Shown: positions 1 to 44,172 of the stretch, in pieces
How the letters are laid out: each line of letters opens with the position of its first letter
How positions within the stretch are numbered: the first letter of the stretch is position 1
DNA from: a virus
Virus genome (UHGV): UHGV-1367777
Reading direction: 5' to 3' (one strand)
Length of the DNA: 44,172 nucleotides
Notes under the pieces: generated by a model
The model's input: the letters and a program-made list of their open reading frames with translations, nothing else
What the model was told of the DNA's origin: nothing
The model's database searches: none
Program-made: the position numbers and the translations under genes

Positions 1-24
1 CGGCCTTATTTCGAGGATTAGACC

Positions 25-243
25 ATGAGCAAACCACATTATCGACTCGTCAAACTGCGCGACTGCCCCGACGGTGCGCGCGTGTTCTATATTACCAAAG
101 CATTCCGACGTGTTTACCTTGTCACTGTTATCACTCAATCAGCGCGAAAAGGCGTATCCTGGCTGCATTTCGGGCACCAATTCGACATTAACGCGGCCCG
201 TACTACCTGGGACCATAACACTCGCGTATGGATGCCCGTATGA
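25..243 (+). CDS. hypothetical protein (72 aa)
   Basis: ORF with a GAGG RBS about 8 nt upstream of the ATG. Its 3' end overlaps the helicase start, suggesting translational coupling. No recognisable motif. Confidence 0.4.
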   Translation: MSKPHYRLVKLRDCPDGARVFYITKAFRRVYLVTVITQSARKGVSWLHFGHQFDINAARTTWDHNTRVWMPV

Positions 244-1658
244 AATTCAGACGCCGAGAGTATCAGAAGCTGATCACCGCCTTCGCGCTGAAGCATGCGC
301 GGTGCAATATATGGGCCACCATGGGTTCAGGCAAGACCGGGTCCATGTTGTGGGTTGTGAACAAGCTATTCCAGATGGGCGAGTTAGTGGACGGCGTTGA
401 CCGCGTCATAGTGCTGGCCCCGCTGCGCGTCGCATCCGGCACCTGGCCGCAAGAACAGGAACAATGGCAGTTCTCATGCCTGCGCGTCGTCGACGGCACC
501 GGGGCCGAAAAGCAACGCATCGCCGCGCTGAACTCAAACGCTAACGTAATCTGCATGAACTATGACGTCATCGAATGGCTGATCGACTACTACGGCGACG
601 CCTGGCCGTTCACGATGGTCATTGCCGATGAGTCGACGAAGCTGAAGGGCTACCGCTCGCGCCAGGGTAGTAAACGCGCCCGTGCGCTCGCTGCGATCGC
701 GTTCAAAGGCGTTAAGCGCTGGGTAAACCTGACAGGTACGCCAGCACCGAACGGCCTGAAGGACTTGTGGGGCCAAACATGGTTCATCGACGCGGGCGAA
801 CGCCTCGGCACCTCATATAAGGCGTTCACCGATCGCTGGTTTATCAGTAAACCCGTCACCCAGGGCAGTTACACGATGACGCATGCCCCGCTGAAGAACG
901 CCGAGAAGCAGATCCACGCTAAACTGGCCGACTGCTCATTGACGGTCGACGCGGCGGAGTATTTCGGCGTGGATAAGACGAACTACATCACGGTCTCTGT
1001 CACCCTGCCGCCGAAAGCCCGGCGTCTGTATGACGAATTCGAGTCCGAACTGTTTGCCGAACTGGAAGAAGGCACTATCGAAGCCGCAAACGCCGCCACT
1101 AAAACGATAAAATGCCTCCAGCTTGCATCGGGTGCCGTGTATAAGGTCGACGACGACGGCGACCGTACAGGCGAGTGGGCGCAAATCCACAATGCGAAGC
1201 TGGACGCGCTGGAATCGATCGTGGAAGACCTGAACGGCGCGCCGCTGCTGGTTGCGTATCAGTATAAGCACGACCTGGCGCGCCTTAAGAAGAAATTCCC
1301 CCAGGGCCGGGAAATGGGTAAGGGGAAGAAGGGCGTTGCCGACATGAAAGCATGGAACGCGGGCGAAATCCCGATCATGTTCGCACACCCGGCATCAGCA
1401 GGACACGGTCTTAACCTTCAGGACGGCGGCCACCATCTGGCGTTCTTCAGCGACACATGGAACTTTGAACATTTTGCCCAGATAGTCGAACGTATCGGCC
1501 CGGTACGTCAACACCAGGCAGGACACCCGCGCCCGGTATTCGTCTATCTGATCCAGGCGAAAGACACCTTAGACGAACTGGTAGCCTCGCGCCGCGACGG
1601 TAAACGCGACATCCAGGACGAATTGATGGACTACATGAAAAGGAAGAAGCGCAAATGA
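228..1658 (+). CDS. SNF2/DEAD-like superfamily 2 DNA helicase
   Basis: Walker A MGSGKTGS and DEAD-box-like VIADESTKLKG (DExx) are present, and the C-terminal helicase domain is present. This is the typical phage SNF2 helicase that pairs with VRR-NUC. The stop overlaps the next start (ATGA). Confidence 0.8.
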   Translation: MDARMKFRRREYQKLITAFALKHARCNIWATMGSGKTGSMLWVVNKLFQMGELVDGVDRVIVLAPLRVASGTWPQEQEQWQFSCLRVVDGTGAEKQRIAALNSNANVICMNYDVIEWLIDYYGDAWPFTMVIADESTKLKGYRSRQGSKRARALAAIAFKGVKRWVNLTGTPAPNGLKDLWGQTWFIDAGERLGTSYKAFTDRWFISKPVTQGSYTMTHAPLKNAEKQIHAKLADCSLTVDAAEYFGVDKTNYITVSVTLPPKARRLYDEFESELFAELEEGTIEAANAATKTIKCLQLASGAVYKVDDDGDRTGEWAQIHNAKLDALESIVEDLNGAPLLVAYQYKHDLARLKKKFPQGREMGKGKKGVADMKAWNAGEIPIMFAHPASAGHGLNLQDGGHHLAFFSDTWNFEHFAQIVERIGPVRQHQAGHPRPVFVYLIQAKDTLDELVASRRDGKRDIQDELMDYMKRKKRK

Positions 1659-2350
1659 TTATCTGGTCGCTGTTTGACGGTTCTGGCCTCATGGTCGAAA
1701 AAGCGGCGGAGGCGGGGCATAAATGTATCTGCTTCAACTACGACGGGGCTGATCACGGCGGATACCAGGCGCACCGTCTTACCACCCGTGGAGTACGCTA
1801 TAAGAACGTGTTTATCGACATGGGCTTCGTAGACCGCGCGCTGGATGGCGAATACGGCATTCCTGACCTGATCTACGCGTTCCCTCCATGCACGGATTTA
1901 GCGTCATCCGGCAGCAGGCATTTCGCGAGCAAACTGGCGAAGGACCCACTTTGTCAGATTAAAGCCGCACAGACCGCGAAGATAGCCGCGTACCTCGGGG
2001 AGTGGTTTGGGGTGCCGTATATGATCGAAAATCCGCGCGGGAGGTTGTCCACCCTGTGGCGCAAGCCGGATCACCGCTTCGACCCATTCGAATACGGCCG
2101 CTACCTGCCGCGTGACGATGTTCACCCGCAATTCCCGGAGTACATCCGGGCGCGGGACGCGTACCCAAAGGAGACCTATCTTTGGACCGGAAACGGGTTT
2201 ATTATGCCCGCAAAACGCCCAGTCCGTGTTCAGGATGGTTTTTCAGATCAGTATAAAAAACTCGGCGGCAAGACCGCCCGCACCAAATTAATAAGGTCAC
2301 TAACCCCGCGCGGATTCGCTGCCGCCGTTAACATGGAAAACGCAAAATGA
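1655..2350 (+). CDS. short DNA (cytosine-5) methyltransferase-like protein (231 aa)
   Basis: Motif I-like SLFDGSGL, a PC motif FPPCTDLASSGS (catalytic Cys context) and ENV-like MIENPRG are present. At 231 aa it is too short for a canonical m5C MTase, so it may be catalytic-domain-only or divergent. Confidence 0.45.
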   Translation: MIIWSLFDGSGLMVEKAAEAGHKCICFNYDGADHGGYQAHRLTTRGVRYKNVFIDMGFVDRALDGEYGIPDLIYAFPPCTDLASSGSRHFASKLAKDPLCQIKAAQTAKIAAYLGEWFGVPYMIENPRGRLSTLWRKPDHRFDPFEYGRYLPRDDVHPQFPEYIRARDAYPKETYLWTGNGFIMPAKRPVRVQDGFSDQYKKLGGKTARTKLIRSLTPRGFAAAVNMENAK

Positions 2351-2676
2351 GAAAGAACGCAACAATCACCCCGGTAGACTTCTCTGTGGCCTACCTGAAA
2401 GCGCACTTCACCTACAACGCGCACACGGGCGAGATCCGCGAGCAGGGGACCGGGTCGCGCATCGGTTCGCCTAACTCCCAGGACGGCGGTACGCGCATCC
2501 CGCACAACGGGAAGGACATGTCCGGCGCGCGGGTGGCGTGGATTCTGGCGACGGGCAAGAACATCCCGGTTGGGTTCGCCATAACCCTGCGCGAGCGCAC
2601 GCCAGGACACTACGGCAACCGAATGAATAACCTCCAGCCTGTCGACATTGTAGCGAATCCGAATATTTTCGAATAA
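2347..2676 (+). CDS. HNH homing endonuclease-like protein
   Basis: The C-terminal HYGNRMNNLQPVDIVAN matches the HNH_3-type H-x-x-N-R-x-N-N-L signature. The start overlaps the upstream stop. Confidence 0.55.
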   Translation: MRKNATITPVDFSVAYLKAHFTYNAHTGEIREQGTGSRIGSPNSQDGGTRIPHNGKDMSGARVAWILATGKNIPVGFAITLRERTPGHYGNRMNNLQPVDIVANPNIFE

Positions 2677-2716
2677 ATTGGTTGCATTCTAAGATTGGTT
2701 GCGGTAACTTTAAGGC
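2676..2716 (+). promoter_or_regulatory. promoter TTGCAT-N17-TAACTT formed by two ATTGGTTGC copies 17 bp apart
   Basis: Motif copies at about 2678 and 2695. Followed by the 5'UTR hairpin AAGGCG-N13-CGCCTT. Confidence 0.45.
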
Positions 2717-2753
2717 GTTCCATAGTGGAGCGCCTTAATTTTAGGAGTGAAGA

Positions 2754-3206
2754 ATGAAAGCGTTAGCTGAAGAAAAATTATATTGGCAAAACGAAGCGTT
2801 CAAGGCCCGTGATCTGGTGGAGAAACACGCCGCCGCTACCCGAAACGCGCGTGACGAAATCGGCGTTAAAGTTGCCACCATTCAGCGCGACCAAGTGCGC
2901 CTTAACCACGCCACCGACCTGATTAAAACCCTGGCGCGTATGGCTGGCGTTGATCTGCCCGCGATGAACTTAACAACAATAGGTCCTGAATATCTGGCTG
3001 ATATAGCAGATATCGTGACGCGCGAAGAGAAAGAGCGCAGCCACCGCGCGGCCCCACCAGATCACGAATACTTCCACGTGGCATGGTACGGCAACGGCGG
3101 CCCGTATATGGACGCGCGCAAGCTGACACGGGAAGACGCGGTGAAAAACCGGGCGATATTCAAGCCGGGCGGCAAAGTCAAACTGTATGCGCGGGTGCCT
3201 AAGTGA
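2754..3206 (+). CDS. hypothetical protein (150 aa)
   Basis: An AGGAG RBS is present. It is the first gene after the promoter motif pair and the 5'UTR hairpin. Confidence 0.5.
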   Translation: MKALAEEKLYWQNEAFKARDLVEKHAAATRNARDEIGVKVATIQRDQVRLNHATDLIKTLARMAGVDLPAMNLTTIGPEYLADIADIVTREEKERSHRAAPPDHEYFHVAWYGNGGPYMDARKLTREDAVKNRAIFKPGGKVKLYARVPK

Positions 3207-3694
3207 ATAAGGCAGACCAGAAAGATAGCTGGCAGTCACCGCCTGAGATATTCCTGCCGCTACACCATAAGTTTGATTTCAAGTTTGATATGGCGGCGAG
3301 CGATACCAACCACCTGCTGCCGTTGTACTACACGAAAGAGAATAGCGCGCTGGACGCGCGCTGGTCCAAGCTGAACGGGTGGAAGTGGTGTAACCCGCCG
3401 TATTCCGATCCAATGCCGTGGGTGCAGGCGGCGGCGCGTGGCCGCCGTACGGTGATGTTATTGAACCAGGACACGTCCACTAAGTGGGCGCGCCGGGCCA
3501 GGAAAAAGGCCAACCTGATAATCCTGCTGGATTGGCGGGTTAAGTTCATCCATGCCGTAACAGGCAAACGCGGGCCGAGCAATAACAAGTGCCAGCAGAT
3601 CCTAATCTTCGACGAGAAGCCGCCTAAAGGAAAGGCGGACGTCGTCATCATGAGTCTTAAGGAGTTTTATGCGTATTGCAATTATAGCGGGTAA
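3203..3694 (+). CDS. dam: phage Dam-type DNA N6-adenine methyltransferase (small T1/phage Dam family)
   Basis: A WCNPPYSD (NPPY) catalytic motif and an N-terminal SWQSPPEIF...DMAAS region typical of the small phage Dam family are present. The start is GTG, overlapping the upstream TGA. Confidence 0.65.
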   Translation: MNKADQKDSWQSPPEIFLPLHHKFDFKFDMAASDTNHLLPLYYTKENSALDARWSKLNGWKWCNPPYSDPMPWVQAAARGRRTVMLLNQDTSTKWARRARKKANLIILLDWRVKFIHAVTGKRGPSNNKCQQILIFDEKPPKGKADVVIMSLKEFYAYCNYSG

Positions 3695-3899
3695 CTATGC
3701 CACGGCCGCTGAGCTTAAAGAAAAGTACGGCCTGGACAGAAGCCGCGATGACGTGCGGGTGTTTACCCAGCGCGAAATGATGATGGGGATGGACTTTAGC
3801 GGGTGGCTGGTCGTCACCTCCGATTTTGCCACCCTTGTACCCGTCCACGGCAACCTGGGCCGTGAACTTCGTTATCAAATTCTGGAGTCCTACCTGTGA
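3669..3899 (+). CDS. hypothetical protein (76 aa)
   Basis: Strong AAGGAG RBS. The ORF overlaps the 3' end of dam. Confidence 0.45.
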   Translation: MRIAIIAGNYATAAELKEKYGLDRSRDDVRVFTQREMMMGMDFSGWLVVTSDFATLVPVHGNLGRELRYQILESYL

Positions 3900-4372
3900 A
3901 ATTATTAATTTGTGATCTGGACGGCGTTGTGAATGCCGTATCCGACGTGCGCGCCCACCTGGTGCCGATCTACGTCGATAAATCGCATTACTGGTCTGAG
4001 TGGCACAAGGCGCACGAATACGAACCAATCAACCCGGCGGTGCGAAGCATGTTGCAGGCTTACGTCTCCCTGGGCTTCGAGATCTGCTATATGTCATCCC
4101 GGCAGAATACGTGTTCTGAATCCACGTCGCGCCAGTTAGTGGGTAACGGGTTCCCTAATGGGTCATTAGCATTGCGCCGCCCGCAGGATAACACCCCTCC
4201 CGTCGAAATGAAGGCGGACACCCTGGGCGCGCTGCTGTGCTATTCGAAGGTCGAGCAGTTGGTAATTTTCGACGACGACAAAAACAACCTGGACGCGATG
4301 GTGGCGGAGGCCGCGAAATTCGGAGTCCCCTGCATCCCGATCCACATTTCCAAATTTATTGGTTGCAATTAA
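3896..4372 (+). CDS. HAD-superfamily phosphatase-like protein
   Basis: HAD motif I LICDLDGV, a motif II Ser/Thr (YMSSR), motif III K (KADT) and motif IV FDDDKNN are all present. Confidence 0.6.
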   Translation: MKLLICDLDGVVNAVSDVRAHLVPIYVDKSHYWSEWHKAHEYEPINPAVRSMLQAYVSLGFEICYMSSRQNTCSESTSRQLVGNGFPNGSLALRRPQDNTPPVEMKADTLGALLCYSKVEQLVIFDDDKNNLDAMVAEAAKFGVPCIPIHISKFIGCN

Positions 4373-4392
4373 AAGTTGGTTGCATTATCTTA
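4357..4392 (+). promoter_or_regulatory. promoter TTGCAA-N17-TATCTT formed by two ATTGGTTGC copies 17 bp apart
   Basis: Motif copies at about 4359 and 4376. Followed by the 5'UTR hairpin CGGGGCGGattggCCGCCCCG (4400-4420). Confidence 0.5.
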
Positions 4393-4437
4393 ATCTCAAC
4401 GGGGCGGATTGGCCGCCCCGCAATTGAGGAATTCACT

Positions 4438-4506
4438 ATGCCGTACTGGTTAGCCATTCTGATAACAACCGTTGCCGTTCTCGGCACCTCTTATGTAGGG
4501 TATTAA
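4438..4506 (+). CDS. small hydrophobic peptide (22 aa, MPYWLAILITTVAVLGTSYVGY)
   Basis: GAGGAA RBS. Its stop is 1 nt before the ATG of the next gene, suggesting translational coupling. A single TM-like segment is predicted. Confidence 0.35.
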   Translation: MPYWLAILITTVAVLGTSYVGY

Positions 4507-4507
4507 T

Positions 4508-5025
4508 ATGAAAGCACACGAATTAGCACAACAAGCCGCCGACATCCTGAAACAACGCGGCATCGAAAACGGGTACGACGCGGGTGAAGAGCGCAGCGCG
4601 GCGAAAATCGCCACGGTGTTCAACGCCATTACCGGGCATAACCTCACTGAACAAGATGCGTGGATGTTCCTGATCTGCCTGAAGCTGGTGCGCCAGCAAC
4701 GAAGCCTCGGCGTAGACCACCTGCTGGATCTGTCAAACTATGCGCTTCTGCTGGCGGAGTCCCACGGCAACCAGGACGGCGCGAAGGTCACAGGTGGCGC
4801 ATACACGGTTACAATGGGCGTTGGTGCCGGGAAATCGCCGACGATCAATGATGCCGTCCTTCGTGGCACGATCACCTGCAACAATAGCGCCCCCGTTTCG
4901 CACCAGACCATGCTGGACCTCGGATATGAACTGAAGCCTACAATCAACGACGAGCTTCTTTCCGAAGTCGTGAAGGACGCGATCCGCCGTATGTGCCGTC
5001 CCGGTGGCGAATTGTGGGGCCGCAA

Positions 5026-5029
<4 letters not shown>
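4508..5029 (+). CDS. hypothetical protein
   Basis: 173 aa. The N-terminal ~90 aa (AADILKQRG..YDAGEE...LICLKLVRQ...DLSNYALLLAE) resembles the N-terminal helical domain of phage nucleotide pyrophosphohydrolase-like proteins, but this is a weak call. Confidence 0.45.
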
Positions 5030-5660
<631 letters not shown>

Positions 5661-5706
5661 ACTGCTCTTCCGGTTTATATGCCGGAGTTCGTCCACCAGA
5701 AGATTT

Positions 5707-6819
5707 TTATAACTCCCTCAATTTACCTTCAAGCGATTCAACTTTTTTTGACAGAGCCTGAATAGCAAGCAAGGCGTCAAGAAGCAGGGCGTTATTGTCC
5801 AGGCTGTAACGCTCAGTGTCTTCTTGTGTATCAGGATTTCTGTCGAGGTTCAGATGAACGTACTGCGGGTCGATCTCCATTATTTCCTGGGCTATCACGC
5901 CACGACGTACAGCCCTTTTTTTGTCAGCTTTAAATACAAAACTTACAGGCCGCATACGGTTGATATTATCCAGGGAAACTATCGGGTCAATGTCTTCCAC
6001 ATCATCTTTGAAATTAATGTCAGAAGTCCCTGTTAATGCCAGGGTACCACCGGACTGCGGGAACATAACACCAAACGAATAGGCCCCACCAACATATTTG
6101 TAATAGTACAAATCATTACTGTTGATATACGCGAGACGACAGCGGACGGTACCCCCAGCCGAGTAGATTTCCATCTGACCATAACCGTCTCCGTTGGAGA
6201 TAAGCCTCAACTGAGACGAATAATTACCTCCCCCTACTAATAACCTTTGGCTGAAAGTAACGCCATCCGCATCAAGTAAAGGAACCACGTTTCCTGTAAC
6301 GCCAGTATCCTTCGTTGCTGATGTTCCCAAACCGAGGTTTGTGCGAGCGTCAGCGGCATTCGTTGCCCCGGTCCCGCCCTGGTTGACAGGAACAGCTCCG
6401 TTCGTTTTTAGGGCAGCGGTATTAGCCAGGTATCCCCACGAAGGCCCGGTGAACGTCTGACCATTCGGCAGCGTCACAGTTACGCTCTGTGAGTTGCTGT
6501 AGATGCTTCGCCAGTTGGTCGAGTCGGCGATCAGCATGCGCATTGCTTTTTGTGCCTGGGTGGTCACTCCCATGGTCGCAAGGGCCATCGACCCGACCGG
6601 GACCCCATCCCAGGCCAGGCCGGATGCCGTAGGGCCGTCGAAAGGCGCTGATAGAACGGCCGCCGTGTTACTCGTCACGGACTCCACCGCCAGCGTATAT
6701 GGCACCTGTCCGATTGTGACCACGACAAAGGCCCCGGCGGTTAACTCCGTGGTGAATGTGGTACCGGACCCGGTGAAGTTTTTACTGTTATTAGTTAGTG
6801 AAATAGTACCTGCCGACAT
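5707..6819 (-). CDS. side tail fiber protein with C-terminal intramolecular chaperone (S74-like autoproteolytic) domain
   Basis: Gly/Thr/Ser-rich fiber sequence with a GATNAADARTNLGLG motif. The C-terminal TSDINFKDDVEDIDP...coiled coil resembles the intramolecular chaperone domain of T5 pb1 and K1F endosialidase. Start set at MSAGT, which has an AGAGGTG RBS. Confidence 0.6.
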   Translation of the reverse strand: MSAGTISLTNNSKNFTGSGTTFTTELTAGAFVVVTIGQVPYTLAVESVTSNTAAVLSAPFDGPTASGLAWDGVPVGSMALATMGVTTQAQKAMRMLIADSTNWRSIYSNSQSVTVTLPNGQTFTGPSWGYLANTAALKTNGAVPVNQGGTGATNAADARTNLGLGTSATKDTGVTGNVVPLLDADGVTFSQRLLVGGGNYSSQLRLISNGDGYGQMEIYSAGGTVRCRLAYINSNDLYYYKYVGGAYSFGVMFPQSGGTLALTGTSDINFKDDVEDIDPIVSLDNINRMRPVSFVFKADKKRAVRRGVIAQEIMEIDPQYVHLNLDRNPDTQEDTERYSLDNNALLLDALLAIQALSKKVESLEGKLREL

Positions 6820-6829
6820 TCGGACACCT

Positions 6830-6865
6830 CTTAGTTGCAAAGATTAATTGGTTGCGCTATTGTTA
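6830..6865 (+). promoter_or_regulatory. promoter-like TTGCAA-N18-TATTGT with TTAGTTGC/ATTGGTTGC pair upstream of cor
   Basis: Motif copies 17 bp apart. Confidence 0.4.
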
Positions 6866-6900
6866 CTGCGCGAATTGGTCTCATTGAGAAGGATGATAGC

Positions 6901-7146
6901 ATGAAAAGTTTAAAAGTCGCGATCGTGGGTGTTGCCGTTGGTCTTGCCCTGGCGGGTTGTACTGTGCGTGATGGCCTGCCGGGTATCGCTAAACCTGTTG
7001 TAGACCCAGCGCCTATCGAATGGGACGGCGAAGGCCATCTGGTGCGTGATACCGAAAAGCTACCGATGACGGGGGATTGGTGCCAGCATTATGACCACAA
7101 AGACCGTCGCTGGGGTAGTCCGTCAAACTGCGTAGCAGACTATTAA
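6901..7146 (+). CDS. cor: Cor-like superinfection-exclusion outer-membrane lipoprotein (moron)
   Basis: MKSLKVAIVGVAVGLALAGC is a lipoprotein signal peptide with a lipobox. The ~81 aa gene sits on the opposite strand between the tail fiber and J genes, flanked by palindromic terminators. The identification as Cor rests on position, size and lipoprotein signal, by analogy to the cor genes of phi80, T1 and N15. Confidence 0.5.
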   Translation: MKSLKVAIVGVAVGLALAGCTVRDGLPGIAKPVVDPAPIEWDGEGHLVRDTEKLPMTGDWCQHYDHKDRRWGSPSNCVADY

Positions 7147-7147
7147 T

Positions 7148-7175
7148 AAAGGGGCCAATTGGCCCCTTTCCTTTT
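7148..7175. terminator. bidirectional terminator with perfect palindrome GGGGCCAATTGGCCCC
   Basis: A-run then a 16-bp palindrome then a T-run. It serves cor (+) and J (-). Confidence 0.65.
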
Positions 7176-10100
7176 ATGCGAATGACCCTGTACCGCGAGC
7201 GATTGTAACCGTTGGTGCTAAAATCTGCTTATTCACCGTGTTCGCCGATATTGCCGTAAAAGTAACGGGAACCTGCCGTGATGTCACATTTCGCACCGCA
7301 TGGCGGAATACGAACCAGTTTCCCTGCGTACCGCTCCGCAGAGCTACGTTAGAAAACGTTTTAGTATTACCGCCAATATTAATAGTGACATCCATAATGG
7401 TGTCGCTGTTTGCGGAAGCATAGAAAACAGCTTCGGCCAAAACTGCTTTATTCAAATTCCCTGTGGACGAATCGGTATAGGTTACGGTTCGCGCCGCGTT
7501 CGTGCCCCCCGAGGCCGTCGCATCCGCCCCGATACCAACGTTGGCCACGTCTCCCACGAAACTGGTAGCCTCAACCGTCCCGGTAAAGCTGCCGGATGTG
7601 GCGTTGATCGATCCGGTGAATGACCCGGTGTTCGCGTACACCGCGCCGCGCACGACCACGTTATTAAACTCGGCGTTACCGGACTTCGGAAGGTTCCACC
7701 CGGTAGACCCGGATACGAAGTTGTTAGAGCGCAACGTGTCGCTGATCTGCGCGAAGCTGATCGAGGCGTTGTTGATGCGTGCCGTGTCAATGTATACGGC
7801 ACCGCCAGACACGATGAACGCGGATACCAGCGTCCCGTTGCTCGGGTGCATGATATAGAACTGGTCCGCTTTAAACGCGATGCGGGAGATAACGCCCGAC
7901 CCGTTGGCGATGGTGGAAAGCACCATGCCCGCGTCGTAATACGTGCCGTTGTACGTCACGCCCGCCTTAAGCGAGTAAATTGCCGACCCGGACGTTGCCG
8001 TGAACTGGGACGTCATTTTCTGCTCAATGGCTGCGGATTGCTGCCCAAACTCGGCAGCTACCTGCACTTTGTAATCCGCCAGCGCCTGGGTTTGGGTCGC
8101 GATAGCCTGCTGGTTTGTCGCGATAGCCGCTTCGTTCTGCGCTATAGCGTTGCCGTTCTTATCAACCTGGCCTTCAACCGTGCCGAATCGTGCAGCAACA
8201 CTGGTCTGGTATTCCGCGAACGCCTGATCCTGGGTTGCGTTGGCTGTTTGCAGAGTGTAAATCGCGGATTGCTGTTCGTCATATTGTGTGGCCACTAAGG
8301 TTTCAAGCTGGGCCAGCGCCTGGGTCTGGTCCGCAATCAGGTTGTAGTTGACCTGAATGTCCGCATAGATATTGCCGAACTCAGCGCGCTCGCTAAGAAT
8401 ACTCTGATGGTCCCCCAACATGGATTCGTAAATCCCTTCCGGCGTCGTGTTGATTTTTTCCAGCAACACCTTGCCGTCTTCCGCCGATAGGAAACTTTCA
8501 TCCAACCCCTTCATGTAGTCATTGACGTTATCGCTGACCTGGCCCTGCACGACGTTAGACCAGCCTGACAGATTCCCGGACTTATCGGCAACACGGGCGC
8601 GGGCGTTCAGGTAGATCCCGAACTCAAGAGACGTTTGCGCGTAGTCATCCGCCGGGTAGGGGGCGTTAGTAACGAATGCCCAGGTAGATTGCCCTGGCAC
8701 CTGAACCTGCAATTCGGTGTAAGAAATATCCGAAGCGGAGTTATTCAGGTCCCACTGCCACTTAATCTGGTGAAGACCAGATTCTGCCGCCAGCATGACC
8801 GGGGCGTTGAGCGCACCAATACGGCCTGACACGGAAGTAATGGCCGATGACACCCAAGGCGACGACGTCTCCCCCATACCGATGGCGCGTACGCGGGCCT
8901 GGTAGTTACCTTCAAACACGTTTTCAACGCGAGCGCCGTTTGATGCGGTGCGCGGTAGGTTTACCCAATCGTTACCCCAGGATACGCTCGTGTCCTGCAA
9001 GCTGGTTCGCCGCCACTGGATTTCGTAAACCATCGCGTTAGGTACTGGAGGGAACACGATATCAACGTTGGTGATCAGCACACCCTGGCTACTAACCTGT
9101 GACGGGGTCAGGGTGACACTGGCCGGGCCTTTCAGTGTGCTGTCCGGGACCTGGGTGTAAATCCCGGTATCCAGGCGCGATCCCCTATCAACGGCATCAT
9201 ATTTGGATTCGTTGTACTCCACGCCGCGTACGGTGAACGTGTTGTTCGCGTCGTCATACTGAAGATCCGTAATGCGGTACTGCTGAACCTGGATGTCGTC
9301 GCCGTCAACCACGAACGGCTGGTTCGGGATCGGGTCTGCGCTCAGTGCCGAGTCGAGCGTAACCGACGTGCCGGACACGGAAACGATGTCGCGTGTTTCC
9401 ATTTGCCCGCCTGCCGTGCGCACGATGAATCGATCACCAGGGCGGAAGGTGATTTCCTGGTCCGTAATAACCACGTTACGGTTGCCGGGTGGGTCCATGA
9501 GTCGGCCGCCACGAATCTCGGCACCGCCGGAAATGTTCACGTCCGCGATCGCCACCACCGACCCAGGGATATAGAACAGCCCTTCCAGGCCAACCTGGAA
9601 TGACACCTGTGAATCGAGTTGGTTCGTGATTAACGCCCAATGCCCACGACGCTGCGCTTCACTTTGGCGGGTACACCCAATAGCCGAGAGGGAAAGCTGA
9701 TTAATCTTGTAGCGGCGCACCAGTTCAGCCCGCATGCCGTTTGCGATCGCGTCGGCGTAGTGGTTGGCCGGGTCTCCGTACGCCACCGAGAACGTGGAGT
9801 ATCGAGTTTTCTGGCTACCCGTGGCGTAGTCGAATCGGCCTTCGATAACGTTGGCGTTATTCAGTACGTGCGCCGCTGATGTCACTGGCTGGTCACTAAT
9901 GAGGTTCAGCATCTGATTACCCCACCACGACATTCCCGCGAAGATCGAAGCCAGGTCCTTAAGTACGGTCCAGGCGTCGGTCTGTGCCTGAATGTACATG
10001 TCATTCTTGAAGCGGATTTCCTGGCCGCCGTTGCCGTCCGGGACTAACTGGTCGCAACGCTGCGCAATCTGGTAAATCGCGTAACGGTTCAGCATTTCAG

Positions 10101-11016
10101 GCTTGATACGGCGACCCAGGCCGAGGCGCTCTGTTATGCAGATGTCATACCAGTGCCACGCCGGGTTATCAGTCCAGGCTCGTTTGAATGTACCATCCCA
10201 ATTGCCGCTATACGTGTGCGTTACCGGGTTATAGTTGGTAGGGACCAGTACCTTGCGCCCTTTAGCGCGGATCGACACCAGGGGGATGTTCTGGAACGCC
10301 TTCGCATCGAACTCGACGAACAGCAACGCCGTTAGCGGGTAGCGTAATCGGGCGTCGATAATTTCCGTGATGGACTGCACCTGGAAGGCGTTAACCACAC
10401 GGGCGTCGGTTGAATCGTTAGTGACGCGGCGAACCTCGACACGCCAGGATGACGCGGCACCGTCCGGTAACTCAATGCGGTGATCGCGCTCATAGAGAGA
10501 CATCGTCTTACCCACGGCGGAGAAATCGAACGTCTTCGGCGAGGCATTGTCGGTGTAAACCACGATCTGATAATCAATGCGGCCGCCTACCAGGTCCCCG
10601 TCATCTTCCTGGGTGTACAGCGCCGGGATTCCGATGCGGATGCGCACGGCATCAAGTCCGAGGTTGTTGATCTGGCGCACCCACGGCTGGTTCTTCTCAA
10701 CTTTTACGCCCACCGGGATTTCACTTTCAACCGCAGAGAAGCCCGGAATAACGCTCTGCGACTGTGTGCCAGGGCGAAATTCGACGCGGGTGTTCGGGAA
10801 GTTCTCTGACCCGTCCGCGTTCTGTACCGGAGTCCCTCCCAGGTAGACGCGCTGCCGTAATTCGTTGGCAGTTGGGATGTTTTCGAATTCGCCTTCGCCC
10901 AGGGCGATAAGCATGCGGACTTTAGCCAGGCTGTGCAGGCTGTCCGGTGTTTCCTGTGGGGTGTGCGGCTTTCCGCCGCCGCCTTTATGCCCAGATACTG
11001 AATGTTGCTCAATCAT
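7174..11016 (-). CDS. J: host specificity / central tail fiber protein (lambda gpJ-like)
   Basis: 1280 aa. Shares lambda J blocks (GHTP near the N-terminus; NYNPxTxxYSGxWDGTFK). It is last in the I-K-L-M-H tail tip series. Confidence 0.85.
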   Translation of the reverse strand: MIEQHSVSGHKGGGGKPHTPQETPDSLHSLAKVRMLIALGEGEFENIPTANELRQRVYLGGTPVQNADGSENFPNTRVEFRPGTQSQSVIPGFSAVESEIPVGVKVEKNQPWVRQINNLGLDAVRIRIGIPALYTQEDDGDLVGGRIDYQIVVYTDNASPKTFDFSAVGKTMSLYERDHRIELPDGAASSWRVEVRRVTNDSTDARVVNAFQVQSITEIIDARLRYPLTALLFVEFDAKAFQNIPLVSIRAKGRKVLVPTNYNPVTHTYSGNWDGTFKRAWTDNPAWHWYDICITERLGLGRRIKPEMLNRYAIYQIAQRCDQLVPDGNGGQEIRFKNDMYIQAQTDAWTVLKDLASIFAGMSWWGNQMLNLISDQPVTSAAHVLNNANVIEGRFDYATGSQKTRYSTFSVAYGDPANHYADAIANGMRAELVRRYKINQLSLSAIGCTRQSEAQRRGHWALITNQLDSQVSFQVGLEGLFYIPGSVVAIADVNISGGAEIRGGRLMDPPGNRNVVITDQEITFRPGDRFIVRTAGGQMETRDIVSVSGTSVTLDSALSADPIPNQPFVVDGDDIQVQQYRITDLQYDDANNTFTVRGVEYNESKYDAVDRGSRLDTGIYTQVPDSTLKGPASVTLTPSQVSSQGVLITNVDIVFPPVPNAMVYEIQWRRTSLQDTSVSWGNDWVNLPRTASNGARVENVFEGNYQARVRAIGMGETSSPWVSSAITSVSGRIGALNAPVMLAAESGLHQIKWQWDLNNSASDISYTELQVQVPGQSTWAFVTNAPYPADDYAQTSLEFGIYLNARARVADKSGNLSGWSNVVQGQVSDNVNDYMKGLDESFLSAEDGKVLLEKINTTPEGIYESMLGDHQSILSERAEFGNIYADIQVNYNLIADQTQALAQLETLVATQYDEQQSAIYTLQTANATQDQAFAEYQTSVAARFGTVEGQVDKNGNAIAQNEAAIATNQQAIATQTQALADYKVQVAAEFGQQSAAIEQKMTSQFTATSGSAIYSLKAGVTYNGTYYDAGMVLSTIANGSGVISRIAFKADQFYIMHPSNGTLVSAFIVSGGAVYIDTARINNASISFAQISDTLRSNNFVSGSTGWNLPKSGNAEFNNVVVRGAVYANTGSFTGSINATSGSFTGTVEATSFVGDVANVGIGADATASGGTNAARTVTYTDSSTGNLNKAVLAEAVFYASANSDTIMDVTINIGGNTKTFSNVALRSGTQGNWFVFRHAVRNVTSRQVPVTFTAISANTVNKQILAPTVTIARGTGSFA

Positions 11017-11633
11017 TCGTGATAATCCTCTGCCACGATACCCGCCGAAATTACGTTGCCCCCGATCTCGCGTTCGCCGAGCAGGATGCCAAGCGCGGTC
11101 CCCTGTGCGGTTGTGTTGACCGGGCCTCCGAATGCATACGACGCTTTGTTGTCCACATCCTCGCGCGTCTGTAACCCCTGCGGTTGAGGTGATAAAAGCT
11201 GCATTGCACCGCCGAGAGTCAAAGACACGCCGAACGAGAAGGTGGCTGCGCCTATTGCCGCCGCCGTTGTTGCTGATGCGCCAAACGCGGCTGTCGCAAG
11301 CCCGCCAGTGTAGAACGATGCCACGATAACGGCAACCCCAACCAGCAACTGCCCCAGACCGCCCGACTTCGCACCGCCGATCACAGGCGCGATGGTGATA
11401 ACCCGGTCGCCGTGGGTGTGGTTCAGTTCGCCGACATCGCCCATGACGTGGTTGCCCTTACGGACTTTGAACGCCATCCCGTGAAGGTGCGCCTGCATCA
11501 TGAAATCCTGGAATCCAGGCAGTTTTACGCATAGCCCCGTAATACCCTCGCCGGGGGTGAAACAGTCCAGTTTATGAACCTTGCCGAACCGCTTGCCGAG
11601 CGGTCCGAACAACTTGAAGGTGGTCATAGCCAT
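11013..11633 (-). CDS. I: tail assembly protein I-like
   Basis: Position and size match lambda gpI. Gly/Ala-rich hydrophobic C-terminus. Overlaps J (ATGA). Confidence 0.65.
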   Translation of the reverse strand: MAMTTFKLFGPLGKRFGKVHKLDCFTPGEGITGLCVKLPGFQDFMMQAHLHGMAFKVRKGNHVMGDVGELNHTHGDRVITIAPVIGGAKSGGLGQLLVGVAVIVASFYTGGLATAAFGASATTAAAIGAATFSFGVSLTLGGAMQLLSPQPQGLQTREDVDNKASYAFGGPVNTTAQGTALGILLGEREIGGNVISAGIVAEDYHE

Positions 11634-12364
11634 TCGGAAATTTCCTCTGGTAAATCTTTATGTCGCACCCATTTAACCACATTTTCCCGGAAATACCCGC
11701 CACCAAATGGGATCACGTCCGACAGGTTGCCGAAAGTGTGGTGTAGTAGCTGGTTATTCGGAAGGAAAATCCCGGCGTGGTTCGGGACGTCCGCCGCGAT
11801 CTGCATGATGACCATTGCGCCAGGGGTGTTTGGCTCGCACTCCCGGAACCCGGCGGAATACCAGTTATCCATGTAAAGGTTCTCACCCCGCGTCCACCAT
11901 TCATACGGAACGCGAAAATCGCGCAATTTAACGCCCTGTAGTGAATGCCACGCCATAACCAGCCCATAACAGTCCGTGACGCCGAGAACGAAACGGCGAC
12001 CCCTTAGCGGCTGTTCCTGGGGGTCTATCTCGGTGTACTCGCCATTCTCGGCAATGATGCCCCATACTACACCGCTGCCGTTGCATCCATTCACATCGGC
12101 CAGGCTCGCAGTCGGCTCAAGCTGGTCCGGGTGCGAGTGGATGACGCGGATGATTTCGCCCGCCTCTTCAGCCTGCATCCATTCGATATCGCTGATCGCG
12201 AATGAATCCAGGGTGGAACGGTTGCCGGAGGGGTCTGAAAATACGTTCGTGCACGGACGATAGAACTGTTTACGGCCAACCTGAACAACGAGGCCGCAAC
12301 ATTCGTGCGGCGCTTCGGCTTTCATGTGGGCGATGATTTCGCCCATTACTTTTTTAGTTAGCAT
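11624..12364 (-). CDS. K: tail tip assembly protein K-like (JAMM/MPN + NlpC/P60)
   Basis: HECCGLVV and the JAMM motif IHSHPD are present, in gpK position. Confidence 0.75.
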   Translation of the reverse strand: MLTKKVMGEIIAHMKAEAPHECCGLVVQVGRKQFYRPCTNVFSDPSGNRSTLDSFAISDIEWMQAEEAGEIIRVIHSHPDQLEPTASLADVNGCNGSGVVWGIIAENGEYTEIDPQEQPLRGRRFVLGVTDCYGLVMAWHSLQGVKLRDFRVPYEWWTRGENLYMDNWYSAGFRECEPNTPGAMVIMQIAADVPNHAGIFLPNNQLLHHTFGNLSDVIPFGGGYFRENVVKWVRHKDLPEEISEWL

Positions 12365-12366
12365 GC

Positions 12367-13161
12367 TTATTTCCCGATCAACTGAGACCCAGGGAACCCG
12401 CCGAAATCCATATCGGCAGATTTCGGATTATCGTGGCCCTGTCCGAAGCGTAACAGGCAGTCCTTCATATACCCGCCGCAACGGTCCTGTTCCATCGCGA
12501 TCACCTCATTACCTCGGTCATCATAATACTTGATGCCCGGCGCTAACAGGTTCCAGGTACAGCCATCGCCGCTGGCGTATTTCCCGGTCATCGCCCACTC
12601 GCACATATTCAGGATCTGGCGGCGCGGCACCACCATCCCTTCAAGGTCCGTTGGGCTTACCAGGGTGAACGTGACGGTCTTACCAGGGTTGCGGCCGGGC
12701 TGTGCGTCAATATAGAACGTCTGAACCATCTTCTGTTCTGGGTCTGGGTCGCTGCCGTTGTCCAGGAATTTGGCGAACGTGTCGATGATTTCGACCTTAG
12801 CGCCTAAAAGCTGCTCATGGTTCAGGGACAGGCGCGTTATCACGCCCCCAATATCGGCAACGTTGAACGTCGGTTCGGCTGGCTGGTCTGTAGACATACC
12901 CAGGCCGGATACCTCGAAAGGCCAGAAGTCATACTGCTGGCCCGCGAAGAAGATGGATTTAGGCCCCAGTTTGGTTTCATCACCCCCCGCCGCTTCGATC
13001 TCTTCCGGGGTGTGCGGGATGAAGTTGTAATGGAAGTAATGGTGGCCGCCGCCGATCGCACCGTCGCCCGGTTCCACGTCCTGGGCGTCAACATGAATCA
13101 GGCGAACACGGCCAGACGGATCGAACCGGGTCGCTTCCCGGTAAAGTTTATTAAGCGCCAT
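12367..13161 (-). CDS. L: minor tail protein L-like
   Basis: Position between M and K. Size ~264 aa. Confidence 0.65.
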   Translation of the reverse strand: MALNKLYREATRFDPSGRVRLIHVDAQDVEPGDGAIGGGHHYFHYNFIPHTPEEIEAAGGDETKLGPKSIFFAGQQYDFWPFEVSGLGMSTDQPAEPTFNVADIGGVITRLSLNHEQLLGAKVEIIDTFAKFLDNGSDPDPEQKMVQTFYIDAQPGRNPGKTVTFTLVSPTDLEGMVVPRRQILNMCEWAMTGKYASGDGCTWNLLAPGIKYYDDRGNEVIAMEQDRCGGYMKDCLLRFGQGHDNPKSADMDFGGFPGSQLIGK

Positions 13162-13528
13162 TTACGAAGCCCACCGCTGTTTTAAAGGTTGCCGATACAG
13201 TGGCTGTAAGTCGCCCCTGAGGCGTATATGTGAGGCTGGACGCATCGACGATATACAGCCCTGTCTCGCCGTCCGTTGTGGTGAACTTGAACGGCGTTAC
13301 AAAGTGTTTCCGAAGGAAGGCGTAGACATCCTTTGGGTTGGTGTGCTTGTCGTTGGTCTGCCCGGTAAAGCTGAACGCCTGCTGTTTGGTTTCCGGGTTA
13401 GGGCCGTCTGAAATGTTTTGCCCGTAGCCGTTGCCGAACTGAATTTCCTGTGTGCGGAAGCCGATAGACACCGCCGCGCCGTCCTGGATCTGATTAGGCC
13501 ACCAGTAGGGCCAAACTGCAATTGCCAT
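13151..13528 (-). CDS. M: minor tail protein M-like
   Basis: Position after the tape measure gene. ~125 aa. Confidence 0.6.
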   Translation of the reverse strand: MAIAVWPYWWPNQIQDGAAVSIGFRTQEIQFGNGYGQNISDGPNPETKQQAFSFTGQTNDKHTNPKDVYAFLRKHFVTPFKFTTTDGETGLYIVDASSLTYTPQGRLTATVSATFKTAVGFVNGA

Positions 13529-13564
13529 AAAAAACCCCCGTTCTTTCGATTGGGGGTTAGTTTA

Positions 13565-16210
13565 TCACCGTTTGTACAGGATGCCACCTGGCCGCGTTTG
13601 CTTCGCGATTTCGGCTTTCACCGCTTCGGTGATCTGCTTGCCGAACGCCGCCGCTGCCTGGGCGTTCCCGGTGCCGGATACCGATGTCGATGTCTGCCCG
13701 GTTCCCATGTTAACGTTCGTCTCGACGAAGATTCCCCCGGCAGCACCCGACGCCTGGACACCCAGCTTGCCGTCAGGTCCGCGCGTCAGTGGCATGATCG
13801 CTTCCGGTCCCGCCTCGCCCATCAACCCGGCACCGTTCGCGAACGCCTTCACGCCGTAGTTGAAGAACGTCGGCTGTGTGACAATCTGACCCGAGAATGC
13901 CGACAGATTACCGCCGGAATAAGCCCCGCCTTTCGCGTTCGCCGTCAGGCTGGCGAAGATATCCCCGAAGAGGGACCCGCCCGAACCTTTACCAAAGATG
14001 GACGCCAGCGACTTAAGAGCCGAGGACGTCGCCAGGCGGACCAGTTCGGCCAGCATGGTATTCACCAGGTCCTTAATACCGAATTTCCCCGTCGTGAAGA
14101 ATTCATCCAGGGAGTCCGTCATTGCGCTGAAGGTGAACTTCGTCAGACCTTCCATCTGCGTATAGGCGTTCCCGGTCTCGTCCACCATGTCCGCCAGTCC
14201 TCGACTGAAGCCTTCGAAGAGGGTGGCATTGTCGCCGCGCATCGCCGCTTGTGTTTCCTTCAGCTTCGCTACGGCCCGGTCCTGATCCTGTTGGCTGGCC
14301 CCGGCTCGCTGTAATCGGTCGATCAGTTCAAGCTGTTCGCGAAGGTTCGACGCCTCGCGGGTGGAAAGGGCATACCCCTCCGTGATCCCTTTTATTTCGG
14401 CGTTCTGGTTCTTTAGATACAAATCAACTTGCTGGTGTGCCTTCAACGTCTTTTCTACGGCGTCTTGACGTTTTGCTTCCTGTAGGATCTGCTCACGTAC
14501 CAGTTTGGTGCGCTCCATTTCGGCCATTTGCTGCCGTTCGGCAACTGTGAGCGTTCGCGTTTTGGCGGCCTCTTCCAGCGTCGCATATTCAGCATTCAGC
14601 TTGTTAAGTTCAGCCTGGGCTTTCGCCGCTCGTGTGCCGTCCAGGGCGTTGGCGGCTTGCTGTGCGCCTGCCGCTTTCAGCGCGGCTAACTCGGCCTGGG
14701 CGGACTCCAGCATCTTCAGGCCCGCGTCCACTTTCACCGCTGCGGCTTTCGCCACCTTCGGATCGGCGTATCGTTTGTTTGCCTCGGCCAGATACTTGTC
14801 ATATTCGGTTTGCGTGATAACACCCTGTTTAAGCAGGTTGTTAAGGCGCGTTTGTTCTTTGGCGCGCTTCTCCGCGTTGGTGGAGTATTGCGTTTCCAGT
14901 TCGTTACGTTCTTTCGCCTTGCGGTTCGCCTCCTCCTGGGCTTTCGCCTGCGCCTCAGTGTCCCGTGCTTCCTGGCGTTTTGCGGCCGAGGCTTTTGTGA
15001 GTACGCCCAGGGAACGATTAAGTTCGTCGATTTCCTGGTTCAGGTTGTTAATGCGGGACTGCTGCGCCTGCGTCGCCACCCCGTTCTGCTCCCGGATGGC
15101 TTTAGTCTCGGCGTTATACGCGGTGATCCGGTCCTGGAGGCGCTTACGAATATCCATTTCCTGCTCTGTGGTCGACTCCGCCCGGCCGATGTCCAGGATC
15201 GCGTTCCACATCGTTTTAGCCGCGCTGGTGACGGCCATCATTGCGCGCTCGACTGAGCCCATGTTGCCTTTGATTTCGGCGGACATGTCATCGAACGACT
15301 TAGCGGCAATTGAGTTGGCCTGGGCTACTGCTTCAGCCTCTTTCCCCTGGTTCTGAAGCTGCCGGACGTGCTCGACCTGCGCCTGGGTTACTACGTGGTA
15401 TTTATCCGCCAGGGCCTGGAGACCGCCGACCGGATCATTCGACAGTTTGCCGACCTGGTCGGCTACGTCTTCCAAAGGCTGGCCCGACGCTTTGGCGAAG
15501 TCCTGCACGGTTCTGGCGAGCCGTTCAAAGTCGGCACCCGCCTTCACGCCTGCATTAGCCAGCGCCTGGAGGCTGTTAAGAGTCCCACGGAATGATTTTC
15601 CGGCGGAGTCCGCATTCTCGGCCATGCGTAACATCTGGTCCGCCGTTAGCCCGGAAATGTTGCCCGTGAGAGTCAGCGTCTTATTAAGCGCCGCCATCTG
15701 CGACTCAGTCCGGCCTACCACGACCACCCCGGCGGTCAGCGCTGCCGTTACTGCGGTCAACGCAAGCCCTACAGGGCCAAGGAAGCCTACCAGCGCACGT
15801 AATGTATTACCCAGGCCGCCGAACGCGCCTGTTACCTGCGGAAGCTGCTGGAGAAGGACGCGGTATACGGGCATACCCATGTCGAGTGATACGACAACGT
15901 CCTGAAGCTGAAGCGCGGCGTTTCGGGTAGCGAACGCTACGTTCTTCTGTGTGGTGCCTAACTGCTGGGCGATCTTCTCCGTCTTAGTCATGTTGGTGGC
16001 GACAACGCCCGCCGCCCGACCTTCTTTTTCGAGGCCCTCCGCCGCTTCGGATGCCGTGGATTTAGTTTTGCGGTTCGCCTCGTTGAATTTGTTCGTCGCC
16101 GTCTCAGCTTGCCCGGACTTCTGAACAAGTTCGTCCATCGCCTTGTTCGCCACCGGAATCGAACTGGCGTCAACTTTGAGCGTTAAGCCCGCCGCCTGAT
16201 CTGCTGCCAT
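13565..16210 (-). CDS. H: tail tape measure protein
   Basis: 881 aa. Ala/Gln-rich coiled-coil repeats. Lies downstream of the G/GT chaperones and upstream of M, L, K. Confidence 0.85.
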   Translation of the reverse strand: MAADQAAGLTLKVDASSIPVANKAMDELVQKSGQAETATNKFNEANRKTKSTASEAAEGLEKEGRAAGVVATNMTKTEKIAQQLGTTQKNVAFATRNAALQLQDVVVSLDMGMPVYRVLLQQLPQVTGAFGGLGNTLRALVGFLGPVGLALTAVTAALTAGVVVVGRTESQMAALNKTLTLTGNISGLTADQMLRMAENADSAGKSFRGTLNSLQALANAGVKAGADFERLARTVQDFAKASGQPLEDVADQVGKLSNDPVGGLQALADKYHVVTQAQVEHVRQLQNQGKEAEAVAQANSIAAKSFDDMSAEIKGNMGSVERAMMAVTSAAKTMWNAILDIGRAESTTEQEMDIRKRLQDRITAYNAETKAIREQNGVATQAQQSRINNLNQEIDELNRSLGVLTKASAAKRQEARDTEAQAKAQEEANRKAKERNELETQYSTNAEKRAKEQTRLNNLLKQGVITQTEYDKYLAEANKRYADPKVAKAAAVKVDAGLKMLESAQAELAALKAAGAQQAANALDGTRAAKAQAELNKLNAEYATLEEAAKTRTLTVAERQQMAEMERTKLVREQILQEAKRQDAVEKTLKAHQQVDLYLKNQNAEIKGITEGYALSTREASNLREQLELIDRLQRAGASQQDQDRAVAKLKETQAAMRGDNATLFEGFSRGLADMVDETGNAYTQMEGLTKFTFSAMTDSLDEFFTTGKFGIKDLVNTMLAELVRLATSSALKSLASIFGKGSGGSLFGDIFASLTANAKGGAYSGGNLSAFSGQIVTQPTFFNYGVKAFANGAGLMGEAGPEAIMPLTRGPDGKLGVQASGAAGGIFVETNVNMGTGQTSTSVSGTGNAQAAAAFGKQITEAVKAEIAKQTRPGGILYKR

Positions 16211-16255
16211 GAGAATGTCCTCGTGTTAGTGTTGCCGATAGTTTACCCTGCGGCG

Positions 16256-16510
16256 ATGAATATGCGAATTTTCATTCAGTCTGAGGACGGAGGGGGCCAC
16301 ACCCCCCGTCCAGTCTGAAAGACTAGGCTTTGTCCCGGTCGTCCCGCCTGCGATTTTCCCTTATAAATCAGTTGGGGGACGCCGGGACGTCCCGTTTGTC
16401 CCGCACCGAAACGGGACAAATTTCTGTCCCGCTTACTTATCCACGGCAACTGCATAACTATTCAGGGGACGGATCGGGACGTCCCGCCATGTCCCGGTCG
16501 TCCCGCCCCC
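16256..16510. repeat. iteron-rich element copy A
   Basis: Contains the GC hairpin GACGGAGGGGGCC-aca-CCCCCCGTCC and the palindrome AGTCTGAAAGACT. There are about 6 (T)GTCCCGC units, a 12-bp palindrome CGGGACGTCCCG twice, and the DnaA-box-like TTATCCACG. About 85 percent identical to copy B at 34569-34775. Confidence 0.85.
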
Positions 16511-16544
16511 ACATTATGGCAACCAATTACGAAATATTTTAAAT

Positions 16545-16582
16545 AATTGGTTGCAGAATGCATGCAACCAAGTTATAGTCTT
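16545..16582 (+). promoter_or_regulatory. promoter-like TTGCAG-N16-TTATAG with ATTGGTTGC/GCAACCAA motifs; AT-rich stretch just upstream
   Basis: Motif copies at about 16519 (reverse), 16547 (forward) and 16564 (reverse). It sits upstream of the secreted moron gene. Confidence 0.4.
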
Positions 16583-16660
16583 CTCACACCGCACATCGAT
16601 CTGGCTGGCGGATGGTTCTTACCACTCTTTTAATAGTGAATATAAAATTAAGGTGAAATC

Positions 16661-17041
16661 ATGAAAATCAAACATATCGCCGTAAGCTTCCTCCTGGCCT
16701 CTGTGGTGGCGCTGCCGACCGTCGCTGTGTATAAGCACCTCATGCACGAAGAGACCGCCCAGGAAATGTGCAGCCGCACTGTCGACATTATCGCCAACGC
16801 GAATGGCGTCGTCGCCACTGAAACGAAGGACGAAATGCGCAACGCCTGTCTGTCAGTAGCCGACACGCATTCCGTGCTGACCAGCTTCACCCCGGCCGAT
16901 ATGCAGCGTCAGGAGAGCGACATTCAGTATGGTATGGCTAAGTCGTGGTCCGGGGCTTACGGGAAGGAATACACCGCGATCATGCAAGCGAGAATCGCCG
17001 GGTATGAGTGGGCTTACTACAAAGTGAAAAAGGACCGCTAG
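16661..17041 (+). CDS. secreted/periplasmic moron protein (126 aa, signal peptide)
   Basis: N-terminal MKIKHIAVSFLLASVVALPTVAV is a signal peptide. The gene is inserted on the opposite strand between GT and the tape measure gene. It has its own promoter region and a bidirectional terminator. Confidence 0.6.
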   Translation: MKIKHIAVSFLLASVVALPTVAVYKHLMHEETAQEMCSRTVDIIANANGVVATETKDEMRNACLSVADTHSVLTSFTPADMQRQESDIQYGMAKSWSGAYGKEYTAIMQARIAGYEWAYYKVKKDR

Positions 17042-17063
17042 GCGGTCCTTTGGGCGATTATCT
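17037..17063. terminator. bidirectional terminator AAAAAGGACCGC-tag-GCGGTCCTTT
   Basis: Perfect 9-bp stem with a flanking A-run and T-run. Confidence 0.6.
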
Positions 17064-17478
17064 CTTCTAAGGCGATGCCTTCCATGGTGCGGATGTCCTT
17101 GAAGGCCCTACGCTCGTCCTGGATGCCGTTTACCTTAAACAACCACGGCAATATCCCATAATCCAGCCCATACGCCCCGTTAAACCCGGTGCGCCACTGA
17201 GTACCCATCTGAATAAACACTTCAAACACGGGCCAGTTATCAGGCCAGATGCCGACAGGCGGCGCTAACTCTTCCGGCGAGGCCCCGAACAGGGCCATCG
17301 CTAAATTCTCGTCCGGTGGCGGCGCGCCATAATACCGTCGCACCGCCTCAATCAGTTTTTTTCCCGCAAGCCCATCAGTTCGAGATAGTAGGTCGAGTGG
17401 ATTGCACCGAACGCGCGCGGGTAGTTCACCAGCATGCGGCGAATGTTTCCGGCCGTGAACTCCTCTTTGAAGCCCCAC
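17038..17478 (-). CDS. T: tail assembly chaperone T segment (expressed as a G-T fusion by -1 frameshift)
   Basis: The ORF overlaps the 3' end of G in the -1 frame. The slippery sequence G GGA AAA AAC sits at the end of G. Confidence 0.7.
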   Translation of the reverse strand: MGLQRGVHGRKHSPHAGELPARVRCNPLDLLSRTDGLAGKKLIEAVRRYYGAPPPDENLAMALFGASPEELAPPVGIWPDNWPVFEVFIQMGTQWRTGFNGAYGLDYGILPWLFKVNGIQDERRAFKDIRTMEGIALEEIIAQRTA

Positions 17479-17714
17479 CCATCGGCAATATGCATGATCG
17501 CCGCCACCATCACGTCGAAACCTTTCGGATCGCCTTCTTCAAACTCTTCCAGCTTCTTCTGTGTCTCCGTCATGGTCTCGCTGAACTCATCGATCGGGTG
17601 ATGGATGAAGTGAATTGTCAGGACGCCGTCTTCCTTCTCGCCAGGGCGCGGGATTTTAACGTCGATCTTGAATTTAGGGTTCGGGTCGAGTGTGAAGGGT
17701 GCTACTTTAGCCAT
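17352..17714 (-). CDS. G: tail assembly chaperone G-like
   Basis: Start at MAKVAPF with a GGAG RBS. Acidic ~120 aa protein immediately after the major tail gene. Confidence 0.7.
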   Translation of the reverse strand: MAKVAPFTLDPNPKFKIDVKIPRPGEKEDGVLTIHFIHHPIDEFSETMTETQKKLEEFEEGDPKGFDVMVAAIMHIADGWGFKEEFTAGNIRRMLVNYPRAFGAIHSTYYLELMGLREKN

Positions 17715-17732
17715 TATCGTTTCTCCAATAAA

Positions 17733-17758
17733 AAAGGGGCCAATCGGCCCCCATAATA
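17733..17758 (-). terminator. terminator AAAAAGGGGCCaatcGGCCCCC after the major tail gene (T-run on the minus strand)
   Basis: Third copy of the GGGGCC-AAT-GGCCCC hairpin family. Confidence 0.55.
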
Positions 17759-17781
17759 ACGCGCAACCAAATAAACGCAAA

Positions 17782-18504
17782 TTACAGCGCGTCTACCAGG
17801 TCCTTCTGATAAATCATCATGTCGGACTGCATGGACAGCGCGACCTGTACCGTTTCGACGTTGTTAACTTCCGCCGACGGGATTTTGGTGAAGGCGATTT
17901 TAGATGCGTAGATACGAACTTCGCCCTTGCCGCCTGCCGCTGCCGGGTTAGTAAACTTAATCACGGTGTTCTGCTGGTTGTCGTCGAACTTCTCCAGGAC
18001 CGGGCGGATTGGGTCCGTCATGTCGTGGGTGAAGGTGTACGTCTGCACCAGCGGGTTTTTCGTGGTGTTCAGGCTGATCGCCGTAGTAACCTGCAACGGC
18101 TGGAAAGTCGTTGTCTGCTGGTCGCCACCGGACACGGCAACGTTCGTGATGTACGGGAAGTCGATGAACGAATCCAGCTTCACGATCTCGCCAGGCGTTG
18201 TGGAGTTGAAGGCGTTCGCCGGGTACTTCGACGTGTCGGAAGTATCGAAGCCCGCCAGGACCGCAGTGGTGGCCGTTACTTCGCCAACCAGGAAAGCCTG
18301 GTTAGTGGCGCGCACCCACGGGGATTTAGAGAACTGAACGATGTTACCCGCGACGATGCCGTGACCAGTTGGCAGAGTGATAACACAACCCACCGTCAGG
18401 TCAGAAATTGAGGCGGCGGCGTTGGTGGCACCCGTAACAGCGATGCCCGGACCAATCACGGATGCAAGCTGGACGCTCGAACCGTTCGGTAATTGATAAC
18501 CCAT
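17782..18504 (-). CDS. V: major tail protein (gpV-like)
   Basis: Position immediately upstream of G/GT. 240 aa, Thr/Ser/Val-rich. Confidence 0.7.
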   Translation of the reverse strand: MGYQLPNGSSVQLASVIGPGIAVTGATNAAASISDLTVGCVITLPTGHGIVAGNIVQFSKSPWVRATNQAFLVGEVTATTAVLAGFDTSDTSKYPANAFNSTTPGEIVKLDSFIDFPYITNVAVSGGDQQTTTFQPLQVTTAISLNTTKNPLVQTYTFTHDMTDPIRPVLEKFDDNQQNTVIKFTNPAAAGGKGEVRIYASKIAFTKIPSAEVNNVETVQVALSMQSDMMIYQKDLVDAL

Positions 18505-18554
18505 GGAAAAATTCCTCTTAGTTAATTAACGTTGCTATGTTAGCGCAAAAAGTT

Positions 18555-18977
18555 TTAACCGCAAAAACTATACATCATCGTGATCGGGTAGCGCGATGCG
18601 TCTGTGTCTTCCAGCAGGCCAGCGCTATACGGCGGGTCGGTCAGGACCATAGGGATGTTGCCGATACGAATCGACGTCCACTCAGGGGCCAGTAAGATCT
18701 GGTCCACGAATTCGTCGAAGGCCTCAGTCCCCAGGCCGGAAGGCACGACGACTGAAAGCTGGTACACCCCAGTATAAAGCCGCCCGGTCTGCTGCATGCC
18801 GACGAAGGCCGTGGGCGCGGGCAGAAGGAAGGGCGCGACATACAGCACACCCGGCTCCGTGTGGTCGCTCAACACGTTCTCCCAATCCACCCGCACGGTC
18901 ATCCCGGCGGGCGGCACTACGCGCGCCAGCACGGTTTCAAGCGCCGCGCTGAACGCTTTTCGAATGTCTTTAATCAT
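18555..18977 (-). CDS. tail completion/terminator-like protein
   Basis: Its position directly upstream of the major tail gene is that of the lambda gpU / HK97 gp11-12 class. Confidence 0.4.
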   Translation of the reverse strand: MIKDIRKAFSAALETVLARVVPPAGMTVRVDWENVLSDHTEPGVLYVAPFLLPAPTAFVGMQQTGRLYTGVYQLSVVVPSGLGTEAFDEFVDQILLAPEWTSIRIGNIPMVLTDPPYSAGLLEDTDASRYPITMMYSFCG

Positions 18978-19567
18978 GATACTCGTCCTTTAAGTTCGGC
19001 AACCACTACACGAACAATACCCGCCGGGGCCTGCTGGGACCAGCCGTATTCAAGTCGGCGCGCATACGGCACATTGTTGGTGAAGTAAATCGCGGTGTTC
19101 TTCTCCGGGTCGAACGCCTCCAAAACCGCTCGCCCCGCCGCCAGGGTCGCCGATCCGGTCTTGTCGATCCGGTCAATAGCCCGGTCCGCCGGGTTGTCAA
19201 AAGTAACCTGCCAGTTACCACGGAAACGACCTCCAGTATAGTTCTTTGCCGCCCAACCACGTTGCCGGAAAGTTACCGCGCCTTTCTTCGTGGTGAAGTT
19301 AATCAACACGCTAGGCTTTTTCTTTTGGCCTGGCTTCAGCCTGCCGCCGTTCTTCGCGCGCTGGGCCGCATTCACCCGCGAGGCATGAGCGCTCGCCATT
19401 GCGAACGCCCGGTTAATCTTCCAGCGCTTCGGATCGCCCACCGGGGACAGCTCAATAATGCGCCCAAGGATCTGCATGCCGATAGCTCGAACGGCCTGTT
19501 CCTGGTTTCCCTTCTGCGCTTCCACCCACGACCGGACAGACGCTTCGAAAGAGTTTTGGCCCTCCAT
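18974..19567 (-). CDS. HK97 gp10-like head-tail joining protein
   Basis: An ILGRIIELSPVG motif and the gene's position point to the HK97 gp10 family. Confidence 0.5.
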   Translation of the reverse strand: MEGQNSFEASVRSWVEAQKGNQEQAVRAIGMQILGRIIELSPVGDPKRWKINRAFAMASAHASRVNAAQRAKNGGRLKPGQKKKPSVLINFTTKKGAVTFRQRGWAAKNYTGGRFRGNWQVTFDNPADRAIDRIDKTGSATLAAGRAVLEAFDPEKNTAIYFTNNVPYARRLEYGWSQQAPAGIVRVVVAELKGRVS

Positions 19568-19568
19568 A

Positions 19569-19916
19569 TCAACCCCTTAACTGGATTTCAAAGAGTAATG
19601 ACATCCCGGCGGGCGCTAACGGGTACGCGTTGACCACCCGTTTACCCCCGCGTACGTCCAGGATATCCCCCACGGCAACGGCCGGATCTGCCTTCGCTAA
19701 AAACTTCATGTCCCCTACCAGCACCCGCGATCCGTCGATCTCATGCGCCTTGTACTCGGTCAGCACTCCGACAATCTGGAAAGACGATTCCGGGGTGATA
19801 ACCTCGTTGCCGTTGATGCGCTCGACGCCACCCGGACGGCGAACCGTTACTGGCGCGCCGAAGTTCGTGATCAGCTTGTTCGCCGTCTTCAATAATTTCG
19901 AATAGTTGAACGCCAT
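19569..19916 (-). CDS. head-tail adaptor protein
   Basis: Position and size (115 aa). Confidence 0.4.
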   Translation of the reverse strand: MAFNYSKLLKTANKLITNFGAPVTVRRPGGVERINGNEVITPESSFQIVGVLTEYKAHEIDGSRVLVGDMKFLAKADPAVAVGDILDVRGGKRVVNAYPLAPAGMSLLFEIQLRG

Positions 19917-20311
19917 TACTCGGCCTCGCTAATTGTCACGGTCGCCACACGGCTATACGCCACCTTAGACGTAGACCCTTCGATATAGTTAATCACCTCG
20001 GCGAGGAACGACCGGGTCCCTGCGGTTGTGGTGGCTGCGGACGTCCAGGACAACTCACCCTCATGAGAATCAATTCGCACGGGCGATCCAGATGTCGTTT
20101 CATACCAGGTGATCGTCCTGGTTGACTCTAATTCGGCGTCATTCAGGATATTGATAGCCATACCGAACGTCTCGCCGACAGTGATCGCCGCGTCTGCGGG
20201 AAGCGCCGGATCAAGTAGAGGGGTCACAGTCTCCGGCGGGTTAGATTTTTCCCGGCTCTGTGAGGCGATAAGCGCCACCGACAGCGGGAGGTTTCCCGGA
20301 ATGAAAACCAT
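19916..20311 (-). CDS. head completion/connector-associated protein
   Basis: Position only. Confidence 0.35.
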   Translation of the reverse strand: MVFIPGNLPLSVALIASQSREKSNPPETVTPLLDPALPADAAITVGETFGMAINILNDAELESTRTITWYETTSGSPVRIDSHEGELSWTSAATTTAGTRSFLAEVINYIEGSTSKVAYSRVATVTISEAE

Positions 20312-20313
20312 AA

Positions 20314-20814
20314 TTACCCCCTGAACACGTCAACGTTACAACCGGACATCCCATCGTCCAGCAGGAATGCGCCTAGAAGGAAATCCCACCATTGGAAACC
20401 AACTTCTGCCCCTACGGTCGATTCGGCATACTCCACGGTGATAGGGCCTACCGTTTCGCGAGTGGTCGCCGCCTGTCCGCCCGTCGGCATCAAATCAGTA
20501 TCTACCGCCGCCATACCAAGCTGGTATACCGCGTTGATGACCGCACGAGGGGTAACGGGCGTAAGCTCATCGATCCAGGTCCCTTTATCAATTGCGACGA
20601 TAGAACCGTCTGGGTAGACGAAAGCCCCGCCTGGCGAGGTGAAGTTGATACGCGGCCAGGAATCTTCCAGCACCGGGTCTGCAAGGTCGCCGATCCACGG
20701 CTGGATGTTCAGATAATCAGTTGCCGATTGAAGCAACATTGGCGCTTCGGCCGGGTCAATGATGACGCCGCGCTGCCCGGCGAAGGCAATAAAATCCGTA
20801 GTGTTACCGATCAT
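20314..20814 (-). CDS. head-tail connector (gp6-like) protein
   Basis: It is the first gene downstream of the terminator that follows the capsid gene. Confidence 0.4.
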   Translation of the reverse strand: MIGNTTDFIAFAGQRGVIIDPAEAPMLLQSATDYLNIQPWIGDLADPVLEDSWPRINFTSPGGAFVYPDGSIVAIDKGTWIDELTPVTPRAVINAVYQLGMAAVDTDLMPTGGQAATTRETVGPITVEYAESTVGAEVGFQWWDFLLGAFLLDDGMSGCNVDVFRG

Positions 20815-20823
20815 AATATCATC

Positions 20824-20852
20824 CTACAAAAAAGGCGGCCGAAGCCGCCTGA
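20824..20852 (-). terminator. rho-independent terminator after the major capsid gene
   Basis: GGCGGCcgaaGCCGCC stem followed by a T-run on the minus strand. Confidence 0.65.
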
Positions 20853-20868
20853 TTTACACTACGCCTGC

Positions 20869-21978
20869 TTACGCTGCGGTAGCCGTGGTTGGGGTAAGCG
20901 TAACCAGTACGCCCGCCGTCTCTTTGATATGGCGAGTCGGAACCGCCTGAGCCGCCTGGCGTTTACGCTTACCGTTCACCGCCGGGGTGCCGTCAGCTTC
21001 GGCCACGTCGTGAATGGTGTATGGCGCGTTATCTACCTGGCCCTGGTCAAGCTGCCAGTTGGCCGCAGTGGTCAGATCAGCCAGGGTTACAGAGCGAACG
21101 CCTTCAACCTGCTCGCGGAATGCCGCAGTGGTGCGGTAGCCTTTGACCGCCACGTTATAGTCAAACTCACCCTGCCACCAACGCTCGATGTTCTCGCCGC
21201 CGCCTTTTTCCTGCGCCAGCATGTCCAGGCCGTTGGTAGTAACGGCAACCGCACCCGGAACAAGGCCCAGCATTTTACCGGAGCCCATAGCCGCGCCCGC
21301 TGCATCGGAAATTACGAATCGGCGGCCCAGGCCGTCACCCATAACTTGCAGATCGCCGATCGCGAATACCTGCTCTGCGGAAGGGATTGCCTGGTAAGCG
21401 ATGAACTCCGCCCAGGTAACGCCATCCATGAACCAGGATTTAATCAGGCCTGCCTGGTCGCCGAACTTAGACGCGGCCAGTGGGAAGTCTGCCAGGGTCG
21501 GATAAGTACGGCCACCAACACCGTCAACGCGGGCAGGCTGGGTGTAGTTTGCTGCGGCGTTGGTGCCGATTGCGGTTGCGCCTGCGCCGATACCAGATTG
21601 CAGGTAGCGCAAAAGGATCGCCTGGGTAGCTTGCGCTGCGATCTCTGCGGCAACGTTGCCGACGTTGGTTTCGATTTTAGCCATCATCGCTTTAGTGATT
21701 GCGACCGGGCCGACTTTCGCGGACACGTTTACGGAGTTGGTCAGCATGCGCGCCAGGACTTTCGCTTCTGCTGGAGAGCCGACAGGCGCGTAAGCGTTAC
21801 GGTCAGTGACCAGGTTGGCGATCAAGCCGACGGACATCTGTTCGATAACGTCCTTCAACACTTCGCCAGTACCAACCACAAGGGCACCATTCGACGCGGC
21901 GTTGAAAACGTTCAGGTTATCCGGGATCATCTGCTGGACGGCAGTGACCAGTTTTTTCTGGAATACGGTTAAAGACAT
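20869..21978 (-). CDS. major capsid protein
   Basis: 369 aa. It lies directly downstream of the scaffold gene and is followed by a strong terminator. Gly/Ala-rich. Confidence 0.75.
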   Translation of the reverse strand: MSLTVFQKKLVTAVQQMIPDNLNVFNAASNGALVVGTGEVLKDVIEQMSVGLIANLVTDRNAYAPVGSPAEAKVLARMLTNSVNVSAKVGPVAITKAMMAKIETNVGNVAAEIAAQATQAILLRYLQSGIGAGATAIGTNAAANYTQPARVDGVGGRTYPTLADFPLAASKFGDQAGLIKSWFMDGVTWAEFIAYQAIPSAEQVFAIGDLQVMGDGLGRRFVISDAAGAAMGSGKMLGLVPGAVAVTTNGLDMLAQEKGGGENIERWWQGEFDYNVAVKGYRTTAAFREQVEGVRSVTLADLTTAANWQLDQGQVDNAPYTIHDVAEADGTPAVNGKRKRQAAQAVPTRHIKETAGVLVTLTPTTATAA

Positions 21979-22071
21979 TTGATTTATCCCTTAAGGTTGA
22001 AGTCTCAACGCAAATGATACATTTATTTTCGAATAGTGCAAAATTACCCGCGTCCATGCGGGTTTGTCCGA

Positions 22072-22776
22072 TTATTCGTCCGACGGCATCGCGTCGATGA
22101 TCTTCTTCGCCTGGTCCGTCAGTGAACTGGTGCCGAACGTGTGGGTCATGCTAATGCTGGGCTTACCACTATCCACGGGCTGCGGATTACCTTTAGGTAG
22201 ACCGCCGGACGGAGTGCCAGCCAGGAACGGGGCGAAGTCAGCATTCGCGCGAAACTCTTTGTCCAGGTCTTCCAGCGTCAGGGCAGACGGTTTGCCGTCT
22301 TTCAGGACACGAACCTTCAGCGCGCCGTCTTCGCCTTCTTCCAGGCTCAGGCGGTCTTCGATATGGCGCTGCATGATCGATGCCGATTTGCCGAACAGCT
22401 TAGAGGACAGGTCCTTCGCCGCGCTGCCGAGGGTCAGGGCGGTGATCTGCTTGTGGTAGCTTTCCAGTTTGCCTTTGTTCTGGTTATCGTATTCGGCAAA
22501 TTTCTGCTGCCACGATGCGTCCAGCGCTTCGATATCGCCGTTCTTACGTGCTGCTGCGTCGCGGGCCTCCCGCTCTGCTTTCTCTGCTGCCGTACGCTTT
22601 TCAGCTTCGGCGCGCTTTTCATCAACCAGTTTCTGGTTGTTGGCTTTCAGGCCGGACACTTCTTCTTCCACCTGCTCGGCGGTTTTGAAGGTAGGCGAAT
22701 AGCCGTCACCGTCGGCAACATACAGCGCCTTCAGTGCTTCCGGTAAATTCTCATATTGTTCTTTGGTCAGTTTCAT
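22072..22776 (-). CDS. capsid scaffolding protein
   Basis: Start at MKLTKEQ with an AGGAGG RBS. Highly charged coiled-coil AEKRxAAEKAEREARD repeats. Lies upstream of the major capsid gene. Confidence 0.7.
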   Translation of the reverse strand: MKLTKEQYENLPEALKALYVADGDGYSPTFKTAEQVEEEVSGLKANNQKLVDEKRAEAEKRTAAEKAEREARDAAARKNGDIEALDASWQQKFAEYDNQNKGKLESYHKQITALTLGSAAKDLSSKLFGKSASIMQRHIEDRLSLEEGEDGALKVRVLKDGKPSALTLEDLDKEFRANADFAPFLAGTPSGGLPKGNPQPVDSGKPSISMTHTFGTSSLTDQAKKIIDAMPSDE

Positions 22777-22863
22777 TGGTTCCCCTCCTGGGGTGATTAG
22801 CGTCGGGCCACCCTCCGCTTTCTCGACAGCCAGAATAGCAAGGCGGAAAAATAATTCAAAATT

Positions 22864-22912
22864 TAGCTTGCAACGCGTGATTGGTTGCATTAGTATTGGT
22901 TGCATCGAAACA
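22864..22912 (+). promoter_or_regulatory. promoter TTGCAA-N17-TAGTAT with two ATTGGTTGC copies
   Basis: Motif copies at about 22881 and 22896. Drives the + moron island. Confidence 0.5.
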
Positions 22913-22928
22913 CAACGGAGTTAAGACA

Positions 22929-23246
22929 ATGAGTGAAGCGCTGAAGAAGTTTTTATCTGAATGGCTGGAATGGGCTGAATCAGGAGCGCAAGGACATGAG
23001 GCCTTCGATCGCAGTTTCGGCCTGTGCGCTAACCTGGGATTTTGGCTTACAGAGAATATCCTGGATATCCCGTGGGAAGAAGCCGACACCGCAGAAAGGG
23101 AGTTCGGCCGTCTCCTGCATGACGAATTCGGCGATGAATACATGTACCCGTTTGGGCGTGTTGATTACCTTGTCCGGGGAAACAACGGTACTCAGCATTT
23201 AAACGAAGCGCGCCTGGCCTGGGCGCGCAAACAATTAGGAAAATGA
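22929..23246 (+). CDS. hypothetical protein (paralog of the C-terminal half of the 33891-34415 product)
   Basis: MSEALKKFLSEWLEWAESG...MYPFGRVDY...ARLAWARKQL aligns with LKQFLAEWLVWAETG...MYPFGKVAY...KRLAWVREML. Confidence 0.55.
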   Translation: MSEALKKFLSEWLEWAESGAQGHEAFDRSFGLCANLGFWLTENILDIPWEEADTAEREFGRLLHDEFGDEYMYPFGRVDYLVRGNNGTQHLNEARLAWARKQLGK

Positions 23247-23989
23247 GCATGAAACTGACAAACGAAATTCGTAATAAAATCCTGGCTAACATCGTTGCCG
23301 ATCACGCGGTCTCGGCCGAAGCGCGTACTGTTATCGACCGCTCACACGCCCTGGCTATGCAAGTTCTTAGCCTGGCGTACCCGAAAGGCGTAACGAACAA
23401 CGCCGAAATGGACGAGTGGTATCAAGCCGAGCGTAAGCGCACCGACACAGAGAGTATGTTAAGCACCAACTATTATCTGAACTACGTAACGGTGTACCGC
23501 GACCGAGACCGCAAAACGATCGGCATTCGCTCGGACAAGTTCGGCGTTAACGCAGGAGGACACGCCCGCGAACTGTTCCTAAGCGGAGATTACCACGATC
23601 AGGAAGGGCGTACGTTCGATGACTTTAGCCCGTGGATGGGTCCTATCGTGCCGGGCTACGCGTTGTCTAAGATGAAAGGCCTTCTCCAGTACGACGAGTC
23701 AGGCGCGTTGCAACGATTTTTCCTTCCGTACTCACGCGTGACTTTGAAGGGTCCAGCCCTCCTCGACGAGTTGGACGCGCTCGACCAAATGCGCCGTGAA
23801 GTGTGGGAGAAATACATCACGCTTCGGTCCGTAGTGTGGGCCACGCTGTCGAAATACAACTCAGACAGTAAACTGATCGAAGCCTGGCCGGAAGTGAAGC
23901 CGTTCATCCCGGCCGAGCAAAAGAAAACGGGCACGGCGGTAGCCCTCGATACCGCAACCTTAAACGCAATTTGTGGACTTCCTAAATGA
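23243..23989 (+). CDS. hypothetical protein (248 aa)
   Basis: ATGA-coupled to the upstream gene. No recognisable motif. Its 3' ~90 bp is tandemly duplicated downstream. Confidence 0.5.
   Translation: MSMKLTNEIRNKILANIVADHAVSAEARTVIDRSHALAMQVLSLAYPKGVTNNAEMDEWYQAERKRTDTESMLSTNYYLNYVTVYRDRDRKTIGIRSDKFGVNAGGHARELFLSGDYHDQEGRTFDDFSPWMGPIVPGYALSKMKGLLQYDESGALQRFFLPYSRVTLKGPALLDELDALDQMRREVWEKYITLRSVVWATLSKYNSDSKLIEAWPEVKPFIPAEQKKTGTAVALDTATLNAICGLPK
23885..23973. repeat. direct repeat copy 1 (~89 bp)
   Basis: Near-identical to 24022-24111: CTGGCCGGA(a/t)GTGAAGCCGTTCATCCCGGCCGAGCAAAAGAAAACGGGCACGGCGGT. Confidence 0.85.
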
Positions 23990-24288
23990 AAAAATTAGCA
24001 CTGGCGGTATTAGTCCTGGCCCTGGCCGGATGTGAAGCCGTTCATCCCGGCCGAGCAAAAGAAAACGGGCACGGCGGTGGCCCTAGATACCGCCACTTTA
24101 AACGCAATTTGGGGGTTACTAAAATGGTCGCGACAACAAAACACACGGCATCATTCGCCGAATGGTTCGAAGAGTACCGCAAATACTCACTATCACAGGG
24201 TATCGCGGCAAACTTCCCGGAAGAGTGGGAAGAAGATTATGAGGCGGGTAAAACGCCTGAACAAGCGTTTAAAGACGCGTGGGATTAA
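23986..24288 (+). CDS. lipoprotein (signal peptide MKKLALAVLVLALAGC) fused via the duplicated segment to a 54-aa C-terminal module
   Basis: Textbook lipobox. After the signal, the ORF reads through repeat copy 2 in an alternative frame into MVATTKHTASF..., which has its own possible start near 24125. Confidence 0.45.
   Translation: MKKLALAVLVLALAGCEAVHPGRAKENGHGGGPRYRHFKRNLGVTKMVATTKHTASFAEWFEEYRKYSLSQGIAANFPEEWEEDYEAGKTPEQAFKDAWD
24022..24111. repeat. direct repeat copy 2 (~90 bp)
   Basis: See copy 1. Confidence 0.85.
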
Positions 24289-24291
24289 ACG

Positions 24292-24322
24292 AAAAAGCCC
24301 GGCTATTGCCGGGCTGCTTTTA
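24292..24322. terminator. bidirectional terminator AAAAAGCCCGGCtattGCCGGGCTGCTTTT
   Basis: Sits between the convergent + moron island and the - spanin genes. Confidence 0.6.
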
Positions 24323-24560
24323 TCTCGTCCTGAAGCTCATAGACCTGCTGCCTCAACCGCCTACCACAATCCATGTTCTGCACGTCAATCATCAAATCAG
24401 CGTCCGGATCGGCAACCGGATCGGCGAACTTGCACGGCTCAGTTGTCATAGCCTTCGATAGTGTTGGCATTGGCCACGGCGCGCTGTTTGAGTTGCACCC
24501 GGTCAGTGCTGAAATTACACTTAGCATCAGTGCCAGTTTTAATGTACTTGACCACGTCAC
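24303..24560 (-). CDS. Rz1: o-spanin (Rz1-like outer-membrane lipoprotein)
   Basis: Lipobox ALTGC, Pro-rich, and overlapping the 3' end of Rz in another frame. Confidence 0.6.
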   Translation of the reverse strand: MTWSSTLKLALMLSVISALTGCNSNSAPWPMPTLSKAMTTEPCKFADPVADPDADLMIDVQNMDCGRRLRQQVYELQDEIKAARQ

Positions 24561-24774
24561 GATAAATCACCTCTGTTTTCTGTTCGCCCGCCGCGTCTGC
24601 TCGTGCGGCCTTCTCTGTGTTCTTCGCCTGCTGCCGTTGGAGTTTGGCCTGGCGGTCCTGGTAGTCACGGTTAACCTTCGCGCTGTGCGCGTCCCATCCC
24701 TGGCGATACCCGGTCTCCAGCAACCCCGCCATAACTACCAGCACGGCCAGGGTGCAAACAATGTATTTAATCAC
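24439..24774 (-). CDS. Rz: i-spanin (Rz-like)
   Basis: N-terminal TM anchor MIKYIVCTLAVLVVMAGLL followed by a charged coiled-coil periplasmic domain. The Rz1 ORF is embedded at its 3' end. Confidence 0.6.
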   Translation of the reverse strand: MIKYIVCTLAVLVVMAGLLETGYRQGWDAHSAKVNRDYQDRQAKLQRQQAKNTEKAARADAAGEQKTEVIYRDVVKYIKTGTDAKCNFSTDRVQLKQRAVANANTIEGYDN

Positions 24775-25870
24775 GCCATAACCCCTTATCTTTCATCTGC
24801 TGAATGGTCATCATTTCGCCCTTGTCGGTGAACATCGTCGGCACCTGGACGCCACGTAAAATCTGATCCGCCCGCTGGATGCCGTAAAGCTGCTCCAGTA
24901 CGAACCGGGGCTGGCGCTGCACCCACGAGAAGAAGTCAGTCTGTGCGCTCACCTGCTCGCTAAACAGGCCAGATTCTGTCTGCTTCAGCGCAGGGCGCTT
25001 GCCCTTCGGCCAATCTTCCATCCCTTTCACCACCCAGGTTTCGGTCGAGCGGCAGCAGTAGTGCAGTTTGCCCGGCCCCGCACCGTACTGCGAACCAGGG
25101 ACGGACTTCTTGCCTCGCACCCCCAGGGACTGCGCCGTCACCTTCATAGGGTATTTCAGGCGGTCCCGTAGCTGGCACATTGGCGAAGTGTGCGTGTCCA
25201 GGGTGGACAGCCACTGGCGCGCTTCCAGGATATCGTCGTTTGCCTTCACCATCATTTCGCGCGCCGTCGCCGCGTAGTGGTTAACAGCACTCACCACAAC
25301 CGACCGGATACCCTGGGCGTTACGGCCGCCGAGCATGTTGCGCACGTCGCGCACGATGTCCTGTGTCGGCTTGCCCTGGAGGAACCCGGCTCGGGTCTGG
25401 TTGCCGATCATGGTTTTGGTCCATTCAGTCAGGGAGTCAGGCCACGTAACCATGGTGTTCCCCTGAAACGGATTCGTCATCGCAGTCGCGGCCACCTGCG
25501 CGCCTGTTACGGCAACAACCACACCCGTAGCCGGGACCGCCAGGGCGGGCTGAATGGCGGTTGAAATGGTGTCGTGCAGGAAGTCCGCTTCGGATTCGCT
25601 AAACTCTGCCATGACCTCGGCCAGCACTTTAAATTCATCCTTCAGCGCCGTGCGGATAGTGCGATCCAGCGAACGTAAAAGGGCCTCCATGCCCTTTGGT
25701 GTGATGGTCGATTTGCCGTCGATTAGCTCGCTCAGTTTGCCCGTGATGGATGGGCGCACCCGCTCCCACATCTTAAGAATTTTCTTAGCCTGGGTGTTAC
25801 CAAGGCGCTGGGTCATGATGTGACGGCGGACCATTCGGTCCGCGATCACCAGGTTACTGTTCTTCGGCAT
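24767..25870 (-). CDS. minor head morphogenesis protein (Mu gpF / SPP1 gp7-like)
   Basis: It sits immediately downstream of the portal gene, and its size (367 aa) and overall composition fit the family. Confidence 0.6.
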   Translation of the reverse strand: MPKNSNLVIADRMVRRHIMTQRLGNTQAKKILKMWERVRPSITGKLSELIDGKSTITPKGMEALLRSLDRTIRTALKDEFKVLAEVMAEFSESEADFLHDTISTAIQPALAVPATGVVVAVTGAQVAATAMTNPFQGNTMVTWPDSLTEWTKTMIGNQTRAGFLQGKPTQDIVRDVRNMLGGRNAQGIRSVVVSAVNHYAATAREMMVKANDDILEARQWLSTLDTHTSPMCQLRDRLKYPMKVTAQSLGVRGKKSVPGSQYGAGPGKLHYCCRSTETWVVKGMEDWPKGKRPALKQTESGLFSEQVSAQTDFFSWVQRQPRFVLEQLYGIQRADQILRGVQVPTMFTDKGEMMTIQQMKDKGLWRD

Positions 25871-27365
25871 TGTTCTGGTCTTCCGCGTTCGGGTCCGGTT
25901 CTGGTTGCGTCATAGTAGGCAATGGCTCTTGATTACGCAATTCCGTTTCAACCTGCTCGACGGATTCAGAGTCGTCGACGATACCCTGGCCCATAAGCCA
26001 CTTGATGAAGTCGGCCAGGCGGATGGTGCCGAGTTGCACACCGGACATCATTGCCGTGAACAAGGCCGGATCGAGGTTCGGCGCGGCGTACACTTTGTTA
26101 ATCACCACCGTGGATTCGTCCGCACCGCCAATGTAGGACTGCGCGATGGTAAGCGCCCGGTTGAACGCCGATTCAACGTTCCCGGCAACCAGGGCCAGAA
26201 TGCTGTTATCGGTCTGCGCATCAAAGTTCGCTTCGGTTGCCGTCTTCGGTGCCGTTCCCTTCTCGACCAGCGCCGCGCCAAGTTTAGCCATTTGCTGTTC
26301 ACGGCGCTCGCACAGGTTGAGCGACAGATTGCGCTCTTCCGCCTGGATTAGTTTTGCATCCATGTTCTGGCCAAGCAGGAGGCCTTTGGTAGCGCCCAGG
26401 CCAATGCCGCCTTTCATGTTCTTGTCGACCCAGGCCTGGGTCAGCCCAGACGCAACCAGGGTAGGCTGGCCGACGATGTGGGCGATTTCCGCCAGGTCAG
26501 CCTCGGCAACATAGTGCTTAATGTTAATCTGCGCGATGTCGCCCATCGGGGCCACGTCCGGCGACGCGTTGTTATCCGTCGCGCCACACCAGCAGAATGG
26601 CAAATCGGACATCTGCTTTCCGGTGAAGTCGACGATAGGGACTAATTCGGTTTTCGACATCCCGCGCGGCAGATCGGTGTTCACGTCCTGGGCTTGCGTA
26701 TTGTAGTACCACTTACGGGCAAACGCCTTGCCGTTAACGATGCGTAACTCAGTCCATACCGTCACTTCGTTAATCGCGAAGTCGTCCGTTTCGTTGGTGG
26801 TCAGGTCGGTTAACTCCTTCAGCACGATCAGCGTGTCCTTGCCGTTCGAGGCGCGCCAGTTGATGATCTGGTCCGCACAATACCACTTAACCGTCGGGCG
26901 GTTCTGGGCCATTTCCGCTGCCGTCTGAGGGATGACCACGCCGTTTTCATCGAACGCGGCCTGGCGGCTGTAGTCGATCAGGAATCCACCACGGCCAGAT
27001 TGCAGGACTTCAGACAGCGCCCCGCGCAATACCTGGGTTAGTGGTGTGCCTTCGCCGTCGCAATTGTCCTGAAGCATCGCCAGGGACGACTTCAGGTTAA
27101 TCGCAACGGGTTTAGCGAAGGCGACACCCAGCATAGCGTTCAGGGTGCGGGCGGTGGCGTTCAGGAACACCGCGCGCTGCTTATACGCCCGGTAGCGCTT
27201 CACTTCCTTCGCGTCGTTCGGGTCGTATGATGACGGGTGCGGAAGATAGCGAGGCCCGGCAGCTTTCACCGCCCGCTCGCCTGCTACGCAATCGCGGATT
27301 GTTCGCCACTCTGGGGCGTTCAGCGCGTAAAGCGGGTTTTGTGTGTCGACGTTCACATTTCCCAT
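25854..27365 (-). CDS. portal protein
   Basis: 503 aa, between TerL and the head morphogenesis gene, with an acidic C-terminus. Confidence 0.75.
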   Translation of the reverse strand: MGNVNVDTQNPLYALNAPEWRTIRDCVAGERAVKAAGPRYLPHPSSYDPNDAKEVKRYRAYKQRAVFLNATARTLNAMLGVAFAKPVAINLKSSLAMLQDNCDGEGTPLTQVLRGALSEVLQSGRGGFLIDYSRQAAFDENGVVIPQTAAEMAQNRPTVKWYCADQIINWRASNGKDTLIVLKELTDLTTNETDDFAINEVTVWTELRIVNGKAFARKWYYNTQAQDVNTDLPRGMSKTELVPIVDFTGKQMSDLPFCWCGATDNNASPDVAPMGDIAQINIKHYVAEADLAEIAHIVGQPTLVASGLTQAWVDKNMKGGIGLGATKGLLLGQNMDAKLIQAEERNLSLNLCERREQQMAKLGAALVEKGTAPKTATEANFDAQTDNSILALVAGNVESAFNRALTIAQSYIGGADESTVVINKVYAAPNLDPALFTAMMSGVQLGTIRLADFIKWLMGQGIVDDSESVEQVETELRNQEPLPTMTQPEPDPNAEDQNNAEEQ

Positions 27366-27376
27366 CTAAAAGGTCC

Positions 27377-28801
27377 TCAATAGAAATCAATATTTTCAAC
27401 GTAAGCAACCGGACGGATGACCGGGAACATGCGCACTACTGGATAGCCCGCGGCGTCGTTCATGTGGTCCACGCCTGCGGTTTTATCCGGCTCACCCTTC
27501 TTCATGTCGTAGACCTGCTGCTCTAAGCATTTCGCAAGTGTAGGGCATTTATCGATATTCACGAAATACCGACGACGGCCAACACCATCACACATCATTG
27601 CGTTCATCGCTACGATGCGGTTTCGAACTGGCGGGTTTACTGCGTCATACTCCACGGCGAAACCCGCCTCTTCCAGCAGGGCGATATCCGATGCCGATGC
27701 ATTGACCGTTTTCCGGCTGTTCCCGCTGGCGTCAGGGTAGATCCACACCAGGTCGGCGGCGCAATAGTCTGGATAGCGCGCTTCAATCTCGGCAATCATC
27801 GCAGGGGTATCAAACATGTCTACCAGTTCGTCTACCGCGTGGAGTTCCTCGTGAAGCAGTTTGCTTTCCTGCACTTCGCCCGTGTCCTCGTCCTCAATCG
27901 TCACCACCTCGATACGGTTGCGACGGACGTACACGACGCCGGACATCTTCGTGACGTTGAAGTCCATCCCAATATGCAGCGTGTCGCCCGGCTGGATAGT
28001 TTCTGTCGAGTTGTTTTCCGTCCGGCTGAACATCTTATACACCGCGCCGGATGTCAGGTTGACGAACTCGCCGTTCAGGTACGCTTCGATCAGGTTGGCC
28101 GGGTACTGGCTACGCAGCAGATCTATGAAGTCCGGCGGCAAGTGGTGGTTGTCCGTCGTTTTCGCTTTTATGAGGCGCTTCTGGCTGTCCTTCTCGACTT
28201 CGAAAATCTGGTACATCGCGCGGAAACCTTCCGGCGTCGACACGATAACGAACTGGCGAACGCTACCCGCGCGCAGACGGCCCAGTAACTTCTGGTATGC
28301 GGCGATCGCGACGTCCATCTTCGTGGTGTCGAACTCGTCGGCAACAATCCACGCGGCGTTCACCCCGATCAAGCGGGTGTAGTTCTCCATGGATTCGCAA
28401 ATAACGCGCGTCCACTTGCCCTTCACCAGTACGCGGTAGATTTTGTCCTGCTTATTGAATTTCCACTTCAGCCCGGCCTCGTCGAACGCCTTTTCCAGTT
28501 CCGGGTACATGATTTTGACCAGGAGGGGAATTGTCGGTTCGGTCACGATGCCGTCATGACCCGGGTTAAGCGTCAGTAGCTGGACCACTTTACGCGCGGC
28601 CACCCAGGACTTTCCGCCGCCGAAGCCTGAACACAGGCCCAGGATTTTGGTTTTGGTGTCGCGTAACAGTTCGACCTGGTGCGGGAGACAGTCTGGACGG
28701 AAAACCCGCACGGCCTGGGCCACTCGTGTCGGCTTCGGCATGCGGGTTAGTCTGCGGGCCAGGCGGTCGGCCTCCGCGAACTCGGCGCGGTGGTCAATCA
28801 T
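27377..28801 (-). CDS. terL: terminase large subunit
   Basis: Walker A-like GFGGGKSW. ATPase N-domain plus nuclease C-domain. 474 aa. Confidence 0.85.
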   Translation of the reverse strand: MIDHRAEFAEADRLARRLTRMPKPTRVAQAVRVFRPDCLPHQVELLRDTKTKILGLCSGFGGGKSWVAARKVVQLLTLNPGHDGIVTEPTIPLLVKIMYPELEKAFDEAGLKWKFNKQDKIYRVLVKGKWTRVICESMENYTRLIGVNAAWIVADEFDTTKMDVAIAAYQKLLGRLRAGSVRQFVIVSTPEGFRAMYQIFEVEKDSQKRLIKAKTTDNHHLPPDFIDLLRSQYPANLIEAYLNGEFVNLTSGAVYKMFSRTENNSTETIQPGDTLHIGMDFNVTKMSGVVYVRRNRIEVVTIEDEDTGEVQESKLLHEELHAVDELVDMFDTPAMIAEIEARYPDYCAADLVWIYPDASGNSRKTVNASASDIALLEEAGFAVEYDAVNPPVRNRIVAMNAMMCDGVGRRRYFVNIDKCPTLAKCLEQQVYDMKKGEPDKTAGVDHMNDAAGYPVVRMFPVIRPVAYVENIDFY

Positions 28802-29316
28802 TCGCCTTGCCCCTTGCCTGCTGGTTCAACGGCGACGTCACCTGTTTCGTCGTCTTCTTCCACTGGCTCGTCGTCACGCATCTTGTGGGCTGACTTCAGC
28901 ATGAATGTAGCGAATCCCGCATTCATTGCGATGCCGCCGGATTCCATGATGAATGACTTCTGCATTTCCAGCGCTTCGGCGTATGCCTGGGCGAACTCTG
29001 GGTGTTTGCGGGTCCAGCGGTATACGCAAGCCACGCCAACGCCGATCGCCTGGGCGAATCGCCCAACGGTAGGCATACGGTCCTTCGGGATGACCTGCGC
29101 GCCCCCTTTGTCCGTGTAGTTGATTTCCCACGGTTGTGCGCTGCCGAAGTATTCGAGGATTTCGGCACAGTAACAATCCCGGTAGTCAGTCTGCCGACCT
29201 TCTTTACCCAGCAGGGCATACTCTGTTTGCTGGCCCGGTTTGCGTTTCCGGGTGATGGCTACGCGCCCGTCTAATCGATCGCGACGGCGGCGGCCTTTGA
29301 GCGGTCTTTCTGCCAT
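28798..29316 (-). CDS. terS: terminase small subunit
   Basis: HTH VGRFAQAIGVGVACVYRW in the N-terminal half. ATGA overlap with terL. Acidic C-terminus. Confidence 0.65.
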   Translation of the reverse strand: MAERPLKGRRRRDRLDGRVAITRKRKPGQQTEYALLGKEGRQTDYRDCYCAEILEYFGSAQPWEINYTDKGGAQVIPKDRMPTVGRFAQAIGVGVACVYRWTRKHPEFAQAYAEALEMQKSFIMESGGIAMNAGFATFMLKSAHKMRDDEPVEEDDETGDVAVEPAGKGQGE

Positions 29317-29349
29317 TTTGATTTACTCCATTCAGTGGTTGCCGACCAT

Positions 29350-29380
29350 CGGCGACCATCGACGGGGGCCACCCCCGTAA
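29350..29380. promoter_or_regulatory. GC hairpin ACGGGGGCCACCCCCGT plus direct repeats CGACCATCG x2 upstream of terS
   Basis: Related to the hairpin inside the iteron elements. Confidence 0.5.
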
Positions 29381-29399
29381 GCCGGAGTATATCAAGCAA

Positions 29400-29428
29400 T
29401 AAAAAACCCGCCAAATTAGGCGGGTTGG
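29400..29428 (-). terminator. terminator AACCCGCCaaattaGGCGGGTT + T-run (minus strand)
   Basis: Ends the - early operon ahead of the late terS-headed operon. Confidence 0.6.
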
Positions 29429-29430
29429 GG

Positions 29431-29739
29431 TTAGATTGATTCGTCCAGCATGCGGCGCATCATGCATAGTGCGCCCTGAGTGAATGGTTGAGTGGCCAGG
29501 CCGTCGAATACCCGGCGATTCAGTTCGTTCGTGATGCGGTGCCGGATGGTGAACCAGCACTGTCTGATCGCACCGTTAACCTGACGGCCTTCGCGCTGGG
29601 CGAATCGCATTGCCAGTTCCAGCGTGACCATGGTATCCAGGTATTCCGCTTCGTCATACTTCTGCGTCATAGTCGAGGACCTCCCACTTGCCAACGCCTT
29701 CCCAGTACCAGTAATCACCGCGCACCGCCGAGAATCCAC
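29431..29739 (-). CDS. hypothetical protein
   Basis: ORF. The probable start is at MTQKYDE (about 29670). Confidence 0.4.
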   Translation of the reverse strand: MDSRRCAVITGTGKALASGRSSTMTQKYDEAEYLDTMVTLELAMRFAQREGRQVNGAIRQCWFTIRHRITNELNRRVFDGLATQPFTQGALCMMRRMLDESI

Positions 29740-29947
29740 GCCCGAAGAACGTATCGCCGTACCAGATGCGGAATGTTCTGAACGGGCGGAATTTATCGCC
29801 GTTGCGCTTGCACACCGCCCGCGTCATCCGGGTCAGGCTGATCGCTTCGATGGCTGGCCACACAACCCATACCCACGTAAACAGCAGGGCGAAAAGAGCG
29901 ACGGCAACGTTCAGCACTACGCCCGACCAAAACAGATAGTTAACCAT
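29654..29947 (-). CDS. hypothetical membrane protein
   Basis: N-terminal TM segment(s) MVNYLFWSGVVLNVAVALFALLFTWVWVVW. Confidence 0.45.
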   Translation of the reverse strand: MVNYLFWSGVVLNVAVALFALLFTWVWVVWPAIEAISLTRMTRAVCKRNGDKFRPFRTFRIWYGDTFFGRGFSAVRGDYWYWEGVGKWEVLDYDAEV

Positions 29948-30128
29948 TGGATTCCCCTAATTTATTAAGGATTTCACGCGCCAGGTATACAGCCTCGTCC
30001 TGGGTAATTAACGTCTCGTCCCCGTTCACCGACTCCACAACCAGCCAACCAGCGCCGAAAGAGAAATCGACGTGGTCGCCGTCTTTATCGACGATGCGCA
30101 GGCGCGAGCCAGACAGCCATTGTTTCAT
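29940..30128 (-). CDS. hypothetical protein (62 aa)
   Basis: ORF in an operon context. Confidence 0.4.
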   Translation of the reverse strand: MKQWLSGSRLRIVDKDGDHVDFSFGAGWLVVESVNGDETLITQDEAVYLAREILNKLGESNG

Positions 30129-30346
30129 ATTTCATTCCTGTCATGCCGGGATACGCCCCGGCGGGTGAATAATTCGACGCTGCCCTGTTTGTGGGTCATG
30201 AGTCGGTTGTTTACGATCGCGTGGCGCTCGCATTTGGTATCGAAGCGATATTTTGCGATCGTCACTTCGTTTAGCCCAGTCGCGCGGCACGTATCGGCGA
30301 TGGTGCCGTATAGCTTCAGCAATTCGGGAATGCTCTTGATGTTCAT
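30125..30346 (-). CDS. small HTH DNA-binding protein
   Basis: YGTIADTCRATGLNEVTIAKY is a helix-turn-helix. Start at MNIKSI. Confidence 0.5.
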   Translation of the reverse strand: MNIKSIPELLKLYGTIADTCRATGLNEVTIAKYRFDTKCERHAIVNNRLMTHKQGSVELFTRRGVSRHDRNEI

Positions 30347-30588
30347 AGCGTCACCATCTTCCCGCACTTATTGCAGGTCCTGGTGGTGTTTAGCATGCTG
30401 TACGACCAGACGTGCTGGCAAGTCTCCTGCCGCCCCTCCGCCTTCTGTTCAGCCTCCAGGCGGGGCAGTAGCATCTTGAACGCGTCCAGGGCGAACTCTT
30501 CAGACAGGGACAAAAAGCCCACGTCTGCTTTGTTGCGCTCCTGGCGTTTTATCTCCCGGCGCAAACTGGTGATTGTTACTTTGCTCAT
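30343..30588 (-). CDS. hypothetical protein with C-terminal zinc ribbon (CQHVW...CNKCGK)
   Basis: Paired Cys. Start at MSKVTI. Confidence 0.4.
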   Translation of the reverse strand: MSKVTITSLRREIKRQERNKADVGFLSLSEEFALDAFKMLLPRLEAEQKAEGRQETCQHVWSYSMLNTTRTCNKCGKMVTL

Positions 30589-30848
30589 AGGGCCATCCCC
30601 GTTGATGGTGGTGTGCATTTAGGGCAGTAATGTGAATCGCTGCCGTTCAGGTTGTTCGGGCAGTTCTTCGGGTCCCGGTTCAGGTTGTGGCGGTTGACGA
30701 ACTCCCGGCGCTCTTCGTGCAGGCGCGCCACGGTCGCTTCAGCCTGGGCGATAATCTCGTCGAACTGCTTCAGCTTATGCTCGACCTCGAATCGCGTCTC
30801 CATGGTGGCCGCGACCACGCAGGCTTTTTCATACTGACGATTTGGCAT
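30585..30848 (-). CDS. hypothetical Cys-rich protein
   Basis: CPNNLNGSDSHYCPKC. Start at MPNRQY. Confidence 0.4.
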   Translation of the reverse strand: MPNRQYEKACVVAATMETRFEVEHKLKQFDEIIAQAEATVARLHEERREFVNRHNLNRDPKNCPNNLNGSDSHYCPKCTPPSTGMAL

Positions 30849-31048
30849 TAAACCCACTCCTTAACCAGTACCGGGTTGATTGCATCGTTAAAGCGCTCTG
30901 GTTTGGACCGCGCATAATAGCGCGCGCTATAGCGCACATCTTCGGCCACCAGGCCACGCACGTACAGCACGGCAACTTCCCCATTTGGGTACACGAGCCA
31001 GTAAGAATCCGCTCCGTCCAGCTTATCCACTGCTTGATAAAGTCTCAT
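30848..31048 (-). CDS. hypothetical protein (66 aa)
   Basis: ORF preceded by the ATTGGTTGC motif region. Confidence 0.4.
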   Translation of the reverse strand: MRLYQAVDKLDGADSYWLVYPNGEVAVLYVRGLVAEDVRYSARYYARSKPERFNDAINPVLVKEWV

Positions 31049-31108
31049 AATAGCCTCGCTTTGTTTTGACGAAATGGAGTATTGCAGATGATTGGTTGCA
31101 CGTCAAGC

Positions 31109-31140
31109 ATAAAAAAGCCCCCATCAGGAGGCTTTAGCTT
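31109..31140 (-). terminator. terminator-like hairpin with T-run (minus strand)
   Basis: AAAGCCTCCtgatGGGGGCTTTTTT on the minus strand. Confidence 0.45.
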
Positions 31141-31327
31141 TTTTGGTCTTCGGCTTAGGCTTTTCCGGTTCCGGGATGGCAAATTCCCGCACCGCAGGAA
31201 GCTGGCCGATCAGCGCCGCCCGCGCACCCGCATCCGACTCAACCGCCAGCGCCTTCAGGATGCGCGACAGCTTATCCGCCTTACTCTCTAACATGCGTTT
31301 CTCCCCTTTCTCTCGGCAACGCCCCAC
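31124..31327 (-). CDS. hypothetical protein
   Basis: ORF after the endolysin. The start is ambiguous (31327 or MLESK at 31294). Confidence 0.35.
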   Translation of the reverse strand: MGRCREKGEKRMLESKADKLSRILKALAVESDAGARAALIGQLPAVREFAIPEPEKPKPKTKKAKAS

Positions 31328-31779
31328 TGGTCCCCGTCAAACAGCGCCACACGTCCTGTAGCGCGTCGAACGAGACCCGGCAACACTTTACCAGCCTGAT
31401 ACTTGAATGTCGGCAGGATGGCCCGCACACGCGCCCAGTTGCCGTCTCTGATAGCATCGTCCAGGTCATTGGCCTCGCCATCCGGCACGAGTGGGCCTGT
31501 CCCTGCGTTGATTCCCAGGTCCACCAGGGCGTCGAATTGAGCCTGGTTGATCGACGGGTGAACATACTTGTTCAGGGTGTCTACTACCTTCTGGACGTCG
31601 GCCTTCAGCAGCGCCAGCGCCTGATCGCGCGTAATGCTGTTTGGCGGTTTAGTCCCGGTATGGCCGTAACCCCAGGTGTAGATCCCGCGCTCCTGCTCTT
31701 TCTTCGTTGCGAAATACGGACGAGGCTGGAATGTCTCCCAGGCCGCCGTAAATCGTAACCCGTTATCGCTGAATTGCAT
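31288..31779 (-). CDS. endolysin, lysozyme-like, probably T4-lysozyme (GH24) type
   Basis: SDNGLRFTAAWETF with a catalytic Glu, and YTWGYGHTG, which matches the T4-lysozyme TIGYGHT signature. Confidence 0.75.
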   Translation of the reverse strand: MQFSDNGLRFTAAWETFQPRPYFATKKEQERGIYTWGYGHTGTKPPNSITRDQALALLKADVQKVVDTLNKYVHPSINQAQFDALVDLGINAGTGPLVPDGEANDLDDAIRDGNWARVRAILPTFKYQAGKVLPGLVRRATGRVALFDGDQWGVAERKGRNAC

Positions 31780-32050
31780 GTTTATCCCCTAGCCAGCTTC
31801 GGATTGAGTTGCGTAACGCCCGCAGCAAGAAAAGCCATAGCACAGTATGCAGAAGTGCGGGCGTTACGTGGTCATAGTAGACGGACATTAGCCCGGCGAT
31901 CCCCGTGAAGGCCGTTGAAAGGTACAGGACTCGCCCAAATAACCCGTCATTAACGCGCCGGGAGTACACGTTATACAGGGAGGCCAGCACCAGCGCCAGG
32001 AAAAAGAAATAACCCGGCAGGCCCTCTATCAGATTGAGTCCGTTGATCAT
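31763..32050 (-). CDS. holin
   Basis: 95 aa, 2-3 TM segments, charged C-terminus. Immediately upstream of the endolysin. Confidence 0.6.
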   Translation of the reverse strand: MINGLNLIEGLPGYFFFLALVLASLYNVYSRRVNDGLFGRVLYLSTAFTGIAGLMSVYYDHVTPALLHTVLWLFLLRALRNSIRSWLGDKHAIQR

Positions 32051-32379
32051 GGTTTGTCACCTCGCTGAAATGGAAATCGGATTTCACTGATTGCCATTTT
32101 TGCGCGTTCTGTGATCGGCATCCATAAGATAGCGCTGAAAAATCCCAACCCAGCAATACCCCTCGGCGAGGTAATACCCCACATTTCGGCGGCCCAGGGC
32201 GCACCGAACACGGCGAAGAAGAAGCCGATCACCACGTACACCACGAAATTCCATGTCCCTTTGGTGGCTTCAGGGTGCAGTCGCGCCCCGATAATACCCC
32301 CGGCAATGCCACCCAGGACGACAAGCGCCCAATCTCCAAACTGTTTGAACAGTTCCAAAATAAAATCCCCCGTGTGCAC
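32047..32379 (-). CDS. holin/antiholin-like membrane protein
   Basis: 110 aa with multiple TM segments. ATGA-coupled to the holin. Confidence 0.5.
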   Translation of the reverse strand: MHTGDFILELFKQFGDWALVVLGGIAGGIIGARLHPEATKGTWNFVVYVVIGFFFAVFGAPWAAEMWGITSPRGIAGLGFFSAILWMPITERAKMAISEIRFPFQRGDKP

Positions 32380-32415
32380 GATTGCATCACGGGGGATATT
32401 AACATGGGATAAATC

Positions 32416-32622
32416 TTAGTCCAATTTGTACTCAACCAGTATCCGGGTTGGGTCCATCCGGTGCATGGTGCCGTCTGCCTCCACTCTGATCCACCCGCTG
32501 CCGTAGGTGATCGCATCCTGGGCGGCCTTTGCGTGTTCGGCCATGTTGTCCAGTGCATGTGCGAACTTGTCGCCCGTGGCCTGGACCACCGCCCCTATGA
32601 TTTCAATCTTTGCCTCGTTCAT
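32416..32622 (-). CDS. hypothetical protein (68 aa)
   Basis: ORF. Confidence 0.4.
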   Translation of the reverse strand: MNEAKIEIIGAVVQATGDKFAHALDNMAEHAKAAQDAITYGSGWIRVEADGTMHRMDPTRILVEYKLD

Positions 32623-32999
32623 CGCTTCGTTCTCCGGTGGTGCGCCTTCGCACGCTCGCCCTTGTAGGTGATTCGCAGCCCGCTAACAAGCTGCCGTGTA
32701 GTGATTACCCAGCCCTCGCGCCGGGCGCGGGCATGGATTCGGGCGACCTGGCGGGTGCGCATTTCCGGGCTGTTATCCACCCACGGCCACACCAGTTCGG
32801 TCACACCCTCGCGAATCATTGTCTGGATCTGCGCCAGGGCGATCAGCCATGTCAGCGTCCCGTTACACCCGGAATGGCGGCCAGCACCACGACGCCAGGC
32901 ATAGCCCTTGGCGTAGGCATAGACCTCAGGCCCCTGGACACGGGTGGCGTGGCGTGGTGGCTTGACGTGCTTCTTCAGGATGTCAGTTGCGAGACTCAT
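32619..32999 (-). CDS. hypothetical protein (126 aa, basic)
   Basis: ORF. Arg-rich C-terminus, possibly nucleic-acid binding. Confidence 0.4.
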   Translation of the reverse strand: MSLATDILKKHVKPPRHATRVQGPEVYAYAKGYAWRRGAGRHSGCNGTLTWLIALAQIQTMIREGVTELVWPWVDNSPEMRTRQVARIHARARREGWVITTRQLVSGLRITYKGERAKAHHRRTKR

Positions 33000-33144
33000 T
33001 GCGGCGGTCCAGTTCTTTGTCGATAAGGTCGATCAGCCATTTCGTGGACTGAAACGGCGCGTAGCATCGGCGGTACTGCATGAGTTCGGCCGGGGTGAAC
33101 GCCTGCAACACTTCCGGCTCGCGCTTGATGTCGTCAATGCTCAT
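32992..33144 (-). CDS. small hypothetical protein (~50 aa, MSIDDIKREPEVLQAF...)
   Basis: Below the ORF-track cutoff. It fills the gap and its ATGA overlaps the upstream gene. Confidence 0.3.
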
Positions 33145-33365
33145 TTCGCCTTCTCCTGGTAGTTGCGGCCTACCAGGGTCATGCGGTGCATCGCGTACAG
33201 GGACGGGGTCGTGGTGTCGCCCACCTGAGTTACACGGCGACCACTACAGGCAGGATTAACCCACACCTTGCGAAGCCGAACAACGTCACTCGCCTTGCTC
33301 TTGTTAATCAGCACATACAGGTCCCCTGTACGCGGACCCCGAAGCACATCACCAATCTGATACAT
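33141..33365 (-). CDS. hypothetical protein (74 aa)
   Basis: GAGGAG RBS. Preceded by a single ATTGGTTGC motif. Confidence 0.45.
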   Translation of the reverse strand: MYQIGDVLRGPRTGDLYVLINKSKASDVVRLRKVWVNPACSGRRVTQVGDTTTPSLYAMHRMTLVGRNYQEKAK

Positions 33366-33424
33366 GTCTTACTCCTCGTTTGCGTTTCGAGCATCCTGCC
33401 ACAACGCACGACATGATGCAACCA

Positions 33425-33551
33425 ATATTACTTCAGACTGTACATGCGCACATAGCAACGAAGCATCATGTACGCCTGCCACTTACTCCGACCCCAAAAC
33501 ACCATCCACACGTAATGGTGCCGCAGTCGGTCCACCTTCTCTTCGTAGGTC
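33425..33551 (-). CDS. small hypothetical protein (~42 aa)
   Basis: Below the cutoff. Fills the gap after 33550-33894. Confidence 0.25.
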
Positions 33552-33894
33552 ATTTCGAATGCTCCACCATGCCAGCATCCTGCATAGCGCGCGCAATCTC
33601 GCCCGCCCCGGTGCCGTATGCGGTGGCCTGGTTGGTTATGCCGAGTAATTTGCGCATCGCCTCAAGCTGGGCTTCTGCGGTCTGCGCCCTGGCCGTCATG
33701 ATAGCCAACTGGTCGCGAAGGTCCGCTGTCTGGTCACTCTTCGCCAGGGCTGAGTAGTCGTCCTGAAGGTTGATGATATGCGCCTTGTACCCCCGATTCA
33801 GATCGCGAAGCTGGTTGTTGCTGTTCTCCAGCAGCAGGACGGATTGTAACGCGGTCTGCATTGCCGCTTTGAAGTTGTCCAGTTCTTTGCTCAT
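33550..33894 (-). CDS. hypothetical coiled-coil protein
   Basis: 114 aa. Heptad-like QLRDLN...AQLEAMRKLL. Confidence 0.45.
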   Translation of the reverse strand: MSKELDNFKAAMQTALQSVLLLENSNNQLRDLNRGYKAHIINLQDDYSALAKSDQTADLRDQLAIMTARAQTAEAQLEAMRKLLGITNQATAYGTGAGEIARAMQDAGMVEHSK

Positions 33895-34415
33895 TTCAAC
33901 ATCTCCCGCACCCAGGCCAGGCGCTTCTTGTTGGTGTGCTGTGTGCGATTCTTAAGGTCGCGGGCATACGCAACCTTCCCAAACGGATACATCTTGTCAC
34001 GGCCCGGCAGTACAGTTTTGAATAAAGCCATCACGCCCCACCGCGCCGTACCTAGGATATTGTGAGCGATGCACCACTGTGACAGGTTGGAACACAGCCC
34101 GACTGAAGGGTCCAGGATGGTGTGACGCCATGCGCCCGTCTCAGCCCAGACTAGCCATTCAGCCAGGAACTGCTTAAGCACACTCATGCCGCCTGCCAGT
34201 TCAGCGTCGATCCGGTTCTTAGTGCCTTCGGCGGTGATGGTGCGGATAACCGCACGGCCACGGTTGGTGATGCGCTTTGTCTCCACGCTGTAATCGCGGG
34301 TGCCGTCTTCGTAGATGATCCGGCAGTACGTTTTTCCGTTGATGGTGCAAGTTTTGATGTCAGCCATTTTGATGCCCTCAGTTCGTTGTCGATGAAAAGA
34401 TAATAGCGCATGCAA
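33891..34415 (-). CDS. hypothetical two-domain protein. Its C-terminal half is a paralog of 22929-23246
   Basis: See the paralog alignment. The probable start is MADIKTC (about 34367). It is the first gene of the - early operon, after a pair of ATTGGTTGC motifs. Confidence 0.55.
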   Translation of the reverse strand: MHALLSFHRQRTEGIKMADIKTCTINGKTYCRIIYEDGTRDYSVETKRITNRGRAVIRTITAEGTKNRIDAELAGGMSVLKQFLAEWLVWAETGAWRHTILDPSVGLCSNLSQWCIAHNILGTARWGVMALFKTVLPGRDKMYPFGKVAYARDLKNRTQHTNKKRLAWVREMLK

Positions 34416-34436
34416 CCAACTAATGCAACCAATTAT
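34410..34436 (-). promoter_or_regulatory. paired ATTGGTTGC motifs (minus-strand orientation) with an adjacent AT-rich stretch
   Basis: GCAACCAA at about 34412 and 34425 on the + strand. Confidence 0.45.
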
Positions 34437-34568
34437 TTAAACTATTTTCGTGTGCGTGTGCGATCGCGATCTTAACGTTAGGACTAATCCGAGTTGCCGC
34501 AATCCAATCTGCGCACCTCCTATCTGTTGCCGACATCAATTGCAGTATGCTGCCGACAGTGTGCAAAA

Positions 34569-34775
34569 ATGAATATGCGAATTTCTATTCAGTCTGAAGA
34601 CGAGGGGGGCCGATACCCCCCGTCTAGTCTGAAAGACTGGGATTTGTCCCGCTCCGTCCCGCCCCTGAGAGCCGCGCCACGCCTGAGGGGGACGCCGGGA
34701 CGTCCCGTTTGTCCCGCTTCAATTTTGTCCCGCTTTTTGTCCCGCTTATTTATGCACGGCAACTGCATAACTATT
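34569..34775. repeat. iteron-rich element copy B
   Basis: Same architecture as copy A. It has the hairpin GACGAGGGGGGCC-gata-CCCCCCGTCT, the palindrome AGTCTGAAAGACT, three tandem TTGTCCCGC units, CGGGACGTCCCG, and the DnaA-box-like TTATGCACG. It lies just 3' of the primase-helicase gene. Confidence 0.85.
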
Positions 34776-34814
34776 CTGCAATTGGTTGCCACTGTAATTG
34801 GTTGCCACATCATT

Positions 34815-37073
34815 TTAGTCCGCCAAATCGTCGTCGGTGGCAACCAATTCACGCACAATTCCGTCCGGGATCACCAGGTTCGATGTGCCCATTTGCATGC
34901 CTGTGTCGGGGTCCCGGTAGCCTTTGAACACGCCCCTTTCGATTAGCGCGTTGATGGCCGTTGTGTTCGTTCCGCCCTTCTCATAGCCCGCTTGCTTCAG
35001 TATGGCCGACTTGCTGAAGCCGTGGTGCCCTGGGTTGGCCTCCATCAGCGCTTCGAGCGCCGCGACGAATTCCGCTTCCTTCTTATTGCGCGGGCCTTCC
35101 TTCGCTTCGGTGGTCTGCTTCTTCACGATCTGGGTGGTGCCGAACGGTTCCAGCGCGACCGGGACGAGATACAGCGTTTCGTCGCGAGGTGATACGGACA
35201 CTGGCTTGACTGTGTGGCCCGCTGTGATGTCTCCCCAATCCGGGCCGGGGTTGGTGGCCTGGTGCGCCTCGAATGCGGCCGACTTCTTCTGATCGAAACC
35301 AACCTTGCACTTCAGCAGAATGAAGCCGCGTGGGGACTGTCGGGACCCGTTACGCATCTTCTCGTGATACAGGTTGATCTGGCCCTTCTTCTGCTCGTCC
35401 GGTTGCTCAATGAAGAACGCCGTATCAACGGCACCGTGCAGGGCTGACGAGCCACGCGGGGACCTGCTGCCGTTCGGTGATTTGGCCGGGTGGTGGATGA
35501 CGCCCGCTGACCCGCCCGTGGCCTCGCTGATTTGCTTCAGGGCGCTGACTACCTCGCCCATGTCGCTGGCGTTGTTCTCGTCGAAAGGCTTCTTATCTGC
35601 GGCGCGCAACGCCACGGTCTGGTTCAGCGAGTCGAACGTGATAATGCCGACAGGCTCGTCACGGGCCAGTTTGCGGATCAGACGGATGACTTCACGCACG
35701 CCGTGCTTACTGGTGATATCCCACCCGGTGGCCTGCATGTCGATGATGTGCAGCTTGTCCAGGTCGTCCTGGTACTTCTGCCGCAGGGCTTCCTTACGCT
35801 GCTCGGTGGACTCGCCGCCTTCCGCATCGAAATAGAAGTTGTGCGCCTGTACTACCTTCGCGCCACCGAACGGGATTCCGGCCGACACTGCCGCCATCTT
35901 ACCGAGCATATAGAACGATTTACCGATATTCGATTCACCCGCAGCGTACCAGGTAGACCGGAAGTTCAGCAGGCCCTCAACGATCGGGTCGTACTTCGTG
36001 AACAGGGATTCCGGTTCGTTCTCCAGGTCGAAGTCGGTACACACGCCGAAGTCCTCACCATCACCCACGGCGTCGGTGACGTGCTCATACTGCGCGGCAA
36101 CCTCTTCGTCGTCCAGGCCTGGCAACATTTCCGCGATCTGCTTACGGCTAAGCTGGTGAGGCTGAACGTTGATGTGGTCCGGCATACCCAGCAGGCGAAG
36201 CGCCAGGTGCTGGTGACGGTTTAGTTCTGAACAGCACCCGTTACCGGAGTGCATGCAGACGAAGCGCATTTCCTTGCCGTCCAGCATGATCGCGGTTGAG
36301 CCTTCGCCGGAGTGCAGATGTTCGTTTGGGCACGGCACTTCGTACCCACGGCCGGAGGACAGCGGTTCGAAACCCTGTTCGAAGCACCAATCAGAAATGG
36401 CCTGGTTGTCGCCGTTCAGGTCTTCGATCAGTTCCTTCTCTTCTTCCTGGTCAATCCCCAGCTTGTCTGCCAGGCGAAGCAGGCGACGAACACGGACCAG
36501 GTTGCCGTCGTGACACTCGACAACGGACTGAGCATGGGGCAGGTATACCAGGCGGTTGGTATCCACGGTGCAGTCATCGAAACCCACGTCTTCCAGGCCG
36601 AGGGAGTGCAGTAGGGCGTACTGTGCGCGGCCGAAGTCTGCCGCTTCCACTGGCTTGTCAGTCAGCACCAGGACGCGGATACAGCGGAGTCCACCTTTCA
36701 GTTCGTGGCGGTCCCCGGTGGTCGTGTGGAATACGTGGGCCAGGCCGGACTCCCGGAAGGCGCGTTTCACCCGGCGCACGGTGCGGGCGTCAGCACGGTC
36801 CAGGTCATAGAACAGGATCGAGCGGTTGCCGATGTCGGCTTTACGGCGCGTACCGTTAAGGGAGGTCGCCACGATACCGTCGGCGCGGGACTTCTTGCGG
36901 TTGTACCGGGCTTTATCTTCGGTGCCAGAGATCGACACGCTGGAAATATCGCGCGCGTCCTGCATGAATTCGAAGAACTCGGCAACGGTCATCGCCTGGT
37001 TATTTACCCGGGCGGATTCGCCTTTCTTCGCAGGCGGAGTAATGCCGAAGTGAATTAATTTGCTCATTGTCAC
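34815..37073 (-). CDS. DNA primase-helicase (zinc-binding primase N-domain + RecA/AAA_25-like helicase C-domain)
   Basis: 752 aa. Cys/His cluster CPNEHLH...CMHSGNGCC. Walker A GESNIGKS and Walker B IITFDSL. C-terminal ATDDDLAD tail. Confidence 0.75.
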   Translation of the reverse strand: MTMSKLIHFGITPPAKKGESARVNNQAMTVAEFFEFMQDARDISSVSISGTEDKARYNRKKSRADGIVATSLNGTRRKADIGNRSILFYDLDRADARTVRRVKRAFRESGLAHVFHTTTGDRHELKGGLRCIRVLVLTDKPVEAADFGRAQYALLHSLGLEDVGFDDCTVDTNRLVYLPHAQSVVECHDGNLVRVRRLLRLADKLGIDQEEEKELIEDLNGDNQAISDWCFEQGFEPLSSGRGYEVPCPNEHLHSGEGSTAIMLDGKEMRFVCMHSGNGCCSELNRHQHLALRLLGMPDHINVQPHQLSRKQIAEMLPGLDDEEVAAQYEHVTDAVGDGEDFGVCTDFDLENEPESLFTKYDPIVEGLLNFRSTWYAAGESNIGKSFYMLGKMAAVSAGIPFGGAKVVQAHNFYFDAEGGESTEQRKEALRQKYQDDLDKLHIIDMQATGWDITSKHGVREVIRLIRKLARDEPVGIITFDSLNQTVALRAADKKPFDENNASDMGEVVSALKQISEATGGSAGVIHHPAKSPNGSRSPRGSSALHGAVDTAFFIEQPDEQKKGQINLYHEKMRNGSRQSPRGFILLKCKVGFDQKKSAAFEAHQATNPGPDWGDITAGHTVKPVSVSPRDETLYLVPVALEPFGTTQIVKKQTTEAKEGPRNKKEAEFVAALEALMEANPGHHGFSKSAILKQAGYEKGGTNTTAINALIERGVFKGYRDPDTGMQMGTSNLVIPDGIVRELVATDDDLAD

Positions 37074-37077
37074 GGCC

Positions 37078-37383
37078 TTATTTAGCGTTGCGGACCCAGG
37101 AACGTACGGTGCTTACGTTGATGCCTGTAATCTCGGCAATCATCGCCCAGGACTTTCCTTCTTCGCGCAATTTGATAACCTGCGCTTTGTATAATTCCAT
37201 TTCGGAGTTATGCTTCTCTAACTTGCTCGCTGCCGTACCGTTCAGCAGTTCCAGTTTGGCGTTCAGCCCTTCGAAAGCGTCAACGATTAAATCGCGAGCC
37301 TGGACCGCCTCCATCCCGTCAGCCTTTTCAACGATGTCCAGTAATGCCTTCAGTTTCACAGTATTCATTTTAAGTAATCTCAT
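37078..37383 (-). CDS. HTH DNA-binding protein
   Basis: C-terminal WAMIAEITGINVSTVRSWV is a helix-turn-helix. The ORF track starts it at TTG 37428. ATG candidates are at 37383 and 37367. Confidence 0.5.
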   Translation of the reverse strand: MRLLKMNTVKLKALLDIVEKADGMEAVQARDLIVDAFEGLNAKLELLNGTAASKLEKHNSEMELYKAQVIKLREEGKSWAMIAEITGINVSTVRSWVRNAK

Positions 37384-37407
37384 TGGTTGCAGGACAAGGA
37401 ATATACA

Positions 37408-37440
37408 TCTTGCGCGCGTATAGTGCAAGCCCTATTATCC
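37408..37440 (+). promoter_or_regulatory. sigma70-like promoter TTGCGC-N17-TATTAT
   Basis: Good spacing and -10. It points at the downstream intrinsic terminator with no ORF in between. Confidence 0.4.
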
Positions 37441-37443
37441 GTA

Positions 37444-37514
37444 TTGCTCATTGTCTAATCGTTCGGACTCCTGAATCCCCAGCTCACTTTTGACCTGGGG
37501 ATTTTTTTTTTTTT
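37444..37514 (+). ncRNA. candidate small RNA (~70 nt)
   Basis: Bounded by the promoter above and the terminator AATCCCCAG-N12-CTGGGGATT followed by T13. No ORF. Confidence 0.3.
37474..37514 (+). terminator. intrinsic terminator with a 13-nt T-run
   Basis: 9-bp GC-rich stem followed by T13. Confidence 0.7.
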
Positions 37515-37532
37515 CACCTTTCTGAAAATTCT

Positions 37533-37565
37533 TGTTGACGCAACCAACGCAACCAATTAACCTTC
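37533..37565 (+). promoter_or_regulatory. promoter TTGACG-N17-TAACCT with two GCAACCAA copies in the spacer
   Basis: Sits upstream of the first + early gene, 37608. Confidence 0.5.
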
Positions 37566-37607
37566 ACTCCGTCAACACGACATAACCCAAAAACTTTAGG
37601 AGTACGT

Positions 37608-38024
37608 ATGTTAGAACAACTGCTGGCACTGATTGAACGTGGCGTGATCGCTCTGGAAACCATCGCAGAAAGCAAAGCGCCTTCCGACGATAAGCCTGTG
37701 AAGAAGGCGACCAAGAAGGCCGAGCCGGAAGACGAGCCGGAAGAGAAGCCAGCTAAGAAGTCGACCAAGGCGAAGAAGGAAGAGCCGGAAGAAGAGCCAG
37801 CGAAAAAGCCACGCGGTAAAAAGAAAGCCGATCCGGTTGTCGAAGCGCGTGAACGCATCGCCAAGAACGCGGCGCTGATCTCCGGCGGCGACGATGACGA
37901 CGCGATCGACGACTTCGACGACCTGCTGGAAGAGTACGAAGTGAAGTCCATCGACAAGCTGGACGACGAAGACGTGGAAGACTTCGACGCTGATCTGCAA
38001 GACATCGCGGACAAATACTTCTAA
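37608..38024 (+). CDS. highly charged protein: Lys/Glu/Pro-rich middle, strongly acidic C-terminal tail
   Basis: PAKK-type repeats followed by DDDDAIDDFDDLLEEYEV...DDEDVEDFDADLQDIADKYF. It is the first gene of the + early operon and is followed by a terminator/attenuator. Confidence 0.6.
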   Translation: MLEQLLALIERGVIALETIAESKAPSDDKPVKKATKKAEPEDEPEEKPAKKSTKAKKEEPEEEPAKKPRGKKKADPVVEARERIAKNAALISGGDDDDAIDDFDDLLEEYEVKSIDKLDDEDVEDFDADLQDIADKYF

Positions 38025-38028
38025 TCCC

Positions 38029-38057
38029 CAGGGCGGCGCAAGCCGCCCTACTTTTAA
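38029..38057 (+). terminator. hairpin AGGGCGGCgcaaGCCGCCCT + CTTTT (attenuator)
   Basis: 8-bp GC stem. Confidence 0.45.
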
Positions 38058-38067
38058 GGAGTCGAAA

Positions 38068-38289
38068 ATGAAATTCGAATGTTTCCGCGCCACTGACCTG
38101 CGCGACGGAAAGAAAGAACTCTTCATCATCCGCGACGGGACGGAAATGGCCTGCGTCGCAAACAACACATCCCTGGACTTCGTGCGCCGTCTGGAACGCC
38201 AGGACCTGCTTCAATGGTATCCGCTGGACTACTTCGCCCATAACATCGGCGACGACCGAGAAACCCTGGCCGTATGGGAGCGCGAATAA
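38068..38289 (+). CDS. hypothetical protein (73 aa)
   Basis: RBS AAGGAG within the conserved context TAAGGAGTCGAAAATG. Confidence 0.5.
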   Translation: MKFECFRATDLRDGKKELFIIRDGTEMACVANNTSLDFVRRLERQDLLQWYPLDYFAHNIGDDRETLAVWERE

Positions 38290-38459
38290 TGGAACACTAT
38301 TTCGTACTGATCGAAAACGGGTTAGGGCGTAAACGGTCAACTCTGCTTAGCGGCGGGCATGCCGATAAGGTATTCGAACGTGCCGAGGCGTGGGCGCTGC
38401 GCGTCACACAGCAATACGGCAACCAGTGGGTAATCATCAAATTCGAGAAGGTGGCGTAA
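38289..38459 (+). CDS. hypothetical protein (56 aa)
   Basis: TAATG overlap at both ends. Confidence 0.4.
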   Translation: MEHYFVLIENGLGRKRSTLLSGGHADKVFERAEAWALRVTQQYGNQWVIIKFEKVA

Positions 38460-39916
38460 TGCAGTCTGGATCTAACACCGAACACTCGATTCTCAGCCCG
38501 TCGGGATCTAAAAAGTGGCTGAACTGCGCCGCGTCGCTTGTGGTTGAGCAGGACTATCCGAACGAGTCCGGCCAGGCGGCGATTAACGGCACCGCAATGC
38601 ACACCGTGTCTGAGGTGGTGCTGAACCGGATTATCAACGAGGGTGCCGACCTGGACGCCCGAACCTATAAAGGGGCTTACGTTGAGGACGAGGGGAAAGG
38701 CAAGATTCGCGCGCACGTTAAGCCGCCGAAGGGCGGGGTACTGGTCAACGATGACATGGTCAAACAGTGTAACTCCTACATTGACCACTGGCGACCACTG
38801 CTCAACGTCTGTAAGTTCGTCCAGCTTGAAATGCGAGTCGACCTTACCCGCATCCTGCACAAAGGCGCGACGGTAACGGTCACGGACCCGCGCACTGGCG
38901 AGAAGTCGAAGGCGGAAGTCCAGACGTTCGGGACTGCCGATATGGTCATGCTGGTCCCGCAGTCGGATGGAACGTTCCTGCTCATCGTGGGCGACCTGAA
39001 GACCGGGCGGCACAAAGTGCATGCGAAGGAAAACAAACAGCTTATGCTGTACGCCCTGGGCGTCCTGCGCAAACTGCGCCGCCTGTACGATATCAGCATG
39101 GTTCGCCTGGTCATCTTCCAACCATACTGCGGCGGTGCCGATGAGTGGGACATCACGCCGGACGGCCTGGACATCTTCGCCAAGTTCGCCAGTAAGCGCG
39201 CCCTGGCCGCGATCGACGCGCTGGAGAAGGGTAAGAAAGGTCTGAAGCCTGCGGACTTCAAGCCGAGCGCCGACGCCTGCGAGTGGTGCCGATTCGCTAA
39301 CGACTGCGGGGCCAGGGCGAAAGCCGCCATTGCGACGCTGCGACCGTCAACGGCAACCGATGACGACCTGGCGGACACGGCGGATAATACCGAAGCGTCA
39401 CCGGAAGAGATCGCGAACCACGAGCGCAATATGGAACGCAAGGCCCGCCGTGAAGCACGCAAGGCCCGCCGTGAAGCACGTAAAGCGCGCCGGGAAAAGC
39501 GCAAGCCTGACCAGTACGCTATGACGCCGGAAGAACTGAAAGTGGCGTATGACGACCTGGACATGATGCGCCAGCACATCAAGCGCATTGAGGATGCCGT
39601 GTTTAAGGCTGTGTTGCAGGGCGAAGGTAAAACCCTGGGTCTTAAGATGGTAGCTGGCAAGGAAGGGAACCGGGCGTGGGGTGACAAAGACGCCGTCCTG
39701 GACATGCTGACTAAATCACGGGTCAAAAAAGACCTGTTTATCAAAGAATCGCTCTTCAGCCCTGCTGATGCCGAGAAGGTTCTGAAAGACGAGAAGCCAG
39801 CAGTATGGGCGAAGTTGCAAGCGCAGATCAAACGCGCCCCAGCTAAGCCTACCCTGGCACCTATCGATGACCCACGCCCGGAATGGTCCGAGGCGACTGA
39901 CGAGGATCTGGAATGA
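38459..39916 (+). CDS. PD-(D/E)XK nuclease, Cas4/RecB-like with C-terminal Cys cluster (DUF2800-like) plus ~190-aa charged C-terminal extension
   Basis: GTADMVMLV...IVGDLKTGRHKV and QLMLYALG motifs. CEWCRFANDCG is a 3-Cys cluster. Internal ATDDDLAD and 3x RKARREA repeats. Confidence 0.7.
   Translation: MQSGSNTEHSILSPSGSKKWLNCAASLVVEQDYPNESGQAAINGTAMHTVSEVVLNRIINEGADLDARTYKGAYVEDEGKGKIRAHVKPPKGGVLVNDDMVKQCNSYIDHWRPLLNVCKFVQLEMRVDLTRILHKGATVTVTDPRTGEKSKAEVQTFGTADMVMLVPQSDGTFLLIVGDLKTGRHKVHAKENKQLMLYALGVLRKLRRLYDISMVRLVIFQPYCGGADEWDITPDGLDIFAKFASKRALAAIDALEKGKKGLKPADFKPSADACEWCRFANDCGARAKAAIATLRPSTATDDDLADTADNTEASPEEIANHERNMERKARREARKARREARKARREKRKPDQYAMTPEELKVAYDDLDMMRQHIKRIEDAVFKAVLQGEGKTLGLKMVAGKEGNRAWGDKDAVLDMLTKSRVKKDLFIKESLFSPADAEKVLKDEKPAVWAKLQAQIKRAPAKPTLAPIDDPRPEWSEATDEDLE
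39437..39499 (+). repeat. 21-bp tandem repeat (2 perfect + 1 degenerate) encoding the RKARREA heptad
   Basis: CGCAAGGCCCGCCGTGAAGCA x2 seen directly. Confidence 0.8.
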
Positions 39917-40167
39917 AATATTTAGAAATGTTGGGGCGGGTATCACTCGCCATGTTAGTGGCCTCCCCTCTGGCCGTGGTTATTATGGTCATTCTTATCT
40001 TTGCTGCCGCCTCTGACCTGGTATGGCTGGTCACACACCGTGACCTTGACAACCAGTGGAATGCGCGGATCTGTGACTACCTGGACACGCCGGACAATGT
40101 GTACATGCGATTCGGCACCTGGTATGAAAATGTAGTTCGTCGCATTTTAGGGTTGACAGAAGTTTAG
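39913..40167 (+). CDS. small membrane protein
   Basis: TM segment LAMLVASPLAVVIMVILIFAAA. Confidence 0.45.
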   Translation: MKYLEMLGRVSLAMLVASPLAVVIMVILIFAAASDLVWLVTHRDLDNQWNARICDYLDTPDNVYMRFGTWYENVVRRILGLTEV

Positions 40168-40183
40168 CAACCAATTATCTTAA
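40151..40183 (+). promoter_or_regulatory. promoter TTGACA-N17-TATCTT with GCAACCAAT abutting the -10
   Basis: Consensus -35, 17-bp spacer. Confidence 0.55.
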
Positions 40184-40243
40184 GCACCACTGAGCCGGGG
40201 CAGACTCCCCGGCAACCGAAACCGAAAAATGGGAAACTGAAAA

Positions 40244-40951
40244 ATGGCTAAAGTAAACCTCCGTAATGTTCGCGTGTGCTTCCTGAAAATTTGGGAACGT
40301 GACACCCCTAAGCAGAAAGACCAAAAGCCCGCATACCGCGCTGTAATCCTGATCGACAAAGAAGATTCGCAGTTCGCTAAAGTCGAAGAAGCGGCCCTGG
40401 CCGTCCTCACTGACAAGCTGAAGTCCGAGAAAAATGCCGAGAAGTGGATGGACCGCCACTTTGGGCAGGATTCTAAAGAATGCTGCGTGCGCGATGGTGA
40501 CGAGCGCGAAGAAGTTACGGAAGAGTTTGAGGGCATGTATTACATCAATGCCAAGTCGTACAAACAGCCTAAGATCCAGACCTCCGAAGGCGAAACCCAG
40601 ACCGAACCGGGCGAAACCGTAGAAGGCGACGAGCCGGAAGGCAAAGAGATCTATTCTGGCTGCTACTGCAACGTCTCGCTGGACATCTGGGCGTGGAACA
40701 ACGACAACGGCAAAGGCCTCGGTGCCGGGCTGCTGGGTCTGCGATTCCGCGACGATGGTGAATCCTTCGGCGGGGGCGGCGGTGAAACGGCAACCGACGA
40801 CGACCTGGGTGACGATGACGACGAACCGAAGTCTAAGAAGGGCAAGTCCCGTCGCGACGAAAAACCTCGCAAGTCCCGCCGTTCTCGTGATGAGGACGAA
40901 GAGGAAGAGGAAGAAGAGGAAAAACCTCGTTCCCGTCGTAATCGTCGTTAA
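40244..40951 (+). CDS. ssDNA-binding protein (DUF2815-like OB fold) with acidic/basic low-complexity tail
   Basis: The N-terminus MAKVNLRNVRVCFLKIWE is typical of DUF2815. Position between DUF2800-like nuclease and PolA. The tail carries ATDDDLGDDDD and a poly-E run. Confidence 0.6.
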   Translation: MAKVNLRNVRVCFLKIWERDTPKQKDQKPAYRAVILIDKEDSQFAKVEEAALAVLTDKLKSEKNAEKWMDRHFGQDSKECCVRDGDEREEVTEEFEGMYYINAKSYKQPKIQTSEGETQTEPGETVEGDEPEGKEIYSGCYCNVSLDIWAWNNDNGKGLGAGLLGLRFRDDGESFGGGGGETATDDDLGDDDDEPKSKKGKSRRDEKPRKSRRSRDEDEEEEEEEEKPRSRRNRR

Positions 40952-40966
40952 TCGGGCCAAGCCCAC

Positions 40967-40996
40967 TAAAGCCCGCCGTGTGCGGGCTTTTTCTTA
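40967..40996 (+). terminator. hairpin AAAGCCCGCcgtgtGCGGGCTTTTTCTT before the polymerase gene
   Basis: 9-bp stem with a T-run. Likely an attenuator. Confidence 0.55.
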
Positions 40997-41006
40997 GGAG
41001 TCGAAA

Positions 41007-43340
41007 ATGTATAAGAAAATGATTGGACGCAAGACTAAGCGCGGGCGCGCCAGGGCCTTTAAGCGCATCTTCCTCGACACCGAAACGTTCTCAGCACTCA
41101 ACCTGAAGAAGGCCGGGGCGTACGCCTACGCCGAACACCCGACCACTGAGGTGATGATCTGCACCTGGGCGTTGGATGATGGCAAGGTCCAGACCTGGGA
41201 CGCCACGGAGTCGCCGCGTATGCCTCGCGAACTGCGCCGGGCGCTTCGATCTGTCTGCGCTAAAGAGGCGCGAATCGTCATGGCGAACGGCCTGATGTTC
41301 GACCGCCTGGTCATCCGCGAGAAGTGGGGATTCGACATTCCAGTGTCGCAAATCGACGACACAATGGTAATGGCCTTCCGCTGCGCGCTGCCGGGTTCCT
41401 TAGACAAGCAGTGCGAAGTGCTGGGTATCGGGTCCGACCAAGCCAAGGATAAGGAAGGCAAGAAGCTGATCCAGCGCTTCTGTAAGCCAACGCCGAAGAA
41501 CTACAAAGTGCGCCGTTACTCATCGGCAACGCACCCGGAAGAGTGGAAAAAATTTCTCCGCTATGCCGCGATGGATATCGTTGCGATGCGCGAAGTCTAC
41601 TATCGCCTGCCGACCTGGATCGACAGCGACATGGAAGACAAAATCCTGATTATTGACCAGATGATCAACGACCGTGGCTTCTGCGTGGACGTCGACCTGG
41701 CAAACGCCGCGATCGATGCCGTGGTGAAGCACAAGGCCGAACTGAAAGCCGACGCCCTGGCGAAGTATTACGGGTCCCTCACGGGCAAGGACTTCCTCCC
41801 TATCCTGCGCGAACTGGCCCCGGCGTTCGTCATCCACAACGCACAGAAAGCGACGCTGAACGACCTGCTGGAAGACCCGGACTTCCCGGACGAGGGCAAG
41901 GCCCTGATCGAAATGCGCCTGGGCGTGTCGTCTACCGCGTCCACGAAGTACACCCCACTACTGGCCGGGCTGTCCGCTGACGGTCGACGCCGTGGCTGTC
42001 TTCAGTATGGCGGGGCTAAGCGTACCCTGCGCTGGGCTGGCAAGATGTTCCAGCCACAAAACCTGGCGCGCGGCGAAATCAGCGACGACGTCGAGCACAA
42101 GATGAAGCAGGAACCAGGCGAATCCGATATCGCGTTCTGGGTCCGGTCGCACATGCTCACTAACGGCATCAACGCGCTGTTACGCGGCCGCGCGCATATG
42201 GCGTATGACGTGTCCAAGTTGACGGCCGCCACGGTGCGCGCATGCATCATTCCGGCACCGGGTAAAAAGTTTGTCGTTGCCGACTATGCGAACGTCGAAG
42301 GGCGCGGCCTGGCGTGGATCGCTGGCGAGAAAACGGCGCTGGCCGTGTTTAAAGCTGGCCGTGATATCTACTGCGAGACTGCCGGTAAGATGTTCGGCCT
42401 CGATCCGGCGTTCATCAAAGAGCATCGCAAGGACCTCCGCCAGATCGGTAAAGCCTGCGAACTCGGCCTGGGCTACGGCGGCGGCGTTGCGGCGTTCCTC
42501 CAGTTCGCCAAAAACCTCGGCCTGGACCTGTACGAAATGGCGCGCGTGATGAAAGGCACGTTCCCGGACCACATCTGGGCGGCCGCAAAACGCGGGTACG
42601 AATACGCCAAAATCAACGAGAAGAAGCGCCCGCCGAAGCCGGGCAAGAAAGACGAGCGCCCTACCTTCATCCTGCCGAAGAGCGTGTGGCTGACCTGCGA
42701 CGCGATCAAACGTATGTGGCGCGAATCGCACCCGGAAACCGTAGCGTTCTGGGCCGAACTGGAAGGCGCTGTATTGGCCGCTATCCGTAATCCGGGTAAA
42801 TCGTACTGGGCTGGCGCGAACGTGCGCGAGGATGGCCGCCAGGCGCTGAAAATTATGCGCACGAAGGCGAAGCACGATCCGACGTTCGACGAGGACCGGG
42901 ACGACCCTGACGAGGCGGGTTGGTGGTTGAAAGTCGAGTTGCCGTCCGGTCGCATCATGTCTTACCCTGGCATCGGCCTGTCTGTCCAGACGGAAGTTGA
43001 CGAGGACACCGGGAAGAAGAAGACCAGCACCCGGATCAAGTACCAGGGCGAGAACCAGACGACGCGCCAGTGGGGGTGGCAATACACCTACGGTGGCAAG
43101 CTTACGGAAAACATCGTCCAGGCGCTGTGCCGCGATATCCTGGCCTGGTCCATGCCGCACGTCGAGGACGGCGGGTATCCGATCATCCTGTCAGTACACG
43201 ATGAGCTGATCACAGAAACGCCGGACGAGCCGGACTATACGGCGACCGAGTTAGAGCGCTTAATGTGCATCCTACCGACGTGGGCACAAGGGTTCCCGCT
43301 GGCCGCAGAGGGTGACGAGTTAATGAGGTATCGCAAATGA
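41007..43340 (+). CDS. family A DNA polymerase with 3'-5' exonuclease domain
   Basis: Exo I IFLDTETF. Pol motif A VADYANVEGR. Motif B RQIGKACELGLGYGGG. Motif C LSVHDELI. Confidence 0.9.
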   Translation: MYKKMIGRKTKRGRARAFKRIFLDTETFSALNLKKAGAYAYAEHPTTEVMICTWALDDGKVQTWDATESPRMPRELRRALRSVCAKEARIVMANGLMFDRLVIREKWGFDIPVSQIDDTMVMAFRCALPGSLDKQCEVLGIGSDQAKDKEGKKLIQRFCKPTPKNYKVRRYSSATHPEEWKKFLRYAAMDIVAMREVYYRLPTWIDSDMEDKILIIDQMINDRGFCVDVDLANAAIDAVVKHKAELKADALAKYYGSLTGKDFLPILRELAPAFVIHNAQKATLNDLLEDPDFPDEGKALIEMRLGVSSTASTKYTPLLAGLSADGRRRGCLQYGGAKRTLRWAGKMFQPQNLARGEISDDVEHKMKQEPGESDIAFWVRSHMLTNGINALLRGRAHMAYDVSKLTAATVRACIIPAPGKKFVVADYANVEGRGLAWIAGEKTALAVFKAGRDIYCETAGKMFGLDPAFIKEHRKDLRQIGKACELGLGYGGGVAAFLQFAKNLGLDLYEMARVMKGTFPDHIWAAAKRGYEYAKINEKKRPPKPGKKDERPTFILPKSVWLTCDAIKRMWRESHPETVAFWAELEGAVLAAIRNPGKSYWAGANVREDGRQALKIMRTKAKHDPTFDEDRDDPDEAGWWLKVELPSGRIMSYPGIGLSVQTEVDEDTGKKKTSTRIKYQGENQTTRQWGWQYTYGGKLTENIVQALCRDILAWSMPHVEDGGYPIILSVHDELITETPDEPDYTATELERLMCILPTWAQGFPLAAEGDELMRYRK

Positions 43341-43678
43341 TTTATAAGAAAATTCGCGTTGACGTGTACGGCCGCACTGTCTGGATCACCCGCGATATTG
43401 AGACGGCCAAGCGCCTAGTGTGGAAGCAATGTGGCCGCCGTGTTACCGATGAGGATTTTTGCTGTAAAGGGTTCACGGCGAACGGTTTTGGTAACAATGT
43501 TGTATGGCTGCACGAAGATTCATGGGTGCATACCCTGGCGCACGAAATGACGCACGTAGCCCTTAACATCTTCCATTATGCCGGGGTTGATGTTGACGCA
43601 AACAACCAGGAGCCTACTGCCTATCTGGTCGGATATCTCACAGGTGCGGCGTTCTACTGGATGGAGGCGGGAAAATGA
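43337..43678 (+). CDS. small HExxH zinc-metallopeptidase-like protein
   Basis: LAHEMTHV is an HExxH motif. ATGA-coupled to the polymerase. Confidence 0.45.
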   Translation: MIYKKIRVDVYGRTVWITRDIETAKRLVWKQCGRRVTDEDFCCKGFTANGFGNNVVWLHEDSWVHTLAHEMTHVALNIFHYAGVDVDANNQEPTAYLVGYLTGAAFYWMEAGK

Positions 43679-43995
43679 CCCCTGAAGGGAAAATCCAGGC
43701 CCACCTTCGCAAGCTGGTTAAGGCAGAGGGCGGGCTTACGAGAAAGGTACGTTGGGAGGGGCGCAATGGCGCGCCCGACCTGCTGGTCCTGCTCAACGGC
43801 ACCACATGGGTAGAGGTGAAAGCCCCTGGCGAGTTTCCGAAGCCCCACCAGATAGAAGAGCACCGCCGTATGCGCGAGCGCGGCGCGGACGTCCGGGTAA
43901 TTGACACAATCGAAGGTTGCGAATTATTGGTTGCGGAATTGGTCGCACGGCGGTATGATTCCCCGGTTAAAGGTCGAAGGAGACGTAAATGTTAG
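43675..43995 (+). CDS. VRR-NUC domain nuclease
   Basis: PDLLVLL...WVEVKAP...QIEEHRRM...VRVID matches the VRR-NUC PD-(D/E)XK signature. Classic partner of the SNF2 helicase. Confidence 0.65.
   Translation: MTPEGKIQAHLRKLVKAEGGLTRKVRWEGRNGAPDLLVLLNGTTWVEVKAPGEFPKPHQIEEHRRMRERGADVRVIDTIEGCELLVAELVARRYDSPVKGRRRRKC
43925..43960 (+). promoter_or_regulatory. promoter TTGCGG-N17-TATGAT with an ATTGGTTGC motif, embedded in the 3' end of the VRR-NUC gene
   Basis: Good -10. Confidence 0.4.
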
Positions 43996-44171
43996 AAACA
44001 AAAACATGTGTGACGTGCGGCAAAGAAAAGCCGCTGGAAGAGTTTCACAAATACACCGGGCGAACCGCCCGAAGCCCCGATGGACACCGCGCCGAGTGCA
44101 AAAAGTGCCGGAATGGAAAAGAACGCGAGCGCCAACGGCAATATCGCGAAGCACGCAAACAGGCCGAGTAA
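43989..44171 (+). CDS. small zinc-finger protein (CxxC...CxxC), 60 aa
   Basis: CVTCGK...CKKCRN. If the genome is circular, it is followed by 25-243. Confidence 0.45.
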   Translation: MLETKTCVTCGKEKPLEEFHKYTGRTARSPDGHRAECKKCRNGKERERQRQYREARKQAE

Positions 44172-44172
44172 T

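Follow-up and report, generated by a model that had tools for sequence, protein, structure and literature searches.

P4 ori and crr are separate clusters of one short iteron, both of which are bound by the alpha protein. In SPP1, a lytic Bacillus siphophage, the similar origins oriL and oriR lie far apart, i.e., one at or in the replication genes and the other among the late genes, and one initiator binds both. The oriV of RSF1010 is composed of direct iterons, followed by GC-rich and AT-rich segments and palindromic priming signals, and replication from it involves a hexameric helicase of the RepA type together with a dedicated primase. P4 alpha and ORF904 of pRN1 each combine primase, helicase and a C-terminal winged helix in one polypeptide (PMC2777425). 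For pRN1, a study reports that the minimal replicon needs sequence just downstream of the replication gene (PMC4234260). Sodalis phage SO-1 (NC_013600.1) has a pair of repeat regions annotated as "region A" and "region B", described as mutually similar direct, inverted and palindromic repeats.

Here, we analyse such a pair (copies A and B) in the window, i.e., the whole stretch of 44,172 nt, which is the complete genome (about 44 kb) of a Dhillonvirus-like siphophage. Judged by sequence comparison, the phage is a sister lineage to Dhillonvirus/SO-1; its primase-helicase is 68% identical to that of SO-1. We consider it probable that the copies are paired iteron-type replication origins of a lytic siphophage, analogous to P4 ori and crr. 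An earlier note on this DNA had described the array, which, given the SO-1 GenBank record, is not unreported. The repeat pair is already known as a descriptive annotation, while a literature search found no functional study or analysis of these repeat regions. The copies and their gene context are:

17780-17038, minus strand: tail chaperone genes
16661-17041, plus strand: moron
16464-16510, minus strand: extra upstream iteron module of copy A, absent from copy B, with five GGGAC/GTCCC units including a second CGGGACGTCCCG
16256-16463, minus strand: core of copy A, common to copy B
16210-13565, minus strand: tape measure gene
29316-27377: terminase genes
34815-37073, minus strand: primase-helicase (752 aa), whose N-terminus shows an AEP PrimPol fold and whose C-terminus is a predicted winged helix; it also has a Cys/His cluster and a RepA-like helicase core (AAA_25)
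34569-34776, minus strand: copy B, beginning 39 nt 3' of the primase-helicase stop codon (34815)

The neighbours are those the earlier note had named; however, the element and its flanking genes have to be read on the minus strand. Both copies share the orientation of their downstream genes and face long gene arrays, namely the tape measure and distal tail genes for copy A and the lysis and late genes for copy B. Copy B is placed where the replication operon gives way to the next operon, while copy A follows a terminator-like hairpin behind the chaperone genes. All of this would also suit transcription control, i.e., a lineage-specific phage protein that sits on the arrays and activates, represses or insulates the downstream gene arrays, possibly coexisting or coupled with replication. 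We regard this as a live rival, albeit an unlikely one given the promoter and reader data below. Whole-genome GC skew tracks the direction of transcription and marks neither array.

Within the copies, we find the following features (copy A first where both are given):

16256-16271 and 34569-34584: leader ATGAATATGCGAATTT
16283-16311 and 34596-34625: G-run/C-run hairpin
16312-16324 and 34626-34638: AGTCTGAAAGACT
16383-16394 (second instance in copy A at 16475-16486) and 34696-34707: CGGGACGTCCCG
16437-16463 and 34750-34776: tail TTAT(C/G)CACGGCAACTGCATAACTATTC
16437-16463: GAATAGTTATGCA-N7 palindrome of copy A with a degenerate second arm; on the plus strand this is TTATCCACG, which matches the DnaA box at 8/9 positions
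34750-34776: GAATAGTTATGCA-N7-TGCATAA palindrome of copy B; its plus strand reads TTATGCACG
16376-16430, minus strand: iteron module 1 of copy A, with GCGGGACA forward, inverted, forward, forward, then inverted (spacings 13, 15, 9, 5, 8 nt)
34689-34743, minus strand: iteron module 1 of copy B, four direct GCGGGACA (spacings 12, 16, 9 nt), then two inverted
16332-16345, minus strand: iteron module 2 of copy A, two direct units 9 nt apart, directly before the hairpin module
34646-34660, minus strand: iteron module 2 of copy B, two direct units 10 nt apart
16275-16324: long imperfect palindrome of copy A, i.e., AGTCT-TTC-AGACT, a GGACG-G6-loop-C5-CGTCC hairpin and a TCAGACTGAA box
34588-34638: the same palindrome module in copy B, with single-stranded DNA fold z-scores of -3.1 to -4.0
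16231-16282, minus strand: leader region of copy A, AT-rich at 16256-16282 (70% AT), then the -10-like TAAACT, then CGGCAAC, shortly before the tape measure ATG
34549-34595, minus strand: leader region of copy B, AT-rich at 34569-34595 (70% AT), then TTGCACACT, then CGGCAGC

Read in gene direction, the core of copy A thus runs from the TTATGCA-N7 palindrome over iteron module 1, a variable block, iteron module 2 and AGTCT-TTC-AGACT to the GC hairpin, the AGACTGAAT box and the AT-rich leader. The motifs which the earlier note had listed are all found where it placed them and in the same order in both copies. An equivalent of the extra module at 16464-16510 is also present in the A copies of Dhillonvirus.

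In a repeat search, the copies are linked by four blocks in the same order, which are 18313-18314 nt apart and 83-100% identical. The two-copy repeat is as real as the earlier note had it, while its identity of about 85% has to be corrected to 78% over 212 aligned columns (blastn), because one block of about 25 nt has diverged (16346-16375 vs. 34661-34688). The dense clustering of the repeats is unique to the two copies. GGGAC/GTCCC pentamers occur 13 times in copy A (including the extension to 16510) and 8 times in copy B, compared to a mean of 0.41 per 200 nt in the rest of the genome, where no other 200-nt window holds more than 3. The exact heptamer GTCCCGC is found five times in each copy, and a blind scan of the whole genome for 7-mer clusters returned only copies A and B. 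Adjacent iteron units are 9-10 bp apart, i.e., about one helical turn, with others at 12-16 bp.

In both copies, the palindrome module spans about 50 bp with a GC-rich centre and is bordered by an AT-rich stretch (27 nt, 70% AT); windows of 80-83% AT are found within 150 bp. No repeated 13-mer-like element or clear unwinding element was found near the arrays. The DnaA-box-like TTAT(C/G)CACG (8/9 match) keeps its position in both copies, and the genome holds 5 matches vs. 1.7 expected, which is weak enrichment, such that we take this site as a weak lead only.

Next, we consider the distribution of the pair. With regard to the copies in relatives, which the earlier note had raised, the pair is syntenic and both copies are found at the same two positions in 6/6 complete Dhillonvirus genomes examined. 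Using exact DNA patterns, we also obtained occurrences from IMG/VR and metagenomes: in IMG/VR, 14/15 genomes show two exact matches to a 21-nt probe from the hairpin module (the remaining one has one), and most of 13 metagenome contigs contain both copies. An IMG/VR scan with the primase-helicase protein found nothing. In GenBank, 153-159 phage records match, mostly at two places per record. The repeat pair regularly breaks metagenome assemblies of these phages.

The identity between genomes is 0.88 for A-A and 0.87 for B-B comparisons, while A-B identity is 0.81 within a genome and 0.79 between genomes. Since same-copy identity exceeds A-B identity, the duplication is old and both copies have been kept; concerted evolution of A and B within Dhillonvirus appears to be slight at most. 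The 21-nt probe has zero exact matches in 185,579 bacterial and archaeal genomes, and a host or mobile origin is therefore excluded. Going by these sequence matches, the arrays are confined to phages of this clade. Two distant relatives, Shemara (primase-helicase 44% identical) and L068 (50%), show no comparable arrays, which means that this primase-helicase family does not always come with the arrays.

The same data bear on whether the repeat is merely a MITE-like mobile element, a functionless recent duplication or an assembly artefact. Two dispersed copies of about 200 bp, at which assemblers often break contigs, could be produced by any of these. Still, we give this explanation next to no credence: the copies hold fixed syntenic positions across the genus and its sister lineage, A copies are nearer to the A copies of other genomes than to their own B, terminal inverted repeats and target duplications are missing, and the probe is absent from the bacterial and archaeal genomes. 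An artefact, which the earlier note had named as a possible refutation, is further contradicted by the pair being found again, flanked by distinct sequences, in isolates as well as in separate metagenome contigs, i.e., both sources agree independently.

The main evidence for a protein reader comes from the comparison of iteron types. Related lineages keep the whole frame of the element and swap the short repeat among four sequences:

Type 1, GCGGGACA: window, L071, all Dhillonvirus, L065
Type 2, GTGTGGCA: L067, L069, L073
Type 3, GTGTGCCA: L070, L074
Type 4, GGGGTGCCA: L075, L076, L077

Wherever both copies are readable, A and B are of the same iteron type, namely in the window, in all Dhillonvirus, in contig ERR11172925_9173 (L067/L073) and in sample SRR25999232 (L070/L074). 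The repeat is thus swapped in a coordinated manner in two distant copies, a pattern that is explained only by one phage-encoded, trans-acting reader with evolving specificity. That the arrays are recognition sites of a sequence-specific DNA-binding protein, as the earlier note had proposed, is therefore strongly supported by the sequence comparison. The switching as such shows only that a protein reads the arrays and says nothing about what the reading brings about, which leaves room for transcription control.

The stem of the palindrome is kept by compensatory changes (GGACG/CGTCC vs. AGACG/CGTCT; GGGAG/CTCCC vs. GGGGG/CCCCC), while the loop is freely variable. Either strand of the copy A palindrome folds as single-stranded DNA, with z-scores between -3.3 and -3.8, and folds in four lineages range from -3.1 to -4.1. 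Since the loops differ in length and the right arm of alignment A3 was for this reason not reliable, the pairing was judged by per-sequence folds.

A conserved stem with a variable loop could also be the mark of a structured RNA, for instance a small RNA, a leader or a nut/put-type antiterminator. Known paired elements ahead of long operons are nutL/nutR and putL/putR, and the two copies are likewise placed along the direction of transcription, each before long operons; furthermore, RNAalifold reports a long hairpin over the palindrome module. Nevertheless, we hold an RNA function to be most improbable. Rfam provides no match at the gathering threshold or at E-values up to 1, no U-tract follows the hairpin on either strand, and the hairpin folds equally well as DNA on both strands. 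Pairing is found in the hairpin module only, since the element mostly consists of direct repeats without a pairing partner, and the joint switching of the repeats between lineages points to a protein reader rather than to a fold.

To identify the putative reader, we inspected the primase-helicase, whose C-terminal domain the earlier note had named as a candidate. Its N-terminus shows an AEP PrimPol fold (6zp9_A, E 1.4e-5) and contains a DxD motif that is invariant, and its AAA_25 core has weak similarity to RSF1010 RepA. The C-terminal feature of interest is:

34869-35093, minus strand: predicted winged-helix coding region (residues 661-735), which tracks the iteron type

The structure model of residues 661-735 (pLDDT about 85) contains three helices and a beta wing, and its fold-search matches are all winged-helix domains. 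For residues 1-600, the window protein is nearer to types 2-4 (0.74) than to Dhillonvirus (0.69). For residues 661-735, this order is reversed, i.e., 0.64 for window-Dhillonvirus vs. 0.56 for window-types 2-4, a signal of 8-10 identity points over 75 residues and 13 sequences. In addition, 14/16 columns that separate type 1 are located within the last 140 columns, which ranks first among the 56 possible 5/3 partitions; in the model, the type-separating columns map to helices 2 and 3, the turn and the wing. On the other hand, LM40, which is also of type 1, does not keep two of the discriminating positions.

We read this as modest evidence that the winged helix follows the iteron type rather than phylogeny, which makes the earlier note's candidate a plausible one. 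It is the only conserved nearby DNA-binding domain that we found to vary with the iteron type. On the basis of the model, the winged helix would contact the iterons; the correlation could instead stem from co-inheritance with the adjacent region B. With respect to transcription control, the type-tracking domain counts against that reading, as it belongs to the primase-helicase and not to a regulator.

The second candidate of the earlier note, the small HTH protein (37078-37383), does not survive the comparison: its HTH is nearly identical across the four repeat types and it is excluded as iteron reader. It is more likely to read the equally invariant GCAACCAAT motif. The invariance of this nearby HTH protein likewise weakens transcription control. 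Other early proteins that are conserved in all lineages were rejected as readers, since they show no iteron-type pattern, and Dhillonvirus lacks the early protein encoded directly downstream of copy B (33891-34415). Separate from the iterons, there is a second dispersed motif family:

16519-16571: three GCAACCAA(T) sites flanking copy A
34782-34847: three GCAACCAA(T) sites between the primase-helicase stop and copy B
34412-34432: two more GCAACCAA(T) sites inside a sigma-70-like promoter

This promoter, with its GCAACCAAT sites, is found downstream of copy B (TTGCAT-17-TATTAT at 34433-34405 in the window; TTGCAT-17-TATATT in HK578). For region A, an extended -10 (TGnTACAAT) is conserved at the 3' end in Dhillonvirus, L073, L074 and L075, followed by CGGCAAC, 35-45 nt before the tape measure ATG. 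The promoter-like elements of the window are the weak TAAACT (A) and TTGCACACT (B), and a promoter scan reported nothing inside either copy. A sigma-54 promoter was rejected by eye, as the similar tail TGCACG-N4-CTGCAT is without the invariant GG.

The bearing of the promoters on transcription control is mixed. The extended -10 that closes region A in the relatives is in its favor, while its counterpart in copy A of the window is weak and the genes below copy B are already served by a separate, good sigma-70 promoter. Moreover, an element of about 200 bp with 8-13 sites and a 50-bp palindrome far exceeds typical activator sites.

Given that the data require repeated sites and a phage-specific reader, another nucleoprotein assembly site has to be considered, be it a packaging (pac) site that the small terminase recognises or a site of recombination or synapsis. 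The pac sites of some headful phages, such as SPP1, are indeed repeat arrays. We nonetheless judge this very unlikely. The terminase genes are far from both copies, two sites 18 kb apart would be unusual for pac, and the small terminase shows no iteron-type pattern (the window protein is 56% identical to that of Dhillonvirus and 61% to that of the type 3 phage). A cos or pac site was rejected based on this distance and on headful packaging, which is predicted by PhageTerm, with genomes assembling as circles (PMC9022532).

Among the three functions which the earlier note had offered, replication initiation is the best supported, packaging is unlikely and transcription control is kept as the rival discussed above. 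For the origin reading, we propose the following sequence of events. The primase-helicase would bind the iterons via its winged helix and assemble on the array, upon which the adjacent palindrome and AT-rich DNA would open. It would then unwind the DNA and prime synthesis for the phage's family-A DNA polymerase. That binding of the primase-helicase starts replication is what we infer from these combined features. By analogy to P4 ori and crr, either both copies would fire or one would act as a cis enhancer of the other, such that some division of labour between A and B may exist.

A more far-reaching version, which we consider doubtful, takes the arrays and the winged helix as a replicon-specificity system in strictly lytic phages. 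It would comprise at least four interchangeable iteron/reader types, where groups could not use each other's origins in co-infection. Furthermore, by bridging the arrays, the primase-helicase would tie the onset of replication to the firing of the promoters found at the array 3' ends, thereby forming a timing switch for the lysis and tail genes.

Dhillonviruses are common coliphages in defence-system and therapy studies (HK578, SECphi18, BASEL Bas14-18), and escape mutants in the gp45-gp46 operon have been reported for OLD (bioRxiv 10.64898/2026.07.10.737580). If the arrays are origins, they would provide the cis sites for interpreting such mutants and would aid phage-dependent vectors as well as the safe engineering of these genomes. 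The four iteron types and the matching protein variants could serve as a case study of how DNA-recognition specificity evolves in a fused primase-helicase-initiator.

Finally, we compared the locus with the known systems. Regions A and B of SO-1 (NC_013600.1) are identical in kind and in position to the two elements of the window. SPP1 differs in its initiator: G38P is a separate replisome organiser and not a primase-helicase, and the sequences are unrelated. RSF1010 has one origin and splits over RepC, RepA and RepB' the roles for which one fused protein is proposed here.

The likeness to pRN1 extends to the protein, since ORF904 also consists of prim/pol, helicase and a putative C-terminal winged helix, and to the locus, with an essential cis sequence directly 3' of the replication gene and co-transcription of that gene with a small DNA-binding protein encoded upstream (PMC2777425, PMC4234260). 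Unlike the window phage, pRN1 is an archaeal Sulfolobus plasmid with an SF3 helicase and a single site, for which its authors reportedly saw no iterons.

For P4, the resemblance lies in the architecture. As in ori/crr, two clusters of the same iteron are placed kilobases apart in one small replicon, with units in direct and inverted orientation, and the window primase-helicase is by prediction composed of primase, helicase and C-terminal winged helix like alpha. The parts themselves differ: the alpha primase is of the DnaG type and its helicase is an SF3 enzyme, whereas the window protein combines an AEP PrimPol fold with a RepA/AAA_25 core, such that both primase and helicase are from other superfamilies. 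A PDB sequence search with the window protein gave no match to P4 alpha, and the two systems show no sequence homology. In contrast to P4, both window copies carry iterons, palindrome and AT-rich stretch and are 18 kb apart, and the phage is strictly lytic with its own DNA polymerase. By analogy, the window system may thus work like P4 while standing outside the P4 family.

Judged by ORF layout, family hits and database matches, the window is a complete siphophage genome of ~44 kb and a relative of Dhillonvirus (HK578, SO-1, SSL-2009a) outside the genus (primase-helicase 68% identical, DNA ~75-78%). The following features are used throughout.

16256-16510, read on the minus strand: copy A (core 16256-16463)
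16464-16510, read on the minus strand: extra iteron module, upstream in gene direction, copy A only
34569-34776, read on the minus strand: copy B
34815-37073, minus strand: primase-helicase gene (752 aa)
37078-37428, minus strand: gene of a small HTH protein, directly upstream of the primase-helicase gene
16661-17041, plus strand (opposite): accessory gene (126 aa) between the chaperone genes and copy A

We read both sites and located the motifs by script. All motifs listed in the earlier note are present, in identical order in both copies. A repeat search of the window found four co-linear blocks (offset 18313-18314 nt, identity 83-100%). Overall identity is 78% over 212 columns, instead of the ~85% of the note, because one block of ~25 nt has diverged. 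Per 200 nt, copy A holds 13 and copy B 8 GGGAC/GTCCC units, compared with a genome mean of 0.41, and no other 200-nt interval of the genome has more than 3. A blind genome scan for clustered 7-mers likewise found only the two copies. Around each copy, the genes are encoded on the minus strand, and the element is therefore read in that direction, as listed here.

Parts of the element in gene direction, each present in both copies
1: palindrome GAATAGTTATGCA-N7-TGCATAA
2: four GCGGGACA units, then inverted units
3: semi-variable block, ~30 nt
4: two further units, spacing 9-10 bp
5: AGTCT-TTC-AGACT
6: hairpin, G-run/C-run, loop free
7: AGACTGAAT box
8: 27 nt, 70% AT
9: -10-like hexamer, then CGGCA(A/G)C

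Next, we studied the distribution of the pair. In the BLASTN search suggested in the earlier note, 153-159 GenBank phage records had the element, mostly with 2 sites per record; almost all are Dhillonvirus. In 6/6 complete genomes, one copy separates the tail chaperone genes from the tape measure gene, and the other directly follows the primase-helicase gene. Exact matches to a 21-nt probe of the hairpin module number 29 in 15 IMG/VR genomes and 24 in 13 metagenome contigs; these sequences are all ~44 kb. None of 185,579 bacterial and archaeal genomes contained the probe. As the positions are syntenic and host genomes lack the probe, a mobile element or an artefact is hardly credible. The related Cornellvirus Shemara (primase-helicase 44% identical) has no arrays, and its junctions are compact at both positions. 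The SO-1 GenBank record annotates a "region A" and a "region B" of direct, inverted and palindromic repeats that are mutually similar; we found no paper analysing them. The pair is thus already on record as an annotation note, yet uncharacterised.

Metagenome and Logan assemblies often terminate exactly within the elements (L050, L056, L058, L059, L062, L067/L073, L075). A 27.6-kb contig, for example, runs from region A to region B and has identical 26 nt at both termini.

Between Dhillonvirus genomes, A regions are 0.88 and B regions 0.87 identical to their own kind, compared with 0.81 for A versus B within one genome and 0.79 across genomes. Each copy is therefore an orthologous lineage of its own and retained under constraint, and the duplication is, on these identities, old. 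Units are conserved and spacers drift.

We also compared intermediate lineages, whose contigs were reached via homologues of the primase-helicase and the tape measure protein. In them, the frame is retained, with palindrome, positions of the units, AGTCTTTCAGACT, hairpin, AGACTGAAT and AT-rich leader, while the unit differs.

Iteron types, i.e., unit variants by lineage (L numbers: sequences of related phage lineages)
Type 1: unit GCGGGACA; window, L071, all Dhillonvirus, L065
Type 2: unit GTGTGGCA; L067, L069, L073
Type 3: unit GTGTGCCA; L070, L074
Type 4: unit GGGGTGCCA; L075, L076, L077

Forward and inverted units switch jointly between types, and wherever both regions of one phage are readable, their types match. 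This holds for type 1 in the window and every Dhillonvirus, for type 2 at opposite ends of the single contig ERR11172925_9173, and for type 3 in two contigs of sample SRR25999232 (11.1 and 33.4 kb), which presumably stem from the same genome as their lengths sum to one. When many direct repeats change in concert at two loci separated by 18 kb, a trans-acting protein with evolving specificity is the expected cause; neither RNA folding nor passive repetition produces this. It backs the earlier proposal of a recognition array for a DNA-binding protein. The element is real, conserved and very likely an array of protein-binding sites.

Within the palindrome and hairpin module, loops vary (>15 variants) and stems persist. 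Compensatory stem changes arise in independent lineages, e.g., GGACG/CGTCC in copy A of the window versus AGACG/CGTCT elsewhere, or GGGAG/CTCCC in L070 versus GGGGG/CCCCC. When treated as single-stranded DNA, either strand of the module folds (z-scores -3.1 to -4.1, four lineages). This fits a structure forming upon duplex opening, and the fold alone does not separate DNA from RNA. A structured RNA accounts for the hairpin but leaves the rest of the element unexplained, and an Rfam search of the element gave no match, such that we rate this explanation as very improbable.

Several further features were observed. The AT-rich leaders (16256-16282 and 34569-34595, minus strand) are themselves an inverted repeat, TGAATA-N10-TATTCA around AAATTCGC, which is kept in window-like lineages of all four types and which we could match to no known binding site. 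A DnaA-box-like TTAT(C/G)CACG occupies the equivalent position in both copies (16437-16445, 34750-34758); genome-wide, TTATNCACR is only weakly enriched (5 matches vs. 1.7 expected). A perfect TTATACACA (16726-16734) lies within the accessory gene, whose product has a signal-peptide-like N-terminus and no Pfam or PHROG hit, and which ends in a two-way terminator hairpin (17029-17051). At this spot, relatives have other small inserts, i.e., an extra ORF (HH3), a small ORF (L074) or 515 bp of region A duplicated in tandem (TH11). A terminator-like hairpin family, AAAGGGGCCAATTnGCCCCTTT, is reused at three operon ends (5626-5661, 7141-7176, 17726-17761), and the head genes include a direct repeat of 106 nt (90% identical; 23883-23988 and 24021-24126, starts 138 nt apart).

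We then considered which protein reads the iterons. The HTH of the small upstream protein, a candidate binder named in the earlier note (as 37078-37383), is almost invariant in all four types (GKSWAMIAEITGINVSTVRSWVRNAK) and thus cannot determine which iteron is recognised. As a candidate reader, the protein suits the equally invariant second motif GCAACCAAT better. The protein directly downstream of copy B is absent from Dhillonvirus.

The second dispersed motif, GCAACCAA(T), has 23 sites in the window (2.1 expected), among them 2678-2702, 4359-4383, 16519-16571, 22881-22903, 31092-31099, 34412-34432, 34782-34847, 37540-37556 and 40167-40174. Sites are often paired, intergenic and within sigma-70-like promoters, either adjoining the -10 or, as TTGGTTGCAT, providing the -35. 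The motif is kept in HK578 (19 sites) and all iteron-type lineages. In the more distant relative L068 (primase-helicase 50% identical), the gene is not followed by an iteron array; another motif, GCGGCCAAC, occurs there in three copies (12447-12794), and the upstream HTH protein is a different one (HTH_3), which hints that operator motif and HTH protein change together too.

For the primase-helicase, residues 1-600 of the window are 0.74 identical to types 2-4 and 0.69 to Dhillonvirus, while the order is reversed for residues 661-735 (0.56 and 0.64, respectively). In an 8-sequence alignment, 14/16 columns separating type 1 fall into the last 140 columns, where the iteron-type partition ranks best of 56 possible 5/3 partitions; for the partition following phylogeny, 30/34 separating columns are within the first 610. 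The number of sequences is small, and LM40, also type 1, differs at 2 of the type-separating positions. Since the winged-helix coding segment adjoins region B, linkage contributes to this correlation. Nevertheless, the window and Dhillonvirus share their type with C-terminal domains 58% and B regions ~72% identical, so no recent block exchange took place, which argues against simple linkage.

When residues 601-752 are modelled, 661-735 form a confident core (pLDDT ~85) of three helices and a beta wing. The Foldseek top hits of the model are all winged-helix DNA-binding domains (H1/H5, MarR/MepR, Rio2, LexA; probability ~0.99, E 8e-3 or weaker), and the type-separating residues map to helix 2, turn, helix 3 and wing. 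The N-terminal 350 residues (36024-37073, minus strand), without Pfam match, were modelled with pLDDT 87. Their first match is the cyanophage S-2L PrimPol AEP domain (E 1.4e-5), followed by LigD and Prim-PolC, and they contain a Cys/His cluster as well as a DxD motif that is invariant. The middle of the protein is AAA_25 and weakly matches RSF1010 RepA at the profile level. This predicted architecture resembles that of a self-contained initiator.

Arrays controlling transcription would explain that both copies are oriented with the downstream genes and that, in relatives, a conserved extended -10 (TGnTACAAT) and then CGGCAAC stand at the end of region A. On the other hand, the window and HK578 have a separate good sigma-70 promoter downstream of copy B, and we found no regulator varying with iteron type. 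We thus consider this unlikely, albeit a serious contender; it could also be coupled to a replication role. A packaging or other assembly site is clearly improbable: packaging is headful according to a genome announcement terming the group understudied (PMC9022532), the elements are distant from the terminase genes, and the small terminase shows no iteron-type pattern.

Most probably, the feature is a pair of origin regions, and we favour, with some reserve, the primase-helicase as their iteron-binding initiator. The protein would attach to the iterons via its winged helix and oligomerise along the array; the adjacent palindrome and AT-rich DNA would then open, and the protein would unwind and prime for the phage family-A polymerase. 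The two arrays may be two origins, or an origin and a cis enhancer. While no surprise in kind, the finding gives abundant, understudied coliphages concrete candidate origins that can be tested, along with a natural series of variants in specificity.

Phage P4, whose two iteron clusters (ori and crr) are read by the C-terminal winged helix of its primase-helicase, is the closest functional analogue. SPP1 oriL/oriR and RSF1010 oriV are additional analogues. The P4 protein layout is a primase-helicase with C-terminal winged helix (PMC2777425). Membership of the P4 family fails on homology, since primase and helicase of the window are of other superfamilies than those of P4. pRN1 ORF904 is similar in its prim/pol, helicase and winged-helix layout and in the small DNA-binding protein upstream in the same operon (PMC2777425), as well as in an essential cis sequence immediately downstream of the gene (PMC2777425, PMC4234260).

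What the first reader, a model, noticed from the sequence alone, without database searches (positions are those of the whole stretch)
16661..17041. Secreted-protein moron inserted on the opposite strand between the GT tail chaperone and the tape measure gene, packaged with iteron element A
A 126-aa ORF with a clear Sec signal peptide, its own promoter region and a perfect bidirectional terminator interrupts the otherwise lambda-canonical V-G-GT-H-M-L-K-I-J order. Morons at this position are commonly lysogenic-conversion or superinfection-exclusion functions. This phage appears virulent, which makes a periplasmic effector interesting. Candidate roles are superinfection exclusion, receptor masking, or inhibition of a periplasmic or envelope defence.
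Basis: partly seen in the sequence, partly recalled or inferred. Interest (0 to 1): 0.55.

Follow-up and report, generated by a model that had tools for sequence, protein, structure and literature searches.

The report
Orphan exported-protein gene inside tail operon
A small, probably secreted protein gene of unknown family sits backwards between two tail genes of a virulent Dhillonvirus-like phage; it is a real, selected gene that most likely acts in the cell envelope, perhaps by keeping other phages out, but this kind of insertion is already known.

Summary
Window 16661-17041(+) is a 126-codon ORF with a Shine-Dalgarno site, a sigma70-like promoter and a 10-bp hairpin. It lies antiparallel between the G/GT tail chaperone genes and the tape measure gene of a phage collinear with virulent Dhillonviruses.

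It is a lineage-specific insertion. In 17 Dhillonvirus loci the same spacer holds only a GTCCCG repeat element and no gene. That repeat element is therefore ancestral and is not part of the moron.

Three metagenomic relatives carry a two-gene cassette. The window lost the upstream gene through a 317-bp deletion and kept ORF126.

The ORF is under purifying selection (dN/dS 0.11; 39 of 54 differences at third codon positions).

No homologue exists outside this lineage in any sequence, family or structure library searched. The structure model shows an N-terminal signal-like segment and a four-helix bundle with two invariant cysteines.

A Sec signal peptide is plausible (TVA|V here, AVA|V in relatives), but no dedicated predictor was available.

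Function is inferred only. The best guess is an envelope-level block of superinfection, analogous to HK97 gp15, which sits at the same locus. The hairpin has a proper U-tract only on the tail-operon strand. Interest is modest.

The parts
16661..17041 (+). ORF126. A 126-aa orphan protein with a predicted signal peptide or anchor (residues 1-22/24) and a mature four-helix domain of about 104 aa. Cys37 and Cys63 are invariant.
   Evidence: dN/dS is 0.11; differences by codon position are 13/2/39. The AF2 model has pLDDT 72 and pTM 0.66.
16661..16726 (+). Predicted Sec signal peptide. n-region MKIKH, h-region IAVSFLLASVVA, c-region LPTVA, with a candidate SPase I site TVA|VY (AVA|VY in L005/L006).
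   Evidence: and inspection of the sequence. No dedicated predictor was run.
16650..16656 (+). Shine-Dalgarno site AAGGTGA, 4 nt before the ATG.
16551..16579 (+). Sigma70-like promoter TTGCAG-17 nt-TATAGT. The -35 hexamer is embedded in a TTGGTTGC box.
   Evidence: The hexamers and boxes are conserved in L003 and L005 while the spacer sequence diverges.
16519..16571 (.). Three TTGGTTGC/GCAACCAA boxes (16519-, 16547+, 16564-) forming dyads around the promoter. The same box marks other intergenic promoters of this phage and of Dhillonviruses.
16591..16664 (+). 3' remnant (last 24-26 codons) of the upstream cassette gene (123 aa in relatives). The rest was removed by a 317-bp deletion. The remnant now forms the 5' UTR of ORF126.
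17029..17051 (.). 10-bp perfect hairpin. Its CTAG loop holds the stop codons of both ORF126 (TAG) and T (CTA on the + strand). The U-tract is canonical only for the minus (tail) strand.
16255..16508 (.). Flanking GTCCCG 'iteron element A' (11 copies, a G-rich hairpin and the DnaA-box-like TTATCCACG at 16437-16445). It is ancestral to the site and is not part of the moron.
17038..17780 (-). Tail assembly chaperone genes G (17352-17714/17780) and T (frameshift product, 17038-17343+). This is the upstream flank of the insertion.
13565..16210 (-). Tape measure protein gene. This is the downstream flank of the insertion.

Best explanation
ORF126 is the surviving gene of a lineage-specific, opposite-strand two-gene cassette. 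The cassette was inserted between the stop codon of the tail chaperone T gene and the ancestral GTCCCG repeat element, upstream of the tape measure gene, in a virulent Dhillonvirus-like siphophage.

Shown:
- It is a real gene under purifying selection.
- It has no relatives outside this lineage.
- Its promoter-like site carries the phage's own TTGGTTGC-box architecture.

Inferred:
- It is transcribed by host RNA polymerase independently of, and antisense to, the tail operon, together with the phage's non-structural genes.
- The product is exported by Sec. Its signal peptide is probably cut after Ala22. The mature protein of about 11.5 kDa folds in the periplasm as a four-helix bundle, probably pinned by a Cys37-Cys63 disulfide.

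Inferred by analogy only:
- In the envelope of the infected cell it interferes with a periplasmic or inner-membrane step of infection by incoming phages. The most likely target is tape-measure-dependent genome entry. That would make it a superinfection-exclusion function that complements the receptor-level lipoprotein encoded at 6901-7146.
For: Real gene:
- dN/dS is 0.11 and dS is 0.61 against L005.
- Differences by codon position are 13/2/39, and the signal region is conserved at the protein level.
- The Shine-Dalgarno site and ATG are present.

Insertion:
- 17 Dhillonvirus loci have a T-TMP spacer of 258-403 bp containing only GTCCCG repeats.
- Only the window, L003, L005 and L006 carry the cassette.

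Retained after loss of its partner:
- A 317-bp deletion removed gene 1 and left ORF126 intact.

Promoter:
- TTGCAG-17-TATAGT and three TTGGTTGC boxes are conserved in L003 and L005 although the spacer sequence diverges.
- The same box, with an A/T-rich upstream stretch, precedes several other gene clusters.

Export:
- The n/h/c organisation, the proline at -4, and TVA|V or AVA|V at the candidate site.
- In the model the N-terminus is not part of the folded domain.
- Two invariant cysteines lie on adjacent antiparallel helices, roughly equidistant from the connecting loop.

Analogy:
- HK97 gp15, the founding moron, lies at the same T/TMP junction. It is an envelope protein that blocks genome injection in a manner dependent on the tail region (PMC3594210).
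- Lytic phages express exclusion proteins early, and the T5 llp gene lies adjacent to its receptor-binding protein gene (PMC9586334).
- T4 has Imm and Sp (PMC11436027).
- In this window the lipoprotein gene next to J co-varies with the J C-terminus: both find their best matches in the same phages, including EP23, PNS1, Maverick and HH3. Antiparallel envelope genes placed next to the virion gene they relate to are therefore already a habit of this phage.
Against: - There is no functional evidence of any kind.
- The protein is an orphan. Pfam, PHROGs, NCBIfam, PADLOC, PDB sequences, Foldseek against PDB and BFVD, the 5.8-billion and 1.84-billion protein searches, and three contig collections returned nothing usable.
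- It has no sequence similarity to HK97 gp15.
- Signal-peptide cleavage is not verified. The uncharged stretch of 19 residues is also long enough for a membrane anchor.
- The structure model comes from a single sequence and has only moderate confidence.
- The family is known from only four contigs, so a dispensable or niche role is likely.
- GC and GC3 match the phage, so the gene does not look like a recent capture from the host.
Confidence: 0.4

Rival explanations
1. Same gene and same locus, but the N-terminal segment is not cleaved. ORF126 would be a bitopic inner-membrane protein (N-in, C-out) that acts at the inner membrane like HK97 gp15 or P22 SieA, blocking channel formation by incoming tape measure proteins.
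For: - The uncharged stretch I6-Y24 has 19 residues and a Kyte-Doolittle score of 2.19, which is long enough to span a membrane.
- Positive charges precede it (MKIKH).
- HK97 gp15 at the same locus is an inner-membrane protein.
Against: - Pro19 and the small residues at -3/-1 (TVA here, AVA in L005/L006) give a textbook SPase I c-region.
- K25 directly follows the stretch, so charge bias across it is weak.
- There is no similarity to gp15.
Confidence: 0.25
2. ORF126 is a periplasmic regulator of lysis timing or envelope integrity, for example an RI-like antiholin or an inhibitor of a muralytic activity, rather than an exclusion factor.
For: - It is a small helical periplasmic domain behind an N-terminal hydrophobic segment, with two cysteines. 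From general knowledge, this is the same gross architecture as T4 RI and T4 Sp.
- It appears to be expressed from a non-structural type of promoter.
Against: - It lies far from the lysis genes: the holins and endolysin at 31288-32379 and the spanin near 24439-24774.
- No fold or sequence match to any solved structure, which would include RI and Sp entries in the PDB.
- It is absent from all Dhillonviruses, which lyse normally.
Confidence: 0.12
3. ORF126 is a counter-defence or host-takeover factor acting on a host envelope or periplasmic target, for example an envelope-associated abortive-infection or exclusion system of a resident prophage. In that case it benefits the phage's own infection rather than blocking other phages.
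For: - Its distribution is narrow and accessory-like: four contigs.
- It was retained when its operon partner was lost.
- The T/TMP junction is a recurrent accessory-gene slot. L021 carries a different three-ORF cassette there.
Against: - No match to any known anti-defence or defence family.
- Most known anti-defence proteins are cytoplasmic (general knowledge).
- Nothing ties it to a particular host system.
Confidence: 0.15
4. The insertion matters mainly as a transcription insulator of the tail operon: a terminator after T plus promoter boxes before the tape measure gene. On this reading the ORF is a hitchhiker with little function.
For: - The hairpin is a canonical terminator only for the tail-operon strand.
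- Dyad TTGGTTGC boxes could also serve a minus-strand promoter (TTAAAA-18-CATAAT).
Against: - The ORF is under strong purifying selection.
- The candidate minus-strand -10 is not conserved: CATAAT in the window against CAAAAT in L005 and CAAAAG in L003 (read from the L003 and L005 sequences).
- Dhillonviruses express their tape measure gene without any such insert.
Confidence: 0.05

Closest known systems
HK97 gp15 moron (YebO-like inner-membrane superinfection-exclusion protein)
   Same: - The insertion point is the same, between the tail assembly chaperone genes and the tape measure gene (PMC3594210).
- Both are small proteins with an N-terminal hydrophobic segment aimed at the envelope.
- Both have their own transcription signals and are absent from close relatives.
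   Different: - No sequence similarity.
- 62 aa against 126 aa.
- gp15 is on the same strand as the tail genes, while ORF126 is antiparallel.
- HK97 is temperate and gp15 acts from the prophage. This phage is virulent.
- gp15 has bacterial YebO homologues. ORF126 has none anywhere.
- ORF126 probably loses its signal peptide.
T4 Spackle (Sp) and Imm, early exclusion proteins of a virulent phage
   Same: Small envelope-targeted proteins made by a lytic phage to stop genome entry by later phages (PMC11436027). Sp is a signal-peptide-bearing periplasmic protein (general knowledge).
   Different: - No sequence or fold match to any PDB chain.
- The genomic context is different.
- The target of Sp, the tail lysozyme gp5, has no evident counterpart here.
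T5 Llp and Cor lipoproteins (receptor-blocking exclusion proteins of T5, T1, phi80, N15 and Dhillonviruses)
   Same: - Small exported proteins.
- Encoded in the tail module next to the virion gene they relate to.
- Often antiparallel and expressed early (PMC9586334; SSL-2009a gp27 Cor).
   Different: - ORF126 has no lipobox cysteine and no similarity to the Cor or lipoprotein PHROGs.
- The window already has a separate lipoprotein gene in that role and position (6901-7146).
Opposite-strand three-ORF cassette at the T/TMP junction of IMG/VR contig UViG_2700989012_000001 (L021)
   Same: - Same junction and same antiparallel orientation.
- TTGGTTGC boxes lie upstream.
- The carrier is a phage of the same broad group, with 57% major-tail-protein identity.
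   Different: - The proteins are unrelated: a 70-aa DUF7301-like protein, a 117-aa protein and a 58-aa protein.
- No GTCCCG element lies between T and the contig end.

Membership tests
Phage moron (Juhala/Hendrix sense) | Inserted between two genes that are adjacent in related phages. | tested here: met
   17 Dhillonvirus loci have only the non-coding repeat element between T and TMP. Only the window, L003, L005 and L006 carry the cassette.
Phage moron (Juhala/Hendrix sense) | Own promoter. | tested here: inconclusive
   TTGCAG-17-TATAGT is conserved in three lineage members. This is sequence evidence only; there are no expression data.
Phage moron (Juhala/Hendrix sense) | Own factor-independent terminator. 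| tested here: inconclusive
   A perfect 10-bp hairpin follows the stop codon, but the U-tract on the ORF's strand is weak (UUUGGG) and is absent in relatives. It is canonical only on the opposite strand.
Phage moron (Juhala/Hendrix sense) | Base composition different from the surrounding genes. | tested here: not met
   ORF GC is 0.559 and GC3 is 0.74. The window GC is 0.565 and neighbouring genes have GC3 of 0.68-0.78.
HK97 gp15 / YebO family | Sequence similarity to gp15 or YebO. | tested here: not met
   BLASTP finds no alignment with E <= 100. No homologues at all in the protein searches.
HK97 gp15 / YebO family | Location between the tail chaperone and tape measure genes. | tested here: met
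HK97 gp15 / YebO family | Blocks genome injection of superinfecting phage. | not testable with these tools
   Requires expression and infection assays.
Sec (SPase I) signal peptide | Positively charged n-region, hydrophobic h-region of about 7-15 residues, and a polar c-region with small residues at -3/-1. | tested here: met
   MKIKH / IAVSFLLASVVA / LPTVA|VY, and IPAVA|VY in L005/L006.
Sec (SPase I) signal peptide | Score from a trained predictor, or experimental cleavage. | not testable with these tools
   No SignalP, DeepTMHMM or Phobius was available. An uncleaved anchor is not excluded.
Cor / Llp exclusion lipoproteins | Lipobox with an invariant cysteine (L-x-x-C). | tested here: not met
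   There is no cysteine before residue 37. For contrast, the LAGC lipobox is present in the separate gene at 6901-7146.
Cor / Llp exclusion lipoproteins | Match to the Cor or lipoprotein family profiles. | tested here: not met
   No PHROG or Pfam hit for ORF126. As controls, SSL-2009a Cor hits phrog_1119 and the window lipoprotein hits phrog_12984.
T4 Spackle / RI-like periplasmic helical proteins | Fold or sequence similarity to the solved structures. | tested here: not met
   The best Foldseek E-value against the PDB is 3.1, and phmmer against PDB sequences finds no hit at E <= 10. The model has only moderate confidence.

The most novel reading that the evidence does not exclude
ORF126 founds a new class of periplasmic superinfection-exclusion or entry-blocking protein in a virulent siphophage. 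It would be genetically linked to the tape measure gene because it targets tape-measure-dependent passage of DNA through the periplasm and inner membrane. Together with the receptor-level lipoprotein next to J, it would give a two-layer exclusion system.
Probability: 0.3. Interest if true: 0.55.

Novelty: new member of a known kind. Interest (0 to 1): 0.33.

Why it matters
If ORF126 blocks phage entry from the periplasm, it would be a new, structurally unrelated tool for studying how siphophage tape measure proteins carry DNA across the periplasm and inner membrane. That step is still poorly understood.

It would also add to the evidence that the chaperone/tape-measure junction is a preferred slot for entry-related accessory genes in both temperate and virulent phages. 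For phage cocktails, such genes determine which phages can co-infect.

As it stands, this is a well-documented orphan accessory gene confined to four metagenomic genomes. The kind of element, an envelope-protein moron in a tail operon, is already known.

Tried and rejected
1. Homology searches for ORF126 all returned nothing beyond its own lineage. This covers Pfam, PHROGs, NCBIfam, PADLOC, PDB sequences, tblastn against 50,697 phage records, the 5.8-billion-protein word search, the exhaustive HMMER scan of 1.84 billion representatives, and pattern scans of IMG/VR, JGI metagenomes and GTDB genomes.

2. The single marginal hit, P0002 (E 5e-4), was rejected. It is a 1072-aa Fibrobacter-type protein with repeated fibronectin-type-III (FN3)-like domains. 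The match aligns the query's signal segment to a beta-rich repeat four times over.

3. Foldseek of the AF2 model against PDB and BFVD gave no match with E < 0.5.

4. The upstream cassette gene (P0003) was examined for a functional clue. It has no family hits, and its AF2 model is unusable (pLDDT 48), so no fold search was run on it.

5. I first thought the ATG start in the window (GTG in L003) compensated for lost translational coupling after the deletion. L005 and L006 have an ATG and an intact upstream gene, so ATG is probably ancestral, and I dropped the idea.

6. 'Iteron element co-transferred with the moron' was rejected by the comparative survey.

7. Rfam found no known RNA family anywhere in the window.

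8. A conserved minus-strand promoter that re-initiates tape measure transcription was not supported, because its -10 is not conserved.

9. Literature searches found no description of the Dhillonvirus GTCCCG elements.

Full report
**What is at the coordinates**

Window 16661-17041(+) is an ATG-initiated ORF of 126 codons. An AAGGTGA Shine-Dalgarno site precedes it at 16650-16656.

It is flanked on the opposite strand by the tail genes:
- the major tail protein at 17782-18504 (Phage_tail_3, phrog_584);
- the tail assembly chaperone G at 17352-17780 (Phage_TAC_4);
- its frameshift extension T at 17038-17478 (DUF1799);
- the tape measure protein at 13565-16210 (TMP_2, Tape_meas_lam_C).

The slippery run GGGAAAAAAAC at the end of G leads into the T frame.

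**What the phage is**

- There is no nucleotide-level match in 50,697 phage records.
- The major tail protein is 74-75% identical to that of Dhillonviruses.
- The whole window is collinear, in reverse orientation, with Dhillonvirus SSL-2009a at roughly 30-85% amino-acid identity.
- Every large genuine ORF has a Dhillonvirus counterpart, so there is no room for an integrase. From general knowledge, Dhillonviruses are virulent.
- The best matches of the C-terminal part of J and of the lipoprotein gene next to it are phages of Escherichia, Shigella and Enterobacter.

**The ORF is a real gene**

Only four contigs carry it: the window, L003 (98% identity), and L005 and L006 (87% identity).

Window against L005:
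- dS is 0.61, dN is 0.069 and dN/dS is 0.11. These values are similar to those of the neighbouring G gene.
- The 54 nucleotide differences fall 13/2/39 on codon positions 1/2/3.
- Codons 1-25 show 9 synonymous-only changes against 3 conservative replacements, so the N-terminal segment is translated and constrained.
- GC (0.559) and GC3 (0.74) are the same as in the rest of the genome.

**It is a lineage-specific insertion, and the iteron element is not part of it**

- In 17 Dhillonvirus loci the T-TMP spacer is 258-403 bp. It holds 7-14 GTCCCG copies and no credible gene.
- Alignments A2 and A6 show that the spacer element is homologous in the window lineage and in Dhillonviruses.
- In Dhillonviruses the last repeats abut the stop codon of T. 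In the window lineage about 530 bp (about 850 bp in L003 and L005) are intercalated between those repeats and the T stop codon. The intercalated DNA comprises a promoter region, gene 1, ORF126 and a hairpin.
- The element is therefore ancestral at this site and was not transferred with the moron.
- A second copy of the element (window 34565-34775) lies just 3' of the helicase-primase gene. It is also conserved in SSL-2009a.

**The cassette and its decay**

- In L003, L005 and L006 a 123-aa gene precedes ORF126 and overlaps its start (ATGA, or GTGA in L003).
- This upstream gene is also an orphan.
- The window lacks 317 bp relative to L003, with an ACC microhomology at the junction. Only the last 24-26 codons of gene 1 remain, and they now form the 5' leader of ORF126.
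- ORF126 is thus kept without its partner.

**Expression signals**

TTGCAG-17-TATAGT lies at 16551-16579. Its -35 hexamer is embedded in a TTGGTTGC box, and two further inverted boxes flank it.
- In L005 the hexamers and the three boxes are conserved while the sequence between them has diverged.
- The box is over-represented in the window: 71 matches at one mismatch or fewer against 43 expected.
- It occurs, often in pairs and behind an A/T-rich stretch, in front of many gene clusters of this phage. These include the replication-side clusters and the lipoprotein gene.
- It is also present in SSL-2009a and in L021.
- Several of these sites have a good -10 hexamer 17 bp after the TTGCAx part of the box (read from the sequences).

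I infer that ORF126 is wired into the phage's own promoter class and is transcribed independently of the tail operon. This has not been shown.

The hairpin at 17029-17051 has a perfect 10-bp stem, and its CTAG loop carries the stop codons of both convergent genes. A canonical U-tract follows it only on the tail-operon strand. On the ORF's own strand the tail is UUUGGG here and UCUGUG in the relatives. 'Bidirectional terminator' is therefore only half right.

**The protein**

MKIKH is followed by 19 uncharged residues (Kyte-Doolittle score 2.19). Pro19 and TVA|VY (AVA|VY in L005 and L006) give a textbook n/h/c signal peptide with a possible cleavage after Ala22. An uncleaved anchor cannot be excluded without a predictor or an experiment.

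The single-sequence AlphaFold model has pLDDT 72 and pTM 0.66. It leaves the N-terminus out of the fold and gives four helices: 33-48, 53-67, 78-96 and 102-125. The two invariant cysteines (37 and 63) sit on the first two antiparallel helices, roughly equidistant from the connecting loop. This fits a disulfide in an oxidising compartment, but that is an inference.

No family, sequence or fold match was found in any resource. The one marginal hit is a repeat artefact.

**Likely function**

Nothing here tests function. The best-supported analogy is HK97 gp15.
- It is the original moron and sits at the same chaperone/tape-measure junction.
- It inserts into the inner membrane and blocks genome injection in a way that depends on the tail region of the incoming phage (PMC3594210).

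Lytic phages also make such proteins early in infection. T5 Llp is encoded next to its receptor-binding protein gene (PMC9586334), and T4 has Imm and Sp (PMC11436027).

In this window a second antiparallel gene has the same promoter box and its own hairpin. It encodes a lipoprotein (LAGC lipobox, phrog_12984) directly after J, at the place of Cor in SSL-2009a. Its best homologues are in the same phages that best match the J C-terminus.

My preferred reading is therefore an exported protein that blocks a periplasmic or inner-membrane step of entry by later phages. Linkage to the tape measure gene is the hint to its target. I put the whole chain at about 0.4. Within it, the individual claims stand at:
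- real gene and insertion, about 0.95;
- exported, about 0.75;
- exclusion function, about 0.35.

The rivals are an uncleaved membrane version of the same idea, a lysis-timing regulator, an envelope-directed counter-defence factor, and a mere transcription insulator.

**Novelty**

The kind of element is known. The protein family is new but tiny and uncharacterised. The T/TMP junction looks like a recurrent accessory slot: HK97 gp15, this cassette, and an unrelated three-ORF antiparallel cassette in L021. Interest is modest unless the function is shown.

Noticed in passing
window 16255-16508 and 34565-34775; L004 (SSL-2009a) 11826-12076 and 39705-39800: A non-coding element of about 210 bp occurs twice in direct orientation: in the T-TMP spacer and just 3' of the helicase-primase gene. 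Both copies are conserved between this phage and Dhillonviruses, and are better conserved than many proteins. The element contains a G-rich hairpin (GACGAGGGGGG..CCCCCCGTC, with a G-C/A-T swap at its base between lineages), the palindrome AGTCTGAAAGACT, 7-14 GTCCCG repeats often 9-10 bp apart, a DnaA-box-like TTATNCACG at the homologous position in both copies (16437 and 34750), and an ATGCA..TGCAT dyad. It looks like a pair of replication origins. No description was found in the literature searched.
   Followed up: partly
window 2678/2695, 4359/4376, 6831/6848, 16519/16547/16564, 22881/22896, 34412/34425, 34782/34798, 37540/37549, 43927/43939: The octamer TTGGTTGC recurs, usually in pairs 9-17 bp apart and behind an A/T-rich stretch, in intergenic regions and mostly in the direction of the downstream gene. 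In several cases TTGCAx of the box lies 17 bp before a good -10 hexamer. The box is also present in SSL-2009a (21 copies) and L021. It is probably a clade-wide promoter or operator motif, comparable to the intergenic repeats described for T1/TLS.
   Followed up: partly
window 6901-7146 (+): A second opposite-strand gene in the tail module, between J and the tail fibre gene. It encodes an 81-aa lipoprotein (LAGC lipobox, phrog_12984) and has a TTGGTTGC-box promoter and a bidirectional-looking hairpin at 7149-7169. It occupies the position of Cor in SSL-2009a but is unrelated to Cor. Its homologues lie directly after J in EP23, PNS1, Maverick and HH3, the same phages that best match this J C-terminus. 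It is probably a receptor-level exclusion lipoprotein.
   Followed up: partly
L003 4315-4686; L005 6001-6372; L006 230-601; remnant at window 16591-16664: The relatives carry an additional orphan gene of 123 aa, predicted cytoplasmic, that overlaps the start of ORF126. The window lost it through a 317-bp deletion with 3-bp microhomology. It has no family hits, and its structure model is unusable (pLDDT 48).
   Followed up: yes
L021 5973-6714 (-) and boxes at 6755-6831: A more distant relative (57% major-tail-protein identity) has a different antiparallel cassette of three small ORFs directly after T. One is weakly DUF7301/phrog_1785-like and one has an HTH-like C-terminus. TTGGTTGC boxes lie upstream, and there is no GTCCCG element before the contig end. 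This suggests that the T/TMP junction is a recurrent accessory-gene slot.
   Followed up: partly
window 17735-17763 (-): Between the major tail protein gene and G there is a strong terminator-like hairpin (GGGGGCCGATTGGCCCCT followed by TTTTTT) preceded by a TTGGTTGC box. Together with the minus-strand terminator after T, this would give stepwise attenuation along the tail operon.
   Followed up: no
window 23243-23989 (+), with boxes at 22881/22896: An opposite-strand cluster inside the head module encodes an Nmad5 (nucleotide-modification-associated) domain protein. It corresponds to the 'hypothetical' gp07 of SSL-2009a.
   Followed up: no

Follow-up and report, generated by a model that had tools for sequence, protein, structure and literature searches.

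The two loci and their surroundings

The window, i.e., the whole 44,172-nt stretch of DNA that was analysed, represents a coliphage of 44 kb and contains two genes that share a domain of about 100 amino acids. Gene A (22929–23246, plus strand) is an ORF of 105 codons and encodes a stand-alone, N4 gp3-like member of PHROG 2510. Gene B (33891–34367, minus strand) encodes 158 amino acids, of which residues 1–58 form a predicted domain of four strands plus one helix and the 97 C-terminal residues (62–158) constitute the family domain, whose homology to gene A (33894–34184, minus strand) was established by BLASTP, alignment and HMM. The phage is a distant relation of the genus Dhillonvirus: the DNA of its major capsid gene is ~78% identical to that of YD-2008.s and JL1, with few matches beyond this gene, and the gene order of YD-2008.s is identical to that of the window.

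In an earlier note on this DNA, made from the letters alone, gene A was described as a stand-alone gene heading a plus-strand island inside the head (capsid) module. This is correct; the island comprises three genes and is flanked by a minus-strand scaffold gene on one side and by minus-strand spanin and head-morphogenesis genes on the other. Gene B is the first gene past an iteron-rich gap of ~400 bp downstream of the primase-helicase gene (34815–37073; phrog_3228). This gap carries GCGGGACAAA-type repeats, and the transcription unit of gene B runs on into lysis and morphogenesis genes. The note had gene B heading a minus-strand unit after the iterons and carrying an N-terminal fusion, both of which we observed as well, except that the additional domain comprises ~60 and not ~70 amino acids. 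That this operon is an early one, as was also stated, we infer.

The length of 174 amino acids formerly given for gene B corresponds to the maximal ORF, which extends to a TTG codon at 34415. We rejected this form, since the TTG falls within the motif pair located upstream of the gene (see below). The start most likely is ATG 34367, as judged from the sequence around it: a GAGGG Shine-Dalgarno sequence lies ahead of this codon, which is also the start in the public gene call (P0005, 158 aa).

Genes A and B are diverged homologues

The earlier note had proposed that gene A and the C-terminal part of gene B are paralogous at roughly 45% identity, and it had named a non-significant alignment or unrelated folds as results that would speak against this. 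In fact, BLASTP aligned residues 3–103 of A with residues 62–157 of the 158-aa form of B at 45% identity (46/103) with E=5e-24, far from chance, and the structural models of both proteins share a five-helix pattern (pLDDT 92.7 and 92.9). Both also fall into the same PHROG, as a profile search matched phrog_2510, annotated as ‘unknown function’, to residues 1–104 of A (E=5e-20) and residues 63–157 of B (E=2.2e-19). With an HMM built here, exactly two family copies were detected in the six-frame translation of the window, A with 117 bits and B with 100 bits. A chance similarity, or one or both ORFs not being genes, could draw on the small size of the ORFs and on nothing else; its probability is practically nil, and we consider it refuted because of the E-value of the alignment, the shared profile, hundreds of homologues, dN/dS values well below 1 and confident models. 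Genes A and B are thus true homologues, well past chance, and they are real coding genes under purifying selection, as their dN/dS values of 0.17 and 0.32 demonstrate.

The term ‘duplicated’, as used in the earlier note, does not hold in the sense of a recent event in this genome. We rejected such a duplication, as both copies find their closest relatives elsewhere and not in one another, and as the two-copy layout already exists in relatives: the nearest relative of A is P0011 (53%) and that of B is P0010 (51%), at an identity of only 45–46% between A and B. In a neighbour-joining tree, the common ancestor of A and B spans the whole sample. The ‘duplicated module’ is consequently rather a set of two old or separately acquired members.

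The two copies differ strongly in charge. Gene A has a pI of 4.8 and a net charge of −8, the family domain of gene B a pI of 10.2 and a net charge of +9, which makes it the most basic among 95 sampled members (median pI 5.3, range 4.05–10.2). Acidic members prevail in the family, with 70% below pI 6. An A–B heterodimer formed via opposite charge was considered but found no support, as in natural tandem-domain proteins the charges of the two halves do not consistently complement each other.

A large phage-restricted family catalogued as PHROG 2510

The family had not been recognised in the earlier note, in agreement with our searches: Pfam gave zero matches for A, B, 95 members and 10 multi-domain relatives, NCBIfam and PADLOC gave zero matches to the family, and nothing significant was found among PDB sequences with either a single sequence or a 95-sequence profile. 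The distribution, which the note had suggested to check, turned out to be broad. A profile search against 1.84 billion representative proteins, clustered at 50% identity, yielded 1257 clusters at E<=1e-3 and 383 at E<=1e-10; most members are stand-alone proteins of ~100 aa, and the source names of 72 of them are all ‘hypothetical’. By tblastn, the domain is present in 136 phage records. Carriers include N4 (gp3; tblastn E=6e-10) and other N4-like phages, T7-like phages of Pectobacterium, Ralstonia and Klebsiella, phapecoctaviruses, the T4-like Yersinia phage JC221, Delftia phage PhiW-14 and Pseudomonas phages. The family was not found by tblastn in 72,556 plasmids, and the DNA of A and B remained unmatched in 5,426 complete E. 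coli genomes in a blastn search that detects only ~65–70% nucleotide identity or more. The family is therefore large, phage-restricted, fast-evolving (see below) and already catalogued (PHROG 2510; N4 gp3), without a Pfam entry.

The likeness to N4 gp3 provides a name for the family and no mechanism. N4 gp3 matches at the profile level with E ~1e-20, is of equal length (~100 aa) and shares the signature of A and B (F..W..W, GLC, YPFG, QHxN..RL.W). Like them, it is encoded near the start of a transcription unit, i.e., as third gene from the left end, in the early region of N4. It differs by an identity of only ~35% to gene A and by its single copy in N4 versus two here, one of which is fused. 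In the literature, a functional report was found neither for phage N4 gp3 nor for phrog_2510, and a polyvalent-protein paper mentioning N4 does not treat the domain. The A/B pair hence represents two members of a catalogued family without published function, and its two-copy state is typical, not exceptional.

In annotated genomes, the family gene sits in early or accessory regions. ORF5 of the T7-like Ralstonia phage RSB1, for example, lies two genes upstream of a gp0.7-type kinase, and gp06 of Pectobacterium phage MA13 is located among small early genes; the contexts in N4, MA13, RSB1, JC221, phiWec188 and five metagenomic contigs are unannotated small-gene arrays. RSB1 ORF5 and MA13 gp06 thereby share their region with the class I early genes of T7-like phages (Ocr, gp0.7), and both groups are small, non-structural and variable between relatives; however, Ocr and the other characterised class I proteins have no sequence or fold similarity to A/B. 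DNA mimicry of the Ocr or ArdA type was rejected, given the pI of 10.2 of the B domain, the wide pI range of the family and a Foldseek search of the PDB without an Ocr or ArdA match. A mimic mechanism common to both copies is unlikely, because A is acidic but B strongly basic.

Divergence, copy number and modularity

A 45-kb metagenomic relative of the phage holds both copies in the same slots, both with the motif pair. Behind its A-type gene P0004 (70% identical) come an Nmad5 gene and a VG64-family gene, and the gap next to its primase-helicase gene is followed directly by the B-type gene P0008 (67%). A second relative (L015) carries the A-type gene P0011 (50–53%) in the same slot. Gene A is thus 50% and 70% identical to its counterparts in two relatives, whose capsid, major tail, terminase, portal and head-morphogenesis proteins are 90–100% identical to those of the window (capsid 98–100%; capsid, tail and terminase taken together 92–100%) and whose Nmad5 proteins are 78–79% identical. 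For gene B, which like A stands out by its divergence from the genes around it, an identity of 67% compares with 85–94% for most operon neighbours; a few small ORFs in this operon are equally diverged (61–77%).

Nei-Gojobori estimates against the relative gave a dN of 0.23 and a dS of 1.34 for gene A (dN/dS 0.17) and a dN of 0.25 and a dS of 0.79 for gene B (dN/dS 0.32), as compared with a dN of 0.01–0.08 and a dN/dS of 0.03–0.15 for most neighbours and a dN of 0.14, a dS of 0.62 and a dN/dS of 0.23 for Nmad5. At the protein level, A and B consequently changed with a dN 3–20 times that of neighbouring genes, both dN/dS values being below 1 and therefore no demonstration of positive selection. 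The dS of gene A stands out against the 0.4–0.7 of its flanking genes, and because of this high value the sequences suggest an exchange of old alleles at this position rather than only fast evolution in place.

The earlier note had considered intragenomic paralogs rare in a phage genome of this size. For this family the argument is weak, as its members typically occur in several copies, including arrays of three to four and two-domain fusions. Four adjacent genes are found in JC221 and four in a 44-kb metagenomic phage, three adjacent ones on a 249-kb contig, and phiWec188 harbours four copies within 8 kb that are not adjacent genes; moreover, 13 of 210 collected proteins contain two family domains in one chain. 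A multi-copy state is the rule for the family.

Further rearrangements concern the N-terminal part of gene B. Its relatives P0007 and P0008 feature an extra N-terminal segment of ~95 aa, which recurs in P0119 joined to another C-terminus, and P0010 is a stand-alone protein encoded mid-operon in the equivalent operon of another phage. Gene B is thus modular, with an N-terminal module that is swapped among relatives. Rapid divergence, amplification and domain shuffling of this kind are typical of genes acting at the phage-host interface.

Predicted structure and conserved residues

The AlphaFold2 model of gene A (pLDDT 92.7, pTM 0.86) consists of five helices (residues 3–17, 32–42, 49–72, 77–86 and 93–102), and the model of gene B (pLDDT 92.9, pTM 0.78) shows its N-terminal domain followed by the same five-helix pattern. 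A Foldseek comparison of both models with the PDB, as suggested in the earlier note, returned nothing at E<=0.001 (best values 0.54 and 0.063, TM <0.4). In the BFVD, Foldseek matched the model of gene A to uncharacterised phage proteins only (TM 0.7–0.85, probability 1.0), belonging to Delftia, Burkholderia, Pectobacterium, Rhizobium and PhiW-14 phages. As modelled, the shared five-helix domain of ~100 residues is therefore a fold without match among solved structures.

Genes A and B have a signature in common, which in the numbering of gene A comprises F8, W15, G31-L32-C33, Y73-P74-F75-G76, Y80, Q89-H90-x-N92, R95 and W98. Among 95 aligned members, C33, P74, F75 and R95 are invariant, W15 and H90 are present in 99% and G31, L32 and W98 in at least 97%; position 80 is Tyr or Phe, and position 92 is Asn or Asp in 88%. 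All of F8, W15, G31-L32-C33, P74-F75, Y80, H90, R95 and W98 reach at least 90% conservation in this set. Consistently, each of 28 genomic copies, which come from 17 loci and comprise all tandem-array paralogues, has C33, F75 and R95, and H90 is retained in 27 of the 28. In the predicted model, C33, preceded by Gly-Leu, is placed at the N-terminal end of helix 2, the loop ahead of helix 5 contributes H90 and N92, and helix 5 itself bears R95 and W98. Together with the Tyr-Pro-Phe-Gly loop, the modelled arrangement of Cys33, His90, Asn92, Arg95 and Trp98 looks like a functional pocket; alternatively, the conserved residues could be purely structural.

The residue types bring to mind papain-like peptidases and deamidases, in which a Cys at a helix N-terminus after Gly is likewise accompanied by a His and an Asn or Asp two residues on. 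These Cys-His-Asn enzymes, however, have an alpha+beta fold with His and Asn on beta strands, and we rejected a papain-like hydrolase since the family domain of A and B is modelled as all-helical with ~100 aa and Foldseek gave no match; the likeness is confined to residue types.

Upstream motif pairs and a possible regulatory role

Directly 5′ of gene A lies a tandem ATTGGTTGCAT motif pair (22880–22905, plus strand) with the sequence ATTGGTTGCATTAGTATTGGTTGCAT, and directly 5′ of gene B a near-identical tandem ATTGGTTGCAT / TTGGTTGCAT pair (34410–34433, minus strand) with the sequence ATTGGTTGCATTAGTTGGTTGCAT. The motif ATTGGTTGC occurs 18 times in the window versus 0.46 expected occurrences, and the pairs are conserved in relatives, that of gene A in L006 and that of gene B in L007. 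The motif clearly is a regulatory element.

Whether it is a promoter, as the earlier note had put it for both genes, is another matter: the shared motif pair was found as described, but a sigma-70 consensus promoter scan called neither site, the best manually assigned hexamers reaching 8/12. The pair of gene A overlaps a possible TTGCAA-N17-TAGTAT promoter (22869–22897), in its spacer and start region, and the first motif copy ahead of gene B yields TTGCAT-N17-TATTAT. Overall, the pattern TTGCNN-17 nt-TAnnnT was present at 5 of 33 TGGTTGC sites, as compared with a background of 2.2% (P ~7e-4).

The occurrence of the same over-represented motif pair immediately ahead of both genes would be in line with A and B being regulators of phage transcription or replication, which, for example, bind RNA polymerase or ATTGGTTGC / iteron DNA to switch the phage programme and, as the first genes of their units, would regulate their own expression. 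Gene B furthermore borders on the iterons and on the gene for the primase-helicase, has a basic product (pI 10) and starts with a predicted domain whose order of four strands (residues 3–9, 12–18, 24–33 and 39–43) and a helix (47–57) resembles nucleic-acid-binding PUR repeats, the Foldseek matches of this domain to Borrelia Pur-alpha being non-significant (E 0.7–1.4, probability 0.1–0.2, TM <0.3), so that the resemblance may serve as a lead. The neighbours of gp3 in N4, gp1 and gp2, are transcription cofactors and would fit this picture as well. Nevertheless, neither a helix-turn-helix nor any other DNA-binding signature was recognised in the family domain, Pfam gave no match to it, and the predominance of acidic members described above is not what such a role would lead one to expect. 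Regulators acting on their own motif would also not be expected across N4-like, T7-like, T4-like and sipho-type phages with unrelated promoters, and arrays of three to four copies are atypical of regulators. Within the window, a 96-aa Sigma70_r4/HTH protein (37081–37368) is the better candidate for binding the motif. A regulatory function of A and B is thus quite improbable in our view, the least probable of the functional readings considered here.

The Nmad5 island and the Tmn defence system

The stop codon of gene A overlaps the start (ATGA) of a gene encoding an Nmad5-domain protein (23243–23989, plus strand; PF18757, E=6.8e-33), which is 37% identical to EpYD_36 of Dhillonvirus YD-2008.s. 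Next in the island is an ORF of 100 aa (23986–24288). Because the match to phrog_519 is confined to its residues 49–99 and the upstream part derives from a 106-nt duplication, the probable true third gene is the phrog_519 / VG64-like part at 24125–24288 (plus strand). The island is closed by a bidirectional terminator-like hairpin (24296–24315; 8-bp stem with 7 GC pairs, T-runs on both strands).

In YD-2008.s, the island occupies an equal place with Nmad5 conserved and a first gene unrelated to gene A, and in SM_S22 the slot upstream of Nmad5 is empty; searched with the family HMM, the whole SM_S22 genome contained no family copy. The position upstream of Nmad5 is hence a variable slot. Conversely, of the neighbours of family members checked in six further phages or contigs, none was an Nmad5 gene. 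A dedicated partnership of A and Nmad5 as a general rule was rejected on these grounds, Nmad5 occurring without the family in SM_S22 and the family without an Nmad5 neighbour elsewhere.

For Dhillonvirus, it was recently described that the exchange of one Lys for Glu close to the C-terminal end of Nmad5 leads to escape from the Tmn defence, that nmad5 could not be cloned, apparently through toxicity, and that ORF35 of SM_S22 is a small separate protein inhibiting Tmn in an allele-specific manner (Yamashita et al., 2025; PMC11846954). Since Nmad5 is reported to be toxic to clone and to determine Tmn sensing, one may conceive of a modulator co-translated with it, and the overlapping codons as well as the order A–Nmad5, which is retained in three relatives, would suit such a role.

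This touches on a further explanation, in which the family domain is a small enzyme or ligand-binding module for the nucleic-acid metabolism of the phage itself, e.g., for a thiol-dependent step tied to DNA modification or nucleotide pools; gene A would perhaps work together with Nmad5. The invariant Cys, His and Arg along with Asn/Asp92 do resemble an active or ligand site. Classical Dhillonviruses, however, carry Nmad5 without the family, as seen from the unrelated slot gene of YD-2008.s and the zero copies in SM_S22, the downstream neighbours in the six other phages or contigs are not Nmad5, and gene B lacks such a neighbour altogether. Moreover, housekeeping enzymes seldom diverge 3–20 times faster than the genomic backbone or amplify into arrays. 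We therefore regard a metabolic function of this kind as unlikely, though less so than a regulatory one.

A putative role at the phage-host interface

The reading we prefer, tentatively and without calling it probable, is that A and B are early, host-directed counter-defence or takeover factors, in which the pocket binds a target, the surface sets the specificity and the two copies are specialised. We favour a host-directed function because of the homologues in early regions, the high dN, the repeated expansion in copy number and the absence from plasmids and E. coli chromosomes. As promoter-proximal genes, A and B would be expressed at the onset of their own transcription units, and their products could then counter the defences of the host or take it over. 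In the models, the pocket of conserved Cys, His and Arg residues might accommodate a ligand or a target feature that is itself conserved, and the fast-changing surface would determine which host variant is addressed. The copies would be specialised and not redundant, A as an acidic stand-alone protein translationally coupled to the Nmad5 gene and B as a basic domain tethered to an extra beta-rich N-terminal module.

A candidate role in host takeover or anti-defence had already been proposed in the earlier note. It fits circumstantially with the location in early regions, the dN values, the copy expansion and the restriction to phages, but the family shows no resemblance to known anti-defence proteins, PADLOC being without a match. 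As a counterpoint, Cys, His and Arg residues that are invariant across phages of distant Proteobacteria would be no less expected of a protein with a housekeeping or enzymatic task in the phage itself than of an inhibitor directed at particular hosts. The dN/dS values below 1, the allele exchange suggested for gene A and the extension of the unit of gene B into lysis and morphogenesis genes also speak against the preferred reading.

In a bolder option, the N4 gp3-like new fold could use its Cys-His-Arg pocket catalytically or as a sponge, and would thereby modify, cleave or sequester a molecule that is conserved among hosts, for instance a nucleotide of immune signalling, a cofactor or a protein of a defence system. 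The arrays and fusions would then result from phages multiplying and diversifying the gene so as to keep up with variation among their hosts. We consider this doubtful, at about the level of the metabolic function discussed above. If true, the family would be among the largest unrecognised counter-defence families of virulent Proteobacteria phages.

The A/B pair as such is ordinary, and the interest lies in the family, namely its size, its restriction to phages, the new predicted fold, the invariant polar cluster and its arms-race behaviour. The phage described here offers a clean test bed, with two copies in defined, conserved slots, one of which adjoins Nmad5, to which a part in Tmn sensing has already been ascribed (PMC11846954).

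The anti-Tmn protein itself, SM_S22 ORF35, invites comparison, as it is likewise a small accessory protein of the same phage lineage, with a demonstrated counter-defence activity of allele-specific efficacy that is tied to Nmad5, the neighbour of gene A (PMC11846954). In contrast to A and B, it is described as having two N-terminal helices and a C-terminal three-stranded sheet and as being found in Dhillonvirus only (PMC11846954). An identity of A/B with anti-Tmn was rejected, since the A/B domain is all-helical and occurs across many phage families; the proteins are not homologous. The window likely encodes a distant anti-Tmn homologue elsewhere, as suggested by the similarity of the gene at 2754–3206 to CDS0035 of SM_S22 (25.5% identity, E=4e-5), which, by numbering and architecture only, is probably ORF35, the anti-Tmn gene of that study (PMC11846954). 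This gene, too, is the first one after an ATTGGTTGC pair (2677 and 2694), a position that fits loosely with the idea that ATTGGTTGC pairs head units starting with host-interaction genes.

The gene A island and the modules of gene B

Gene A (22929-23246, + strand; 105 aa) occupies the position upstream of the Nmad5 gene (23243-23989) in the three-gene island of the head module. In comparison with the relatives' loci L005 and L015, gene A showed a dS of 1.34, as opposed to 0.4–0.7 for the flanking structural genes, and because of this two- to threefold excess, the divergence points to replacement of this slot by old alleles via recombination rather than to uniform descent.

The second member of the family, gene B (33891-34367, − strand; 158 aa), is modular. 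Its relatives P0007 and P0008 (the latter at L007 10001-10771) carry an extra N-terminal module of roughly 95 aa, which is absent from the window, while in the protein P0119 the same module is joined to an unrelated C-terminal part. Since this module is shared in differing contexts, the first gene of the gene B operon is built from shuffled modules.

Further downstream in the island, a direct repeat of 106 nt (23883-23988 and 24021-24126; 90% identity, 138 nt apart) places a second copy of the Nmad5 3′ end just behind the gene itself; the duplicated segment encodes the C-terminal ~35 residues of Nmad5. The ORF at 23986-24288 (100 aa) is consequently chimeric and begins with a lipobox-like sequence (MKKLALAVLVLALAGC); the true start of the third island gene is probably the ATG at 24125. 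The Lys-to-Glu change reported to confer escape from the defence system Tmn has also been placed towards the C-terminus of Nmad5 in Dhillonviruses (PMC11846954).

In the Dhillonvirus SM_S22 (PP627283), a "long" Nmad5 of 334 aa with an 80-aa N-terminal extension is annotated at 5005-6009. Residues 7–69 of this extension match the antisense of the start region of the window's scaffold gene, and residue 80 is the first of the Pfam Nmad5 domain; the additional N-terminal part is thus likely to be an artefact of annotation. The choice of start affects the published residue numbering (K296 vs. K216).

Motifs and repeat clusters

The motif ATTGGTTGC occurs 18 times in the window vs. 0.46 copies expected, mostly in intergenic regions, often paired and in both orientations (e.g., 2677-2702, 4358-4383, 6847, 16519-16571, 22880-22905, 34410-34433, 34781-34805, 37540-37557, and 43926). 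Five sites carry an embedded TTGCNN separated by exactly 17 nt from a downstream TAnnnT (P about 7e-4), and at other sites ATTGGTTGC lies within the spacer of a TTGCAA-N17-TAnnnT arrangement. ATTGGTTGC has the appearance of a promoter or operator element specific to the phage, for which a 96-aa Sigma70_r4/HTH-like protein (37081-37368, − strand) is a candidate binder.

Moreover, ATTGGTTGC sites flank both clusters of GCGGGACAAA/GGGAC-type short repeats, which are located in the gap separating gene B from the primase-helicase gene (about 34620-34760) and in the divergent gap adjoining the tape-measure gene (about 16470-16520). These clusters, of which the one near gene B is kept in the relative L007, may represent replication-origin iterons.

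The first gene after one ATTGGTTGC pair (2754-3206, + strand) is distantly homologous to CDS0035 of SM_S22 (E=4e-5, 25.5% identity), and CDS0035 probably corresponds to the Dhillonvirus anti-Tmn gene whose activity was demonstrated experimentally.

Follow-up and report, generated by a model that had tools for sequence, protein, structure and literature searches.

A repeated box-and-hairpin element beside the primase-helicase gene of a Dhillonvirus relative: a candidate replication origin

Is the repeat-rich stretch that follows the primase-helicase gene of the virus genome UHGV-1367777 an origin of replication and, if so, which of its parts would do the work? Within the 44,172 nucleotides of this genome that we analysed (hereafter the window), an initial annotation had picked out an iteron element at the 3' end of the gene, had paired it with a second copy elsewhere, and had read the two as a candidate bipartite origin of a new arrangement, equipped with DnaA boxes and AT-rich flanks and comparable to ori and crr of satellite phage P4.

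The element beside the gene, which we call B, occupies positions 34569-34776 and aligns with positions 16256-16463 as a direct repeat of about 210 bp, the alignment showing 79% identity overall, blocks of 83-100% identity and several 1-nt indels; one block of 31 nt (34687-34717, GGGGGACGCCGGGACGTCCCGTTTGTCCCGC) is 100% identical in A and B. Within B lies an array of seven boxes (34643-34748, by hexamer count), in which the box reads GCGGGACAAA on the minus strand, with TTTGTCCCGC present four times on the plus strand and the palindrome CGGGACGTCCCG once; element, block and array were assigned no strand. Element A (16256-16463) is made up of a tail (16256-16276), a hairpin (16277-16325), iterons (16329-16434) and a head (16437-16463), beyond which stands an extra block of four boxes with a second CGGGACGTCCCG (16466-16505), exclusive to this copy. 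The hexamers GTCCCG and CGGGAC occur 47 times in the 44-kb window: seven lie in about 100 bp at B, 11 in about 170 bp at A, and the remaining 29 are scattered over the 44 kb, A and B being the only two clusters. The boxes are irregularly spaced (9-16 bp), and B with seven and A with 11 both hold the at least three clustered short sites by which an iteron origin is recognized. The direct repeat and the pair of clusters bear out the reading of B as an iteron repeat with a second copy, and its position next to the 752-aa primase-helicase gene is likewise confirmed, only 38 nt separating it from the stop codon (34815-34817).

Along the minus strand, the parts follow one another in the same order in both copies: a head palindrome, three to four GCGGGACAAA boxes, a spacer, two boxes, a hairpin and an AT-rich tail. 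The first group consists of three direct GCGGGACAAA boxes and a fourth within the palindrome CGGGACGTCCCG, and a spacer of about 25-35 nt separates it from two further direct boxes. In copy A the minus strand carries TGATTTATAAGG between the box groups (16359-16370), as do L044-L047, L085, L087 and L037 (L numbers are our labels for compared sequences), in whose place copy B of the window and the copies of the E. coli Dhillonviruses have a GC-rich spacer. A sigma54-type promoter in the spacer, judged by eye, was discarded, the spacer sequence not being conserved in copy A. Open reading frames also run across the element (34589-34858 on the minus strand, 34494-34946 on the plus strand, and JL1_15 in phage JL1), and in many records the element is mis-annotated as a protein gene, of which JL1_15 is an example; since the copies and their homologues differ by 1-nt indels that break these frames, we do not consider them credible as coding sequence.

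The hairpin is a long imperfect palindrome of 50 nt (34590-34639) with an outer stem CAGTCT/AGACTG and an inner stem of G6/C6. As minus-strand RNA it folds with -27 kcal/mol (z = -4.25), and hairpins of unrelated sequence stand at the equivalent place in nine lineages, with fold z-scores from -1.8 to -5.0. Between close copies the pairing is kept by double changes from A-T to G-C and from G-C to T-A; in the hairpin alignment the 3' arm aligns in shifting registers. Adjoining the hairpin is the tail (34560-34589), which is 73% AT against 43.5% overall and includes ATGAATATGCGAATTT, common to copy A. It is short (30 bp) and holds no 13-mer-type repeats, and AT-richer patches follow the hairpin in relatives too.

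At the opposite end, the head (34745-34779, 60% AT) contains the palindrome TTATGCA (34750) - N7 - TGCATAA (34764), which overlaps GAATAGTTAT on the minus strand. Its sequence GTGAATAGTTATGCAG is nearly constant and is conserved out to the phages phiEap-2 and TS6. Among Dhillonviruses (L002, L026, L029 and others) the N7 spacer (34757-34763) reads either GTTTTAT or its reverse complement ATAAAAC, as though the loop had been turned round between its two arms. The head also seems to resemble ArgR boxes (TGAAT-N4-ATTCA), the central bases often not being A/T; in TS6 (L038, 5320-5365) two ArgR-like 18-mers lie 3 bp apart, as they do in ArgR operators.

It is in this head that the near-consensus DnaA boxes ascribed to both copies are found. 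Sites with one mismatch do exist, TTATGCACG at 34750-34758 and TTATCCACG at 16437-16445, and in A-type copies of the E. coli Dhillonviruses TTATGCACG is often kept. However, matches to TTATNCACA with at most one mismatch number 30 in the window against 21 +/- 5 expected, the conserved part of the site is TTATGCA alone, that is, one arm of the head palindrome, and the DnaA-like extension is absent in 16 of the 17 B-type copies of E. coli Dhillonviruses, most of which read TTATGCAAT or TTATGCAGT. Conserved TTATNCACA boxes, the mark of a DnaA-dependent origin, are thus replaced here by one-mismatch sites that most B-type relatives lack, and we have set that class of origin aside.

The AT-rich flanks proposed as origin parts fare no better. 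The stretch at 34430-34450 is 120 bp off the element and lies within a module of promoter type, built on TTGGTTGC (TTGCAT-17 nt-TATTAT), that precedes the next gene; it and the stretch at 16528-16548 are inverted copies of each other and part of a motif, ATTGGTTGC, that occurs 23 times in the window against 2.1 expected, for the most part in pairs between genes. The motif copies at 34425 and 16547 each provide a -35 hexamer (TTGCAx) from which a good -10 lies 17 nt downstream. Beside copy A, three GCAACCAA/TTGGTTGC boxes (16519-16571), among which the AT-rich stretch cited for that copy is contained, include a promoter-like site, TTGCAG-17 nt-TATAGT, facing the moron gene at 16661-17041. Two ATTGGTTGCC boxes of the same promoter-type motif lie on the plus strand between the head of B and the stop codon (34781-34806), and a lineage-specific box of promoter type precedes the head in all relatives. 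Further examples of ATTGGTTGC sites are 2678-2702, 4359-4383, 22881-22903, 34412-34432, 34782-34805, 37540-37556 and 43927-43934, besides 16519-16571, and relatives have lineage-specific versions of the motif (GTTGGCTG, GCGGCCAAC); a small sigma70-region-4-like HTH protein (37078-37428, minus strand) is a candidate for its reader. DnaA-box and AT-flank cues are unsuitable for calling origins in these phages.

The window belongs to a phage related to, but divergent from, the genus Dhillonvirus, which includes HK578, SO-1 and JL1. Its coding DNA matches that of Dhillonviruses weakly, the primase-helicase being 68% identical in the comparison with SO-1, and A and B are 78-84% identical to elements in 159 Dhillonvirus records, usually at two places per record (a few list one, three or more). 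Element B is 78.6% identical to region B of SO-1 over 88% of its length. Both places are annotated as repeat_region, "region A" and "region B", in the GenBank entry of SO-1 (NC_013600), with a note beginning 'possible', and by sequence similarity as well as by both positions the window copies belong to this family. The arrangement is therefore not new, as had been supposed, its copies having been annotated in SO-1 already and SPP1 being a known 44-kb siphovirus with two origin copies; a literature search on Dhillonvirus regions A and B found no paper studying or testing their function.

The layout right after the stop codon is kept in Dhillonviruses and in relatives with a primase-helicase of just 38-74% identity, those at 38-50% among them: head, three direct plus inverted boxes, spacer, two boxes, long hairpin and AT-richer tail. 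Within one genome A and B have the box type and the 31-nt identical block in common. Among relatives the positions of the boxes are equivalent and their sequences differ, with at least ten different ones: GTGTGGCAA in L043 and L044, GTGTGCCAA in L045, GGTGCCA in L046 and L047, CGGACAA in phiEap-2, L085, L087, L090 and L092, CCGACA in L086, L089 and L096, GGGGGAGA in TS6, L083 and L095, AGGGATAA in L093, GGGGATGA in L097, ACTCGCAA in L041, L073-78 and L094, and TCGCAA in L042. Such lineage-specific box sequences are as expected for the sites of a phage-encoded reader.

Pattern searches extended the comparison. An exact search for the GTGTGGCA array pattern returned unrelated phages, that for GTGTGCC returned none, and a gapped ACTCGCAA pattern was too unspecific; a search for related loci from the single protein also came back empty. 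Unrelated IMG/VR phage contigs (L050, 379-577, and others) hold dense GTGGCA clusters, 11 in 200 bp; none of the proteins encoded there is related to the primase-helicase, tape-measure protein, tail chaperone or moron protein of the window. In six IMG/VR relatives with the same winged-helix-bearing architecture (L079-L082, L084 and L088) no element was found within 1.2 kb of the gene, and canonical terminators follow the gene instead.

Copy number varies among the carriers. Two box clusters are present in HK578 and in the window; the genomes of phiEap-2 and TS6 each have a single one, placed as B is. From this we take B to be ancestral and A to be later; to judge from the sequences compared, the duplication that gave rise to A is confined to the Dhillonvirus lineage. 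P4 crr consists of two 120-bp repeats and must be present in cis. Two separated sites are likewise present in the window and in Dhillonviruses, whereas phiEap-2 and TS6 make do with one, and the origin is thus probably not obligatorily bipartite in the sense of ori and crr.

Flanked by the gene for a DUF1799 tail chaperone (17038-17478) and that for the tape-measure protein (13565-16210), copy A is placed as 'region A' is in SO-1, and nearly all genes flanking the copies are on the minus strand of the window. Beside copy A, on the plus strand, is a moron gene (16661-17041) for a 126-aa protein that has a signal peptide and matches no family; the gene separates those for the chaperone and the tape measure and is absent from HK578 and SO-1. 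In HK578 copy A comes after a rho-independent terminator, and between A and the tape-measure gene stands TGATACAAT, which is conserved and extended -10-like. The cumulative GC skew has its minimum at 35-38 kb, which is weak evidence for an origin at B because the minimum coincides with the switch in gene orientation, which the skew follows, so that it does not tell replication from transcription. Other repeats in the window include a 106-nt direct repeat, 90% identical (23883-23988 and 24021-24126, with a start-to-start spacing of 138 nt), and a perfect 21-nt tandem duplication (39436-39477), in frame and hence of seven residues, inside a DUF2800/PD-(D/E)XK exonuclease ORF. The palindrome AAAGGGGCCAATTGGCCCCTTT, with A/T runs on both sides, occurs three times (5626-5661, 7141-7176 and 17726-17761), and these copies are probably bidirectional terminators where genes converge.

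Which protein would read the boxes? The 'primase-helicase' (34815-37073, minus strand) consists of an N-terminal alpha/beta domain, a zinc ribbon, a RepA-type helicase, a disordered linker and a C-terminal winged helix. Its helicase domain matches AAA_25 and is closest to RepA of RSF1010, which places it in the RepA family of hexameric helicases. The N-terminal 340 residues (36045-37067, minus strand) have a confident fold and no sequence match in Pfam or the PDB; by profile and structure searches the domain remained unclassified, with no match to Toprim or another primase family, and the label 'primase' stems from a PHROG name and weak matches. At the C-terminus, the region coding for the winged helix and an acidic tail (34818-35084, minus strand) is our candidate for the iteron reader. 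The winged-helix model has a core pLDDT of about 90 and the topology H-b-H-H-wing, and its fold neighbours, at weak E-values, are MarR, histone H5 and the winged helix of ORC2.

Comparing relatives, we observed that the box type switches together with the C-terminal winged helix, the rest of the protein being 94-99% identical. In all seven pairs with helicase domains at least 96% identical and different box types, the winged helices are 40-61% identical, whereas in all six pairs with equally similar helicase domains and the same box type they are 93-99% identical; between phiEap-2 and L086, for instance, the N-terminal domain is 99%, the helicase 98% and the winged helix 52% identical. In the close group, seven columns set the GCGGGACAAA type apart, and four of them are found among the final 82 residues, in helix 2, at the beginning of helix 3 and in the wing. 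The window itself has the box type of the E. coli Dhillonviruses, but most of its protein body is as in phages with other boxes. Given that the box type switches along with the winged helix while the protein body stays near identical, we hypothesize that the winged helix of the primase-helicase is the likely reader of the boxes. We stress that, because the DNA coding for the winged helix abuts the boxes, a single recombination event could move both without a functional link, and their joint transfer could reflect linkage alone. Two other readers were considered and rejected: the small upstream-encoded HTH protein (37078-37428), because the window and L043 differ in their boxes but not in the recognition helix of this protein, and the N-terminal domain, because that of L040 is very different although L040 has the same boxes.

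From these observations, we lean, if only slightly, towards the view that element B is a candidate replication origin, or at least a cis-acting array on which the initiator docks. What survives of the initial reading as an iteron-type origin is what looks like an iteron-type cis site, tied indirectly to the primase-helicase by a conserved layout and by the co-switching of box and winged helix; the DnaA box and the cited AT flank drop out. In the mechanism that we infer, the primase-helicase would dock on the GCGGGACAAA boxes by its C-terminal winged helix, held on a flexible linker, and several bound copies would gather the RepA-type helicase domains by oligomerization. The 50-bp palindrome and the AT-rich tail might then melt or extrude, and the hairpin, as single-stranded DNA, would receive the helicase ring and be the site of the first priming event. 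Since A carries the same boxes, the same protein should bind it; element A might be a second origin or, as has been proposed for oriR of SPP1, a bound roadblock that would aid a switch in the mode of replication.

A wider version of this proposal, which we put forward as speculation and rate as rather doubtful, is that a single protein unites the iteron reader, the RepA-type helicase and the primase, functions found in RSF1010, and fires an origin of iterons plus a primed hairpin. Cassettes of reader and box would have been swapped into at least ten orthogonal specificities among enterobacterial siphoviruses, and relatives infecting the same cell could thereby become incompatible in replication or exclude one another; in Dhillonviruses, copy A would serve as a programmed barrier to forks, or as another origin, and so determine when concatemer synthesis takes over.

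An element placed between genes and carrying a hairpin might instead serve transcription, and we regard this as unlikely, if less so than the other alternatives. The boxes would then be operator or activator sites for an early-to-late switch or for autoregulation of the operon with the primase-helicase gene, the hairpin a terminator or attenuator of an unusual sort, and A a device that restarts or gates transcription of the tail genes. Both copies do lie between transcription units and on the coding strand, promoter-type TTGGTTGC boxes flank both, and a 'terminator' is annotated under the match in one phage record; the place of copy A in HK578, after a terminator and upstream of the tape-measure gene with TGATACAAT between, would also suit a transcription signal. 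However, the hairpin has no U-tract, which the true terminators of relatives do have, a scan for canonical terminators and promoters showed nothing convincing within the element, the phage promoters appear to use TTGGTTGC, the sigma70-like promoter being separate and downstream of B, and phiEap-2 and TS6 do without a second copy. The box type, moreover, tracks the winged helix of the replication protein and not the small HTH regulator. That same swapping of boxes with a DNA-binding domain speaks against a structured RNA on the minus-strand transcript, a signal for antitermination or processing such as HK022 put or lambda nut used twice in a long operon, which we judge improbable. The hairpin lies on the transcribed strand and could act as RNA, it is kept by compensating changes and folds well as RNA, and both copies have the orientation of the flanking genes. 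Two copies per genome also recall putL and putR. Yet the palindrome folds equally well on both strands, about 100 bp of the element are short direct and inverted DNA boxes with no consistent RNA structure, and Rfam 15 gave no matches at gathering thresholds in the whole window.

If both copies were needed, as ori and crr are in P4, with host DnaA acting at TTATNCACG and melting at the cited AT flank, the one-mismatch DnaA boxes at equivalent places in A and B, and the TTATGCACG often kept in A-type copies of E. coli Dhillonviruses, would be accounted for; we hold this to be very improbable, given sites that occur at chance frequency, that are missing from nearly all B-type copies of E. coli Dhillonviruses and that form the arm of a palindrome with a flippable spacer, a flank taken up by a promoter-type motif 120 bp away, two single-copy relatives, and a helicase of RepA type, not SF3 as in P4 alpha. 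Least probable of all, in our estimate, is a site for recombination or packaging or a mobile element, whether a terminase site of pac type, a resolution site or a miniature mobile repeat inserted at two places. Its appeal lies in two direct repeats 18.3 kb apart, in the palindrome spacer that flips between phages, and in a putative resemblance of the head to paired ARG boxes as in ColE1 cer. Against it, the element keeps to fixed positions throughout 159 genomes, neither target duplications nor extra copies are seen, and the specificity tracks the replication protein. As for a pac site, we rejected it because Dhillonviruses are reported to package by headful (PMC9022532) and the terminase genes lie 5-6 kb away.

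If the origin reading of B holds, it pins down both an origin and an origin-binding domain for the Dhillonviruses, a group without a described origin. They are a large group of siphoviruses of E. coli, Shigella and Salmonella which, together with Guernseyvirinae-like relatives, are common in phage collections and in therapy work. The matched pairs of winged helix and box would, if true pairs, offer a test bed for the evolution of initiator specificity and could supply orthogonal replication parts.

Set beside known systems, what is new here is a member of an already annotated element family and of a known kind of phage origin. SO-1 regions A and B share the two positions, boxes, head and hairpin with the window, of which the extra box block in A and the neighbouring moron gene are features of its own. 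In SPP1, a 44-kb lytic siphovirus of Bacillus, there are two origin copies of direct repeats plus an AT-rich region (PMC6316719): oriL at the replication genes, inside gene 38, and oriR, which interrupts the virion-assembly genes beside morons (PMC6316719). Its protein gp38 binds both origins, and oriR is proposed to stall forks and so trigger the switch from theta to sigma, that is, concatemer, replication (PMC6316719). This two-copy layout, in which the replication genes have one copy and the late region the other, is present in the window, where we know it from sequence layout. In SPP1, however, binding, loading and unwinding are divided among separate proteins (gp38, a loader and a DnaB-type helicase), and no long hairpin has been described at its origins.

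The mechanism that we propose for B would merge the logic of three further systems: P4 alpha, the oriV of RSF1010 and the stem-loop origin of pRN1. P4 alpha unites a primase, a helicase and a C-terminal winged helix in a single chain, the winged helix reading iterons found at two places apart from each other (PMC4234260); it differs in having a Toprim primase and an SF3 helicase, whereas the window helicase is of RepA/SF4 type, and a P4-type initiator (Toprim plus SF3) was accordingly rejected, the helicase matching AAA_25 and RSF1010 RepA and no Toprim match being found. RSF1010 oriV combines iterons with primed stem-loops (PMC4234260). That IncQ plasmid uses three separate proteins, RepC, RepA and RepB', where the window has one fused protein, and two ssi sites, where the phage has one long palindrome, a hairpin being present in all lineages. 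Closest in placement is ORF904 of pRN1, with primase, helicase and C-terminal winged helix, whose stem-loop origin of about 100 nt lies immediately downstream of its own gene and has been shown experimentally (PMC4234260); several phages have been noted to carry stem-loops like it after the gene for their replication protein, and of these BIP-1 was analysed in detail (PMC4234260). The pRN1 system has an archaeo-eukaryotic prim-pol domain, an SF3 helicase and no iterons, and to its design the phage element adds an iteron array.

Follow-up and report, generated by a model that had tools for sequence, protein, structure and literature searches.

Bacterial SSB carries a C-terminal tip (DFDDDIPF in E. 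coli, DDDLPF in Gram-positive bacteria), an acidic-hydrophobic linear motif in a disordered tail that organises genome-maintenance enzymes, with the peptide on SSB only and the pockets on the partners. Clamp clients likewise comprise several enzymes that use one linear motif (the PIP box or the beta-clamp motif) and one hub, and in the lambda Exo-Beta and RecE-RecT pairs, which require a specific contact, the exonuclease gene adjoins the gene of an annealing-capable ssDNA-binding protein. In phage T7, the acidic tails of gp2.5 (..EEADEDGDF) and gp4 (..DWSNDTDF) are alike and bind both the gp5 polymerase and the DNA cleft of gp2.5; in PDB 6P7E, as cited in 10.1101/2025.03.07.642097, the gp4 tail DTDF lies on the front basic patch of gp5 (K587/K589/R590/R591). 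In crystals of Enc34 ORF6, 4JG2, 4KLK and T7 gp2.5, the SSB tail is placed on the concave sheet of a neighbouring molecule (842 A2 buried); the Enc34 tail is traceable to residues ..SDAYD, and its deletion alters ss/dsDNA selectivity (PMC5686142). These contacts could be packing artefacts, and the supplement of the Enc34 paper contains no residue-level list of the tail contact (PMC5686142).

We analyzed the DNA of the virus genome UHGV-1367777 (44,172 nucleotides in total, hereinafter, the window), in which the following features were delineated:

34815..37073, minus strand: primase-helicase gene, 752 aa, with two motif copies (PHROG 3228 'replicative helicase-primase', E=1.6e-289; Pfam AAA_25 at aa 359-532)
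34818-34841, minus strand: primase-helicase C-terminal copy ATDDDLAD, aa 745-752, with the stop codon (34815-34817) directly after; context RELVATDDDLAD
36015-36041, minus strand: primase-helicase linker copy CTDFDLENE, degenerate, aa 345-353
37908-37928, plus strand: DDFDDLL in the acidic protein (ORF 37608-38024), a possible extra copy
38459..39916, plus strand: DUF2800/Cas4-like PD-(D/E)XK nuclease gene, 485 aa (Pfam PF10926, E=1.4e-62; PF12705)
39353-39376, plus strand: nuclease linker copy ATDDDLAD, aa 299-306; context STATDDDLADTADN
39893-39913, plus strand: nuclease C-terminal copy ATDEDLE, aa 479-485, with the stop codon directly after
40244..40951, plus strand: Gp2.5/Enc34-type SSB gene, 235 aa (Pfam PF10991, E=1.3e-31)
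40790-40813, plus strand: SSB copy ATDDDLGD, aa 183-190; context GETATDDDLGDDDDE
40814..40948, plus strand: polyampholyte extension of the SSB tail, ~45 residues, in which D/E runs alternate with PRKSRRSR-type units, with an Arg-rich tip
41007..43340, plus strand: family A DNA polymerase (Pol), a candidate acceptor and a core replication protein without the motif

An earlier note on this DNA had reported an acidic peptide shared by the primase-helicase, the SSB and the nuclease. This sharing is borne out by the six-frame translation of the window, in which ATDDDL/TDDDL occurs exactly 3 times, always in replication proteins. All three copies that had been noticed are real, but the total is five, the nuclease C-terminus and the primase-helicase linker having been overlooked; the segment 34815-34845, under which the peptide had been filed, contains the primase-helicase copy, and the others lie outside it. 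As peptides, versions of the motif are ETATDDDLGDDD, VATDDDLAD-COOH and EATDEDLE-COOH.

Among the 60 ORF products of the window, ATDDDL is the sole 6-mer that occurs in at least 3, and a 6-mer common to three proteins arose in 0/300 global shuffles and in 1/300 local shuffles (within 30-aa blocks). At the nucleotide level, the primase-helicase copy matches the other copies at 19-21/30 positions, in line with the earlier observation that codon usage differs between copies; the nuclease-linker and SSB copies, however, are identical at 25/30 positions and do not fit that description. When the SSB motif was compared with the nuclease C-terminal motif at 223 identical-residue positions from 54 non-redundant loci, 99 codons were identical vs. 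100.3 expected from codon usage. Thus, the similarity of the motifs is maintained at the protein level, without a surplus of synonymous identity, as had been proposed from the single genome, and gene conversion as its source is ruled out by the codon statistics.

The assignment of the SSB is supported by the PF10991 profile (110 bits, with a cut-off of 26), PHROG 112 (E=9e-53) and the PDB relatives 4KLK (E=3e-12), 5ODJ (E=1e-9) and 4JG2. In the AF2 model, the OB fold spans residues 1-172 (pLDDT >90), with helices 44-59 and 62-72 following the N-terminal strands, which corresponds to the long helix after strand beta2 of this type of SSB. The motif starts eight residues past the conserved end of the OB fold, DGESFGG, and its columns D185, D186, D187, L188 and D190 are 79-89% conserved in 76 homologues; the same site reads AESDF and AADDF in PDB homologues and SDAYDED in Enc34. 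The pLDDT is ~63 at the motif vs. 52-54 over the remaining tail, and in the AF2 monomer of the full-length SSB, the tail is not docked onto its own OB fold. The polyampholyte extension lies downstream and, therefore, the SSB motif is internal (aa 183-190 of 235), not C-terminal.

The nuclease is of the Cas4-like/DUF2800 type, as indicated by PF10926 together with PF12705, by a 1+3 cysteine set (C23, C274, C277 and C283, invariant in the homologue alignment) and by a Cas4/AddB-like fold, for which the top Foldseek matches are the Cas4-family ACE1 (E=2e-6), AddAB, MGME1 and RecE; P0118 is 100% identical to this protein. In the linker copy, A299, D303 and L304 are invariant in 37 homologues, with an indel-rich stretch just downstream, and in the C-terminal copy, A479, D481, D483 and L484 are invariant in the homologue alignment. 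The pLDDT is <50 for residues 271-314, around the linker copy, and ~48 in the last block. The motif thus has the properties of a short linear motif, namely, location in disordered segments (judged by the AF2 pLDDT of the nuclease and SSB sites), conserved islands within variable, indel-rich flanks, and recurrence in non-homologous proteins.

In the primase-helicase, the linker copy follows the primase half and precedes the AAA_25 helicase domain. The acidic protein (PHROG 3127, function unknown) had been credited with a related peptide. Its DDFDDLL is conserved, with FDDLLE invariant in five relatives, but the downstream hydrophobic periodicity suggests that this stretch lies within a helix of a folded domain, so that its assignment to the same motif is unsupported.

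For comparison, we used ~120 related loci that contain the duf2800-duf2815-polA module, gathered by polymerase alignment (a divergent SSB alignment failed as a seed); because the loci were collected via pol or SSB homology, module composition is partly imposed. The motif is found at homologous positions in relatives of 45-68% identity and occurs in three dialects: an L-type, [ST]D[DE]DL, in the Dhillon/Jersey/Kaguna-like clade; an F-type, [DE][DE]F[DE][DE][LIV], in most other lineages; and an aromatic residue followed by a D/E run and V-COOH in Enc34/Chi-like phages, where it is common to the SSB, nuclease, primase, ORF3 and an SNF2-like helicase. The SSB, nuclease and primase of one genome use one dialect, and their joint change is seen in all three. 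The phage-specific TDDDLxD octapeptide of the earlier note thus gives way to dialects of one motif: TDDDL is the form taken locally by a motif that recurs throughout the Gp2.5/Enc34-type SSB family.

The nuclease C-terminus bears the SSB-tail dialect in nearly all lineages examined, as in the SSB/nuclease pairs ATDSDLDD/ATDSDLDD, ASADEF/ASADEF, SLEDEF/SLEQEF and DFDDIS/DFDDVS. When the loci were classified by dialect, the pairing was L/L in 21/22 and F/F in 37/44, although the separation into L and F goes back to what is in essence a single evolutionary event. The similarity of SSB and nuclease tails was higher within a locus than across loci in a permutation test that ignores shared ancestry (p<=5e-5 for 54 loci and p<=5e-5 for 19 representatives); with the same limitation, this result held within the F-type representatives (p=2e-4) and was weak within the L-type (p=0.06, n=6). 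The primase-helicase C-terminus conforms to [AVST][STDA][DE]xDL followed by 0-2 residues in 20/20 non-redundant L-type loci and in 0/41 F-type loci. At the linker position, L-type relatives have CTDADLDNE, CTDEDLDDD or SLDDLEDDE, and F-type phages, APSE-2 among them, have VDDFEDLT or VDEFDDLT; this linker motif persists even when the helicase half belongs to another (VirE/D5-like) family. Among all ORFs of at least 30 aa in 96 loci (95 fetched and the window), those ending in the L-type motif were 32 nucleases, 31 primase-helicases, 7 instances of a small ORF beside pol and 5 unrelated ORFs. An unbiased scan with the SSB core motif (p<=0.05) retrieved 12/23 nucleases, 8/22 primase-helicases and 16/302 other proteins.

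The nuclease gene adjoins the SSB gene in almost every lineage compared, an arrangement that has been described previously (PMC8093625). In the window, one 84-aa ORF lies between the two (38459-39916 and 40244-40951), and in Lena, Gardnerella AB1, APSE-2, Javan630, NatCom and Enc34, they are directly adjacent. The nuclease and SSB genes are thus neighbours in the manner of an exonuclease and annealing-protein pair such as lambda Exo-Beta or RecE-RecT, with no sequence relation to those proteins; a specific contact between the two proteins is putative here, and the tail motif that they share could provide it.

With the T7 system, the module shares an SSB that is structurally homologous to gp2.5 (PF10991/Enc34 type), an SSB and a primase-helicase that bear one acidic motif with a single key hydrophobic residue, a disordered tail, and a Pol without the motif. 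However, the T7 tails end in Asp-Phe-COOH (GDF, TDF) at the extreme C-terminus, whereas here the key residue is Leu, the primase-helicase ends in L-A-D and the nuclease in L-E, the SSB copy is internal and followed by ~45 polyampholyte residues, and internal linker copies exist. Furthermore, the exonuclease of the window carries the motif twice, and T7 gp6 lacks it. The proposed analogy with the T7 and E. coli tails is accordingly sound with respect to the gp2.5/gp4 acidic-tail principle, of which the motif is a new variant, but this is not a strict tail tip of either type, because the SSB copy is internal with a long extension after it and has Leu instead of a terminal Phe. Compared to the bacterial tip D-D-D-[IL]-P-F, there is no Pro-Phe, the location is internal, the OB fold is of the Gp2.5 type, and the partners bear the peptide too. 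Unlike the clamp systems, the module has no clamp, and the motif has no sequence relation to the clamp-binding motifs. The Enc34 ORF6/DUF2815 SSB (5ODJ, 4JG2, 4KLK; PMC5686142) belongs to the same family and carries the motif at the corresponding position behind the OB fold; it differs in the dialect (aromatic residue, D/E run and Val-COOH), and the Enc34 paper deals with the SSB tail only, with no report of the nuclease, primase or other module proteins sharing the peptide (PMC5686142).

The shared acidic peptide very probably serves these proteins as a common docking tag, through which the replication and recombination machinery is put together. The earlier proposal of a docking peptide conserved at the protein level, common to the primase-helicase, SSB and nuclease and indicative of one partner, has strong comparative support, namely, the retention of the motif at homologous positions, its joint change and the lack of DNA copying; that the motif binds a partner, and which one, we infer. 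The acceptor may be the tail groove of the SSB OB fold, with crystal precedent in the family, a basic patch of Pol, with precedent in T7, or both. Our first choice, tentative and somewhat short of probable, is an SSB-tail docking motif that was copied onto partner enzymes and is read by one basic acceptor, in the first place the SSB OB-fold groove. Under this scheme, the SSB tail motif, in which acidic residues surround a single hydrophobic or aromatic residue just past the OB fold, would have been copied into disordered segments of enzymes that act on SSB-coated DNA, i.e. the interdomain linker and C-terminus of the primase-helicase and the linker and C-terminus of the Cas4-like nuclease. All copies would compete for a single basic site, for which we rank first the groove that receives the tail on the concave beta-sheet of the adjacent SSB OB fold. 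As mimics of the SSB tail, the primase-helicase and nuclease could dock on, or cap, SSB-ssDNA filaments; such docking would permit helicase loading and priming on the SSB-coated template, and resected ssDNA could pass from the exonuclease to an SSB competent in annealing, much as in recombinase pairs of an exonuclease and an annealing protein. The same tails might also touch a basic patch of Pol, as in T7.

A rather unlikely but serious alternative is a polymerase hub in the style of T7, whereby the peptides would act as electrostatic tethers to a basic patch on the family A Pol, which would hold the helicase hexamer, SSB and nuclease, and the SSB-SSB contacts would be irrelevant. Apart from the likeness of the gp2.5 and gp4 tails and the gp4-gp5 contact, such a hub is consistent with the distribution of the motif: no tail motif was found in Pol in any of the three dialect clades, and Pol is the one core replication protein of which this is true, so that a T7-like hub fits equally well. 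The window Pol has a clade-specific basic loop (aa 534-549), where L-type Pols carry EKKRPPKPGKKDERP, and in a weak alignment of low reliability in this region, its KIMRTKAKH corresponds to the T7 front basic patch KWKRRW (K587-R591), as do KVRR or KARR of F-type proteobacterial Pols. We regard the loop and this alignment as leads only. In the same low-reliability alignment, the position is not basic in Firmicutes phage Pols (KYRY, VFTY) or in the Enc34 Pol (VIEY), yet the tails are present in those phages; there is no structural precedent inside the family; and given that T7 gp6 has no such tail, the T7 model leaves the nuclease copies unexplained. The strongly basic N-terminus of the window Pol, RKTKRGRARAFKR, also counts against such a hub: it was rejected as a general acceptor because it is missing from the relatives, which begin 6-9 residues ahead of the ExoI motif, and the annotated Pol start may be too far upstream. 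Separately, matches to the motif inside Pol (DLLxDxDLPD; LLEDPDFPDE in the window) were rejected as a linear motif because the block is conserved across all Pols of the family.

It is improbable that the acidic segments have no common partner and act in cis, through DNA-mimicking autoinhibition or solubility, with their likeness arising from the same physico-chemical need. All three proteins bind DNA, deletion of the Enc34 tail shifts ss/dsDNA selectivity, and in T7 gp2.5, the tail and ssDNA reportedly compete for the cleft of the protein (Marintcheva 2008); however, generic negative charge predicts neither the invariant Ala, Thr/Ser and Leu positions, nor the exact genome-specific variants common to non-homologous proteins, nor the retention of the linker motif in primases whose helicase half has been exchanged for that of another family. 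Even less probable is imitation of the bacterial SSB tip (DFDDDIPF/DDDLPF) that would recruit or titrate host tip readers, for which the indication is sequence resemblance only (F-type DFDDIS to E. coli DFDDDI and L-type DDDL to Gram-positive DDDLPF): the defining Pro-Phe-COOH is missing, several copies are internal, and the dialects differ within one host range, the enterobacteria (L-type in Dhillon/Jersey-like phages vs. aromatic and V-COOH in Chi/Enc34-like phages), which points to an acceptor encoded by the phage. Chance, or recent copying of DNA from one gene to another, is not supported and hardly credible: acidic linkers are common and two copies in the window share 25/30 nucleotides, but the shuffles, the conservation of motif positions over ~120 loci and the codon identity at expectation all contradict it.

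No prior description of the shared motif, or of the tail mimicry outlined below, was found in the literature searched, which mostly excluded subscription journals. Hundreds of sequenced phages rely for their replication on the duf2800-duf2815-polA module, whose architecture is not known to have been worked out. The module serves, among others, Dhillonvirus, Jerseyvirus, Kagunavirus, Chi/Enc34-like phages and APSE of aphid symbionts, and is present also in many phages and prophages of Firmicutes, Bacteroidota and Actinobacteria. In the Dhillonvirus phages SECphi4 and SECphi18, the SSB, polymerase and primase-helicase determine escape from Retron-Eco8, Borvo, ShosTA and Hachiman (10.1101/2022.08.27.505566), and the SECphi4 SSB itself activates Retron-Eco8. 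A clade-specific docking peptide would be a direct and cheap handle on binding partners, from which separation-of-function mutants and competitor peptides can be predicted. It would also offer a way in which the Cas4-like exonuclease may be coupled to the annealing-capable SSB, a point of interest for recombineering tools. More broadly, although this extension of our preferred reading is more doubtful than the reading itself, client enzymes, namely, the nuclease, the primase or primase-helicase and, in some clades, the SNF2-like helicase and small proteins, may carry the SSB tail peptide rather than a pocket and insert into or cap SSB-ssDNA filaments. These clients might then compete for the groove in which the next SSB accepts a tail, with the private dialect of each clade insulating its replisome. 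If true, such tail mimicry as an organising principle would invert the logic of the bacterial SSB-tip hub.

The window corresponds to the genome of a Dhillonvirus-like siphophage of E. coli: across the replication region, it shares 75-78% DNA identity with Escherichia phages Pandora71 and SECphi18, and its nuclease has a 100% identical counterpart encoded on a metagenome contig of 44,249 bp. The replication module consists of a minus-strand and a plus-strand arm:

34815-37073, minus: primase-helicase (PHROG 'replicative helicase-primase', Pfam AAA_25)
same arm, minus: HTH protein
37608-38024, plus, first of the arm: acidic protein (PHROG 3127)
38459-39916, plus, second: DUF2800/PD-(D/E)XK nuclease
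40244-40951, plus, third: Gp2.5/Enc34-type SSB (PF10991)
41007-43340, plus, fourth: family A polymerase
after the polymerase, plus: VRR-NUC protein

The acidic protein combines a K/E/P-rich centre of low complexity with an FDDLLE that is invariant in relatives, and its N-terminal heptapeptide ALIERGV recurs near the primase-helicase C-terminus. Elsewhere, a 106-nt direct repeat (23883-23988 and 24021-24126; 90% identity, 138 nt apart) leaves a copy of the peptide VKPFIPAEQKKTGTAVALDTATLNAI in each of ORFs 23243-23989 and 24032-24451.

ATDDDL, which the earlier note placed in the primase-helicase C-terminus, nuclease linker and SSB tail, occurs exactly 3 times in the six-frame translation of the window, at those places. 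It is the sole 6-mer common to at least three of the 60 window ORF products; shuffling produced a 6-mer common to three proteins in none of 300 global runs and in a single one of 300 local runs. Two additional copies were identified, at the nuclease C-terminus (39893-39913, ...WSEATDEDLE-stop) and in the primase-helicase linker that directly precedes the AAA_25 domain (36015-36041, CTDFDLENE; CTDADLDNE or CTDEDLDDD in relatives). The claim that codon usage differs between copies holds for the primase-helicase copy, with its many synonymous differences, but less so for the nuclease-linker and SSB copies, which share 25 of 30 nt.

The copies lie at the same positions in relatives with 45-68% protein identity. 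In the nuclease alignment (n = 37), A299, D303, L304, A479, D481, D483 and L484 are invariant, and insertions and deletions abound directly after the linker copy. The SSB motif, with columns 79-89% conserved among 76 homologues, lies eight residues past D-G-E-x-F-G, the family-conserved end of the OB fold. AF2 confidence is high for the OB fold (SSB residues 1-172) and the nuclease core, below 50 at nuclease residues 271-314 around the linker motif, and low both in the nuclease C-terminus and over the SSB tail, where the motif block scores ~63 vs. ~52 for the remainder. Conserved copies combined with low AF2 confidence are hallmarks of a short linear motif.

Beyond the motif, the SSB tail (40814-40948) is a polyampholyte, unusual for an SSB, in which runs of D/E are separated by (K/R)P(R/K)(K/S)(S/R)RR units up to a tip rich in Arg, ..KPRSRRNRR. 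SSB homologues in other phages and bacteria (P0091-P0112) have 4-8 such repeats and exceed 300 aa. One DUF2815 SSB, P0111, breaks the acidic-tail rule, with a long Ala/Pro/Phe/Gly-rich repeat (..FGAAPAAAPFGAAP..) in place of the tail, on a contig too short to show neighbouring genes. In the nuclease, three tandem 21-nt repeats (39436-39498) encode RKARREA heptads; the long charged helix that they are predicted to form spans aa 315-346, and among close relatives both the number of repeats and the segment as a whole vary.

Across 80 polymerase-anchored and 8 SSB-anchored loci, 6 distant isolated phages, Enc34 and 20 Enc34/Chi-like loci, the motif is family-wide, and three dialects were seen among the fetched loci. 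The L-type, [AVC][ST][DE]xDL, belongs to the Dhillon/Jersey/Kaguna-like clade (polymerases 60-81% identical). The F-type, [DE][DE]F[DE][DE][LIV], belongs to most other lineages, including APSE-2 (primase ATVDEFDDLT, SSB SVEEFDDLS) and Paenibacillus, Streptococcus, Gardnerella, Lachnospiraceae and Phocaeicola phages, as well as PDB proteins 4KLK (AESDF) and 4JG2 (AADDF); many proteobacterial F-type loci add a second hydrophobic C-terminal tip after the motif. In the Enc34/Chi-like loci (L096 and L098-L116), five module proteins carry a tail in which a D/E run links an aromatic residue to a final Val/Ile-COOH, or else end in WDDEED; in these loci, neither the polymerase, with its unrelated tail, nor VRR-NUC has one.

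Motif forms by dialect and protein
L-type SSB: ATDDDL, ANDDDL, CSDEDL, SVDDLE
L-type nuclease C-terminus: ATDEDL, VSDEDL, VTEEDLE
L-type primase-helicase C-terminus: ATDDDL, ASDEDL, VTEEDLE
F-type SSB/nuclease pairs: DDFDDISEGADADALI / NDFDDVSDDALAADLI; SLEDEFAD / SLEQEFAN; ASADEF / ASADEF
Enc34/Chi-type SSB: ..SDA[YW]D[DE]DEDEWDEDEV-stop
Enc34/Chi-type nuclease: ..GA[YWF]DDEDDDDEV-stop
Enc34/Chi-type primase: ..PFDDEDDEV-stop
Enc34/Chi-type small ORF3: ..EEDDV-stop
Enc34/Chi-type SNF2-like helicase: ..WDDEED-stop

The most widespread copy is that in the primase interdomain linker, kept even where a VirE/D5-like C-terminal half replaces the AAA_25 helicase; the primase-helicase C-terminal copy is limited to the L-type clade (20/20 vs. 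0/41).

Among six-frame ORFs of at least 30 aa in 96 loci (95 fetched and the window), the L-type motif terminates 32 nucleases, 31 primase-helicases, a 62-aa ORF in 7 copies and 5 unrelated ORFs. When each genome was scanned without bias for its own SSB core motif (p ≤ 0.05), matches were found in 12/23 nucleases, 8/22 primase-helicases and 16/302 other proteins. SSB and nuclease tails were more similar within a genome than in shuffled pairings (p ≤ 5 × 10−5 both for 54 non-redundant loci and for 19 representatives), also among F-type representatives (p = 2 × 10−4) and, weakly, among the six L-type ones (p = 0.06), all of these tests being uncorrected for phylogeny. These tests show clade-specific variants common to non-homologous proteins of one genome. 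At 223 identical-residue positions of the SSB and nuclease C-terminal motifs, 99 codons were identical vs. 100.3 expected. The likeness is upheld by selection on the peptide and not by copying between the genes.

The 62-aa ORF, found in one L-type subclade (L001, 10795-10986; L002, L024, L025, L028 and L038) and lacking in the window, lies between the SSB and polymerase genes, immediately upstream of the latter, and ends in ..RRKAMTATDEDLE-stop, the stop overlapping the polymerase start. Its body diverges among loci and its tail is conserved; it would be a fourth protein with a putative docking motif.

Since the motif is kept in disordered segments of three proteins (five in one clade) and changes in concert, it is best explained by one common, co-evolving acceptor. 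Anatomy and precedent tentatively favour the SSB OB fold, our first choice with a little less than even confidence, the copies binding, as we would propose, its concave beta-sheet. In T7, the gp2.5 tail is reported to vie with ssDNA for the protein's own cleft. Crystal structures of T7 gp2.5, Enc34 ORF6 and two further DUF2815 proteins show the tail resting on this sheet of a neighbouring molecule, with a contact of 842 A2 in Enc34, and tail deletion alters the ss/dsDNA selectivity of ORF6 (PMC5686142). The Enc34 crystal chain can be followed as far as about residue 188 (PMC5686142), which by the Enc34 sequence is through ..SDAYD, the motif. The nuclease gene adjoins the SSB gene almost everywhere in the loci examined, and Gp2.5-type proteins are classed among annealing proteins (PMC8093625), which fits an exonuclease/annealing-protein pair needing specific contact.

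The polymerase, ranked second on similar grounds, is a somewhat less likely candidate. The T7 gp4 and gp2.5 tails, the sequences of which we verified, bind gp5, with a DTDF peptide on its front basic patch (PDB 6P7E, as cited in 10.1101/2025.03.07.642097), and in the loci examined the polymerase is the core replication protein that never carries the motif. Proteobacterial polymerases align a K/R-rich strand with this patch and L-type polymerases have a clade-specific basic loop; however, the aligned residues are not basic in Firmicutes and Enc34 polymerases. Both the SSB OB fold and the polymerase may serve, as in T7.

In the window, the basic loop (INEKKRPPKPGKKDERP) is at 42606-42653 (aa 534-549); it is shorter and non-basic in F-type polymerases and absent from those of T7, Enc34 and Firmicutes compared here. 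As annotated, the polymerase begins with a very basic extension (41007-41075, MYKKMIGRKTKRGRARAFKR, net +10) that relatives, starting 6-9 residues ahead of the ExoI motif, lack; either translation truly begins further downstream or the basic tail is private to this phage. The polymerase of Gardnerella phage AB1 (L092) has a ~320-residue insertion within motif B, between GKIAELA and CGYGG, that looks like an intein or a homing-endonuclease-type element.

The tethering of phage replisome proteins by acidic tails that have a single hydrophobic anchor is already known. Unlike T7, where gp6 lacks the peptide, the window has it twice in its Cas4-like exonuclease; further differences from known acidic tails are the internal linker copies, Leu instead of the terminal Phe in this clade, the polyampholyte extension after the SSB copy, and three clade-specific dialects of a very widespread module. 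No earlier account of the shared peptide was found in the searchable literature, the coverage of which is incomplete. Interaction tests on this peptide would yield the first interaction map of the replication module.
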